A stretch of DNA of 64,000 bases from Bugula neritina (Eukaryota; Animalia; Bryozoa), in assembly GCA_964035545.1 (NCBI GenBank), contig OZ037771.1, positions 1,065,628 through 1,129,627 on the forward strand. The letters run 5' to 3'. The notes beneath the pieces are model-generated. The model saw only the letters and a program-made list of their open reading frames with translations. It was not told the DNA's origin and searched no databases. Shown here piece by piece: positions 1 to 64,000 of the stretch. Position 1 is the first letter of the stretch. Every line of letters starts with the position of its first letter. The translations under genes were made by a program, and so were the position numbers.

Positions 1-234
1 CCGTATACTTTCAGTAACTATACCGTATACTCTCAGTAACTATACCGTATACTCTCAGTAACTATACCGTATACTCTCAGTAACTATAACATATACTTTC
101 AGTAACTATACCGTGTACTCTCAGTAACTATACCGTATACTCTCAGTAACTATACCGTATACTCTCAGTAACTATACCGTATACTCTCAGTAACTATACC
201 GTATACTCTCAGTAACTATACCGTATACTCTCAG
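1..234. repeat. 22-bp intronic minisatellite (CCGTATACTCTCAGTAACTATA)n; the last unit supplies the acceptor AG of exon 235
   Basis: About 10 direct copies visible. Confidence 0.95.
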
Positions 235-3200
235 ATCACCGAATCAACTCCTGCAACTGGCATTCAACGAGCCGGACTCTTCAACTATATGCAAGGCAGC
301 CAAGCTCTCTGTTGGTTCAAATGTCAATTATATTGATTGGCTGACGAAGCCACAGAAGGCCAATCAGTGTTTGGGTACCATACAGACTCCTACTGTAGTC
401 AACTGCACAGCTGTGTCTCCAGATGGTCAGGTTCTGGCGGTGGGTGGAGAGGACTGCAGAGTGCACATGTACTCTCTCACCAACTTTGAGGTTTGCTCTC
501 TTTTGGTTTTTAAGCTAGTTTTTTGGCCATAAAAATAATTTTTCACAAATATTTTCACCCTGTTTACCAGTTATTTCATGAAATATTTCTAGTAGTTGTA
601 ATCAATTTTTGTTTTTATTCTTACTTTTTCCGACTGCGGGCTTCATTTTGTTTGACAGGAAATGATGACGTTAGTAGGCCACGCCCACCTCATCAGTGAC
701 CTCCACTTTGTAGATGGTGATCGCTTAATGTCGGCGTCTCAGGACCAAACAGCGTGCCTGTGGGACCTGAACACAGGCCACAGGTACGTCCTTCTCTTTA
801 TCCATCTTGAGCTACGTCAGAGCTCTGAGGTTGTGTGTTTGTCTTCATAGAGATAGTGTTAATGTGCCTTTGTAATAAAGATAAGCTATTAGCAAGAGAT
901 CCAAAATGACTAGGTGTGGAGAGGGAACTCCCCAATACAACTGAGCTAACTGGGGAAATGAGGCTAGACTATGATATCCTAGGCTATACCAACCAGTTTC
1001 ATTTCTTAAAATATGAAAAGAATGCTAATTGATAGAGTACATCTAGATGTGCCTTCTATAGAGCATAGCGTGTAATATCTATTTTGGAATTGTCATCTCA
1101 TACGTGGTGCATCTATTTAGCTCCTGTCAGTGTGCTGTAGACTAGTGTAGTGTACTGTAGACTAGTGTACTGTAGACTAGTGTACTGTACTGTATACTAG
1201 TGTACTGTACTGTACTGTATACTAGTATACTGTACTGTATACTAGTGTACTGTACTGTATACTAGTGTACTGTACTGTATACTAGTGCACTGTACTGTGT
1301 ACTAGTGTACTGTACTGTATACTAGTATACTGTAGACTAGTATACTGTACTGTACTGTGCTGTAGACTGGCTGTGATGAACAAACACTCTCGCAGAGTTA
1401 GCTCCTGCACCTCCACCAAACTCTCCCTACTCACGGCCGGCTGGGACGGACTCGTCAAAGTGTGGACCAGAGACGGGAAGCTGAAGAATGACGTCTGCAG
1501 AGTCCCGTAAGTCATAGCAACAGGAAATTACATCATTTTAAGAAATCTTTGAGAGGTTTTTAGCCCGAAAGTGAAATTGCTTTTTTACTGCTTAAAATCA
1601 GTTTTCAATAACTTTGCAAGTTTTAATATAATATACTATAATAAATTTTATTTTCAAATTGAAGTGTTTTGTTTTCACTATTTGATCTCTTTTGTTTTGT
1701 TGATTGATAAACCTGAAAGTCAATTCATACATTTGCTAAACAAGTTGAAACGTGTCAACATTAACCAACACTGCCCAGTGAAATGTCTCAAAGTTGGAGT
1801 TATCTGCCTTAGTAACATGGCTTTATATGTTATGTTTATAGAAGTCCTATCAACCACATCGCTGTGCATACAGATGAAGTTTACGCTGCTATTGCATGCT
1901 GGGATAGCACCATCAAAGTCTACAACATTCTCACTAATAAAAGGCTATCGGTGAGTATGTCAAAGTCTTGTAGGTAGCATGGACATTGGATACAGGTGCC
2001 CCATGGTAGCTGTCACTTTTACCATGTTATAAAGCTGTATTACTGACATTACCACACAGGTGCTACATGGTCACAAGTCGTCTGTGAGGAGTGTCTCCTA
2101 TTCTAATAGTGGCAGTCACATCAGCTCTGTTGCCCTTGATGGTGAGGTGAAGCTGTGGTCAGCTGTCAATGGCAGTCAGGTAGGCTCTCTGTCACCTGTC
2201 AGCACTCTGTATCACCTGTCAGCTCTCTCTGTCACCTGTCAGCTCTCTCTGTCACCTGTCGGCACTCTGTATCACCTGTCAGCTCTCTCTTTTACCTGTC
2301 AGCTCTCTCTGTCACCTGTCAGCTCCCTCTGTCGCCTGTCAGCTCTCTCTGTCACCTGTCAACTCTCTGTATCACCTGTCAGCTCTCTATCACCTGTCAG
2401 CTCTCTATCACCTGTCAATTCTCTCGGCTCTCGTAGCAACCTCTTAACACTTTTATGCTAGTCTATGATAATCTGCTAAAGATGGCAGCTCAGAAATCTA
2501 AACTACATTTATTTAATACATTATATAATTAATAGTTAATTTTCTAAACTATTTTTAATTTTATTAATATAAACCTTAAATGAACTTTCTTGAAAGTTGA
2601 AAGACTTGTCGGGTTTTACTAGTAAAGACAGATAGTTTAGTGATCAATGTAATTTTCATGAGTTCATGTGACTTATGTATAGATGGGGTCATACGAAGGT
2701 CACAGTTTACCAGTGAGAGATCTCTCTTTCTCATTGGACGGTGACAGACTCATCACAGCTGCAGAAGATGGCAGAGTTAAGGTGAGTTGATGCTATAACT
2801 CGTTACTCTAAGCTGATGCTGTAATAGGCGTTTAGTAGGCACCTAAATATAGATTTTTTTAAAAATTGTATTAGAGAATATTTGCAGGAGCCAACTCTGT
2901 CTGCTGTATATTCAAGGTGTGGTCAGATCAGCTGGGAGTCTGCACAGATGTATGGACACCGCAGAGGGCAGATAACTCCAATGACGCTGTTCGCTGTGTG
3001 GCCCTGGACCAGCAGTGTGCCCTTCTAGCTGTGGGCACTAGCCTGGGTTCTCTCCTATGTTTTAAGAGGGGCGACCTGTCCGCCCCGACCCACAGACTGA
3101 TACCCGAGAGAGATGCCAGTGTAACTGCTCTGTGCTGGTCAACTGATGGTCTGAAGATCTTGTGTAGCACCTCTACCGGGGGTCTCTACTCCTACGACAT

Positions 3201-6200
3201 GGGGTTAGTTGTTCACTAGACTCTCTCTCTCACTGAGTTCACAGGTAGGTAGAGTGTCTAGTGATGGCTAATGTATTGTCACGTCTGCTTGTAGCTCGAC
3301 CTTGAAGACTCTGGAGACAGGGGGAAGGTCGTCTGCTATCCTCAGTATTGCATCATCTCCTTCTTGGATTATCGCCTTCACCAATGACCAGGGGTCTGTG
3401 GTCGTCAGGACTTATGGTATGTTGAGTAGTTACTACGTGTATACTCTGTAGTTACTATGTGTATACTCTGTAGTTACTATGTGTATACTCTGTAGTTACT
3501 ATGTGTATACTCTGTAGTTAGTATGTGTATACTCTGTAGTTACTATGTGTACACTCTGTAGTTAGTATGTGTATACTCTGTAGTTAGTATGTGTATACTC
3601 TGTAGTTAGTATGTGTATACTCTGTAGTTACTATGTGTATACTCTGTAGTTACTACGTGTATACTCTGTAGTTAGTATGTGTATACTCTGTAGTTACTAT
3701 GTGTATACTCTGTAGTTAGTATGTGTATACTCTGTAGTTACTATGTGTATACTCTGTAGTTAGTATGTGTATACTCTGTAGTTAGTATGTGTATACTCTG
3801 TAGTTACTACGTGTATACTCTGTAGTTACTATGTGTATACTCTGTAGTTACTATGTGTACACTCTGTAGTTATTATGTGTATACTCTGTAGTTACTATGT
3901 GTATACTCTGTAGTTACTATGTGTATACTCTGTAGTTACTATGTGTATACTCTGTAGTTACTATGTGTATACTCTGTAGTTAGTATGTGTATACTCTGTA
4001 GTTACTACGTGTATACTCTGTAGTTAGTATGTGTAAACTCTGTAGTTACTATGTGTACACTCTGTAGTTACTACGTGTACACTCTGTAGTTACTATGTGT
4101 ATACATGACTGCAGATGGACAAGAGAGATGTGAAGATGTGACTCGGCACTCAGGCGCTGTCTACAGCTGTTCCTTCAACCATAACGGCTCCCTATTGGCC
4201 ACTGGAGGTGCTGACTGCAAAATCATTCTTTGGAAAGTGAATGTGAGTGTGCACTGATAACTTCAGTCTAGATTATACACTGATAACTTCAGTCTGAATT
4301 ATACACTGATGTCTTCAGTCTAGATTATACACTGATGTCTTCAGTCTAGATTATACACTGATGTCTTCAGTCTGAATTATACACTGATGTCTTCAGTCTG
4401 GATTATACACTGATGTCTTCAGCCATGACCATGTATCATTTATTCATACTGCTGTCATATTAGATGTTATATAAATACTACATTTTGCATCCTCTATGGT
4501 ATTATTAAGAGTTAAGTTTTGTTTACTTCCTTCATATATATCTAAGGCACTTTAGTAATATCTATATATACACTGCTCAGTAGTTTAGTGTAGTAATATA
4601 TCTGTATATACACTACTCAGTAGTTTAGTGTAGTAATATCTATATATACACTACTCAGTAGTTTAGTGTAGTAATATCTGTATATACACTACTTAGTAGT
4701 TTAGTGTAGTAATATCTATATATACACTGCTCAGTAGTTTAGTGTAGTAATATCTATATATACACTGCTCAGTAGTTTAGTGTAGTAATATCTGTATATA
4801 CACTGCTCAGTAGTTTAGTGTAGTAATATCTATATATACACTGCTCAGTAGTTTAGTGTAGTAATATCTGTATATACACTGCTTAGTAGTTTAGTGTAGT
4901 AATATCTGTATATACACTGCTCAGTAGTTTAGTGTAGTAATATCTGTATATACACTGCTCAGTAGTTTAGTGTAGTAATATCTATATATACACTGCTCAG
5001 TAGTTTAGTGTAGTAATATCTATATATACACTGCTCAGTAGTTTAGTGTAGTAATTGTTATATCGACTGCAGAACGTCATAGACCTGACACTGTCACACC
5101 ACACGACCATATCACAATCCCACTTGGACTGGGTCACTTCTCTCTCCTGGTCCGACTCTATCAACATGCTAGCCTCAGCATCCAGTGACTGTCTAGTCAA
5201 GTTATGGGACTTCACTAAGTCATCCCCTCCTACTGAGGTTTGCAGCTCTATGGCTATCTCAACTGATCTAGCAGATGTGTAAACTGTGACTCTCAAACAG
5301 TTTGATAATTATTAAGTTTTGTTGGAAAAGAATTTGAAACTTATAATTTCTATACTAATCTGAAAGTTTGAGAAGCTTCAAAAAATTTATTTCATTCATT
5401 TTTAATTTGCTAGGTTTCAATTTTAATTTATCTAATTTGTGCACATCATATGCTTGAATTCACAGGCTAAGCTGACGTTGAAAGGGCATGCGGGTGCTGC
5501 AGTGTCTGTCTCGTATGAAGCTGGTTGTATCGTCTCCACGTCTATGGACGGCACTGCCAAGGTGTGGAGTCAGAAAGGCACAATGGTGACCTCACTCAAG
5601 TGTAGAGCTGGCACAGTGCTTGCCTGTAGTCTGGGAATACCACCTGCTGGGTAACTCTTATAATCATAGCCTTAGAAATGTGTGTATCTGGGCATTACTA
5701 ACTGCTAGCACACCAACTAGCTTTTCACTTACATGTTTTTATTATACTTATTTCTACTCATACCAGCTCACTCACTCACTCACTCACTCACTCACTCACT
5801 CACACACTCACTCTCACTCACTCACTCACTCACTCACTCACTCACTCACTCACTCACTCACTCACTCACTCACACACTCACTCACTCACTCACTCACACA
5901 CTCACTCACTCACTCACTCAGTCACTCAATCACTCACTCACTCACTCACACACTCACTCACTCACACACTCACTCACTCACTCACTCACTCACTCACTCA
6001 CTCACTCACTATATGTATTCTCATGTAGACTTGCCGCTGAAGATGAAGCTGGTGAAGAAATGGACACAAGTTGGGCCGAGCAGATGGAGAGAGAAGAGGC
6101 TGGAGGTGAAAGCTCTAAGGCTGTGAAGGCAAAGTTACGGGCCGACATGATAAAGACGGTGGTGGTGGCCGTCGGGACAGGAAATGGAAGTGTCCAACTG

Positions 6201-8657
6201 TGGAGTCCGTTACAGGCTAGCGCATCGGAGCAATACACCACCACATCTGGTAGGCACACCGTAGTATAGTTGAATAGTAATAGTAATACCGGTATGTTAT
6301 ATATGCAGTTGTATATGTAATACAGTATATGTAATACTCTGTCTGTAATACACTGTCAATATGATATGAACGCCACTTTTATGTTGCCAGTGCTGTTGAT
6401 ACGTTGTTGTAGCCGTCATTACTTTTCAGCTGCACTCTCTGTGTGCACACACAACGCCAGAGTTATCTCCTCTCATCTCGATAACTCTGTTAGAGTTTGG
6501 ATTTTACCGGCAGCTGCCGTAGAGGTCAGTGCTGAAGGTGCTGTAGGTCAAAGGTCAGACTACCATCAAGTGACAGCGATTGCCGGTGCTGGTGAACGCC
6601 TGTTATCAGGTCAGTGTGGTCTGTAGGCCGAGACATTGTCAGTGCCGCAGCAATAGCATCATGGCTTATGTAGTTCTAGTATTTGTACGTTCAAACTTGA
6701 GTCATTTTCTTACCATTTTATGTTTCGTTTGATTAGATTAATGCAGTGTGTTATCTAATCGTCTGGTTTCTGCTATTCACTCTCTTTAATCCTTAATACT
6801 TCCATCATTTCAGGTTCTTTGGACGGACACCTGACATTGTGGGACATTAGTGCTCCCGTCCCGCACCTCTTACACAAGCTAAAGTGCTCAGACAGGGCTA
6901 TATCTGTCATCTCTATCGCTCCATCCAACCTGCTAGCAGTAGGAGACGAGGGCGGAGTTATTCATTGTGTGAGTCTCACTACTAAAGCAGATGGCTCCAC
7001 CCCTTTCCTTCTCTACCAGTCCTCCCGGGATCATGTGAACAATTATATGGTGAGCATGTTTTTAGTACGACCTGTTTCCTGTTATGTTACCTGCTTTTAG
7101 TCTTGGCTCTTGTAACACAGTTCAATTTGGGTATAAGGAGGTGATCACTTCTAGTAGTTTACTAAGGTTTGGAAACTGTTGACATAAGTTCTATGATGTA
7201 TAATCTGTTAATAGAAGAACAGTTCGCGGGGCACTTCTTGTACAAGAGAGCTCAATCAAAAGAAAATAGAATCAAAACCTGTGATTTACATTCACGGAGA
7301 CAAAAAGGACGAGACGGTGGTGTTTGCTGACCACCAGGGCTTCATATTAGTTCAGGTAAGTTTCTACACCAAATCTTTTCGGCATTATCATTATGAATAT
7401 CACAATATAACATGGTAAATATTATCATTATGAATATCATAATCTAACATGGTGAATATTATTGTTGGTGCAGGGAAAAGAGAAATTCGCCCCAAATATT
7501 CACCAGTACTCAAACATTCTCATGGGATTCAACTTTCGAGTGTCAATAACCAGTAACTGTGGAGATGACAACCTTCTGGTGAGTAGCTCAAGGAGCTGCT
7601 AGTCACACATATTGTCTGATTATTTATTTGATGTGTATTTATTAGTTTATATTGTAGCCGTTAGTTTATAGTATCTGTAACACTTCAACCTGATAACCAG
7701 CTGTTTCTTTATCTCTTGTACTTTATTCATGTAGTACTTATTATGCATTAAAATTAACATATCTGTACTCTTTACTACTACAGTGACTACTGTAGTAGTC
7801 ACTACAGCAACCACTACAGTTACTATTACAGTTACTACTACAGTTACTGTTACAGTTACCACTACAGTTACTACTACTGCTATAGTTACTACTACAGCTA
7901 TTACTATGGTTACTACTACAGTTTACTACTACAGCTACCACTACAGTTACTACTACAGCCGTTAGATAAACTGCTGCCTATACAGACTGGTTTTCACTCT
8001 CTTGTTGACAGCGCTGCCTACAACACCTGAACGGTTCGGCTCACCAATTCCCCTCTCAGCACGTCTTCACCTCCATCACGTGTGACGACCTTCAGTACTG
8101 GGCGGGAACTGATGGTGGGCGGATCCTTAGCACTGATGGCGCTTTCGTCAAGGCACACGAGGGGCGCGTCACCTGCCTCTCCTTCAGCTCTGGATTACTG
8201 ATCTCAGGCTCAGAAGACTGTTCAGTGAAGATCTGGGATACTGAGGCTACAGGACTGAAGGTAGTATCCCTTGTCACGGGGAGATGATTCTGAATATAGT
8301 GTGAAGTGACAGCTTAAAGGCTGAGATTGTATATTAGATATATCAATATTAGTGGGAGATAACTCCTTAACAGGACTTTACTTAACGTATGATTTTATAA
8401 TGTAGTATATAGCTTTATATGCCATCATATACACACATCTACACATGAATATGGTGGGTTGTGGTTGTAATTCCATGTTTACTTTACAGCTGGTCGCACA
8501 ACTCTCGTGTCCCTCACCTATTACCAGTGTTCTGACTGGGCATGTGCCTGGCGGATGGGGCCGTTTACACGACACTTCATACGCCAAAAGAATAATATTT
8601 GTGGGAGATAAGCTAGGAGGTGTTCACAGACTGGATTTGTTTCATGGGATGAATTGA
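235..8657 (+). CDS. TEP1: Telomerase protein component 1 (TEP1)-like, C-terminal WD40 region; 5'-truncated by window. Exons: 235-490, 659-783, 1366-1506, 1842-1950, 2060-2179, 2683-2781, 2917-3203, 3295-3416, 4115-4242, 5073-5237, 5466-5650, 6029-6249, 6430-6609, 6814-7049, 7215-7355, 7474-7578, 8012-8260, 8490-8657
   Basis: All junctions are GT-AG with consistent phase. Many GH...WD-type repeats. Segments SPNQLLQLAFNEPDSSTIC..WLTKP..AVSPDGQVLAVG, ITAAEDGRVKVWSDQLG and C-terminal IFVGDKLGGVHRL match, from memory, vertebrate TEP1 (PRLLPQQAANQPLDSPLC..WLNKP; LTAGEDGKVQVWSGSLG; AVGDVQGNVYFL). Confidence 0.85.
1130..1365. repeat. Degenerate TACTG/TACTAGTG short-period repeat ending at the acceptor of exon 1366
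   Basis: Direct inspection. Confidence 0.9.
2185..2420. repeat. ~20-bp minisatellite (CTCTCTGTCACCTGTCAG-type) directly after a donor
   Basis: About 12 copies; source of the spurious extensions of ORFs 2060-2461 and 2155-2436. Confidence 0.95.
3425..4103. repeat. 22-bp minisatellite (GTATACTCTGTAGTTACTATGT)n filling almost the whole intron
   Basis: About 30 copies. Confidence 0.95.
4250..4425. repeat. 26-bp minisatellite (CACTGATGTCTTCAGTCTAGATTATA)n
   Basis: About 6 copies. Confidence 0.9.
4555..5054. repeat. 38-bp minisatellite (ATATCTATATATACACTGCTCAGTAGTTTAGTGTAGTA)n
   Basis: About 13 copies. Confidence 0.95.
5768..6010. repeat. (ACTC)n microsatellite upstream of acceptor 6028
   Basis: About 60 copies; explains the SLTH-repeat ORFs. 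Confidence 0.95.
7770..7960. repeat. Degenerate (TACTACTACAGT) repeat
   Basis: Direct inspection. Confidence 0.9.
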
Positions 8658-9574
8658 TTTGCTCTCAATCCCCTAATGACTCATCGAAACATGTAGTTCA
8701 TGTGATACAGAATATATTATTTAAACATTGTGCTTATTTATATGTGATAACTTTTTAAATTATTTTATTTCTTTATAATTTTTTTGGATTAAATTTGTGT
8801 GATTCAAAAAGTCATATTTTTGTATATTTCTCTACTCTTTTTCTGTGACTGTTCTATATTTTGCTATGTTTCCAATATACCTATGTCTATACCAAACTGC
8901 CTACTACCATTATATTGAAGTACTGTTACATTATGATAGCTAAATCAAATATCTCCACGCAGGTAGTGATATAAGACCTGTGCGCTTTATTCACTGAGCT
9001 ATATCAAACATTTCACCTCCTGTACACTGCACAATCATTTTCTAAGACTGATATATCCAGTGGTGAAATTTTATGGAAATGATGGAGAATAAAATTCTAA
9101 TTTATTTAGTCCTTAACATGTCATAGGGTCTCGCGTTTCTATTCAAGTCTCATAAAGTACGCTGCCATAGAAAAACAGCGAAGTACTCTTTTGCACAACC
9201 ATTTTTTTTCTAAATTTGTCCTCTTGCTTTAGGCTAAGATTTCAATCTGGTGAATAAGGCAAGACAGAACTAGAGAAAAGATTAAACATAAACTTAGTGC
9301 CAATCTGTACAAGCATGAATTGAGTCATTGTTGAGGTTTTGACTTAGTACATGGACACTCATTTGTTGTAAATAATTTTTAATAAACTTGAAATTTATAC
9401 AAATGAAACATTCACAAATAAATACATCAACTAGAAAAAATACCCATGTGAGCCAGAGAAATTTTTTGTTTCTGAAGCTATTCGAGTTTCAAATTCACGG
9501 TTGACTTTCTAGCAATTGAGTTTTTATATTTCCTACTTTTTTTACTTCTACTACAAAGCTTCATTATAGTCATA

Positions 9575-9775
9575 GGGTCAAAGGGCACGTTTACGTCATT
9601 CTAGCTTGCGGCAAGTTTTGTTACGATGCATCGACCACGTGACCTTTTCTCGACGACTGGAGGTTGTTGGAATGTCATTCATAATCAGACGGACCAACCG
9701 CGTGGGTCACTGCTACACTCAATCGCAATGTTACGTTATAACTTATGGTTATTGAGCACACTCGAGAGCCATTTT
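9575..9775. promoter_or_regulatory. Putative promoter: DR1-like GGGTCAAAGGGCA (9575-9587), CRE/ATF-like TTACGTCAT (9591-9599), E-box GACCACGTGACC (9633-9644), YY1-like GCCATTTT (~9768)
   Basis: Motif cluster in a locally CpG-rich patch just upstream of donor AAG|GTAGGT at 9810/9811. Confidence 0.45.
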
Positions 9776-12450
9776 CAATAGGATCTAACGTTGTCAACAG
9801 ATATTAAAAGGTAGGTTTTGATTCGCTTTAATACCATTTTCAAAACTCATGACGTGAAACTGAATGTCAGTCACAGTGTGAGACTCAGACTGAGTCATGA
9901 GACACTGACAGTGACAGTCATCAGTCATGAGTGTCAGGTGAGTCGTGAGGGTAATACTAACTTACTCATACTGACTAACGACTAAGTCTAACTCAGTAAC
10001 TGGTAATGGATTGAACTCGAGTTGAACTTCAAGTTGAAGTACATTTGAAGTTAATAATTTAATATAAATAATTAATTCGATCGTTTAACTTTATATCACA
10101 CTTTATCACAGTTACTGTTAGCGTCACTCTTATTGTGTTAGTGTTGCTGTTACTGTTAGGAACGTAGTTTAAGTCAACACAAATATCATTATTAATTTAT
10201 ATATTACTGATTACTATCAGTATAACATTGGTTATGAGTATAACACTCAGTATGAGTATGAGTATCACTATCACACCTACTTTCAGTTTCACTGTGCCTG
10301 TGACTGTGAGTATCAGTATGAGTATGACTAGGATGCTTACTATGAGTATGACTGTTCAACACACTCCCCTTCTTTCCTCTAGGGCAGTCCAGTGTGATGA
10401 TCACTTCAAGTAATTGAGTTTGACAGTGACTATCGGCATCATTATCAGACTATCACTATAAATATAGACCATGAGTATCACTATCTCTATCAGTATGACT
10501 GTCATTGTGAGTATGACTATGTGTATCAGTATGATCATGACCATGATCACCATGTTATATTATTGTATGACTGTCACTCTAAGTATGAGTCATAATGTAT
10601 CAGTAAGTGAGTATGACTACCGAGTATCATCTATAAGAGTAAGACTATGATATAAATAATTATAGTTTCAGATAGTGACAGTCATATAACATCATGATAT
10701 CATCAGATCAAGTTTGTATTAAATTTAAACTGACAAAACTGCTACCTGTTCTATAATATACAACTATAATAACTTTAACATTGGCATTACTAGAGTTGTT
10801 GACTATAATAACCATCTTTTTATAATAATTTTATTCGTTATTTTTTGACTATTTTTATGAAAATAATGCATTTTACAGTTGCTAAATTTGCACATGATGA
10901 GTTATTGTATGTAAATGACATGGGTGGGTGCTTAAAAACTCCTACTTTTGTCACATGTATGATTCCTAGACTTTGTCTCTAAAGGTGTTTTTCCTTCTTT
11001 GTTTTTGCCGTAATAGTCTCAATTTTTTGCTGTAATTTTATCTACCTGATCTCAGTTAATATGCCTTATGTGTTACAAACTGTAGATGTTTTGAGAAACC
11101 AAAATATATTTTATCTACAAATCTTTTTCGAATGAATTTTTGTGAAGTATTTTATGAAGTAGCAATTTATAATCAACATTGGCATTTCCCTTGAGAAGTA
11201 ACAAATAGGCTACTAACAATCTTGATCCTTTATGATTTTATCATTAAAAGTTCAAAGGGTTAATATTCATAAAATCAACTATTAATATTCTTCTCTTTTA
11301 GCAGAAGTTGCCTGCTCTTTGTCTCACTAGATATAGCTCACACTGGATGTACCCCACACACTATGTATGCAGGACAGAGAGTTAAACTAGCTAGCTAGTG
11401 GTTGTCCTCACCACACTCAGAGAATGAGCTGTTATGGTAATTTACTTTTCTAAAGAATAAGTTTTATCTCTGCTGACCTTAGTAATGCAATGTTCTCTAT
11501 TTTGTTGTAGCCTACAGTTTATATTACCATAGGCCTATTTTGTTTATAGTTATTAGTTAGTGTGTAATTATTCTACTTTAGAATATGATTATTTTGTAGA
11601 GGTGCCGCTTTTGATAGCAAAGGTGTAATAGGAGTGGTATGATAGAAATGTGGAGTCACTGAACTTGTAAACTTTGTGGTGCTCTGTCTCGGCTATATCT
11701 GCCAAAGTAAGTTTCAAATTTCTCATTTCCTGTTTCAATTATATTGTAGTGAAGGAGTATAAAGTATATATTATGTGTATTATATATGAGTATCTAATGT
11801 GTATTATATAATCACTATTCTGGTATGTCAGATTTGATCACCATTTCTCGCCGTAACTGTTAGTTATGTTAGTTTTTGCTGGTGTGAGAGTATAGAGTAT
11901 ATATTATGTAGTACAAAGCTGCACTATTAAAGAGGGATATAGAGTATATATTATAAGCTACTGGATTCATTTTTAGGTAATTAGATGAATTAATAAATCT
12001 GTCTTTCAACTTTGATGTTCAGAATCCTTATCAACTGTTTTAGATTTAAGTGTGCCAGCCAAGTGAGCAAATGATGGCCGAAGAAAATACTTTTGTCTAG
12101 TAACCATTGAGCACAGTAAGACCTCTGGAACTGTAGCAACTGCTAGAAGGCCTGCTGACGCAATACTACCTACTCTTGACATGCTAGAAACTACAACGGT
12201 TGATAAACGAGCTATACAAAAGAAAAGAGTGTCAATTCATCAGCTCCAGTCCATGTATATCATGTGATTTCTCAGTGAAACAATGGTGTCTGATTGGTCT
12301 CTAACTGTCTCACAAGGTTCCTGCTTCCATCCTACATTTGAATGTGCCAACAGTACAAGATATCAGTATGTGGATTGTGAATGTAGACCAAACATATAGA
12401 TAGGATCATGAATTCCAAAAACGAATTGAATAAAACCTGATGGGGAAGTC
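9650..12450 (+). ncRNA. Putative spliced lncRNA or decayed gene; candidate exons ..9810, 11302-11436, 11600-11706, 12044-~12450
   Basis: Canonical polypyrimidine-AG acceptors and GT donors; AATAAA at 12429; no continuous ORF through the spliced product. Confidence 0.4.
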
Positions 12451-12877
12451 TTGTCCTTCAGATTATAGGGTTTTTATTACAGAAGACACTGTAATAGTTT
12501 TTTCTGATTATCTTAGTACTTTTTTAAAAATGTAATATGTTTCATTACGTTATTTTGTAATTGTATATGTTATAGATAGTTGTGGAAATATTGATGGAGT
12601 TTGTCATAGAGAATAGCTTCATTTTGTACAAAGTTAAATAATAATTGTGTTTATGTTGAAACTTCGTCAAAATAACATGTTTCATATGAAAATGTATTAT
12701 AACAAGGGTATTTAAATAAACAAGAAAGTAGGCATGGTGGAAGTTTTTCCAAAAGTAAATTTTTTGCATCAATTATCCTAATAAAGGTGAGTTAAATAGT
12801 GGAGATGAGGTACTGAATGTACAGTTGGTGAGTAGTTTCACTCAGGTTTGGACTGTTTGAATAACCTTCACCCTCTT

Positions 12878-13552
12878 TTAGGGTAATTATATGAAGCCCC
12901 CCCCCCCCCCCCCCCCCCGCCCACTTTTAGGGTAATTAAATATGGCTGCTCCTAATTGCAGGGTAATTATATGAAGCCCCGCCCACTTTTAGGGTAATTA
13001 AATATGGCTGCTCCTAATTGCAGGGTAATTATATGAAGCCCCGCCCACTTTTAGGGTAATTAAATATGGCTGCTCCTAATTGCAGGGTAATTATATGAAG
13101 CCCCGCCCACTTTTAGGGTAATTAAATATGGCTGCTCCTAATTGCAGGGTAATTATATGAAGCCCCGCCCACTTTTAGGGTAATTAAATATGGCTGCTCC
13201 TAATTGCAGGGTAATTATATGAAGCCCCGCCCACTTTTAGGGTAATTAAATATGGCTGCTCCTAATTGCAGGGTAATTATATGAAGCCCCGCCCACTTTT
13301 AGGGTAATTAAATATGGCTGCTCCTAATTGCAGGGTAATTATATGAAGCCCCGCCCACTTTTAGGGTAATTAAATATGGCTGCTCCTAATTGCAGGGCAA
13401 TTATATAAAGCCCCGCCCACTTTTAGAGTAATTAAATATGGCTGCTCCTAGTTGCAGGGTAATTAAATATGGCTCCTCCCATTTTTAGGGTAATTAAATA
13501 TGGCTCCTCCCACTTTCAGGGTAATTAAATATGGCCCCCCCACACTTAGGGT
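12878..13552. repeat. 62-bp higher-order tandem repeat made of two related 31-bp monomers (GGGTAATTATATGAAGCCCCGCCCACTTTTA + GGGTAATTAAATATGGCTGCTCCTAATTGCA)
   Basis: Period 62 (12961, 13023, 13085...), about 9 dimers plus terminal monomers; poly-C run at ~12897-12918. Confidence 0.95.
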
Positions 13553-13899
13553 GATTACATAGAGTCTAGCTGATTAGTTTTGCAGTACCCTTCTAGTTGC
13601 TTTTGCAAATATTGAAGTTATCTACTAAACACACCAACTATGACTGAGCTACCCAATGTACACTGGAAGTTAATTGAATCCTCAATGCAATACATTTTGT
13701 TTATTTGGAAAAAATTACATGGTGCTGAATTAAGAAATTCATAAAGAAAAAATATAATACAAATAAACAGTACTTGAAGTGAAGCTGAAGACAAAATGAA
13801 CTGCATGGATTACCTAATAATAATGAACAGTACTGAATAAAATTGAAACACTATTACCAACATTTATAATTACAAAACAATTAGTTTGACATTTAGCAA

Positions 13900-16800
13900 G
13901 AATATAATTGATAGAAACATTTCTGCTTAAAACCAAGCTTAATAAAGTTTCTCAGCTCAAATATACTAGTTGACATAGCTAAGTAATATATGCTCCAGTT
14001 GGCTCTGTGTTATACGTATGCTTTCCTTGAAAGTTGAGTTGTTTCTGTCATATTGCTGTTTGTTTAGTACATCCAAGAAGAGAGTTCCTAAACTATAATA
14101 GAATATCATAAACATTAAAGACTCATGTCAACATAGGTATGGAACTTTATTTAACATAATGAATATCTAAAGCATAATGCAGTAGTCTATATAAGAAATT
14201 ATAGATGCCACTAAAAATACCTCTTACTATAGTAAACATACCCATACCTTAGTATAATAGATAGAGATGTAAATCTTAATTCTTATTGTAGTCAATATAT
14301 GCTATTATTAGTATAATAAATATACACATCTTAGTATAGTAAATGTACACATCTTAGTATAGTAAATATACACATCCTAGTATAGTAAATATACACCTTA
14401 ATATAGTAAATATACAGACCTTAGTACAGTAAATATACAGACCTTAGTATAGTAAATATACAGACCTTAGTACAGTAAATATACACATCTTAGTACAGTA
14501 AATATACATATCTTAGTATAGTAAATATACACCTTAGTATAGTAAATATACGCATCTTAGTATAATAGATATACACATCTTACTGATCTTAGTATAGTAA
14601 ATATACACACCTTAGTACAGTAAATATACACATCCTAGTACAGTAAATATACACATCTTAGTACAGTAAATATACATACCTTTGAGTATTAAGCTGTACA
14701 GATTTTACATATCCCGAGATCAGAACAAGGTGAAGGTCACAACCACTAAAGGAAATGAGTCAGGCAGTTGTATCAGGCTGGTAATCCGTAAGGTCTATAG
14801 GCACTTGTTACAAACTAATAACTTATATATAAAGATATAGAAATCAAAGGCATTTACAGCTCTTATAAGTCTCCATTCTACAATCAATGAATTAGAACTG
14901 AACTAGAACTTAGATACTTATAATCCAATGGCTACAAAATACAAGTCAGTTACAATCAGACTGAGCAAGCTTAATACTGCCCCAGTCAGTGTACCACCTT
15001 CCAGGTACAAAATAGTATTAGACAACAGCTTTGGCTTTATAAGCACAGCTTGGCTTTTATTGTTTAAAACAGCTGAAAGCTTAGCTATTTTGCTGATGTA
15101 ACTTATCACTGTTAACAAAGTTTACTTTGAATAATGTGCAGGCATATTATAATAGAGAGGTTTTGCTGTGACAAATTGACCGTCATTTCATGCAGTTAAA
15201 TCTACTGCAAAGTTATGGCATACTTTGATACATGGAGAGAAACTAATAAATAATGACCTGAATACGCACCAACTAATAGATACGAAAGTGATGGTCAGGT
15301 GTTGGTAAAATCAGGATATATAGAAACCTGCTACTTACTCCACTAGACATACCACACAGACCATGCATGCATAGAGATTGTATCTATTAATGATGACAAC
15401 CTATTGTACTATAACTGCTGTTGGTAATATGACAAAAAAATCTTGTATATTAATGAAAAATAAACCGTTTGTAAATATAATCTGATGAAATGCCTACTAC
15501 AAGCAGTATTCAATTATATATAAAAGTTTCTAAGTATTAAGCAATAAATTGACAGAATAACAAAAGTTATCAATTAGAAAATTTCAATTTAGATAAAATG
15601 AAGTTTGGCATAATTTATAAGGAACAGGTTAAACAACTCCAAAATCAAACAATTTGTTTCAAAGAAGGCAATGATCTCATCAACATGAAAGTCCCATATA
15701 TTCATTTCCTTTCTTCACAATCAAATTGTGTACAACATTCAGACAAACAAAGAAAAGATAAATATGTTTTCACTTCTGCTGAGCTCACATCAACAGCTGA
15801 CCATATTATTTTATCTTGACAGAAATTAAATGTACAAGCTTTTTAATCAAGGCCCGATAAATTACCAAAACACACAATTGAAAATTTAGACATGCTAAAA
15901 ATAATAATCAGTTTACCTCACACTTCAAATAGAGTAGTATGCAGTCCACTTAAGTCTGAAATAGTCAAGGTCAAGTGAAGATCAAACAACTCCAACTAAT
16001 GATACAGCATCCATAATTAAGGCATAATTATTATTATGATGGAGCAGTCATCAGTAATCTGTAACAGCGAGTCCAATTAAGTCACTATACAGCTGCAGGT
16101 GTATTCAAAGCAACAGAAGCTGTTAAAGGTGTATAAATGAATCTTTCTATAGAGCCCGGGTAAGGCTGCCAAAAACCTTTACAACATATTGTGTAAATTC
16201 TGACAGAAGCACAATTTGGCAGCATATTAGTATTAATTGCACAACTGAGTGAAATAAACAAGTATAACTTTTAAAACTAAATAATATAAAGAGAGAATTA
16301 GCTAGGTGTTGTAGTAATTTTAATCAACAGTGGATTGTATAGCTAACACAATATATAATATGAATTAATATTTTATGCTTGCCGTTTGTATAGCTGAGTT
16401 CACCTCATTGCCATACATGCGCACATGCCAATATGTATCTAATAAAGTAAAGGTTAGATAACTCCAACTCATTGCAGGAAAGACTGTAAATATTATTGTT
16501 GCAATAACAAATCCATTTGGACACCAATCTGAAATTGGGAAGGTTTGTTATAAATCAAACACAAGAAGCAGACATCTTCTACATGGCAGCTTGTACGAAT
16601 TTTACAGATATAATTAAAACTGGTTTTTATAGCAATGCCATTTTCTTTGCTGCATTTGGTTAAACTTGACTACAAATAAAAAAGAAATATTTTAAACTAC
16701 TCTAATATAACCTATTAAGGAATTTTATTTTACTTTCCTTCAATGTTTGCAGAGATGAGATACTGACTGCAAACCATTGTACATGACTAATTCATACAAC

Positions 16801-18500
16801 TTGAGACGTAAACAAGGGACTATAGAATAATAAAGAAAGCTTAATATTAACTTTTTAAATACTTCAAACAGACACAGATTATGCATAAAATATAGACATC
16901 AGTTACAAGAAGAGTACAAGAAGTAAAGGGTAATGCTTTTCTATACATCCTGTAAAACAGAGAATAAATGAAAAAACACAGCGAAGAGAATGATAAAAAA
17001 ACACATACCTGATTATATTGAATATGGAGCTCTCAGAGCATGACAAAAGTGGTACCAACAGTTGGCTAGGTTGAAAGATGCTGTGTCAGCTGGTCAAATT
17101 GAAACAAATATGTGAATATCTGAGCTCCTTGGAGACAATTTAGAAAAACAAGACATTTGATAAATTGAAGTTGTTGGATAAATGGTCAAATATATGACAC
17201 ACATGTTATTATAGAGTATTGGACTTTTGTACTATGGCAAAAGCAGCATAGTCTATATAGAGCCACTGAAGAAATTCTTTGGGTCTGAAATATTTTTTTA
17301 GCCCAAACTGAATAATATATCGTACTCTTCCATTTCAAGGAATGACTTTGACTATAATATGAGTATTTAACTGAAAATTAAATGATTAGACAAGATTTAA
17401 AGTTTATTGTACTATTGTGGCCATTTTAGCTAGAAAATTTATAAATATTATTTTAGATATGAGCCATATTGTATGGAGTAATAAATTAATCAAAGTTATA
17501 TCTGCAGGCGTGGTGATGCTGCAAGATGAATACAGCAAAGTAACAATAAATATATTACTGACAGTTAAAGTCAGTAGACATGGGTGAGGTTGTGAAAATT
17601 TGTGTGAAATCTTATCCATAGGCAGTCGAACCTGCATAGGACATTATATCAAGATCACACAAAGTAAAATTATGTTCATCAGGACAAAATACTATTAGTA
17701 TTAAAACTGTGCAGTATTAGATACATTCAGATAAAGTAACAAACGTGTCAGCCTGAATACTCATGAATTTAAGGAGAAGCGCTAAACTCAAATTGAAGAT
17801 CTTGAAAAATGAAAAAAATAATATATTTAAATTGAAAAGAATGCAAATACTGTAACTTATAATTATTTGATCAGAAACCAGTAAACAGTAAGATATCCTG
17901 GCATATTTTAATACTGGCACAGCAGCTTGAGCTATAACAATATATGCTGCAATTAAAAAATTATAGTAAAATAATGATTGTAGACAAACTAAACAATGGG
18001 CCATGACTCACTGCAAGTGTATAACTTATTAGCCACAAAACCAACATCAAACTGAAAGCAATAATAGCATCAAGCATGAGTATAACTAAAAATATATAAT
18101 CCCCTATAAATATATTTATAATAATAATAATAGTTTTTAGTACTAATTACTATTAGTAATGTTACTAAAAACACTATTACAAGAATTGATTTTGTGGATT
18201 TAGTTCAATATAGATCAAGAAACAACAAAGTAGAAGCTAAATTGTAAACCAATTATAAAACCTTGCACTTTCAGTCTAGGAGCAGTGAAAAAACTGAATA
18301 AGTTTAATAACTATAGGAATTTCAAGCCTCTAAATAAATACAGGTCTACATACAGTTTTGTAAAAAACCAAATGTTGATAAAAAGATTATTAAATTGCAT
18401 GCTAAGTAGAGGATTACCTTAATAAGATTACCCATCAGTTTCAAATGCATTCGTGCGACCAGGTGAGTTTCAGTTTGAAGAACTAATGGTGTTACAGCAG
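13900..18500 (-). ncRNA. Putative multi-exon lncRNA divergent from NAGA; candidate exons 18418-.., 18012-18051, 17009-17284, 15917-15955, 14680-14794, ..-14087
   Basis: Repeated minus-strand donor (GTGAGT, GTATGT, GTAAAC) and acceptor pairs; exons 17009-17284 and 14680-14794 have stops in all three frames. Confidence 0.4.
14320..14678. repeat. ~23-bp minisatellite (AAATATACACATCTTAGTATAGT)n abutting a minus-strand donor
   Basis: About 15 degenerate copies. Confidence 0.9.
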
Positions 18501-18600
18501 ACCGTGCTCAGCCGTCCGTAACTGACCATGTGACTATTGTGTCGCTAGTTATAATTATTAGTTTATTTAGTAGAGACATCAATGGGCTCGCCCTTTCCGG
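18450..18600. promoter_or_regulatory. Putative bidirectional promoter for NAGA and the lncRNA; CLEAR/M-box-like GACCATGTGACT (18524-18535), ETS-like TTCCGG (18595-18600)
   Basis: CpG-enriched patch between two divergent units; MiT/TFE-type E-boxes are typical of lysosomal genes. Confidence 0.4.
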
Positions 18601-19301
18601 TTGATTGATGTTTTTCCTAATTTGAGTTGCGATTTTAAATTATAACTATTAGTATTACTGTACTGAGCTGGAATAGACCAATATATTATTGAGTTCATTG
18701 TATTACTGTATTAGTAGTAGCCTTAGGCCGTGGTATTTGGTAAAAGTAGAAGTAAATGTAATACTCTTGATCCTACTTATAGTGATATACTGATAGTAAT
18801 TAGCAATACTAATTCAGTAATTGTAATAACTAGTAATACTAATACTATAGTAATAGTAATAGTAATACTATTCAATTAGTGTTACTATTAGATTGAACTC
18901 TCAAAACTCATTATAATTGATATGAAATTAAAGCATAATAAATTTAAATTAATGATTAATGTTAATAATTTTATCATAATCATAATTGATAATGGTTACT
19001 AATTCATCAATTATTGGCAAATAAAAGAGTGTAAGTCACTAAGTGTAGTTACTATTAAATTGTAAATAATATTTATATTTTATTATAAGTATTTGTGTAT
19101 TATCAAGTAATAATTCTAAAAATTAAAGTTAACTTTAACAGTAACACTAATAGTAATACTTGCCAATGGCAATACGAATATGAATTTATATGCTCTTATA
19201 GTTGTGATCATTATTCTTGCTTTGCATCTATCAAATCAAACATATGTATGACCATCTCCAACACATTTGAACCTTGCTGCCTTGTAGTGAATGACTTGAA
19301 G

Positions 19302-21672
19302 ATGAACTGGCTACTGCTAGGGTTAGCTGCTCTGAGTCACATGGCCATTTCTCTGGATAATGGCCTGGCTAGAACTCCTCCAATGGGCTGGATGGCGTGG
19401 GAGAGATTTCGCTGCAATATTAACTGTAAAGATGATACAGACAACTGCATAGGGTACTATGGAATTTTTTATTATGGCTCTTTAACATTCCTCATAGCAA
19501 CTAAAATATTATAACCTTCACTTGGTTCTGGTGACTCTTGTCTAGTGAGAACCTCATCAAGCAGATGGCTGATAGAATGGCTGCCGACGGGTTTAAGGAT
19601 GCCGGCTACGAGTATGTCAGTATAGATGATTGCTGGTTTGCAAGTGAGCGAGACAGTAATGGCAGACTTCAGCCCGACTCCACAAGGTTTCCCAGCGGCA
19701 TGAAGGCACTGGGTGACTATGTATGTTTTCACAACCACCAGCAAGTGTTTGGCCCTCAGTCACTAGACTAACCGTTTGTGGTCTTCGAACCTCTTTGTTG
19801 TGTGATGTTCACTTCAAAACATCCAATTCTGTTGCTATACTTGGCCAGGTAGAAGCTTCAGAACTATAGTCAGCTCAGCAGTTGTGAATTCGTGCTATCT
19901 CTTATCTCTGAGTGGCTGTAAAACTTATGTCCATTAATACTTTCAGTGAAAAACTGTGCAACTTATACATAGTTCATTCAGTTATAGTATCAAGTAATGT
20001 ATGACATACTTTAGATCCACAAACTAGGACTCAAGTTCGGTATCTACGAAGATATCGGCACCAAGACTTGTGCAGGGTATCCCGGCAGTTACAATAATAT
20101 AGAGTTGGACGCACAGACATTTGCTGACTGGGGAGTGGACATGCTGAAACTGGATGGTTGCTATGCCAACGCTTCCTACTATGCATACGGTAGTTAAATA
20201 TTTACCAGGTGTTGAGGTCAAATAAATGGTACTTTGCCTTCTACCAACTGAACTATTTAATTTTTCAGTTAACAGCCTTTTTAGCCAATTATGTTTGAAT
20301 GTATGTGTGTTAATGTCTGGTGCTAAGTCTATACTTGTCACAGGCTACCCAGCTATGTCAAAGGCACTGAACAAAACTGGCCGACCCATCATGTATTCTT
20401 GCAGCTGGCCAGCCTACATTAGTAACGTAAGTCTTGTTTAGATAAGGTCTAGAACGTAGAATGGTTTGATAGCTCTCACACTCTGTACGTTCACCTATAT
20501 ACTCTCTGCTCACACTATGTACGTTGACCTATATACTCTCTTCCAACAACTGCTGTCGTTGACCTATATACTCTCTTCCAATAGCCACCATACGATGTCA
20601 TTGCTGAGCACTGCAACATATGGAGAAATTATGGTGACATCCAAGACAACTGGGACAGCGTATCTTCTATAATTAACCACTACGGTGATAATGCCGACAA
20701 GTTTGCAGAAGTTGCTGCCCCCGGCCAGTTCAACGACCCCGACGAGGTTAGTGCAAACATATATTTACTCTGAGATGCCATCTTGGAGTTTACTGAACAA
20801 AGATAATAAATTTTATTAATTTGTTGGCAAAACATAATTATTAATTGCATCATTAACTATAATATTGAGCCGCAAAATGTTTTCAGTTGTGTTACTTTTG
20901 GTGTACAGCTTATCATTGGAGACTTTGGACTAACCTATGATCAATGGAGGGCCCAAATGGCGCTGTGGGCTATTTTTGCAGCACCCCTCATTATGTCTGT
21001 GGATTTGAGAAACATAGATTCTGAGGCTACGAAAATCTTACTCAATAAGAATGTGATTGCTGTGAACCAGGACCCTCTCGGTAAACAGGGTGTTCGTATT
21101 TATAAGGTTGGTCTTATGATTACATATAGTATTTAATATAATGCATATATAATATAAATAATATAATATATTATTATTTTGCCATCTCTACATAATCTAG
21201 TCTATTTAGGATACTTCTATTCAAACTTTCCGGAGAGAATTGAAAGGCGGCAGCATGGCTGTAGCTATTTTGAGGACATCTAAAGGCCCCACCCCTGCCA
21301 GACTTGACAGATCACTCAAGGATTTGGGGCTATCAGCTGCTGTCAGTTATGATTGTTATGAAACGTTTCAAGGTAAATGTTTCCCTCTTCATGTAGCATG
21401 GTGTCATCTAATGTGAAATACTTACTCTTCATGTAGCATGGTGCCATCTAGTGTGAAATACTTACTCTTCATGTGGTGTGACTTCTGCATCCTTCACACA
21501 ATAGTGGTTGTAGACCGATGAAAGTCAGTCACACATTGTATCTGTTACAGGAGAGTTTATTGGTAGTCTGAGTCCAGATGACGAGGTTACTGTGTGGCTC
21601 AACCCTGCAGGTGGAACTTACCTCATGACGTGCCACCCAAACCCCAAACCTAACGCAAGAACCAACATCTAA
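19302..21672 (+). CDS. NAGA: Alpha-N-acetylgalactosaminidase (GH27). Exons: 19302-19453, 19546-19720, 20015-20189, 20344-20426, 20585-20746, 20909-21106, 21210-21372, 21551-21672
   Basis: Signal peptide [17 protein letters not shown] then [32 protein letters not shown] (nucleophile Asp), WRNYGDI (acid/base Asp), NDPD, QDPLG. Specificity motif SCSWPAY is the NAGA type, not the GLA type SCEWPLY. AATAAA at 21903. Confidence 0.93.
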
Positions 21673-24600
21673 CTTCACATACTCGATATATACATTCCAT
21701 TTTTATCATTTATATCAATAAGGATATACTGTATATTTCTTGTATCATACTCTTGATTCTGACGAATACTTTATTGGTTATGATCCAAGACTGATATTAG
21801 CTTTTCACTTCTCAGCTATTTCTTCTATGTATACAAGCTGAATGCCATTTATTGAAATCGTTGTACTTCTTAGCACTATATTTCCAAGCCTTTCTATAAT
21901 ATAATAAACCAGATGATTTCTCTAATCAGATCTCTATATTTTATATCTAGCATTTAATTGCTCTGGGAGTCACCAAACCCTAATAACATGGTCTAGCATA
22001 GACAAGGAAACTTGTATGCCTGTTTAGAATATGCATACCTAACACTTTTCAAAGGCAAAGTTGAAAGAGCTTTGTTTTAGTTTTAATGTGTAGCTTTACC
22101 ACCATTGATATTTAGAAAATACTGCTATCAAAATGCAGATTTATTCTGATGTTGACTGGGAGAGACAACTTTTATTGCTTAGTGTAACTTAGTGTAACAT
22201 TTGGTCTTGATGCTTCTACACATTCTGGAATATCTTTAAAATAGTATGGCAAAGGGACCCACCAACCGTGCAGATGGGCTACACACAAGCTTTGACCTGT
22301 TCCCAGCCCGCTCAACAGTCATTACTGCTGTTTGCACAATGTAAATTTTATGTGTATGAAATTTTCTGTATTTTTATTTCTTGTAAACTCAACGCTCAAC
22401 AAAGAACCAATAAGATCATTGATTAAATGCAAAAAATTTGTAAGAAAATGGAAGACAACTCCTGAGTCGCCAGTTGAACAATATTGTAGAATCATAATAA
22501 TTTACAAGTGATTAAGTTTTAATAACTCATTAGTTATAAATATAGAAGTATACTAAAATACTGACTTATCTAAGACTACACATAGTATCAATTCCAAAAT
22601 AACTATAAAATATGTAACAAATTCATTCCAATAACTTATATAAACAAACATACTTCAATAAAATTTAAAAATAATTACTTTTTACAATAAATCAAACAAT
22701 TATAAATTACATTAAATTGGAAGTGTGGTAGCTGGGCTACTTCATTGTCAACAACATAATTGTCAGTATAAGGTTGTGGATAGTATTTGCAAGAGGCGAG
22801 GGAACAACCCCCACAAGCATATTACAGTTGTTTAGCAGTGTTACCAATGGGCATTATTAACAACCAAGAGTTTAAGCTCAAACAATAGAATTAGCAATAA
22901 TTTAGCACAGGTCTACCATATTTTCTACTTGCAACTAAAGGGTGGCATATGTACTGTACCTCACACCAAATGAGACTGTTGTTGAAATCAAGCAAAAGCT
23001 CTAATTGACAGCATATTTGCCAAGATGGTCAGCAAAGTCACACGAGGTGAGATTTGCATGAAGCTTAGCAAGCTGAGCCCAGCTGTAGCACACAGGTAAC
23101 TGAAACAGGCCAAGTGTAACTAGCAGTCACATTTTTCATACACCAAATGAGCACTGGCACTTAGTAAGTCAAGTACTGGAACTTCAAGAAAAAAATTAAA
23201 AGCAAACAAATGGATTGCTTGCAATAGAAATTTCAAAAATTAATAAAGCACAAAAACGAAAATACATTTCCAGTAAAACTTAAATTAATGGCACTTTGAC
23301 TTAACCCATGTTTATAATAGAATATTCATGGCTTGGACAAATGTCCAAGCCATTACTTATCGAAAGTGGACAACTCCGGATAAGAAATATTGGAGCTGGG
23401 AGGTTATTTCTACAGTAGTCTAGAAATCACTCCATAACAAGCCGAAAATTGATTGGCCAACTCGGGAGAAACCAGTTAAGAGTGCATATATACCGGGTGG
23501 ATGTGCATAGTGTTAGCTTTGTTGCATTACTTCAATTATTCGGATAGATAGGAGATAATAGTGTGCTGCCTGCAACACAGCAGGCTGACGTGGAAACCAA
23601 GAGCCATGCTGTCAGTGCTGGCTGGTATTCATCAAGCTAATCAAGAGCAATACACACGTGAAGGCGGCAGCGGCAGCAGCAGACATAAGCTTATCTGATT
23701 GGCATATGATTGGTAGAGAGGAAAGTTATTTTATTTGACTAAGAAGCTAAAAGGGAAAAGACAAATTGGTGTGTAGCAATGAATAAACCAAGCACAATAT
23801 ATTTGTAGTAGTATAACTAATAACAAAACATGCAAGCAAAATTTCTTTCAAGATATTTAAATAAGCAACATTTGCAGTCTACCATTAAAGTGGGGACTAG
23901 CGGCAAAGGCTGGCTAGTAGCAGCGGTCGCCATAGCAACTATCATACAGGAAATACCAGTTTAGTAGCCAGCAGCTGATTGGTTGATTGGATGGCCATAT
24001 TATTTGTGAACACAGAAGTGACGCAGTGTTATCAACTCAATATTATGACCATCAAATCAAATAAATCAGATTCAGAATCATCAAGCAATATGGCAGCTTA
24101 GCAATAAGCAGCAAGCATTGGTTGCCGTCTAGAATAGGGTGGTGAATAATGCACCCATCCACACTCCTGGCAAAATACTTTAGAACCTAGTCTGAAAATA
24201 AAAACTAAATGGACTCGGTGGAATCTGTTAGATAAAATATCTTGAAAGAACATTATATGCTCAAAAATTCTGTACATAAAACAAAAATATTACTAATAAT
24301 ATAGTCATCTCCAAATAAAATGTAATTTCTAAAAGGATAAAGTTGAAATTGTAATATGGTGATCTACAATAATAATAATAAGAATAATAATAATAACGTG
24401 TTTTGACACTTCGGTTCTTTTGAAAAATACAGTAAAATGATAGAAAAACCTGCTCTCAAACAATACCAATCTGTGGAATATATCTCACATATTTAGTGGT
24501 ACATGCTAAGACATAAAACCTGGCAGACGAGTACCAGACTAAAACAATACATCTTAAAACTAGTAATACATTCATATACATGTAATCAACCTTCTTTCAG

Positions 24601-24792
24601 CGGTTGAACCTAAACCGACAGCTGTGTACTGACTGCCAATCACAGACCACATCTCATACCACTTCAGTTGAACATCATAGAGGACGAGCAAGCATTTTGA
24701 TTGGTCAATATTTGCTAATTAACATTTTGATTGGTCAGCACCACAGTGAGACTGAGTTGTTAAAATAAGATGATTTCCATATATTCAGTTGA

Positions 24793-27700
24793 TTATAGAA
24801 CAAAGTGACGGGCGTAAAGAGAAGATAACTGCTGCTTTAGTGGAATAATTGGAGGAGTAAATGTTATCACAGCAGATAGGAGAGGATTGAGTAAGTCAGT
24901 CCTGTGTATAGAATATAGTCTGCTTTCTTCATGTTCTTATTGGTTTTGAGTGGGACGTAATAGTACATACCATGGGAGATGATAGTATTTACAGTTAGCT
25001 CTAAGGCATTTGCCTTTTACATTGTCTCTACACACTATAACTTTACCATCTGAAACCTCCACATGATCTGCAAGAAAACATAATAGTAACTACATAGTAT
25101 ACAGTAGAAACTACATAGTATACAATAGTAACTACATAGGACACAGTAGTAACTACATAGTACACAGTAGTAACAACATAGTACACAGCAGTAACAACAT
25201 AGTACACAGTAGTAACTACATAGTACACAGTAGTAACTTTATAGTACACAGTAGTAACTTTATAGTACACAGTAGTAACTACATAGTACACAGTAGTAAC
25301 TACATAGCCCACAGTAGTAACTACATAGCCCACAGTAGTAACTACATAGTCCACAGTAGTAACTACATAGTACACAGTAATAACTACATAGTACATAGTA
25401 GTAACTACATAGTACACAGTAGTAACTACATAGTACACAGTAGTAACTACATAGTACACAGTAGTAACTACATAGTACACAGTAGTAACAGCATAATATA
25501 CAGTAGTAACTACATAGTACACAGTAGTAACAGCAATGCATACACTTAGAACTCACCTTCTAATAAGTGAATGTACTTGCAGGCGGGGCGGTTGCATTGA
25601 CCCGACCTATAATCTCTGCACACCGGCAGGGTGTCCAGCAACTAGAAACATAAATGTAATAGTCAGCCACTCAAAGTTCCCTTTCACAAAAGAGAGCAGA
25701 TTTAAAAGCAGCCGAAGTAAATTGACTAATAATGCAGCATAATCTATTTGACTACATGTTCTAGCAGCAATCTGCAGTTACAGCATAGTTCTGAAGAGGA
25801 TGTTGTGTAGTGAAATCATGTGAGCTAGAAGGAAACTGAAAGGGGGAAATAATCAGAGGTTGAGAAGAGTACAACAGAGTCGATGCTATTGTTAAAATTC
25901 ATGACTAAATGCATTGAGGTAACTGAAAGAGATATTGAGATGTGAAACTTGGACTGAGCATGAGTTGATATATTTATATATAAATAAATGGTAAAAGATG
26001 ATAATGAAGATACAGGTGAGATGGAGAGAACATGATAACTGTGCGAGGACGAGCGGGAAACCTGTTACGGCTCAAGCAGTCAAGACATGCGCTTCTCTTG
26101 TACAAAACAGCAATAACAAGGCAAGCTTACACCAGCCCACCAGCTGTACAGACAGCGCAAATAAAGGACTAAATGAAATGGCGAATAAAGAGCAGACAAT
26201 ATAACAGAACCAAATGACAGAAAGAAAGGAACATAAGCATGGTAAGCAGTGGTGGCCATTGCTATAGTAAAAGTTGCAGATGCCGAAACAGCGGACGGAT
26301 GAAAGTAGGAGCAGCATGGTACTACGTAAGTACTAGACGAGTACAAGTTAAGTACTAAACGAGTACAAGTTAAGTACTACGCAAGTACTAGACAAGTACC
26401 ACACTCTCCCACCATCACGCATGTCTGTCTAGACCTGCTGACGTACTGACCTACATAGGTTGGTGTGTGCTGACTCATATCATACCCGTAAACTATAAAC
26501 AAGACAGACAGTAGTGTGAGAGAGCGAGAGGTACTCTGCATTATGTAACGTAGTGTCTTATATGTGTATATGTTACATATACACATATATACCATATATA
26601 CAAGGAGTATACCTTCTATAAGCATATATTCAAAGTATACATGTAGAGCTTACCACTTATAAACATATGCTTATAGGTTTCTAGTGTAACTGGCCTTGTA
26701 TGTATGAAGTATACATGAAGATGTAAGTTGGTATAAAACAGATTCCTAGCCTGAGTCTATTTACTGCAGTTCATAGAGGGGGCAACTCCCGATAGAAGAG
26801 ACAAGTGCGGATAGCAGCAGATTGTACTGGACACGTGGTGAGACAGCTACTGATGTATTCAGGTGAAGTAATCACAATAGTAGATGATGTGTATTACACA
26901 GAGTACATAGAATAGTAATAAACTAGCTCGACTACCCCACAATCAATGAGAAATCACTGCGGTACACATATCATGTCCACCAGGCCAACACTCCCGCCAG
27001 CAAACTTCCATATACCTATTTATGGAAGCAGTTTGCGGGACGGGGTGTCAGCCGGCCGACAATTCTGATCCCCTTAGCCTAAGATCTCCATGCACTCAGT
27101 AAGAGTAAGCAAGTACCTGACTATTGTCATCGTAATAATTGACGTTATCAACATTGTTTGAGAGCAGTTGAATACGGGGCACGGGAGGGGCACCCACGCC
27201 GACACCACCGTTTACTTGGTGGTCGCCGTTGATGGCCCCAGTGCCTGTATTGCTACTACCACTAAACAACGCTGTGGGCATCTGAGCTGCTGGCCAAAAA
27301 CAACAACAATATTAGATGTTGATAAAAGATCAAGGGCATGAAATGCAGTGAATAAAAAGCTTCAGTATATATCTGCAGTACAGAGTACCTGCAGTACAGA
27401 GTACCTGCAGTACAGAGTACCTGCAGTACAGAGTACCTGCAGTACAGAGTATCTGCAGTACAGAGTATCTGCAGTACAGAGTATCTGCAGTACAGAGTAT
27501 CTGCAGTACAGAGTATCTGCAGTACAGAGTATCTGCAGTACAGAGTATCTGCAGTACAGAGTATCTGCAGTACAGAGTATCTGCAGTATAGAGTATCTGC
27601 AGTACAGAGTAGAGTACTTACAAGATACAGGAACATATGCTGGTTGCTGAGGTGCGTAGAGTTGCTGATAAGCTGCCGGGTTGAACATGGGAATACCACC

Positions 27701-30700
27701 CTTGGCAGCATCCAGAGCTTGCCTCTTTATCGGAACTCCCATTCCAGGGACCTGCATTGGCTGAAAGAACAAGATAAATGTGAAGACACGCCCCCAGACT
27801 GGGCACACCCACACAGTATGTAAAATGCTGCCGGAAGCATTTGCACATAAGGACATCACGTCATCACTAGGTTGTGGCTTCTACCAATCAAATTTGTTTT
27901 TGATTTTTTTTTCAAAAATTTTCAAATAAACCACCTAAATTAGTTTGCATGTGAGTATTGGGAGCAAAAAGCCAATTGGTATCGTTTTAATCAAACCGCC
28001 CAATCAGAAGCAAGCAACTGTACAAAACAAGTGCCAACATAGTTAGAAATTTGGTGAAGGTGTTGCGTTGATGAGCTGTGTACACGTGTTGCCACGGGCA
28101 ACCATTGCATTGTGGGCCATGCTATTAGTCAACCATGCAGTACAGACGCGCCAACTCAAATCATGTTGTCAATGATATTGTAGGCGCAGAATGAGGGGTA
28201 AATTTGTTTGTCAAAAAACAACTGAGGGAAACATATAATTAACACATCAGAGTACAAAATAGCAACTACGGGACAATTGCTGTCGGAGAAAGAAGCATAT
28301 CTATAGAGGCAGTAGCGACAGCATGCTGCCTATTTGGACACTAAGGAATATGGTGGAAGAGCTTTAGTTTTAGCTGAAAGTGGCTAAATAGCGAGTACAA
28401 TGAAAGCTCTAGCTGCACTCTAGCTGCTCTAGTAAATAATATTTCTGTTTAGGAGAGCTGGTGACTGGCATATTTAGACGGGACACACCCACCCTAGTTG
28501 CTACTAGTTGTTTCAAATGGATATCAGCACGGCTTGAGATAATTCACATAAATATTGAAAGCAGCGGAATTCTAGGTTTGAAAATTTGATAGCGTTAATG
28601 AAATCAGTACGGATTGATAGCGGCACCAATAGGCGTTAACTCATCCCGCATCACATGCAGTCAGTAGCAATTGAAATGCAAACACAATAGTGAATAAATG
28701 GTGGTGCATAAACAGGCAAGCTTGAAGCTAGACCCGTTGCAAGACAACCAGCTGGGGGGGGGGGCTGAGTATCGTATAGGGGTGCGCTGACGTTGATATG
28801 TCTCTTATTCCCACCCCTCTTCTGTCTGTTACCCTCACTTCTCTATCCCCAGACTAGACCTTCACCTCTGACAGAGAGCTGACAGGCAATGAATGAGGGA
28901 TAGAGAGGTGGGAGTAACGACCCCACCCGTTGCAAGTATGCACTAAGTCCAAACACCAATATAAAGAGTAAAGGTAGACTATAGACTAGGTACCAGCAAT
29001 AACTCTTCCTCCCTCGTCCTTTTCTTAGCCTGCTGCTGTTGTTGTTGCTGACTGAGAGCATCCTGAGAGGCAGCAGTTGAAGCAGCCGCTGCTGCTGCAG
29101 CTTGCAGACTACCCGGTGTGCTCGCTGCCACCGCTGTGGAGAAATGGCCGGCGGCTACTGACGTAGCTAGCCCTGTCTGATAGGCCCCTGCAAGCCCGGT
29201 GTGGGAGCTAGGTAGACTGGCGTGCATCCCCAAGGCTGAGTAGGCAGCCATGTTGTATGCACCCAGGGAGGGCTGACTCACCTGGGGCATTGCGCCGGGG
29301 AGTGCCGAGGCGACTCCTCCAGCTCCAGGGGGCGGCTGGGCAAGACCAAGTAGAGGCTGCGGCTGCTATTATATGGGACAGGTGAAGGTGGGACAGTGCA
29401 GCAGCCGATATAATGTGAAACAGCGTTACGTGGAATAACCCACATCAAGTCAATAACGTCATTAATGATAGCATTGGGTAGGGCAGCAGAATACAAACAA
29501 GTGGGCGGGCAGCATCAGCACCAGCAGCAGCCAATTGGCAGCAAGTGGCAAGAGCACACAACCGGTCAGTCATTGAGCAGCGGCAGCAGAGAGGCCGGAG
29601 CAGCAATTAACCAATCAGGGAGCAGTTGAGTTGACGGCAAGCATTCGCCACAGCAGATCATGTGACCAAGTGACCATGTGATCAAGTGATGTCATGTGAC
29701 CATGTGGTGTCGTGTGGTTGGTTGGTTGCGTGTATGATACATGTGTGGTAGTGGTGGAAGCAGCCAAATAAAAGAGAAAAAATACGGCACCCAGTTAAGT
29801 TGTGTTGAAGATGCAAGTAGTATCTTAAAACATAGCTAGAAAACATGCATTTAGAACATAATGATGGCAATGTCAAGGTTATGCAGCCATCGCAAGGAAT
29901 CTAAAATACAATTTATTTTAGATTTCTGAGCAGGTTGCGTTTGATTTAGTAGTAGCCTGGGGGAGTCTACTAACACTACTCAGCCATGACAACCCAGTGA
30001 GTGTGAATCAACACCCAGGCTACCTGCGACACAGCAGCATAAAAAGGAAGACAACTCTCAAGATTGCATAACACAAGTTGTCTTCCTTTTTATTTCAAAC
30101 TATGCCCCTGAATAATTTAGTCCAGCTTGAACTTACTAAGGCATAACAGATGGAGTCTACAGCATAATAAAAGTATAGAAACACACACATATAGCTCTAG
30201 ATCAAAACGCTACTCTGATATCTAATTAGCAAGAAGTTTGAAATGCCCCACATCAACCATTCTTTGGTTTGAGAAACACAGCTATTAAACAAGGACGCAG
30301 ATAGCGTGTTTAAATTAAAAACTTATGAGACAAAATCGGCAGCATTGAGCGATGCATATGAATGTTTAGTGAAGCCATTGGCAGCAGCAACAAGTGTGGA
30401 GCAGCGGCAGCTGCAAAAGAAGTAGCAGACGGCAGCCAAGTAGCGATCTGCAGCAAAAATTGGGCTTGCAGTAGTGGAGATATGCAGCAGTAGCGAACTG
30501 TACTAGAAGTATGTGTGTGATTAGGACTGCAGTGGGCTGACTAGCATGGTACCTGGCCACATAATGCAGGCCAGGTACCATGGGCTAATCACAAAGTGTT
30601 ACTAAGTATGCAGTAGGGGAAGCTTGCTTTATACCAAACAACTTTAGCCTATTGAGAGTATAGAAAGCAACACATGATGTACATTATGAGAATAACTGTG

Positions 30701-33700
30701 TAGTCTTGGGTCCAGCACACAGTAATCCCACATTTCTGCACTAATGAAAACATTTAACAGTTAGCAAAAACTAAGGCTAGGGATCTCAGTGATAGTAGTA
30801 CTATGACTGAGATAGTAGTACTATGACTGAGATAGTAGTACCATCACTGAGATAGTAGTACCATCACTGATATAGTAGTACCATCACTGAGATAGTAGTA
30901 CCATCACTGAGATAGTAGTACCATGACTGAGATAGTAGTACTATGACTGAGATAGTAGTACCATCTTGATGATACTACTGCTAGTTGTGAACTAATGCTA
31001 TTAAGAAAATATTTATTGGCACAAACTCACTTTTTAACAAAATGTCTAGCAGCAAAGGTTTAGTTTATAATAAAGCACTAGCGGGCAAAAATTAGAAAGA
31101 CAACTTTAAATAAACTAGTTTAGCAGTTCCAGTTGCACGAAGATGTAACAACTCATGCCTAGCACTCATTTATTCTTTCTAGCCATATGACCACATAACT
31201 CTATTAACCACTATCCATATAATATGCCAATATACAGCCTAGTCAGTTCAAACCAAAGCCATGCAGCAAGTTAATGTTAATGCTGTAGCAAGGCTAAACT
31301 TCAGGTGGTTTAAACGTCTTGAAAAAACTTTAAAAATATTGATCGGTAGGCATTTTTAAATTGAAAAATTGTGGGTGCCTGTGAAACCTGAAAGAAAATA
31401 TGGTCTATTAATAACTTTACTGGAATGTCCTTGACCTACAACCTAGGGAGTCACTGATAGTCGCAGCAATCATGTGTACAAAATATGAATACTGTTATAC
31501 AAGGTGATACATGGAGAAATATAACAGATAAATTATATGCTAAAATGTACATCACATCATTATACAGTATAAAGAATTAATGTATAACAATTTAGAGTTG
31601 TTTCCACACTTTCCAAGGAACTACAACTACTTGGACAGTTACACAATGCTTTGAAGAAAACATTCATACAACACTGACAATGCCACAAAGCTCTAGAGTG
31701 TGAATATACAACCAACAATTCCATTCAAAGAAAAGATGGTTAGAGGTGCTTGCAGTCTTAAGATATTAGTTTTATCATACAGGAATTGTTGGTTGCTGGA
31801 AAAGGCCTTGATTGAGGGTTACAATGTCACACAGCCAAAGAAAGTTGCCACACAAGCACTGGTCTAAGGCTAGCCATTGACAACACAGACTTGGTTTGAA
31901 CCAATATTGGGAGGTTGAAATATATAAATACAGCATACTAAATTCTAGGAGCTAAAGCTAGAATTGGTTGAAGAGAAAATATGAATAAGCTAACTATTAT
32001 ATAAGGAATAAAAAGTAGAGCTTAGGTGAGAATTGTAAGGTAATAATGGAAATGTATAGCCAAGATTAGTTGAAATAGAAGAGTTAAGTTAAACTGGTTA
32101 AATAATATTGCTACCACTAGCTGTAGCGTGCTCATACTTTCATTGGTTCTAGATCAACTGGCAAGGGGGAAACAAATTTCCAGGTAACATGCAATCACTA
32201 TTCAGTTAGAACAATGTTTAGAAAGAAGATAATTCCAAAACAAATAATTCTTCGTTTTCAGTCGACACCTTAGAGGCATTATAGAAGTTTGCGGAGTTGG
32301 AGATGAGAGTATAGGCACGCTAGGGGTTCAGCTAGTCGTGGTGAGCTAGTCATACTAGTAGCTACTGTAGCTCTACCACTACAGTGTAGGTTGCATAGAT
32401 TAGCTTAAGGTTCTACATAGTATGGTTGATACTATGACAAGTATTGACTATACCGTTTGTACAGGAGCTTGGTGCAAAGCAGCAGCGGCTAGCACCTGGC
32501 TTAGAGCCTGTTGGGCTGCATGAGTGTTGGCTTGGTTAGCGGCAGCAAGAGCTGCCCTATTCTGGTTGACTTTTGCCAGAAGTTTAGAAGTTGGGTGGTA
32601 ATATTTGCAGTGCTCCCTGCTGCATTTGCCTTTGACGAAGTCCATACAAACGACAGCTAAGTCATCGTCGGTGAGCACGTAATCAGGTGGGTGAGCCCGA
32701 TCACAATCGGATTCGGGCACAGGGCAGCTACCCTCCTTACTGAACTCCGAGCAAACCTAAACATTGATCTGCACTAAAGCTAGGAAAGAGGCAAAGCAGG
32801 CTACACAACATCTACAGTCTAGGGAGAATAGAGAGTACAACGGTGCGCTGTACATAAAGCTAGTAGTGGGAGAGAGGAGTGCAGCAACAGGATTTGCAGG
32901 TCAAAACAAAGAGAAAATAATTCTAATACTAGATCTACTACTATGTTTATTATAACACAGATATATATTATATCACAGATAAATACAACATCTGTTAATC
33001 AGCACTAGCAGTGCTCAGTGACCCCACACTAACTCGCTGCCCAGCATCAATGAACCCCTGGAGATAAACTATGCGCATCTAATCCCACCCTGAGTAATGA
33101 ATTATTCAATACTGCAACTGTATCATTCTGTCTGTTTTCATGTCTACTTGATATGCAAACCAAACTATCAACTGCTGCATTTATACATTCTACTCTATTA
33201 ATCAGTTATTCAATGCAAGAATTCCCCCAGGAATATGCAGTTTTAGACGAGACAGCGAACTAGGTAATACTGAAAGCTGACAGATTGCAGTATATTATGC
33301 AGTACAATATTGACCTGCAGGTGCAAGTTAACAGAAACTTGGCGTGTTGAATAGAGTTGGCTGAAGTGAATGTGTGTGGGTAGCTGCAGCGTACTGCACT
33401 GTACAGCTGTCTGTAGTCACAGCTACCAGCGTAATGAGTCACCTAATGTGTTGGTCACGTGACCTCGCACGTACCTCTGGCCGCCGTAGTCTGCTTAGCA
33501 CTGCTCTCTCCTGTGTAGATGTTGTCTGCTTAGCAAGCGTGTATAAACAATAAAAAGTAGTGCGGGTCCGTGAGGTAACAGAGAGCGAGAGAGCAAGAGA
33601 GAAAGAGAGAGTGGCGCTGTCTATCACAGCTAGCCGACAGCCTGGAGCCAGAGCTAGCTGACTGTCTGGAGCCAGATATTTGAAGAGAGGCAGCAAAGAC

Positions 33701-36431
33701 AGCAGAGAGAAGGCAGCAAGAGACAACACAGCGCAAGGTTTACTGCAGTGAGAAGAGGCGCCGTGTGATTGGCCGAGGAAGTGGAGCGTGGCAGCGTTGG
33801 ATAGGCTGAGGAGCAGAGAAAGCAGACTACAAAAGTTAGCGGAGGCGTTACTGACGGAGCAGGTAGACCCGTACGAAGCTACGCTGCAGCTACTCACAGC
33901 TACCTACTACACTGTATCTAGTGCGGCTAATAGATGTGGCGGGATAAATGAAAAGTCTTTCAAAGTGAGTCAAAACATTCAAACCATTACAGTTACTTTA
34001 TGCTGGGGGGTGGCAAGAAAAAATATTAGAAAATTAGTAGTGATAATGCTGCACATCTATAAAGTAGCAACACAACAGGGGGGGGTAACTACGGACTGCT
34101 GGTCCAAGACACGGACTAGCACCTGTTTGGCAGCGGCATCACTCACAAACATACCTCTAGTCTGTCAGCCCGGGGTGTCTTCTGCCCATTCATTGTGGGT
34201 GTTGTGCTGGAGCCCGAGGTGCTGGGCATTTGTGCTAAGGCTAAAACATAAACCCATGTTGATTATGACTTATACAGAACGCCAAGTATTATGAAGTAAC
34301 ATGTATACAGAGATGAGCACAGTGCTCTAGATACAGAGATGAGCACAGTACTCTAGTATACCACTATACCACATGCATCTAGTAGCGTCCTCAGAATATT
34401 CCACCATCTATTACGTTAGTCTTCAATATTCAAGTTACAGAAATTCAAATATAATTCTTGAAAGGTAAGAACGGGTTTTACAAGATGCAGTAAAGACGGT
34501 GTCCCTAACAGTACCGGTACATCAGAGCAGAGCAAAGCTGAGCATGTAACTTGAGATATAATCTGATAACGTGCACTATTCAATACACCTAGCATGAGCT
34601 TTGGAATAATTTAGTGGAACAAGAAATTTGTAGTGCAATGAGTTGTCTGCTCATTGCCGAGACTCTACTCGCCTCGACCACACGAGAGAACACAGTTTAG
34701 ACATTACAAACACAGAAATCCTACCCTGATTTTCTAAATTAGCAGCAGCAGCAGCGGCAGCAACAGCAGCAGCGTTAGCAGCCTGCCCACCTTGTGATAC
34801 GGCAAACTGTAGAGGCAGCTGTCCGAGGCCGGCAGCCGACATGGGGTTGGCTGCCTGAAGTCCGGGATATTGGTTATACAAATACGGATTATGCTGCAAA
34901 GAAACGGCAAACATGTAGAATATTGCTGGAAGTTGAATGCAAAAAAGAGGGAGCATAACTCCAATAGTACATCATAAAATTCATTTACAGTATTACTAGG
35001 ATAAGAGCAAGACATCATTGGACTACACACATGCCTAGTAAGACATCCTTTACATGTGCAGATAAGCCCCAACTAACTGTAGAGAGCTGAGCTGAGCTAA
35101 GCATAGCATTGACAAGCAGATTATTATTATATTAATAAATCTATCAAATAAATGATAACTAACTCTTGTCCCAGTGTAAGAGTGCTTTCAACAAAACTAA
35201 CATAAAGTGAAGTGAACGAAAACTAGACATGCAGGTGGCACAAGAGGGTAAGCACAGGCTATGGTAATCTAGAGAGCTGAGTCTATTGAACTAGCCACTA
35301 ATATACTACAGAGCACATTCTATAAGCCATGCATGCCATATACTACCAACTATGGACAACCCGGCCTTCAGGTAACTTGCCCACCAGCAGCTAATCAACT
35401 GGTGAGCTGTTCCATAAGTAGACCAGCCTAGGGTGGATGAGCAGTGTGGTGGTAGTGGTAGTGTGATAATAGTGGCAGTGTGGTTATGGTAGTGTGGTGA
35501 GGTAATAGTGATAGTGTGGTGGTAGTGATAGTGACTTAATAGTGGTAGTGAGGTAATAGTGGCAGTGTGGTAATAGCGGTGGTGAGGTAATAGTGATAGT
35601 GTGAGGTAATAGTGTGGTGAGGTAACAGTAGTAGTGAGGTAACAGTAGCAGTGAGGTAATATTGTGGCAGGAGGTAATAGTGGTGGCGGGGTAATAGTGG
35701 CGGTTGGCAAGGAACCAGGGCCAGCTGTAGACTACCAAAGAGGGAAGACTACGAGACAGGTTAGGTATAGATATTACTAACCGTTATCAAGGGTTGACTG
35801 GTCAGGCCTGTATGCAGAACCCCAGCATTGGCAGCAGCTGCATTGGCAGCAGCAGCCGCTGCAGCGTGAGTCAGATACCTATTACCATCAGCCACAGCCA
35901 GGAAGAGAAAGATACAGGTTGTGATAAATCAAGAAGTTACAGTAACACAATCGTGTAGCTTATAATCGTGTTTAAAACAGCGATTTAGTAGGACCGCAGC
36001 AATCCACCAGCTTGGACATGTCACGCCCACACAACTCAGAGACTGTTACATAAACTTATAAACGGTTAGCACCAGTTGATTGGGTTCCGTTTGCCAAGAA
36101 GAAACAATGTCAGTAGCGGCAAGTGTCCAAGATGGCGGGCCACAGCAAGGCTTGTGTGAGTTGATGGTTTTGGCTCAACTCATAATAAAACAAGGATGCA
36201 ATGCAGAGCAAGTCTGGCGGGTGGCGGAGTTAGCATACGAAAACATAAGTCAAATGCAGGTTGCCTACGCCATCTACGTGCCGCCAACAGATGTTTAAAT
36301 GATTGGCTTACTCTGCAACTCAAACTACTCTGTTGGTTAAGTTTTAGTAAATGTAGTGGTAGTAGCAGTAGCAGTAGCAGTAGTAGTAGCAGTAGTAGTA
36401 GTCGTAGTAGCAGTAGCAGTAGCAGTAGTAA

Positions 36432-36479
<48 letters not shown>

Positions 36480-39400
36480 ATGGCCTAAGTCCCCATTCAC
36501 TAACTGTGGGTAATAATTCAGATTATTTATCAGAAGTCAAACTCAATAAATATTCTGAAACAACTACCAATGTAATCTTTAGAGGGTTCATAGTGGAAAT
36601 CACTCGAATATCAGTTAATACTAGCAAACAAATGATTCACTTTAAGGAAATTGGAAAACACAGAGCAGTGGGGAGATAATTTCTTCATAACATAAAATAA
36701 TGATATATTCATTTAGCTAACTACATGGTGGGCAGTGTTCAAGGATCATAGAGCATTGACATTGAATAATGATGCAGAGGAAACCTTGCTTCTTACATTA
36801 ACGTAATTGTACTTAGCTAACAGTATAATTAGATTTAGCAGAGAAGTAGCAAAAATAGTGGAGCATAAATTAGCAATTTAGCAAAGAATTCACTCTTGCA
36901 GCAAGTCAAGTGATGAGCAAACACACCCCAATAGAGCGATAATTGAGCCTCAGGCTATAGATATACACGATGTACTGACGATGTACTGACTGGGAGTCAA
37001 TACTGTGTCTCCTGGCATTAGAAATTGTCTGTCTACACTGAGTTCTGCTGCCTACACTGAGGCCTGCTGCCTACACTGAGGTCTGATGCCCACACTTGAC
37101 TTGCAGCGGAATAGATTGAAATCATGTCACATACAAGCGGGCAGCTGGTGAAACAAAAGAGCTGAGGCTAGGAGATGAGTACTTACTAAGTGACCGGGTA
37201 TTCCAGCCATAGGAATCCCAGGAACACCGGGGATCATGGGAGCTGCTGCCGGTAGCTGAGTGGCGGCAGCAATTTGATTCTGAGCGAAAACTTGATTCCA
37301 GTGATACCTAAAAATACATCGGACAATACAGGTATTACTTACTACTTCTCTACACAACTTCTCTACACAACTTCTCTACACAACTTCTCTACACAACTTC
37401 TCTACACAACTTCTCTACACAACTTCTCTACACAACTTCTCTACACAACTTCTCTACACGACTTCTCTACACGACTTCTCTACACGACTTCTCTACACGA
37501 CTTCTCTACACAACTTCTCTACACGACTTCTCTACACGACTTCTCTACACAACCTCTCTACACAACTTCTCTACACAACTTCTCTACACAACTTCTCTAC
37601 ACAACTTCTCTACACAACTTCTCTACACGACTTCTCTACACAACTTCTCTACACAACTTCTCTACACAACTTCTCTACACAACTTCTCTACACAACTTCT
37701 CTACACAACTTCTCTACACAACTTCTCTACACAACTTCTCTACACAACCTCTCTACACAACTTCTCTACACAACTTCTCTACACAACTTCTCTACACAAC
37801 CTCTCTACACAACTTCAGTCTACAGTACACACAGCACTTCCATGCAACCTGTCAGACCCAAAACTTCAAACTTGACTATAGACACACCAAACAACAAATA
37901 TTAAGGCTAAACTTTACATAACATTTACCAAGCTAACATTAACTCAACATATTTGCTGCTTTGAAGATAAAGTTCAAATAGTATACTGATAACATCCAAT
38001 TTACATCACCAACATAGTGCATATCTTTAGCATTTTATTATTTATTAAAGTTACTCTACACTTTGTTACGGAAAGTATGAATTTTTTAGCCATTTTAGTT
38101 AAATTAAAACTGTCCACTACATATAGTATGTATTTTATTCTTAAAGCCATAAAATGAAGTCATTCCTGAGTTGGTATAAGAATTACATACTTATGGTAAA
38201 AGTTGGAATTACTGTATCTTAGGCCAATTAACTACTCATATATATTATACTATTATTATATATAGCAACTGCATTTCACTAGTATAATATAGCGCAAGAC
38301 TAAAATAGTAAAGTTTGTAGTGAAAGCTAGATATGCTCAAGTATTATACAATTATGTTATATTATTATGGCATTACATTATATATAATATATACTTACTA
38401 TATTACACTGTACATATATAGCCTACTTACTTAATTGCCAAGTTCTGCCTTCCATTTTGTAAAAGCTGCTCTTTGAGATGCTGAGGTGGGTGTAGATATT
38501 TACAGGGTGGTTCTTTACGCTGACACTTGCCCTGCAAGAGAACAGTACACAGTAAGCACACAGTAAGCACACAGTAAGCATACAGTAAGTACACAGTACG
38601 TGGTGAATAAGTAGTGAGTAAGTGAAAACACGAGTAAGTGAAAACAAGAGTAAGTGAAAGCAAGAGTAAGTACCTACAGCCCATGAGAATGAGCAAATAC
38701 ATAGTAAGTAACAACAGTCGAGTGTCTGAGAAGTTGATGAAGATTTTATGCCCAATTAAATTAGAATTTTCAAGGCAACTCCTACTGAGAGAGAGACAAC
38801 TCTGTTGAGAGAACAAATTTCAGCCAATCATTTCTAGGGTTGTGATTGGAAATTCAAATAGGCCGGCACGTTAGGTGTTATAGAGGAAGCGGCGTGGACC
38901 AAACTGCAACAGGTAGGAGAGAGGAGGTATTGGTGCTACTGTAAAGTGATTTACACTAATAACAAGTGTGTACCTTAAGATAGCAACCATTTTATTTTGA
39001 GTATTAGCATTATATTTATCAAGGTGTCCAGCCAAGCTGGCTAGAGGAGCTACGCAGCAATAAGTCAATAATATAGAAACTACCTTATCTCAAAAGATAA
39101 ACAACTCAAACAAGAAAACCTTGAAACTGTGAAGAATGGAAAAGGATTAGCATGTGTATACATACTGTATCAGCTTAGAAGGGGTTCAAAGTTGACCATA
39201 TCAACTTGAAACAGTGAATGTTATATTAGCCAGTCCTTACGTGTAGACACAGCTACCAGCTACCAAGTAACCAAATAACTACTGACATGGCAACCACCCG
39301 GTTGAAATGAATGAAAGAAATATTTGACAAGTGGGAGAATTTGCATAGCAACTAATCACCAGTCAAAGTTGTGCATAAAAAACTGGGCAGTGCAGAGAGA

Positions 39401-39515
39401 AAGCAATGTTGAAGGGAAAAGCTGGTAGAAGACCTCATAGACAACTTCTAGTACTAGTACTAGTACTAGTACTAGTACTAGTAGTAGTAGTAGTAGTAGT
39501 AGCAGTAGCAGTAGC

Positions 39516-39562
<47 letters not shown>

Positions 39563-39704
39563 AAGTAGTAGTAGTAGCAGTAGTTGTAGTAGTAGCACTG
39601 GTAGTAGTAGTCACACTAGTAGTAGTACTAGTACTAGTAGAAGTAGTAGTAGTACTAGTAAAAGTAGTAGTAGTACTAGCAGTAGTAGTAGCAGTAGTAT
39701 TAGC

Positions 39705-39762
<58 letters not shown>

Positions 39763-42700
39763 CTAGCACTAGTAGTTAGTAAACTGTAGAGTATTCTTCT
39801 AATGTTGTGGTGAGATGGAGGAGCAGGTGCCCCTCCCTGGCTGAGAAGCAGGTGCCCCTCACCCAGGGAGGGGAACCTGCTGCAGCAGAAATAATTAGAA
39901 TATCTGGCAGGACTAGCGTGACACATTAGAGTAGGTACTGACACATTAGAGTAGGTACTGACACATTAGAGCAGGTACTGACACATTCGATCAGATACTC
40001 TTACAATACTGATGCAGTATGACGTAGCATATCACTCTCGTTGTCAGCATTTGTACACTCAGAATTTACAGCAACTTTCTTCTAAGATCAACCCAGTAGG
40101 AACTACACAAGGGTGAGAGGATGAAAGGGTGAGAGGATGAAGGGGTGAGAGTGTGGCAGATGAGGGAAGGAAATGTCAGTGAGACCATAAAACAAGAAAT
40201 AGTTTCATATCTGCTAGCAGCACCCAACATTAACTTGCTGATAGAAAAAGGCATTTAGGAGAATTTCAGGGTAATTAGCACTCTGCCAAAGAACATAAAT
40301 ATAAATAGGTAATATGAATAGGCATACAAGTCTTCTAATGAGCACAAATGAGCAAAAACAACATATCTAAGAATACAGAATGAAAATTAATTGGCTCAAA
40401 TAAGTACAGAGCTGGTGTCCATTCTATTTAGCTGACTTCCACATCTCAAAACAAACTGTAGGAACAATAGAAGCAATGAGTTAAAACACCCAGCAATCAA
40501 TGAACGCAGCCATATGTATTTCAGCACGTTGTCGCGGCCCATTGTTAGAGGAATTATGTACACCACACAATGGACTGTGAATCTGAATATGAAGAAACTG
40601 AGGGCCCCCACTTGATGTACAAGTCATTAGAACGTGGGCTTTTCTTCTCTTGACAGTTGATTACACAAGACAACAACAAGCAGAACATATTTCATGCTAA
40701 ATGGTCTAAATAACGCTGAATATCCTAAGATGGCAGAATGACCAATTGAAGCTAGACTGCACAGTTAGTAGCCAGTGGCTACTACCACCGCTGAGTAGGG
40801 GGTGCTTAGTGCTACACCCCCAATCTATTAGTGAATAACATTAGGTCCTCAGTTGAACAGCTGATAATGAGAAATCCTGGTGCATCTGGTCACAATTGGA
40901 TTAACAGAAAACATATTTGTGCTAACTTGAAAAATATCTCCCACATCACGTAGTAGAGTATAGAGAATACAAGATGGTGAAACATATCCCACATCACGTA
41001 GTATAGAGTATAGAGAATACCAGATGGTGAAATATCTCTCACATCACGTAGTAGAGTATAGAGAATACAAGATGGTGAAACATGACCAGCCAAAACAATA
41101 AATGAATATATAAATATAAAGTAGTAAGTTTTGAGGACGGCACTAGCTGGTGAACACAAAGTGACATGTAAATGAATTACCCAGATCCAAAGTGAGTTTA
41201 TACTTATAGTTACCCAGAGCGAGTTTATACTTATAGTTACCCAGAGCGAGTTTACACTTATAGTTACCCCATCTGAGGAGGATTCGTCAGGATTACTCTG
41301 TGGTGATGATGTCACACCGTACACGGCGTAGGGGTCTTGGCCCACTGGGGGTGGGGGCACCTGCCCAGTCGGGATCCAGCCATTTTGGTACATGATAGAA
41401 GCAAAAGGAGAGATTTCAAAACAGTCCACACAGTGTTTGGACAGATCCTTGAATACGCTGCACTTGGAGACAGCTTCACTGCCTGAGAGAACGAGCGAGT
41501 GTTAGTGTCGTAGTTGATGGTGTAGTTGATAGTGTAGCGCGAGAGAGAGAACCTGCCTAGCACTGACTGAGTACTGTCACCAACTGATAAAGCTTACAGT
41601 TTACACACCAGCAACCAGCATATTTTCAAACGAAATTGTTGATAGATAAGGGAGCGAAGTTGCTGTAGGAGCAAAGCAATAGCCAAGTGACTTGGTAACG
41701 TAGAGTGGGTTTCCTAGTAGAGTGGTATGTCGTCTCCTAGCCTACAAGGATGTGCTGAGATGTGCTAAGGGGATGTGCTGAGATGTGCAATAGCCAGCCA
41801 ACTGCATCTACTGCTACCAGCCAGTAAGCTCATCTAATACTTAGTGATTAATTATTGCAGAGTAGCATTTATGGGTGGACATTAACATTTAGGCAGAAAC
41901 CATAAAATTCATCTTATCTCACCCACAGCAGTAGTAAATGATAACACAGGTACTTAGTCTAAATTTCTGTCAAGTACAATATAATGTGCATGTGTCAGTG
42001 TATCATTGAAGAGGCTAGCTTGTATGAACATTTGGGTTTAGTCAAGGCATTGATGGATGGTTTATAAATTATCTTATAAACTTTAAGGTCACCAAGTCCC
42101 AAAGGTCAAATTACAAAGCATTTTATTTGCCGATCAATGATATGCTGCCTTCTTCATTATATTTAAAGAAGCATAAAGGAAACCTGAGGCAGCATCATGT
42201 CTGTCTGTTTGTCTGTGTTCCAGCAGCAAATAAATATATCAGTTTCAATAGAGTAAGATGGGCGGGAGTCAATGGCCTTCAGCTTATCCATATATAAAGG
42301 AGTTGGTGGAAAACTATTAGTTAGCTGATCACAATCTGCAGTCTACACAGTTTAGTGTGCTATAGTTTAGGAGTTGTTTCCTTTATGTATACAACGGCAC
42401 GTGAGCTTAGAGAAATGCATAATATGTTGAAATATCCAACAATAAATTGCAGCAAAGGTAAAAATTCTCATAAAACACAGATAAAGTGTAGATAACTTTA
42501 TAGATTATAATGCATTAATAATTCAACAATCAATTCATATGTGTTGAGTTAGATCCCAGAGCACTGCTTAGCATATCTATGAATCAGCATCTAACATGTG
42601 TATAAACTTTAGATGTTGGCATAGACTGGGTCCCTCGAGACCATAACTATTGTCCTCGGTTTGTTAGGCAGTTTCAACAGCTGAACACCAGCTCTGTATT

Positions 42701-44244
42701 AATATAATACTTGGAGCACCATTGCTTAAATTAGTGTGTGCATATAATACAGAGTCTAACTGACTGTATATATACAGAGTTTAACTGACTGTGCATATAC
42801 AGAGTTTAACTGACTGTGCATATACAGAGTCTAACTGACTGTGCATATACAGAGTTTAACTGACTGTGCATATACAGAGTCTAACTGACTGTGCATATAC
42901 AGAGTTTAACTGACTGTACACATACAGCTAGTTCAACATGTGATAGTAGGAGTTGTCTATCCACTGTTCCACAGACAAGTGCAGCAAATCTACTGAATTA
43001 GAGAAAGGAACAAGAACCTTCCCTGGACATCTAAAAGGAAGCAGCCAATACCAAAGTTCGACAATCACAGTGGTCAGGGAAAAGACGGAGAGGACTTGAA
43101 CCAATGGCACGAGAGAAGACAATGAACCAGCCAATCGAGGACAAAGAGAGACTACTTTGGCTGCAGAAGAAACCTTCACAGACCAAAGGAATGATAGGGA
43201 TGTGGATATAACTTCCAACTCAGTTACGTCAGGTAGACACCCATGCCTTCACATCATGACAGTCCGCCAGAATAATAAACAAGCAGTCAGTGTCTGAACC
43301 CTGACACCATTTTGTTTATATGCAAAATAATTAAACCGACATTTTTTCCTGCTTACAAGCAGCAGCCCTGGTAGAGACAGCACCTCGTACTTTTAGTATT
43401 CACTAGTCTACTTACATGCATGTTATACGGTGTCTATATGTTATATTTATATGTTATACAGTGTCTATATGTTATATTTATATGTTATACAGTGTCTATA
43501 TGTTATATTTATATGTTATACAGTGTCTATATGTTATATTTATATGTTATACAGTGTCTATATGTTATATTTATGTTATACAGTGTCTATATGTTATATT
43601 TATATGTTATACAGTGTCTATATGTTATATTTATATGTTATACGGTGTCTATATGTTATATTTATATGTTATACAGTGTTATATATACACGTTATATTTA
43701 TATGTTATACAGTGTTATATATATACACATGGATGTGATACCAACTAAGTACCATCTACATACACCAGGTAAGTACCATCTACATATACCAGGTAAGTAC
43801 CATCTACATATACCAGGTAAGTATCATCTACATATATCAGGTAAGTATCATCTACATATACCAGGTAAGTACTATCTACATATATCAGGTAAGTACTATC
43901 TACATATATCAGGTAAGTACTATCTACATATATCAGGTAAGTACCATCTACATATACCAGGTAAGTACCATCTACATATACCAGGTAAGTACCATCTACA
44001 TATACCAGGTAAGTACCATCTACATATATCAGGTAAGTACACACACCTTAATACTGTCGAAGCAACACATGACACGCCCGTTCTGCTGATCAACGTGAGG
44101 AGGGGGATGAGCGAATTTACACTCCTCTTCCGTCCTGGTGCACCTATTCCTTTGGAATTCTCGACACACCTCCAGCGTCAGCCATCTTGAATCCTTTGAG
44201 CTGTTGAAAAGAAGGGCTTGGGGTATGGCTGTCTGTGTGGTCAT
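24793..44244 (-). CDS. mbl: Muscleblind/MBNL RNA-binding protein, ~554-aa model with six CCCH fingers. Exons in transcript order: 44047-44244, 38431-38531, 37187-37307 (or 35782-35878), 34725-34893, 34155-34240, 32454-32756, 29282-29365, 27622-27760, 27117-27289, 25557-25641, 24971-25067, 24793-24901
   Basis: [61 protein letters not shown]|VC, KRQALD..GIPMFNP. All junctions GT-AG and in phase (1665 nt including stop). Confidence 0.9.
24971..25067 (-). CDS. mbl: mbl exon encoding ZnF6 ([33 protein letters not shown])
   Basis: Acceptor ttcttgcag; donor gtatgt; CX7CX4CX3H; not in ORF track. Confidence 0.88.
25082..25530. repeat. 21-bp minisatellite (GTAGTAACTACATAGTACACA)n in the ZnF5-ZnF6 intron
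   Basis: About 21 copies; source of the YYVVTTV ORF. Confidence 0.95.
25557..25641 (-). CDS. mbl: mbl exon encoding ZnF5 ([28 protein letters not shown])
   Basis: Acceptor tttctag; donor G|gtgagt; CX7CX4CX3H; not in ORF track. Confidence 0.88.
27370..27612. repeat. 16-bp minisatellite (CTGCAGTACAGAGTAT)n
   Basis: About 15 copies. Confidence 0.95.
30788..30965. repeat. 20-bp minisatellite (GATAGTAGTACCATCACTGA)n
   Basis: About 9 copies. Confidence 0.93.
32454..32756 (-). CDS. mbl: mbl exon with ZnF3 and ZnF4
   Basis: [24 protein letters not shown]...[21 protein letters not shown]; 303 nt, phase 0-0. Confidence 0.9.
35445..35705. repeat. Degenerate GTG/GTA-rich simple repeat
   Basis: Direct inspection. 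Confidence 0.8.
36352..36480. repeat. (AGT/AGC)n microsatellite
   Basis: Source of poly-S/V/L ORFs. Confidence 0.95.
37343..37815. repeat. 13-bp minisatellite (ACTTCTCTACACA)n
   Basis: About 36 copies. Confidence 0.95.
38431..38531 (-). CDS. mbl: mbl exon completing ZnF2 ([34 protein letters not shown])
   Basis: Acceptor ctcttgcag; donor gtaagt. Confidence 0.93.
38540..38672. repeat. 11-bp (CACAGTAAGCA) and ~16-bp (GAGTAAGTGAAAACAA) repeats upstream of the ZnF2 exon acceptor
   Basis: Direct inspection. Confidence 0.85.
39448..39778. repeat. (AGT)n microsatellite with variants
   Basis: Source of poly-T/V/L ORFs. Confidence 0.95.
40930..41082. repeat. ~50-bp repeat, 3 copies
   Basis: ATATCTCCCACATCACGTAGTAGAGTATAGAGAATACAAGATGGTGAA units. 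Confidence 0.85.
42745..42927. repeat. 25-bp minisatellite (ATATACAGAGTTTAACTGACTGTGC)n
   Basis: About 7 copies. Confidence 0.93.
43420..43725. repeat. 31-bp minisatellite (TGTTATACAGTGTCTATATGTTATATTTATA)n
   Basis: About 9 copies. Confidence 0.93.
43747..44040. repeat. 24-bp minisatellite (AAGTACCATCTACATATACCAGGT)n directly after the first coding exon donor of mbl
   Basis: 12 copies of CAGGTAAGTA at 24-bp period. Confidence 0.95.
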
Positions 44245-44300
44245 GTTTGTGTAGGAGTTGTCCGGATTTGAGGTTGACTTCGGACTGGGTGTCGCAGATG
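44047..44300 (-). CDS. mbl: mbl first coding exon (ATG 44244): ZnF1 and first Cys of ZnF2
   Basis: Acceptor tttcacag before 44300; donor AAG|gtgtgt; classic [10 protein letters not shown] motif. Confidence 0.93.
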
Positions 44301-47117
44301 CTGTGAAACTACAACAAACAGAACATGCATCACTGAATCTTGGGCTATTCACATGTATACAATAGAGCAGCAACAGGAGAAATTACATAGCTTGGAGTTG
44401 TGCTCTTTTATTAGTAGAGCCTATGGGCCTATTGAATGCAATACTAATTACTGCACATTGAGTTGTACGATCAGGTATGCTAACTTGCATAACAAAAAAC
44501 CTCAACTTCTACCAAATTTTCCTCAGCAACAAATAATACCATCTGTAACTACAGCAGGTGGCACTGACAGCTCCTCCCACACAAGAGGGTGACAGAAGAC
44601 TTGCGGACATGGAAGTCTCTACTTCAAATGCCAACACAGCATCTCAATGCTAGGCTGCCAGCTTGCTGTCACAAACGCAGAGGTCATTTCTAGCACAGCA
44701 TAGGCTCAACAGCGACTAGACTACAGGAGTTGTCCCCTCTACAAGCTAACCTAGCAGTACGTCACGGCTTGGCATTTCCTGAATGTCATTGGAAAGGTGA
44801 GGTAGTGCCGTGACATTACACACAGCACGCACACAGTAAAAACAGTTTCTCAGACTACAGACAAGCTCTGAATACAACAGACAGAAAAGATGAAAAACTG
44901 AAATCACATCATCGAATTAACTTCAAACAACTGAAACACATTGTATTCATTTATATGATGGAAAATCTTGTAATGATTATCAGATGAAGTGATTGGACTT
45001 AGCCTAAGCATCTACATGAATAGCCTGTGCTCCTGGGCTGTGGAGGCCAGTACTGTGGGGTACCTATATGTAACAGTATGAGTAGTAGTACCAGCAGGTA
45101 TGCCTGCCAAGTATGCAGTGATCACCACATAAGGTATCTCTTACAACAAAGTAACCTGAATTTTAATCACATTACCAGAACTATTTATTAACTAACAATG
45201 TTCAGTGGGTGGCAAAATAAAACCAGGAAATTTCCAAGACATTTTCAAATGCAGAAAATTTCAAGTCGAAAAAGAAAAAACTTGGAAGTTTATTAGAAAA
45301 TGGCTGACATGTGTTTGTAGCGTGTGCAGAGTACGCAGCGATATGGGGTTGACCTGCTAAAACACGAACACAAAGATGTAACAGCTAAAAGAGTCACAAG
45401 GTGTGCTGCCCTACTATGACAGCCTTAGAAATACCAACTTTACTGTCATGTTATTTCTTGCAATATAAATAGTTAACAAACATGATGGAATAGGTATGAT
45501 ATACAGCATGTATATACAGAGCAGGTGAAATTTACAGAACACACATATAGCACCTGCAGCATTTGTCTAAAAGATTGCTAACTGGTAATAATAAAGTAAT
45601 AACTGCAAGGTATCCATGACTAAATCTAATAATAAAGAGAGAAGATTGTAGCAAATACAATCATCAACTGAGCAAATATGAAAAGGCTTTAGTAAATACC
45701 CTGCCACTGTATTTCTAATTAGCCAAAGAGATGACCAAATAATACATCAGCTTCATTATACCGGCTTCCTCTCCACACAGAATCAAACTTATTAGGAAGA
45801 TGTATTTATCTTGGATAATTGGCCTGTGTCTATTACAAAACAAACTATCAGGTAGAGAGAGTGTTAATGTGCTAACTATTAGGTATGTGATAGTCAGCTT
45901 AATACGATACACATCCATCACTTTGAGCCTTATGCTATACCTCAGGGTGTCAATCAGAAATGCAGAGTTACAAGCCTTAGCTCTTAGATCTGAACATTAG
46001 ATGGGTTCACTAGCAAACCTCCCTCAGGAGAAGATACAGTCTCTTAACTCCGAGGCTATGCTTACAGGTTGAAGGTACTGATACCAGGTTATTTCCACAT
46101 TTTATGAGTCAATTTATAGAAATTTGAGAGCAATAAAAAGGACACTGAATAATAAATCAATACTTGGTTAAACCCAACATTCTAGTTGTCATGTGAACTT
46201 ACAACATCAAGGGAGGACAACTTTCCCATGTGTGACGAGTAATGTAAGAATTGAGATTTCAACTAGCGCACCAAGTAGAACATATAGTAGCACTTGTTGG
46301 GGGGGGGGGTCTGTAGCTACCTAAGATTACAGGAGATGCATAGTGAGATATAGGGCTATGTGTGACCAAGGCTTGGGTTGCCTCTACACAATAACTATAA
46401 CTTAGAAGGATTAGAAGTGAGTGCAGGAGGTGAATAACTGAGGGCTGGTGGGACTACTGCAGCAGCTAGTAGTTGGGGTGGTTACTCAGTGTATGGAGGA
46501 ATATTCTACTGGGAGTAGAGTCAAGCACTAGTCTTGCTGGAATGTGGAAGAATACATTAGAATACATTAAATCCTAAACTACTGCACAATGAGTTGATAC
46601 AATCAGTCACACATCCCAAACTCAACTAGGCAGAAAATCTACTCATGAATCCGTTACCATGGTAACACGACTAGATTAGCATGAAGGTGAAGTTGGGGGA
46701 AAGAAGCAGCTCTTAGCTAGTTCTCACATGAATTACATCCATTCACTTTGTGTTTCAATACATAATGATTGTTGTAAGGGGAGGGGGGTGGTATTGCCGC
46801 CCGCTAGTAGCATTCAAAGTGAGCAGAAGAACTGATGAATTTAGCTAATAGAACTATCCACACATCAGGTGGTATAAACTATAAAATGTCCACCTCCCCA
46901 TCTGTTCATTCAAAATAAGTGTCAAAATTTAAGTGTAGCAACTTTAGCATGTACACAAGTATATCTACTTATTCATGCAGACCATTTAGTGCAAGCTGGC
47001 CATTGGTCAATAGAGAGGTCTTCAACCTCAGCACCCCAGCAAGATTACGTAACTTGTTATTATCTAACTAAATTATAGTAAGAAGGTGAATTTGTAACTT
47101 GGTGTGAGTGAAGAGAG

Positions 47118-47240
47118 AGAGCAGGTTGTTGCATGTACAAGTGAAGGGACAGAGCAGGTTGTTGCATGTACATGTGAAGGGACAGGGCAGGTTGTTGCAT
47201 GTACAAGTGGAGGGACAGAGCAGGTTGTTAGATGTACAAG
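47118..47240. repeat. 33-bp repeat (GAGCAGGTTGTTGCATGTACAAGTGAAGGGACA), ~4 copies
   Basis: Direct inspection. Confidence 0.9.
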
Positions 47241-50200
47241 GAAGGAGCTAGGGGTGAGTAACAGCATTTTGTACATTCATTTACACTTATCTCACGAAAA
47301 GCAAATGTATCATAGTGCATGTATATCATAGTATGTGAACCTTTATAATATATTGATACCTACAATGTACAACTCCCCATAATATTAACACCTATAACTA
47401 TAGAAGGATATTTGTAAGATGTAAATACCTCTAACATATAAATATAATACAAAGTTTCGACATAAATACTGTGACATAATTGTAGTGAAGTTTTGTTTAG
47501 AAGTTTTTATAAAAAGATGTAGTAGAATTAGAAATTAGAGTTAGAAATTCAACCTGTATAAAATACTAAAACTATAATTTATAATACTAGTATAACCAGC
47601 ATTAAAATATTTATTCTATATATTGTGTAAAATCAAACATTATATTTATTTTACACTATCACAGTCATTTATATAATACTTTTGTTATTAAATTGAATAA
47701 TTAATCATGTATATGTGTAAGTACAGCTTAAGCTTAGTAATGCCATTAATACCATGACCTGAGTATATACTAGCATATCTGTGAGACCATCTATTACCTC
47801 AGAGTTACATACTGATTGCATTATACAGAACCTACACCCTGCCTCCATCTCTCCATACCATTGAAACTTATCTGATAAATCAACTATTTGCTCTTGTAAA
47901 ATCAAATTTCAAAGTAAATCAGAATGACATATTTCATTTGTTGTGAGCATACAGGTGGCATGTGAGCTCAACATCATGCTTGACTTAGTTTGTTCGCTGC
48001 CAAATGACAAATTCAGTCAATATTTGAGTGTGCTTTTGCTATTGAGAATAAGATTTGCAGCCTCTACGTGTACAGAAGAACAACAAATAACTGGGGTTAT
48101 GGAAAGTAAGTAGCAGAGTTAGCTGCAGGACTCCCAACTCTCACATAATCATTCTAATTGGATGGAACATTTTTGGTGTGAAGCAAAGAAAGTCGATTGT
48201 CACGGAGAAGATAAATCTCTTGATACACTTTCCAACACAAACTTGGTATTCCTAACATTTCAGAGTGCGTAAAAGTTGACAAAAAGGGAGTATTTTAGGC
48301 AAAACAACTCTACACTTAAACCAAAACTCTTTCAGGCCCAAATTGGTAAAAGTTGAGACAAATACACACAGCAAACACTGACCACTACAGCACTGTATCT
48401 CATATTCTACAGAAGACTACAACTAAACCTACACAACATTGCTAGCTTACTTTAAACAATACACTAGACTGGCATAGCATTGATCCTTTAGAGAAAGTAC
48501 ACAAATACTGCTCGTAGTAATGCATGCTTTACTACCTACTCAATCATGACAACTTAGACAGCTGTCCAAACCTTCTCAATACTTAACTATTAACTCAGCC
48601 TTGTTGAGCATAGAGTAGTCACTCTGTTGTGGTACTAGTCACCAGTACCTCAACAATGAGTAACTAACATCCTGCCTATAGTAGGACTGGAGATCTCATA
48701 TAAAATATATTAGATTGAAAATATGAATTGCCAAGGACTTCCTTTTAAACACAGCTTTCCACACATCCTTCCTGGTATTCACCCCTCCTTGGGTGACTGC
48801 AACTGCTAGATTTTATTCCATGTATCAGTCACTAGTTACGAGTCTCAGTTACTTACAGTCACTAGTCAAAGTTACTCACAGTCACTACTCACAGTGACAC
48901 ACTCACTGCCTATACTAGTAGTTACTATTGTATAAAGATTAGCAATAGCAAGTCTAAGTATATACGTATATATGGTTTACTTTACTACTATTACACTGTA
49001 TTACTGTACTATTACTAATACTATACTGTATAGTAGCAGATTACTGCTGCTACTGTTACTGTCTCCAGTACTGTAACACTCAAGTAGTGTTTGCTTTACC
49101 TTTCAATGTGACTATATTTACAAGTGCATTGAGTAGTATTACCGTAGTAATAGTATTGAGGCAAGAATACCCATAGATGTGGCATGTGTATGCAGCAGCA
49201 GTCAGCCAAAGGTGTGGTAGGCAGTAGTGGTAGGCAGGCAGCAGTAGTGGTAGGTAGGTCGACTGAACACTGCTGCGAGCTGCACTCATTTATTGTTAGG
49301 AAATTAATTTACTCGCCACCAAACAAATACAAGAGAGCAAGAAACGGCTAAACTTAACACATTTATCAATTTTCACCACGTCAACGTAGTCCCAGAGGAG
49401 CTCTTGCCACATTGTGTTCTAACATCTTTGAGGATATTAATAGTGACATTTGCCTTCAGGCCCATGGGTAGAATCGAAGGCAAGCCATATGCAACCAATG
49501 CTTTAATTAATCACACACAGTTAATACACACTGGCAGATTGCTTGCCTTAAGTACTCTAAATAAAACTGGAAATTCTGAGGTCACTTCAAGTGTGAGAAA
49601 TAGTTTTGGTGAAAGAGTGAATATGCCATCACTCCTGTAACAATGTATTACTATCACTACTACAAAGTTTTAGTAGAAACATGACTCATTTTCATCTCTA
49701 CAAACAGTAAACAAAAATACCCAGCCTCTATTTTTAGCTACTACTTTACTACCACCATGAACTAACAGGCCCTACAACAGGTCCCACTGGTACCGGACAA
49801 GGTGTAATGTACATGATGTGTTGGAGAGATGAAAGCTAGATTGGGGTAGTTAGGGTCTTGTACGGTCAACACACATTCTACACACCAAAAGAAGAACCTT
49901 TGTTCAAACTACAAAGTAGAGAATAATTGTAATCCGAGATAGAATAAGCTATTCTCAATTGAAAAGGCTTGATTCTATCTCTTCGCAAATACAAGTAAAA
50001 TTGTATCAAGTTACTAACAACACTTATGATACAGAATTACACGACTAAGATTTGCTGCTACACTTGTATTAGCATGTCTTACACAGTGCACATTCAATAC
50101 ACAATGTTTCTACCTTGTTAGTATGCATGGTAGCACTTCCACTCAACTCAAATGTACGCATGGAGAAAGCATCACAAGACTAATATTGATTCTATCGCCA

Positions 50201-53200
50201 TTACAAAGACTCCTCAGCTACTCTATGCAGTGAATTGACTGTTGAAACTGTGATATGCCCTTTCATATGTACATCATTTATTCCTTCGTGATGCTTTCTC
50301 TCAAATTAGTATCTTGAGTGCAAAAATATCTTACAAAGTCATAGCATTGTTTACTGAATGTGTATGTTACAGTAAATGTTGAAATTGATGGCCAACACTT
50401 GATGTAGAGTTTTGACTTGTATGATGTACTTTAGTAAAATCTGCAGGTTCCTGATTTTTACTGATCTATTAGACAAGCACTAGCTGACACATGTCATGTA
50501 TTGCTGCAGGTGCTTGCTCAGCTCCATGTCAGAGGATGGGAGATCGGTAAAGCTAACTGCTGCCTTAGGTTAAACTTGGAAGATAATAATAGATGTAGGC
50601 AGCCACAACTACCAACCAATGTTATCTTTATGGCCATCAAAAGGAAATCAAATACCTGAACAATATCAATGGAAAAGCCATTATGGTTACGAAATCCATT
50701 ATGGAGGATAAAGAGAGAAAAGATAGATATGGTGTGCAATTGTGACAAAGACTGTAAATAGAACAAAGAGTATAACCAAATCCTATCACAGAAGAGGTTA
50801 AAGACAAAGTCTAGAGGATAACTCTCAGCAGCTTCTGAAATGCTGACCTTTTCTCCCATGCCGATTGGTGAGCTTAGAGTGTTTATTGAACAGAGGTGTA
50901 GTAGAGTACACTAATATGACAGTAATATACCAACTATAATATAATATGTTCAAGAATATAGTAGGTTAAAGTAGTTGTATTACAGTGTAAAGTACAACTA
51001 AAGATAGTGTAGTCAGGTTGTACAGCTTGTGACGGGCCATGCAAACTTATTTCGAAATGTGCAATGCTGTAAAAAACAAAAAGTCAATAGACATTACTTA
51101 TTACGATATGGTAGAAGTAATGAGAGACGTGTTGAACGCTTGGGTAGTCAGTAATTCAGCCTCAAGTCATAGTCAATACTGATTCAAAGTTGGATAATAT
51201 TAGCATTCAGGAAAATCTAATTAAGCATAGTCGACTAAGAAATGGAGAGAAAAGGTATGCTAGAGGTGTATTGAGCAGGGCATTGTGTGGTGAGAGCACA
51301 CATACACTGTGCATGTCAAGTGAACTGGTTTCTAACACTTTATACATGCAATACACAGCATACAGCATAGCAGAGTGAAATATACAATTTCTTAGAATTT
51401 TATAAATCTACTGAATTAACAAGTAGTGAAGTAGTGGGGGATGTTTAGTATTGGTTGGTTTAAGGGGAAGCATTGTGCTGAGTGTAGTATATAGGACTAT
51501 AGTCAGTAAACTCAAGGACAGGCTGAGCTGAAACTAGCTGCATAGAAAATAATGAATGCTAATAACTTCGCACATCAAGTATGCTTGTAGGAAAAAATGA
51601 CTACTATTCAACAATGACAATAAGGCCATTCATCTACGTGAAGAGTTTGTGAATGTTGAAAATCTTTAATCAACAAAGCAAGACAAATACACTTCACAGA
51701 CCCCTTTTACTGCAATGGCGGCTACAAGCCAAAGACCGTTTCAGATAGAGTGAAAGAACGGCAGGTAAAATTCTACCCAGTTAAAACTACAGCAAAATCC
51801 AATAAACTAGTAGAGAAGGAGACTAAAGCAGCCCTAATAAGACAGATTATACCGAGGGATATAATCAATTTGCACTCAGGGAGTGTGTAGTGTTGATAGA
51901 GAGAACAGCTGGTGGCTATAGAGAGGAGAGATAGAGGAAGCTAAGAGCAAGTGTTGTGTCCATCCGAACATATGTATGTTCTAAGAGATAACAGCACAGC
52001 TTATCAAGTCTGATGAACAAATAGAGAGTAGTATATACTATCTGTAACAATGTGGATAAGTGATGGATACACTAATAACAATTATCTTATAGTGTAAACA
52101 ATACACCAGGAACATATGCAACTACCAGCACAACCCACAACAAAACCCTTTCACAGGCCACATACAACTAATTATTAAATAATTAAACATATATTTTTTA
52201 TTGTAAACATTTCTTTTACCTGTACAAGATATATTCCTTACCTTCAGGTACTAATAGGAATTTAATTTCTATAATAATAACACTAATGCTATGCAGCAAG
52301 GTCAATCCTTGTACAGATAAGACTAAGTTCTGTAGTCACTGTCACCTGATAAAGGGTCACTCACCTCACCATCCGTCAATGACAAGTGTTCCTCCAAGTA
52401 TTCAGTAGAGTTCTACAGTCTCATTAGAAAAGGTCAGCACTTGGGGCACAGCAAGCAGTAATATATATGTTGTTCAACTAACTTATGACTCTTTTAATAG
52501 AAAGAAAAATGGAGATGAGTTTTATTACTAGTGGCTACTTTGTTCTCTAGTTATCTTGGTTAAAGTCGGAAGAAGTAGTTACACACAGAGCAGAGCAGAG
52601 GCAACTGTAGCACGCATTTACATCAAGCACTAATGTACAAGCAATGAGCATAAAAAAACTACAGCTAATCATTAACAAGTAGCCACACACACTAACTTAT
52701 TTATCTAATGAGTACATTGCATTGTGGGAAGATTCTTTCTGAGGGCATGACCCTATAAAAAACTATAAACAATGCCTTCGGGAGATGATAACTCCCTTAT
52801 TGAACTCTGAGTAGATTATTTTAATTGGTAGATAGAACTATTAGATATATTATTTTACTTTTACTCTATTCACAATGTTAAAACTGTCAAATGTTCAAAG
52901 ATTATGTATTGGACTATTTTCACATTTAGCAATACAAATAATTGTGTAAATATTTGAGCATACAATATAATTTATATTAAAAATATTTAAAATGGTTTTA
53001 ATCACACTGATCTAACAGAAAATAAGTGTCCATGATAAATATAATACACTATTATTATTACAGTGGTTTAGAAATAGTATAGAAATTTTTATTTATAATT
53101 ATTTTGGATGTTGAGTATATATAATTATTAAAATGTACCAGTGAAGTTTTTAAAAGATTTTATTACCAGCAGCTTCATGTGTGCCACACTCCAATCATCA

Positions 53201-53301
53201 GTCAAACACTTTTAATAAAATATTTCTTTATACTTATAACTCATTAGAGTATATTAGTGCGCGTTTTAGCAGCTAATATGAAATATATACACTTAAATAA
53301 G

Positions 53302-53333
<32 letters not shown>

Positions 53334-53764
53334 AGCTACATCACTCTTCTGTATTCATCAGATTTAAAAAACTAAATAAATGAACTCCTGGAAACAGTAG
53401 AACTTTAGATCAGCTGAGAAGAGACAGGAAAAGCAAAAACTCTAGGTGACTGTCACAAGACCCCAGAGTGTTATCTAGCTACATATCCATCATATATACT
53501 GGTATTACTTTACACAGGTACATGGCCCACAAAGTAACAGTCAACTCAGCGGTGGTATTATTAAACTTACTGAAGCCTCAGCTTCAACACAGACCAACCC
53601 ACAAAGGGGAGACAACAGAACAGCACTTGTGACATGAAAGTTTATTGCTTTCAAATCAAACCCCCACACTTACAAATTAAAATAAGACACTCCGACCAAC
53701 AAGAAACACCACGTCTGGTAACTGTTCACAGCTCCAGAGAAAGTCAGCTTTAAGAAAAGGGGGA

Positions 53765-53902
53765 CACTTACCTACGAGTTGAAGGAGCGTAGAAAGAGGC
53801 TGAGAGAAGGGGGAAACACACCTACAAGTTAAAGGAGTGTAGAAAGAGGCTGAGAGAAGGGGGATACTTACCTACAAGTTGAAGGAGTGTAGAAAGAGGC
53901 TG
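53765..53902. repeat. 50-bp repeat, ~3 copies, carrying minus-strand donor-like AG|GTAAGT
   Basis: Period 50 (53771, 53821, 53871). Confidence 0.85.
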
Positions 53903-56900
53903 CCAAAGCAATAGTCTAAAATATCCAACAATGGTGGGCGATGCAGCAGCTAAGTGGAGCGAGGCCGACAGGTAGAATGGTATAGTGTTGCGTTGGCTAT
54001 GAACACGAGGCAAGCAATGCTGGAGTCAGAATAATAGTTCTATTACTTTGTCATCATCTCACAACTCACTGCTGATAAAATAATATACTTGGTTTTTTCT
54101 GCCAAAAACTGCACCAACTCCAATACAAACATTGGTGTGTGGGAGCCACATCACAAGCACCAGTATATAATAGATACTGGGTTAAAAGAACTTGGGCTAG
54201 GAGATGCAATCATTCCTGTACAGGGTGAAAGTGCATGTATGAGATGAGGGATGGTAACCAGCTTAGAGGTGCAACAGCCACAGCGAGAGTATCTCAGTAT
54301 TTAGCCTCAGCTTCCAGTATCTCAGCTACTGCATTATATACAGCAGCCAGCAAGTATACTATGCTTTCACTTTACTTCCAACAAATAGAACCAAAAATAT
54401 CATCAAGATGTCATTGGCAAGAAAAGATGGAGGATATTCACATTGCTGACTGGCTCTAGTCAGTTCCATTGTATCATGGTCAGTTGACTTGGGTTGCATC
54501 ATGGTATGGAAAGAGACTTAGTAACTGCCAACTGATACTAAGAGATAACTGGTAGCATGCCACCACATCCTCTCCTACACGTACACAACTCTCAAGGAAA
54601 CAACACTGTGTTCCACTGAACAGCAACGCAATATATTCTACAAATTATGCAGCATTCCACACGGATCACTCAGAGCATGCTCTTCTCATAGAAGCAGAAT
54701 TTTAATGTCTCTTCAACCAAAGAAAGTTGAATTAAAATGTCTGATTAGTTTTAGTTTATGGTAATCTATTCGCAGGCATCAAAATAAAATAAATGAGAGT
54801 TTATAAATTTGTACTATAAAAACAAATTAATCTGCTATCTATGAAAACATACACTCACAGGTGGCAGGTACCCCCCAGGTAAGTCCTCTATTTACATCTT
54901 CACTGTAAATGAGGTAAGAATAGGCAGCTTGGCATGAGAAAGGGCAGCCTATTCTGTGGTGCCTGAAAATGCCAGTCCTAGATATGCTAACGAAGAAACT
55001 TTCACAGGGACAAGATGTTAGACCTGGCCCCATCAACAGGGTTTCAATATAAATCCTACAGCAATTGTATGTTTGCCACTTAGCACACTTTTTATTTTTG
55101 CAAGTAGAATGATTCAACAAAGAAAACAGGAAGCCAGCTTTTGAATATTTTAATTTTAGTATTCAAATAAAATCCAAATATACAGAGGGAGACAACTTTA
55201 AAGCCTATCAACTTTTTTCAAAACAAGATTATGAAAACCAACATATAAAACATATAGGAGTTTGCAAAAAGGTTACAACATTTTCAACTAAAGGTTTTAA
55301 ATATATAAAAATGCAATATACTAGTTTTTGAACCCACCCTGGCATTTTCTCTTTATTCTGCATAATATTTAGTTTCACTCTGACAGGAGGAAAGCTGACT
55401 CAGACCAAATAAGTAGCACATGATGATATCATACATGGAGGATGGGGATACGAGGATAAGGTGATACCAAAGTCAGATATAGACTGCAGGTAATACATAC
55501 AACACAATGCGTGTCTGTCTGTGTGTCTCAACTACATCCTGTCTCACCTGATTAGCATGTATAATGTGCATGTATCTGATTCATAGGTACACATGTCTTA
55601 CCTAGTTTCACTCAGTCAACAGTCTCAGCACTAAGTTTCAGGATAAAAATACAAGTTGAATGCTAAAATATTATTGCTTAAAATAAACTCTATAGAGGCT
55701 GGTTATATTATTATAAAATACTTTAGGATATATTCTATTGTATGCATATAATTTCATTTACTGCATTTCTGTAATAAATTATTCATTATTACATAATATA
55801 GGACACATCATGCCAATATCTGCAGGATAATGAAACAAGTGCTGGCAACCTTGGCTGGCATAATTTCTATTTATAGGTTCATAATGCAAGTCTTATCCAT
55901 GAATGCTGCCTGGTCATGCATATTCCTATTACCAGTAGCCCATCTACCAAACATATCTTATAGTTAATGATGTACCAGAATCCCCTAGCATTACATTTAT
56001 GCAGTATTATTTACACATATCTTGGCTATCAGCTAAATACAACTTCAGGGTAGTATGTCCAAGCACATTGGTATAAAATTTATGTATGCATTTCTTGAAT
56101 TAATTCGAGACTATGATGGGTTTTAGTTTTGTAGCACTATAGAACTGATATACTAATTATTGCTAACATTAACTCTTAATATCTGTAAGAGGTAGTTTCG
56201 TCTGCTTTCTCACTTATAGCAGCATGTATATAGCTAGGATTTAGCATAGCAAGTCATAAAAGTTGAGAACAAGGTAAGGAGGGCAAGCTATGGTATACAC
56301 TAACAAATCACACTGCAAGTATCAAATTTGACTAATATTATAAACAAGACTAATCACAGCCAGTGTAAGTTTAGTCTAGGGTGCAATTAAAATCGTATAG
56401 TGTCACACGTCACCTAAATCAACGCTGCAACTTGAAATAAGAAGTGAAAACTGCACCCAAGCATTGATTTACACCGCTGTGTATGTCAGTATGTAGAATG
56501 TAGAGTGAGTGACAGTACACTTGTAATATTGTGTTACACTGACCATGTAATTCCTCTCTCTTTAGGCATTTTTATTGCACAGAGTTAGAAGTGCAAAAAT
56601 ATTAGTGGCATTGTAAATGACTTCAGGGAAACCAAATCAGTATAGAATAAATTCTGACACTTGGTGCTCAAAACCAGAATGGATGCACCACCACTTCTCC
56701 CTTCTATGACCTGTAACCAGTCAACCAAACAACCAACACCAACAGCAGGTGTTACCAGGCAATACTCAGCTGACTGTGAGGTGGGCTAAGACAACTGAGA
56801 CAACCTCTGCCCAGTCCCAATACCAAATTCTTATCGTCAACTCAATCACGAACAAGAAATGACCTTCACCTTGTGAGAGAAGACTGAAGCAAAGTTAGTA

Positions 56901-59900
56901 GCTTTGAGAAGTTAGACAAGGTATAGAGGAGGAGAAGATATTATACAATCAGCATAATTAGATGTGAGAAATGCACATATTTTACACAGTATGACCTTAC
57001 ACATCTGCAACAGGAAACAGGAAGTGCCTTGCATAAATAAGATGAACTGCATAATAGCCCCGGGACAGCAACCTATATAGTAACAATACCGGTCACAGCA
57101 ACCTAACCAGGACAAAAATTGCTCAGCCCTAGCTATGAAAAGCAACCACTCAGTCCTTACCATCACCAGCTCCGATATTAACCTAAAACAGTCAACAGTT
57201 GATATAGGAGAAAGGAGACAGTAAGGCAGGTGTTTATAAAGTAAACTAGCAATATTTAAATAGCCATCACCTAGTATACAGGTGACTGCAGTGGCAGCTA
57301 GTGACAGGGGGAGAGTAAATATCTACGCTGATGTCAGCATGCCTTTCACTGACTTCGCTGACATCAAGTAAACAGCAAAAAGATATGGCAGCAGGAAAAT
57401 GATGAGAATGCAGAATAATAAAGGAGCCACAAGTAGAAGCTAATGAGAGATTCTAAGCCTGCTAACCACAATATTTCTCCCCAGACTTGGCCTCAATTCC
57501 CAGCCAAATAATACCGTGATCTCTTGGCTTTATAGTTTATTATTTCTATGGTAACTGTCATTCAACAGTGGAACACTGGAGTTATCTGACCCTAAACTAG
57601 ATGGTTACTACTCCCTAGCTGAGACCATTTCTACTATTAGTTTAAATATTCTGGTTGCTTCAGAGAGGAAGATTTTTGCTCCTACAGTTGGTAACAAAAA
57701 GTCGAGAAATACATCTATTGTAATGATAACCCATAAGTTTTAACATAGAATTAAATCTATCATTAGCTGGTGCTATTTTTAGCTGCTAGACATGCTAAAT
57801 ATGATGCTATGATCATGTAATTTGTATTTATATTAAAATATGATCAAGTTAATCTCATAATCAATTTACACTTTAATTTGTGATAGAAGTTGAAGTAACA
57901 CAACCAAACCCCAAACATCTAAACAGAAGTCTGAGTACTAGATTAGGGTGAGCTAACTCTACAGGTGAGAGACGCCTCCCCCACCTCTCAGAATTATGGT
58001 TACTGGGTGAAACTGCTGATAGAATACAGGTATACAGAAGAGACTTACTTGGGAGATGGAGCCACAGGAATGGGTGAGCCATAAGAAGGAAGTGAAATGT
58101 GATTGGACATCTTGTAGTTTACGGCAGCTAATTCACCTGCATAGACCATGAAGTATGATGAGAAAATAGACAAAATAAAATGAACTTATAATATACACTA
58201 TACAGCTCATTATATTACAGAGAAAATGGCTGAAGCACTGGTAGTTTGGTGTGTGGGGAGAAAACTCCATATACATTTCTGTCCGTGGTTTTAGATTAGC
58301 CAACAAGTTTTAGATTGCTGGGTATTTGAGTGCTGCCGAGGGATCACTACATCAGCTCAGCTTTATGTAGCCAAACTACACGAAGCAGGAGCACAGAATG
58401 GAACAGGATTATTAAAAGTATGTTGCTTACAAAGCAAGTAGCCAATAGAAACACAGAAAAATAAACATTCGCATACTTATCATAGCAATAGAAGACAGAA
58501 AAACTTCAACCAGGACACAAGTCAGTGTCTCAACCTCCAAGATACTAAGTAGTCCCTTTATTTTATTACTTGAAACTTTAACTTCTACACAGAGAGTTAT
58601 CCTCTATTTTGAAGCTAGGCTGATGAATGTTGGAAAATGTTTAAGAAAACGTGGGAAAGTCACATCTAATGAAAATTTAAGAGTGAAAATATGTTTGCAT
58701 GAACATATAGTACTATTGATACTTGTTTGTTGAGAATCAGTAAAACAACCTAAATTTGACTGAAAATATGCACAACTACTTATTCATGCAGTCAACTTGT
58801 ATTTTATATATCCCAGCTTCATTACGTTTTACCTGAAACACAAACTTCGTTTTACATGTAACATTTTTATAAGTTATACCTGTTGAGTTACCTGCAAGAT
58901 CCAGTTAGATTAAGTGAAGAATACGCCTACATAACTGGAACTAAGTCTATCAACGTGCATGTTATCCTCTACTCTCTAAAATCAACAAAACAATAAGACA
59001 TAACCACGCCTTGAAATATTGTAGCATTGAATGTTGGATTTACACAAATTTTATTACATCATAGATTTGATATCTCATCAACTAATATAAGTAGACTTAA
59101 GAGTGTTCCAAGTGGAGACTAAAATAAAAGGAATAATTTCTAGAATTAGTTAAATTAAAAATATCAAAACAAGTTTCAAAGGATTGAAGCTCCTTCACCC
59201 AATGAACAATTAACTAAAATACAGACTGCAGACATAAGAAGTACAAGCAATCTCTGGGTTGAGTGTTCACAAAAAATGTTGAAAAATTTTGTTTTCGCAA
59301 AAATGGCAGTTTTAAAAAAGATGGTTTAATTCACCCCTCCCTCCAGGGGAATCCCCCAGTCTATCTTACAAGCATGACCAACATCTATGTTTGGAACCAG
59401 AAGCACCACATATGAGAAAATCAAGCAATATTGCTGCACACTAAATAACTTCTGTAATGTTAATTAAATATCGGCAAGAACTAAGATTATTTTAGGCCTA
59501 ACTTTGCACTTGATCCATAAAAATAGAAATAAAATGTTAAATTCATTAATAAATATGAGTCGAAAGGAGCATTTTTACAGTTGGGTTGATAATGTGTTTC
59601 AGAGTAGATTATTTGGAGATTAACAAACTTGTACATTATGAAAATTAATTCGCAGGTTAAAAGCTCACAAACATGCTATTTCACTTAAACAAATGATATC
59701 TTCACAACTGAGATGATGACTAGTACGCAAGAATGTAGGGTAGTATCAACAAACTTACACTAACAGATCAATATATTCCGATAAAGTTAGGCTTAGGTTA
59801 AAAGCCAAGACTGACTGGACTATTGTCAAGGTCAACAACAAAGGTGACATGAAAATGCAAAAAGAATGAAGATAAACTTGGTGAAGAATACCAACTCAAA

Positions 59901-61652
59901 GTGTAATAAATGCTGACAAGTACATACAAGGTTCATATCAAATGACGTAAAGCCTGTGGCAGTGTTTACTAATTAATTTGTACATACCTTCAATTGATTA
60001 CAAGGGTAAACACTCTATGTAATTATTTTTCTATTTGTATTGCAGAATCATTAACTTGAGCTGCACCAACTTTATGACTTGCTTCTCTGAAATATTTGCA
60101 GCGAGCATTATGCTAACAATGTGTCTGAGGAATTTGTCAAACAATGGTATTACAAATTAATTCACACAACCTATGACAGTTATGCAAAAGTTCTAGCACT
60201 AAATTATATTTTAATATTATCATTATACAAAATATTATATTTTTTATATTACATATAATATAGTTATATATGTTTGCAAATTATTGACATGTATAACCTA
60301 TACTACTATAGTGAAGACAACTACCAAAACTATGCTTTTACACACAGTATTGCTGCTTTTTATCTAAAAAAGTAGGCTATTTTGCAGAACGACAGGTACA
60401 GTAAAACAGATTGCAGACCAGTTTTGTATGATAAGAGTAAATTTGAGCTACCATTGAGAAAGGTCACCTTTGACTGTGAGTTAAATAATAACCTGGAATT
60501 AAGAGTAGAGAGATTTGTGTTAAACCATGAACAAAGCAACGCTATCTTCTAACGTAATAATTGTAAGTTTATTTTTGAAGGTAATTAAGATGGCTTGTTA
60601 ACAAATAAGAAATGATTACTTTCAGAATACTTGGTAAACTATATTTTTCATCTTTGTACTTTTCAGATCTTCCTAAACTTTAATTTTGGTCTCTAGTTTA
60701 AAACGTTTGTGGTTATTGAAAAATGCACACTTATTCAGACAGCATTTGTCAAATTACCAGCCCTACATCAACATAGCAAATTAGAAAACTTATAAACAAT
60801 ATAATCACTTTTGAGTCATCCAATATAATCTAATGATGAATCAATTTGGTTATTGTGATTAATAGTTTATTTTGTTAGGTTACCAGGTAGATAGACAGCA
60901 ACCCTAGTGATTGGGAGATATTAGCATTACTCAATGATTACATTGAAACCTTGTGAAGTGAGTGTTCTTACACAGTAACGGTTAGTCTAACCTTAACTTT
61001 TTTAGCTTCTGTTGACATAAGAAATTGCCTGCTCATGAAATATAATAAATGTGACGAATTAATATTAACTTCAAGTTTAACTTCAATTTGAATTGCTAAT
61101 ATTCATTACCATAAATCAATTATTATAATAATCATAATGGTAGTTATAATGCTTCTAATTAGTAATTATTAATTATCATAATATTTATAACATATAAATA
61201 ATATATAAGTATTTTTAGAGGTAAAAGTAAACTAAAATTACTCATTGATCTCGAGGTCCTATGATTAGTATTACTATTACTATTAGTATTACTAGTAGTA
61301 GTACTATTAGTATTAGTATTAATACTATTAGTATTATTATTATTATTATTATTATATACTTCCAGTCGCAGTATTAACATTACTAATACTAATAGCATAT
61401 TATTATTTGTTCTCTTTGAGCATTTACGGGGCTTCTCAAGATTAGTATGATCAGTGACGATAATAAAAATCAACTCTATTGATTATAAATATATTTATTC
61501 CCATTTCAATTTTGTGGCAGTGCCAATTGATTATCATTATTCTCACAATTACAATACATACGCAAAGCAACCAAAATTACGTTGTTATAATTCAAGACAC
61601 GTGGTAATCATAATCACATAGGATTAGATAAGAATTAGCAAAAGCATTTTGT

Positions 61653-61790
61653 ACTTACAAAACATGGGTATTAAAGTTTGGAATTAGTGGACGACAACTT
61701 GAATAACTCACATGGTAATGTGATTGTCAAAGTGAAAGTAGACGACATTGAGCTCTACGCACCGTTATTCATGTACGTGACGCAAATGTA
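61653..61790 (-). promoter_or_regulatory. Putative mbl promoter and non-coding first exon; donors GTAAGT (61653-61658) and GTGAGT (61706-61711), CRE-like ACGTGACGCA (~61775-61784)
   Basis: CpG-containing patch with minus-strand donors followed by an AT-rich first-intron-like tract; no other gene found in 44.3-61.6 kb. Confidence 0.4.
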
Positions 61791-62997
61791 CCTTTGATTA
61801 TGTTAGCCTGCTATTGCCTATATACTACATAGAGAGGTCTGCAATAACGGGCTGCCATACATTAATAATTTATAAGCAGCATCGAGTTGGGGGGTGACTG
61901 AGTTTAGTAGTTTGCAGGTTCTTGAGTTCGAAGTTTCCACAAACCCCCAAACTGAGAATTTCAAACTATTGCACTCATTCACCCTCAACTCGGAGCTGCT
62001 TATAGGACCATTTGCCATGCATCGCCCTATGGGTTAAATAAGTGAAGAAGTTCTTTGCAATCTTTGCTACTAGCTTAATGAAAATATTCATGGTGGTACA
62101 TTCAGGGAGTGTGTTTCCAGCAGTCTACCAATGCAGTTTCATAGCACCCAATTCCAAAATGTTGTAAGTGACTTGCATCTACCATGCAGTTATAATATAT
62201 AGACATATAGCCTATGCTATAGCAACATTGTAACATTTCATCAACATGCAATTTTACACACAGCTATCTAAGATAATGAGTAGGTACTATGATGAAGATC
62301 TTTGATTTATTGTTTATATTATAATCAACTTCAATACTAATCAATAAATATTAATAAAAAAAAGTAAAAAATTACTAGCAACTCTACAAAAACGAAACTC
62401 TGATTATAGTTGAAAAAGAAATATAAATGCAAGAGAAGCTAGCAGCAAGTTAAATATCAGTCAAATCGTTGTACAGAATCAGGGATTTGATCTTCAGAAA
62501 GTGTAAGATAACCAGAAACGAAGAGTATGAACATGCTGTACAAGAAAACATCAAAATACTCCTAATAACAGTTCAGATGAAAATAATAATCAACAAAATA
62601 TATACTAATTGCTTATTCAGAAGAAGTGGTGAACATTAGACAATGCAAAATCCTGGTTAAATAAGAGGCATGCATCAACGTCTGCATCAACGTCTGCATC
62701 AACGTCAGCACCAATGTCTGCAGTGACATCCTTATGATATGTAGTAGGCTGTAGGTACATCGTACACACAAGTGAACCTAATTAAATGAATATTCATCTT
62801 AAACTAAGTAAGCTATGTACAATAACAAGTCCAAACACTATGTTGAAGCATTACTTAAAATGTATCATCATTTTCAGCAGTCAACTGTCCATAAAGCTCT
62901 GCAGAGGAATTATGACTGATTGTGTAACGAGTAATGTGATTGGCTGTGTCAAATTTGATGTCATGGGTAGACCGTGCAATTGGCTACACCAGTTTGA

Positions 62998-64000
62998 TTA
63001 ACGGTGATGAGATGTTGCAGATGTGCTGTTCATCACAGCGCTGTAAGCATTCCTTATAAGGACATAGGGAAAGCACGACTCCAACAAGTCCATGCTCAGC
63101 ACCTACAAGGAGAGGATTATATTACTATGTTTCTATATTACTATATTATATTACTGCATCATCATATTACATTTCTATATTACTATATTATACTACTGTA
63201 TCAACATACTATATTTTTATATTACTATATTATACTACTGTATCAACATACTATATTTCTATATTACTATACTATTATAGAACTGCAGTACATACATTTG
63301 ACTCCTGTACAATAATATAGAGGAGTAGATAGACAGACTCTCTTGTTCGAATAGCCTCTTTTTCATTCTCCTGGCCAAGTCGCAGCAAACTAGAAGAGGC
63401 CAAGGCTAGAAACTCTTTCAGTCTCTCCTCCACATCATTGTCTCTTGAGTGAACGAGAAACAGAGCCTGTGCAAGCTGGTTGATAGCTCGGGCTACAGAT
63501 ATACAACATCCTAGTGATGTACCCGCTGTTGCAGCATGTGGTGGTGCAGATACCCACCCATACAGTGAGTGTTACAGTTCTGAGGCTAACAGATACTCAC
63601 CCATACAGTGAGTGTTGTTGGCGTGACCCTGGAGACTTGGTTCAAATGCCGAGTTCCCCGTAGCGGCACGTCTAGGAATGATGACGGCAACAAACACCAT
63701 GAGGAGACAGGCCAGAGTGTACTGGTCCTCTCCCCCCTCCGGTTTCTGGTTGCGTATGGCTGCCACGAGCAGCGGGTCAACAGAACATTCGAACCCTACA
63801 GATACGATGACATGAATACTACAAGATATATAAATACTACACGTGATGTAATATGACACAACTGGACAGGTGAGTTACACAGTATAATATGACACAACTA
63901 GACAGGTGAGTTACACAGTATACTATGACATAACTGGACAGGCACACAAAGAGAAGCCCACCTGCTGAGCCTGCCATCTCCGTCACGTATATACTGTCAG
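62998..64000 (-). CDS. NCKAP1: Nck-associated protein 1 (Hem/kette, WAVE complex), 3' end. Exons: 63962->64000, 63601-63795, 63296-63492, 62998-63102
   Basis: [88 protein letters not shown] matches the NCKAP1 C-terminus. Minus-strand AATAAA near 62306. Confidence 0.95.
63118..63280. repeat. ~42-bp AT-rich minisatellite in the last NCKAP1 intron
   Basis: About 4 copies. Confidence 0.88.
63848..63942. repeat. 36-bp repeat (ATATGACACAACTGGACAGGTGAGTTACACAGTATA), ~2.5 copies
   Basis: Direct inspection. Confidence 0.85.

Follow-up and report, generated by a model that had tools for sequence, protein, structure and literature searches.

A predicted third zinc-finger pair in the muscleblind gene of the bryozoan Bugula neritina, with an optional exon that would set its reading frame

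We found six MBNL-type CCCH zinc fingers on the minus strand of a 64,000-nucleotide stretch of Bugula neritina DNA (the window) by six-frame scan. Our preferred reading, to which we give a probability of about 80%, is that the stretch represents a single muscleblind (mbl/MBNL) gene whose last two coding exons encode a third tandem zinc-finger pair (TZF3), and that an optional exon (exon B) switches the product between a four-finger and a six-finger protein. Only one mbl locus of this kind was found in a search of the bryozoan genome.

Results

Gene structure and family membership

The N-terminal pair of muscleblind proteins is recognised by a LEV box (R/K-W-L-x-L-E-V) followed by one finger of the form Cx7Cx6Cx3H and a second of the form Cx7Cx4-6Cx3H. 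The predicted first coding exon (44047..44244, minus strand, as are all exons below) begins with an ATG at 44244 and contains the LEV box RWLTLEV, ZnF1 (44107-44166, Cx7Cx6Cx3H) and the first Cys of ZnF2, with a donor GT after 44047. This exon was 80% identical to residues 18-67 of Pinctada Mbl in sequence comparison and scored 91.7 bits on the TZF1 profile. The remainder of ZnF2 (~38490-38549) lies with a 12-residue motif in a predicted second exon (38431..38531, boundaries approximate; acceptor cttgcag before GGC, donor gtaagt after AA), which was 75% identical to Pinctada residues 62-101, and the same division of ZnF2 over exons 1 and 2 is seen in insects and vertebrates. The family motif K-x-Q-L-x-x-N-G-R after ZnF2 was observed within a 14-residue segment at ~38430-38470.

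The second pair (TZF2) was contained in a single exon (32499..32756, 3' end approximate) with ZnF3 at 32691-32753 and ZnF4 at 32595-32648. The preceding exon ends in PRADRLE, corresponding to the family lead R-x-D-R-L-E-V, and the TZF2 exon scored 65.9 bits on the TZF2 profile, 54.6 on TZF1 and 42.2 on TZF3. It was kept in two related species (L006 and L009). The bryozoan ZnF3 is divergent (Cx8Cx6Cx3H), without an aromatic residue ahead of the His. Downstream of this pair are an Ala/Gln-rich exon (28994..29366) that ends in an 11-residue segment and is spanned at 28994-29366 by contigs of RNA runs X1 and X3, and a 139-nt exon (exon A, 27622..27760) encoding IKRQALD...PAYVPVS plus 1 nt and thus ending in phase 1, with RNA joints on both sides. 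A 23-residue segment of exon A carries the K-R-x-A-x-D/E ... Y-Q-Q region of the family; its KR-A-D region matches mollusc, fly, lamprey and jawed-vertebrate-type Mbl/MBNL sequences, and the exon was kept in L006.

The remaining two fingers are each encoded by a separate exon. The ZnF5 exon (25557..25641, 85 nt, flanked by ag and gtgagt, RNA joints on both sides) encodes LLDTLPV, the first finger of TZF3 (25567-25620, Cx7Cx4Cx3H) and LLE. The coding part of the last exon (24937..25067) starts at 25067 directly after ttcttgcag and encodes ZnF6 (24979-25032, Cx7Cx4Cx3H), a 14-residue tail and a stop at 24937-24939, and its 3' UTR extends at least to 24559. Both exons exceeded the gathering score of 27 for Pfam zf-CCCH_10 (28.4 bits for ZnF5 and 43.5 for ZnF6), and all eight zinc ligands of the pair were intact. 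On another contig we observed an ORF (P0015) 95% identical to the ZnF6 ORF.

Two optional segments lie between exon A and the ZnF5 exon. Exon B (27117..27289) has 173 nt (2 mod 3), sets the frame of ZnF5/6, has canonical ag and gt flanks and ends in a 21-residue segment directly before the gt. The other is a 42-nt alternative cassette (26451..26492), which leaves the shifted frame as it is and, paired with exon B, would bring in a stop. The cassette showed 85% identity over 66 nt at the corresponding place in L006.

Transcript evidence

RNA was examined as assembled contigs from four runs, which were 95-99% like the window and so derive from a different strain or from a sibling species. Spliced contigs of X1 and X3, from two studies, contained the GT..AG joints 27760/28994, 25641/27622 and 25067/25557, and therefore the ZnF5/6 exons belong to mbl transcripts. 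This agrees with the first-pass annotation, which had placed the exon at 25557-25641 and the one starting at 25067 in mbl, both of them bounded by canonical splice sites. The translation it gave for 25557-25641 was reproduced. Joints to the cassette (26492/27622 and 25641/26451) were observed in X1 only.

In the contigs observed, 27622 was joined to 25641 either directly or through 26451-26492. The frame is shifted either way, with a stop at 25607-25609, so the RNA links the finger exons to exon A out of frame and the in-frame form requires exon B. The joints 27622>27289 and 27117>25641 were not seen in the spliced contigs of the four runs, which as assemblies lose rare variants, and the contigs that covered exon B were all unspliced across its boundaries. 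The joint 24971>24901 was likewise not seen, the contigs being unspliced over 24680-25067 and 24921-25067.

The earlier proposal of a third C-terminal pair thus held for the six fingers, their splice sites and the RNA joints, but not for its full splicing pattern, since exon B was skipped in the contigs and the proposed last splice was not used. Exon 27117-27289, which in-frame joining would require, is supported by its conservation in L006 and L009, although its joint 27117>25641 was not seen in RNA contigs. The splice 24971>24901 was rejected, as contigs continue across it without a break and L006 conserves both the tail obtained by reading through and the stop at 24937-24939.

Conservation in related species

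Exon order, phases and splice sites in L006 and L009 were the same as in the window, and substitutions in the finger frame were nearly all synonymous while the flanks were at random identity. Compared with L006, third positions held 12 of the 14 differences in the ZnF5 exon and 19 of the 24 in the ZnF6 exon. By codon, the changes were synonymous in 11 cases and non-synonymous in 2 for the ZnF5 exon, and in 20 and 4 for the ZnF6 exon, which sums to 31 synonymous against 6 non-synonymous codons. The last 63 nt of exon B differed from L006 at 12 nt, with 8 synonymous and 0 non-synonymous changes among the last 21 codons. These patterns show that selection on exon B and the two finger exons, read in the finger frame, is purifying.

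The last 21 residues of exon B were near-identical in nine ORFs on other contigs, with divergence beginning at the donor, and Mbl proteins from several further phyla also have the motif Y-x-D-x-x-x-Q ahead of LLDTLP. The acceptor and phase of exon B suit exon A, and the two are conserved together. Judged by conservation, and not by RNA, exon B appears to be a real exon. Because it appears real and is conserved while the contigs skip it, the six-finger protein would be an alternative isoform that requires exon B.

Identity of the third finger pair

The two window exons show the features of TZF3, namely a T-L-P-V-C lead, two Cx7Cx4Cx3H fingers and a linker of ~15 residues with V-E-V and D-G-K-V, and they adjoin without a gap at positions 29 and 31 of the TZF3 profile. 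Classified one at a time and not as a joined pair, the ZnF5 exon scored 50.0 bits on the TZF3 profile against 24.3 and 19.5 on the other two, and the ZnF6 exon 54.6 bits against 42.4 and 37.9. In a finger tree both exons were placed among ZnF5s and ZnF6s, the nearest relatives of the ZnF5 exon being ZnF5s, and a phmmer search with the ZnF6 exon returned many six-finger Mbl proteins in which the best match was the last finger.

In a pair tree of 22 annotated proteins ranging from sponge to lamprey, the C-terminal pairs formed one bipartition (support 98/95) and were not grouped with vertebrate ZnF3/4; without the flanks, the TZF3 bipartition had an SH-aLRT of 88. TZF3 was found in annotated Mbl isoforms of sponges, corals, nematodes, arthropods, molluscs, echinoderms, hemichordates, tunicates, amphioxus, hagfish and lamprey. 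These comparisons identify the bryozoan ZnF5/6 as an orthologue of the third tandem pair found across animals and not a lineage-specific pair. A structural model was considered for a homologue, the TZF3 of the hemichordate Ptychodera, in place of the bryozoan pair itself; this AlphaFold model (pLDDT 86) gave TM scores of 0.70-0.78 against crystal structures of MBNL1 ZnF3/4 and ZnF1/2, so that a TZF3 homologue is predicted to adopt the MBNL-type fold.

Proposed splicing switch and alternative explanations

Exon A ends in phase 1 and the ZnF5 exon starts in phase 0, and by this frame arithmetic splicing would switch between four and six fingers. With exon B spliced between them, TZF3 would be translated, and otherwise it would not. 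Without exon B, the ZnF5 exon would be translated with a one-base frame shift, reaching a stop after 11 codons, and both finger exons would become 3' UTR. Alternative splicing may in this way toggle the product between a four-finger and a six-finger protein. We infer that the exon-B-including isoform is made in Bugula neritina, and TZF3 may bind RNA like the other two pairs, as a third binding module ~250 residues further on.

Every spliced contig observed skips exon B and meets the stop at 25607-25609 before either finger. The same would be seen if the ZnF5/6 exons were 3' UTR only, relics of a coding module since lost that still enter the transcript and are never translated. Such relics would not be expected to keep 8 of 8 zinc ligands, nor the excess of third-position differences from L006 in both finger exons and the silent changes at the end of exon B. 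The intron flanks are at random identity, and constraint on a UTR would not track one reading frame. The pattern of synonymous change relative to L006 led us to reject the relic, for which we retain only a slight probability. It is also unlikely, if a little less so, that exon B and the finger exons form also, or only, a separate small gene that starts in the intron preceding exon B and yields a stand-alone two-finger protein from a Met near the start of exon B. Exon B does hold an in-frame ATG (MPTALF...), low-depth contigs are unspliced across its acceptor, and stand-alone TZF3 proteins exist in some databases, such as a 208-aa Penaeus japonicus entry. These short entries resemble fragmentary gene models, however, and in other phyla TZF3 is the C-terminus of full-length Mbl. 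In the bryozoan the finger exons were spliced to exon A in two studies, and the acceptor and phase of exon B suit exon A, with which it is conserved.

One further reading is that ZnF5/6 was copied recently from ZnF3/4 or ZnF1/2, in bryozoans or in lophotrochozoans. In its favour, the sequence nearest to the ZnF6 exon within the genome is ZnF4 from this very gene, at 47% identity. The window fingers are, however, 70-78% identical to shrimp ZnF5 and ZnF6 and fall among these in the finger tree, their scores on the TZF3 profile are 12-26 bits above those on TZF1 and TZF2, and sponge, coral and bilaterian TZF3 pairs cluster together with support. On the profiles and trees we rejected lineage-specific duplication, which we consider extremely improbable.

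Discussion

MBNL proteins have a central role in myotonic dystrophy. In reviews they are given four fingers in vertebrates and two to four in invertebrates. The pair described here would be a third conserved, predicted RNA-binding pair that work on model organisms has largely passed over; the sources we read mention it only for fly MblF, as a "poorly conserved second pair". TZF3 is retained in lamprey, hagfish, Ciona and amphioxus, which raises the question of what it targets and what changed on its loss in jawed vertebrates. For the bryozoan itself the result is mainly one of annotation, in that an optional 173-nt exon would decide whether 61 zinc-finger residues are protein or 3' UTR.

As the first-pass annotation had noted, two kinds of pair coexist in the bryozoan gene beyond the first: a second pair that follows RADRLEV and is of the vertebrate type, and a distinct one at the C-terminus, of the LLDTLPVC...VCRD...CKYYH type. 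Its view that vertebrate ZnF3/4 and the C-terminal pair are separate modules is borne out by the pair tree, where the 98/95 bipartition stands apart from ZnF3/4. Both pair types are ancient, and the six-finger ancestor that it proposed is therefore supported. Its further suggestion of reciprocal loss in vertebrates and flies did not survive the comparison. Fly genes encode all three pair types (Eurosta; exon 5 type in Irion 2012, PMC3315501): RefSeq isoforms of the fly Eurosta have all three pairs, and a D. simulans isoform has pairs 1 and 3. Hagfish and lamprey MBNL1 isoforms keep all six fingers, and only jawed-vertebrate proteins were found without TZF3; a word-based search with hagfish TZF3 matched cyclostomes and invertebrates and gave no TZF3 in jawed vertebrates. 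Among the proteins found, the sole loss of TZF3 seen would therefore be that in jawed vertebrates, with no mirror image in flies.

The retention of TZF3 in sponges, corals, bilaterians and cyclostomes, together with a collinear plant protein, is the basis for considering the three-pair layout ancestral for muscleblind. We give roughly even odds to a broader scenario in which this layout is ancestral and may predate animals, TZF3 in the bryozoan clade is separately regulated via the frame-setting exon, and four-finger human MBNL is a derived, reduced form, all of this being undescribed as far as could be searched. Our searches for a third tandem pair, six fingers or ZnF5/ZnF6 in muscleblind found nothing relevant in the searchable literature, and a 2023 phylogenetic supplement aligned TZF1 and TZF2 only.

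Three-pair CCCH proteins were also observed in plants (Marchantia "muscleblind", Closterium, Mesostigma, Selaginella, Ginkgo and ferns), related to rice/maize "C3H28". Their pairs are collinear with the animal layout, and the third has an RLPVC lead. In several species this third pair scored best on the animal TZF3 profile (in Closterium 93.7 bits against 73.8 and 65.9), and it grouped with animal TZF3 in the tree with weak support (71/76), whereas plant pairs 1 and 2 grouped together and not with animal TZF1/TZF2. A 2025 review gives the muscleblind family as absent from plants.

Fly genes, like bryozoan mbl, encode both kinds of "second" pair, in flies via alternative splicing. A vertebrate-like second pair is encoded by exon 5 of fly mbl, and an isoform MblF with a poorly conserved second pair is cited in the same work (Irion 2012, PMC3315501), where the pair of MblF (FlyBase RF) is treated as a poorly conserved TZF2 and not as a third, separately conserved module. 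The class to which the bryozoan ZnF5/6 belongs also takes in the C-terminal pair of D. simulans X28 and Eurosta X27, and from the sibling species D. simulans the MblF pair is probably of TZF3 type. Jawed-vertebrate MBNL1-3 (four fingers; 3D2N, 3D2Q, 3D2S, 5U6H) have TZF1, TZF2, the LEV box, K.QL..NGR and KR.ALE/D in common with the bryozoan protein and, unlike it, are without TZF3. TZF3 in lamprey MBNL1 follows the shared C-terminal region, KR.A.D...YVPV, and a variable segment. The jawed-vertebrate forms presumably have a short tail at the point where lamprey MBNL1 enters TZF3, to judge from the human MBNL1 C-terminus.

The closest counterparts are the six-finger isoforms of RefSeq, which are computer-predicted, while the exon junctions of the bryozoan gene were partly checked on RNA. 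They include Stylophora XP_022791213.1, Glandiceps XP_077987304.1, Ciona XP_009862110.1, Eurosta mbl X27, Biomphalaria X15, Petromyzon MBNL1 X15 and Myxine MBNL1 X5. All share with the bryozoan gene TZF1 with its WL.LEV lead, TZF2 with its DRLEV lead, KR.A.D...YVPV, a variable segment (ending Y-x-D-x-x-x-Q in protostomes and hemichordates) and TZF3, the last with the same TLPVC lead, two Cx7Cx4Cx3H fingers and 15-residue linker L.ED.VEV.DGKV.V. The bryozoan gene differs from them in that its frame-setting exon was found skipped and its ZnF3 is unusually divergent. Bryozoan mbl is an ordinary representative of a six-finger form that is under-described yet already annotated.

Six zinc fingers in the bryozoan mbl gene

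In a six-frame scan of the window, a muscleblind (mbl) gene with its start codon at 44244 showed six CCCH fingers of the MBNL type, each on the minus strand. ZnF1 (44107-44166) is preceded by the LEV box RWLTLEV, ZnF2 (about 38490-38549) is divided between two exons as it is in insects and vertebrates, and ZnF3 (32691-32753) and ZnF4 (32595-32648) share one exon after ...RADRLE. The third tandem pair (TZF3) is carried on two short exons, ZnF5 (25567-25620) within 25641-25557 (tttctag/TTG...GAAG/gtgagt) and ZnF6 (24979-25032) behind an acceptor at 25067 (ttcttgcag/AT...). Both exons have canonical splice sites and each scored above the Pfam gathering score for zf-CCCH_10. A six-finger gene with a third pair, as proposed in the first-pass annotation from sequence alone, was thus confirmed, the third pair being a conserved coding module. 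The gene is a single locus in the 216 Mb genome, and the closest relative of ZnF6 elsewhere in that genome is ZnF4 of the same gene (47% identity).

ZnF3 is divergent in the bryozoan clade, with Cx8Cx6Cx3H spacing in the window and in long contigs of two related species (L006, 3994-4056; L009, 3055-3117). The usual C-R-E-F/Y start is replaced by CSEF, CPDY or CPEF, and no aromatic residue precedes the His (CDRAH, CEKAH, CDKAH), so that normal RNA contacts may have been lost. ZnF4, in contrast, is well conserved. Near-perfect minisatellites were also observed directly after the 5' splice site in several mbl introns: 43738-44040 (24 nt x 12.6), 37344-37816 (13 nt x 36.4), 27370-27611 (16 nt x 15.1) and 25084-25531 (21 nt x 21.3), the last filling almost the whole ZnF5-ZnF6 intron.

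Splicing of the third pair

Contigs from four public RNA runs (all contig sets) were aligned to window positions 23900-29400 (5,501 letters). All sets were 95-99% like the window and therefore come from another strain or sibling species. Spliced contigs of runs X1 and X3, from two studies, contained three joints with GT..AG ends, 27760 to 28994, 25641 to 27622 and 25067 to 25557. The last two show that the ZnF5 and ZnF6 exons are spliced together and onto mbl exon A (27622-27760, 139 nt; ...IKRQALD...PAYVPVS). A 42-nt cassette exon (26451-26492) was seen in X1 contigs and lengthens the short tail of the four-finger form by 14 residues. A final splice from 24971 to 24901 had also been predicted, but contigs ran unspliced up to 25067 from 24680 (X1) and 24921 (X3); the site at 24971 is therefore not used, and translation continues through ...[18 protein letters not shown] to a stop at 24937-24939.

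While the predicted joining of the third-pair exons to mbl was seen, the 27117 to 25641 junction of exon B (27117-27289, 173 nt) was not found in the four runs, where exon B appeared only in low-depth contigs continuing unspliced past both boundaries. Such cover says little, since the runs hold much pre-mRNA or DNA: long contigs (X1 record 7; X18 record 14) span the entire intron between 28994-29366 and exon A unspliced (window 27732-29023).

The reading frame nevertheless depends on exon B. Exon A comprises 46 codons plus one base, and the finger reading demands phase 0 at the start of the ZnF5 exon. With the direct join observed in RNA, translation runs through [11 protein letters not shown] to a stop (25607-25609), 50 nt upstream of the last junction. 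The cassette, which lies between exon B and the ZnF5 exon, leaves this shifted frame unchanged. The finger frame is regained only if the exon in between has a length of 2 mod 3, as exon B does; a transcript with both exon B and the cassette would meet a stop within the cassette. Six fingers are therefore translated only when exon B is included and the cassette skipped, and exon B would act as the switch between a four-finger product and a six-finger one.

Conservation of exon B in related species

Nine open frames on other public contigs matched that of exon B in a protein search, at 54-66% identity overall, apart from one near-identical frame and one partial match at 92%. The last 21 residues were the same in eight of the nine except at one position, which holds S, A or Q directly ahead of the final Q, the ninth beginning just within this stretch, and all nine diverged directly past the donor. 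Long contigs were obtained for two of these organisms (L006 and L009), and both keep the order ZnF3/4 exon, exon B, ZnF5 exon. L006 also has exon A, ending ...PAYVPVS with the next residue as in the window, and the ZnF6 exon, before which the L009 contig stops. Splice sites agree with the window wherever they are shown (exon B donor, both ends of the ZnF5 exon, ZnF6 acceptor).

Compared with L006, the last 21 codons of exon B had 8 synonymous and 0 non-synonymous codons (8 of 12 differences at third positions), the ZnF5 exon 11 and 2 (12 of 14), and the ZnF6 exon with its tail 20 and 4 (19 of 24), while identity was random in the 60 nt flanking each piece on both sides. This pattern indicates purifying selection in the finger frame on exon B and the ZnF5 and ZnF6 exons, read-through tail and stop included, and rules out a UTR role as the cause of conservation. 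The cassette is conserved as well (L006 10178-10243; 85% over 66 nt). Exon B is optional, and the mbl gene model is corrected at this exon and at the unused last splice.

Orthology and distribution of the third pair

A maximum-likelihood tree was built from 56 pairs of 22 named proteins; the window's exons were left unjoined and classified singly. Third pairs formed one bipartition (98/95) and first pairs another (98/97), and both groupings held without flanking residues (SH-aLRT 88 and 90, respectively). The ZnF5 exon scored 50.0 bits on the TZF3 profile versus 24.3 and 19.5 on the other two classes, and the ZnF6 exon 54.6 versus 42.4 and 37.9, the two adjoining at profile positions 29 and 31. 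In a finger-level tree the window's two fingers fell beside ZnF5s and ZnF6s, and the odd/even split at 99 means that duplication copied whole pairs.

A phmmer search of 1.84 billion cluster representatives with the ZnF6 exon gave 592 hits, many of them six-finger proteins with the last finger as best match. Carriers of TZF3 include sponges (Sycon, Oscarella), corals (Stylophora, Pocillopora, Porites, Acropora), nematodes (Trichuris, Romanomermis), arthropods (ticks, scorpion, spiders, shrimp, barnacle, mosquitoes, D. simulans, Eurosta), molluscs (Pinctada, Biomphalaria, Mytilus), echinoderms, hemichordates, tunicates (Ciona, Styela), amphioxus and cyclostomes (hagfish MBNL1 X5, lamprey MBNL1 X15). 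All share a TLPVC lead, two Cx7Cx4Cx3H fingers and the linker L.ED.VEV.DGKV.V; in protostomes and hemichordates the lead follows Y-x-D-x-x-x-Q, the motif that closes bryozoan exon B. A second lamprey paralogue, 'muscleblind-like 2a' (protein match P0010 and its cluster), reaches six fingers by a different route, with two tandem TZF1-type pairs and a divergent TZF2, without TZF3.

The three-pair architecture is thus already in the public annotation of many phyla, though little discussed, and the bryozoan gene is a further member. Searchable papers made no mention of a third muscleblind pair; one aligns TZF1 and TZF2 only (2023 phylogenetic supplement) and another speaks of four fingers (2025 review). 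A word-based search with hagfish TZF3 gave matches from lampreys and invertebrates and none from jawed vertebrates, where TZF3 is likely absent.

The first-pass annotation had read the vertebrate and fly second pairs as distinct modules lost reciprocally from a six-finger ancestor. The tree agrees in setting the third pairs apart as one group, but the reciprocal loss fails. In Drosophila the second pair is reported in two forms: exon 5 encodes one that resembles the vertebrate pair, and isoform MblF carries one that is poorly conserved, with 32% identity to human TZF2 (Irion 2012, PMC3315501). D. simulans isoform X28 combines TZF1 with TZF3, and Eurosta X27 carries all three pairs. Given the exon 5 pair and Eurosta X27, the vertebrate-type pair was not lost in flies.

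Comparison with MBNL1 and plant proteins

An AlphaFold model of TZF3 from the hemichordate Ptychodera, made with an alignment of 22 TZF3s, had a pLDDT of 86 and superposed on the MBNL1 ZnF3/4 and ZnF1/2 crystal structures with TM 0.70-0.78 and about 2 A rmsd. The exon sequence on its own matched the same MBNL1 PDB entries at about 1e-10. TZF3 would then be a third MBNL-type RNA-binding module, ~250 residues after TZF2.

One of the hits, from Closterium, pointed to a family of CCCH proteins with three collinear pairs, present in streptophyte algae and land plants (Closterium, Mesostigma, Klebsormidium, Marchantia, Selaginella, ferns, Ginkgo and conifers; protein matches P0009, P0013, P0026, P0232 and others). 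A 2025 review describes plants as lacking the muscleblind family. The plant family is named 'muscleblind' in Marchantia, and its third pair resembles animal TZF3 and groups with it, though with weak support (71/76); plant pairs 1 and 2 group with each other. The three-pair layout may be older than animals.
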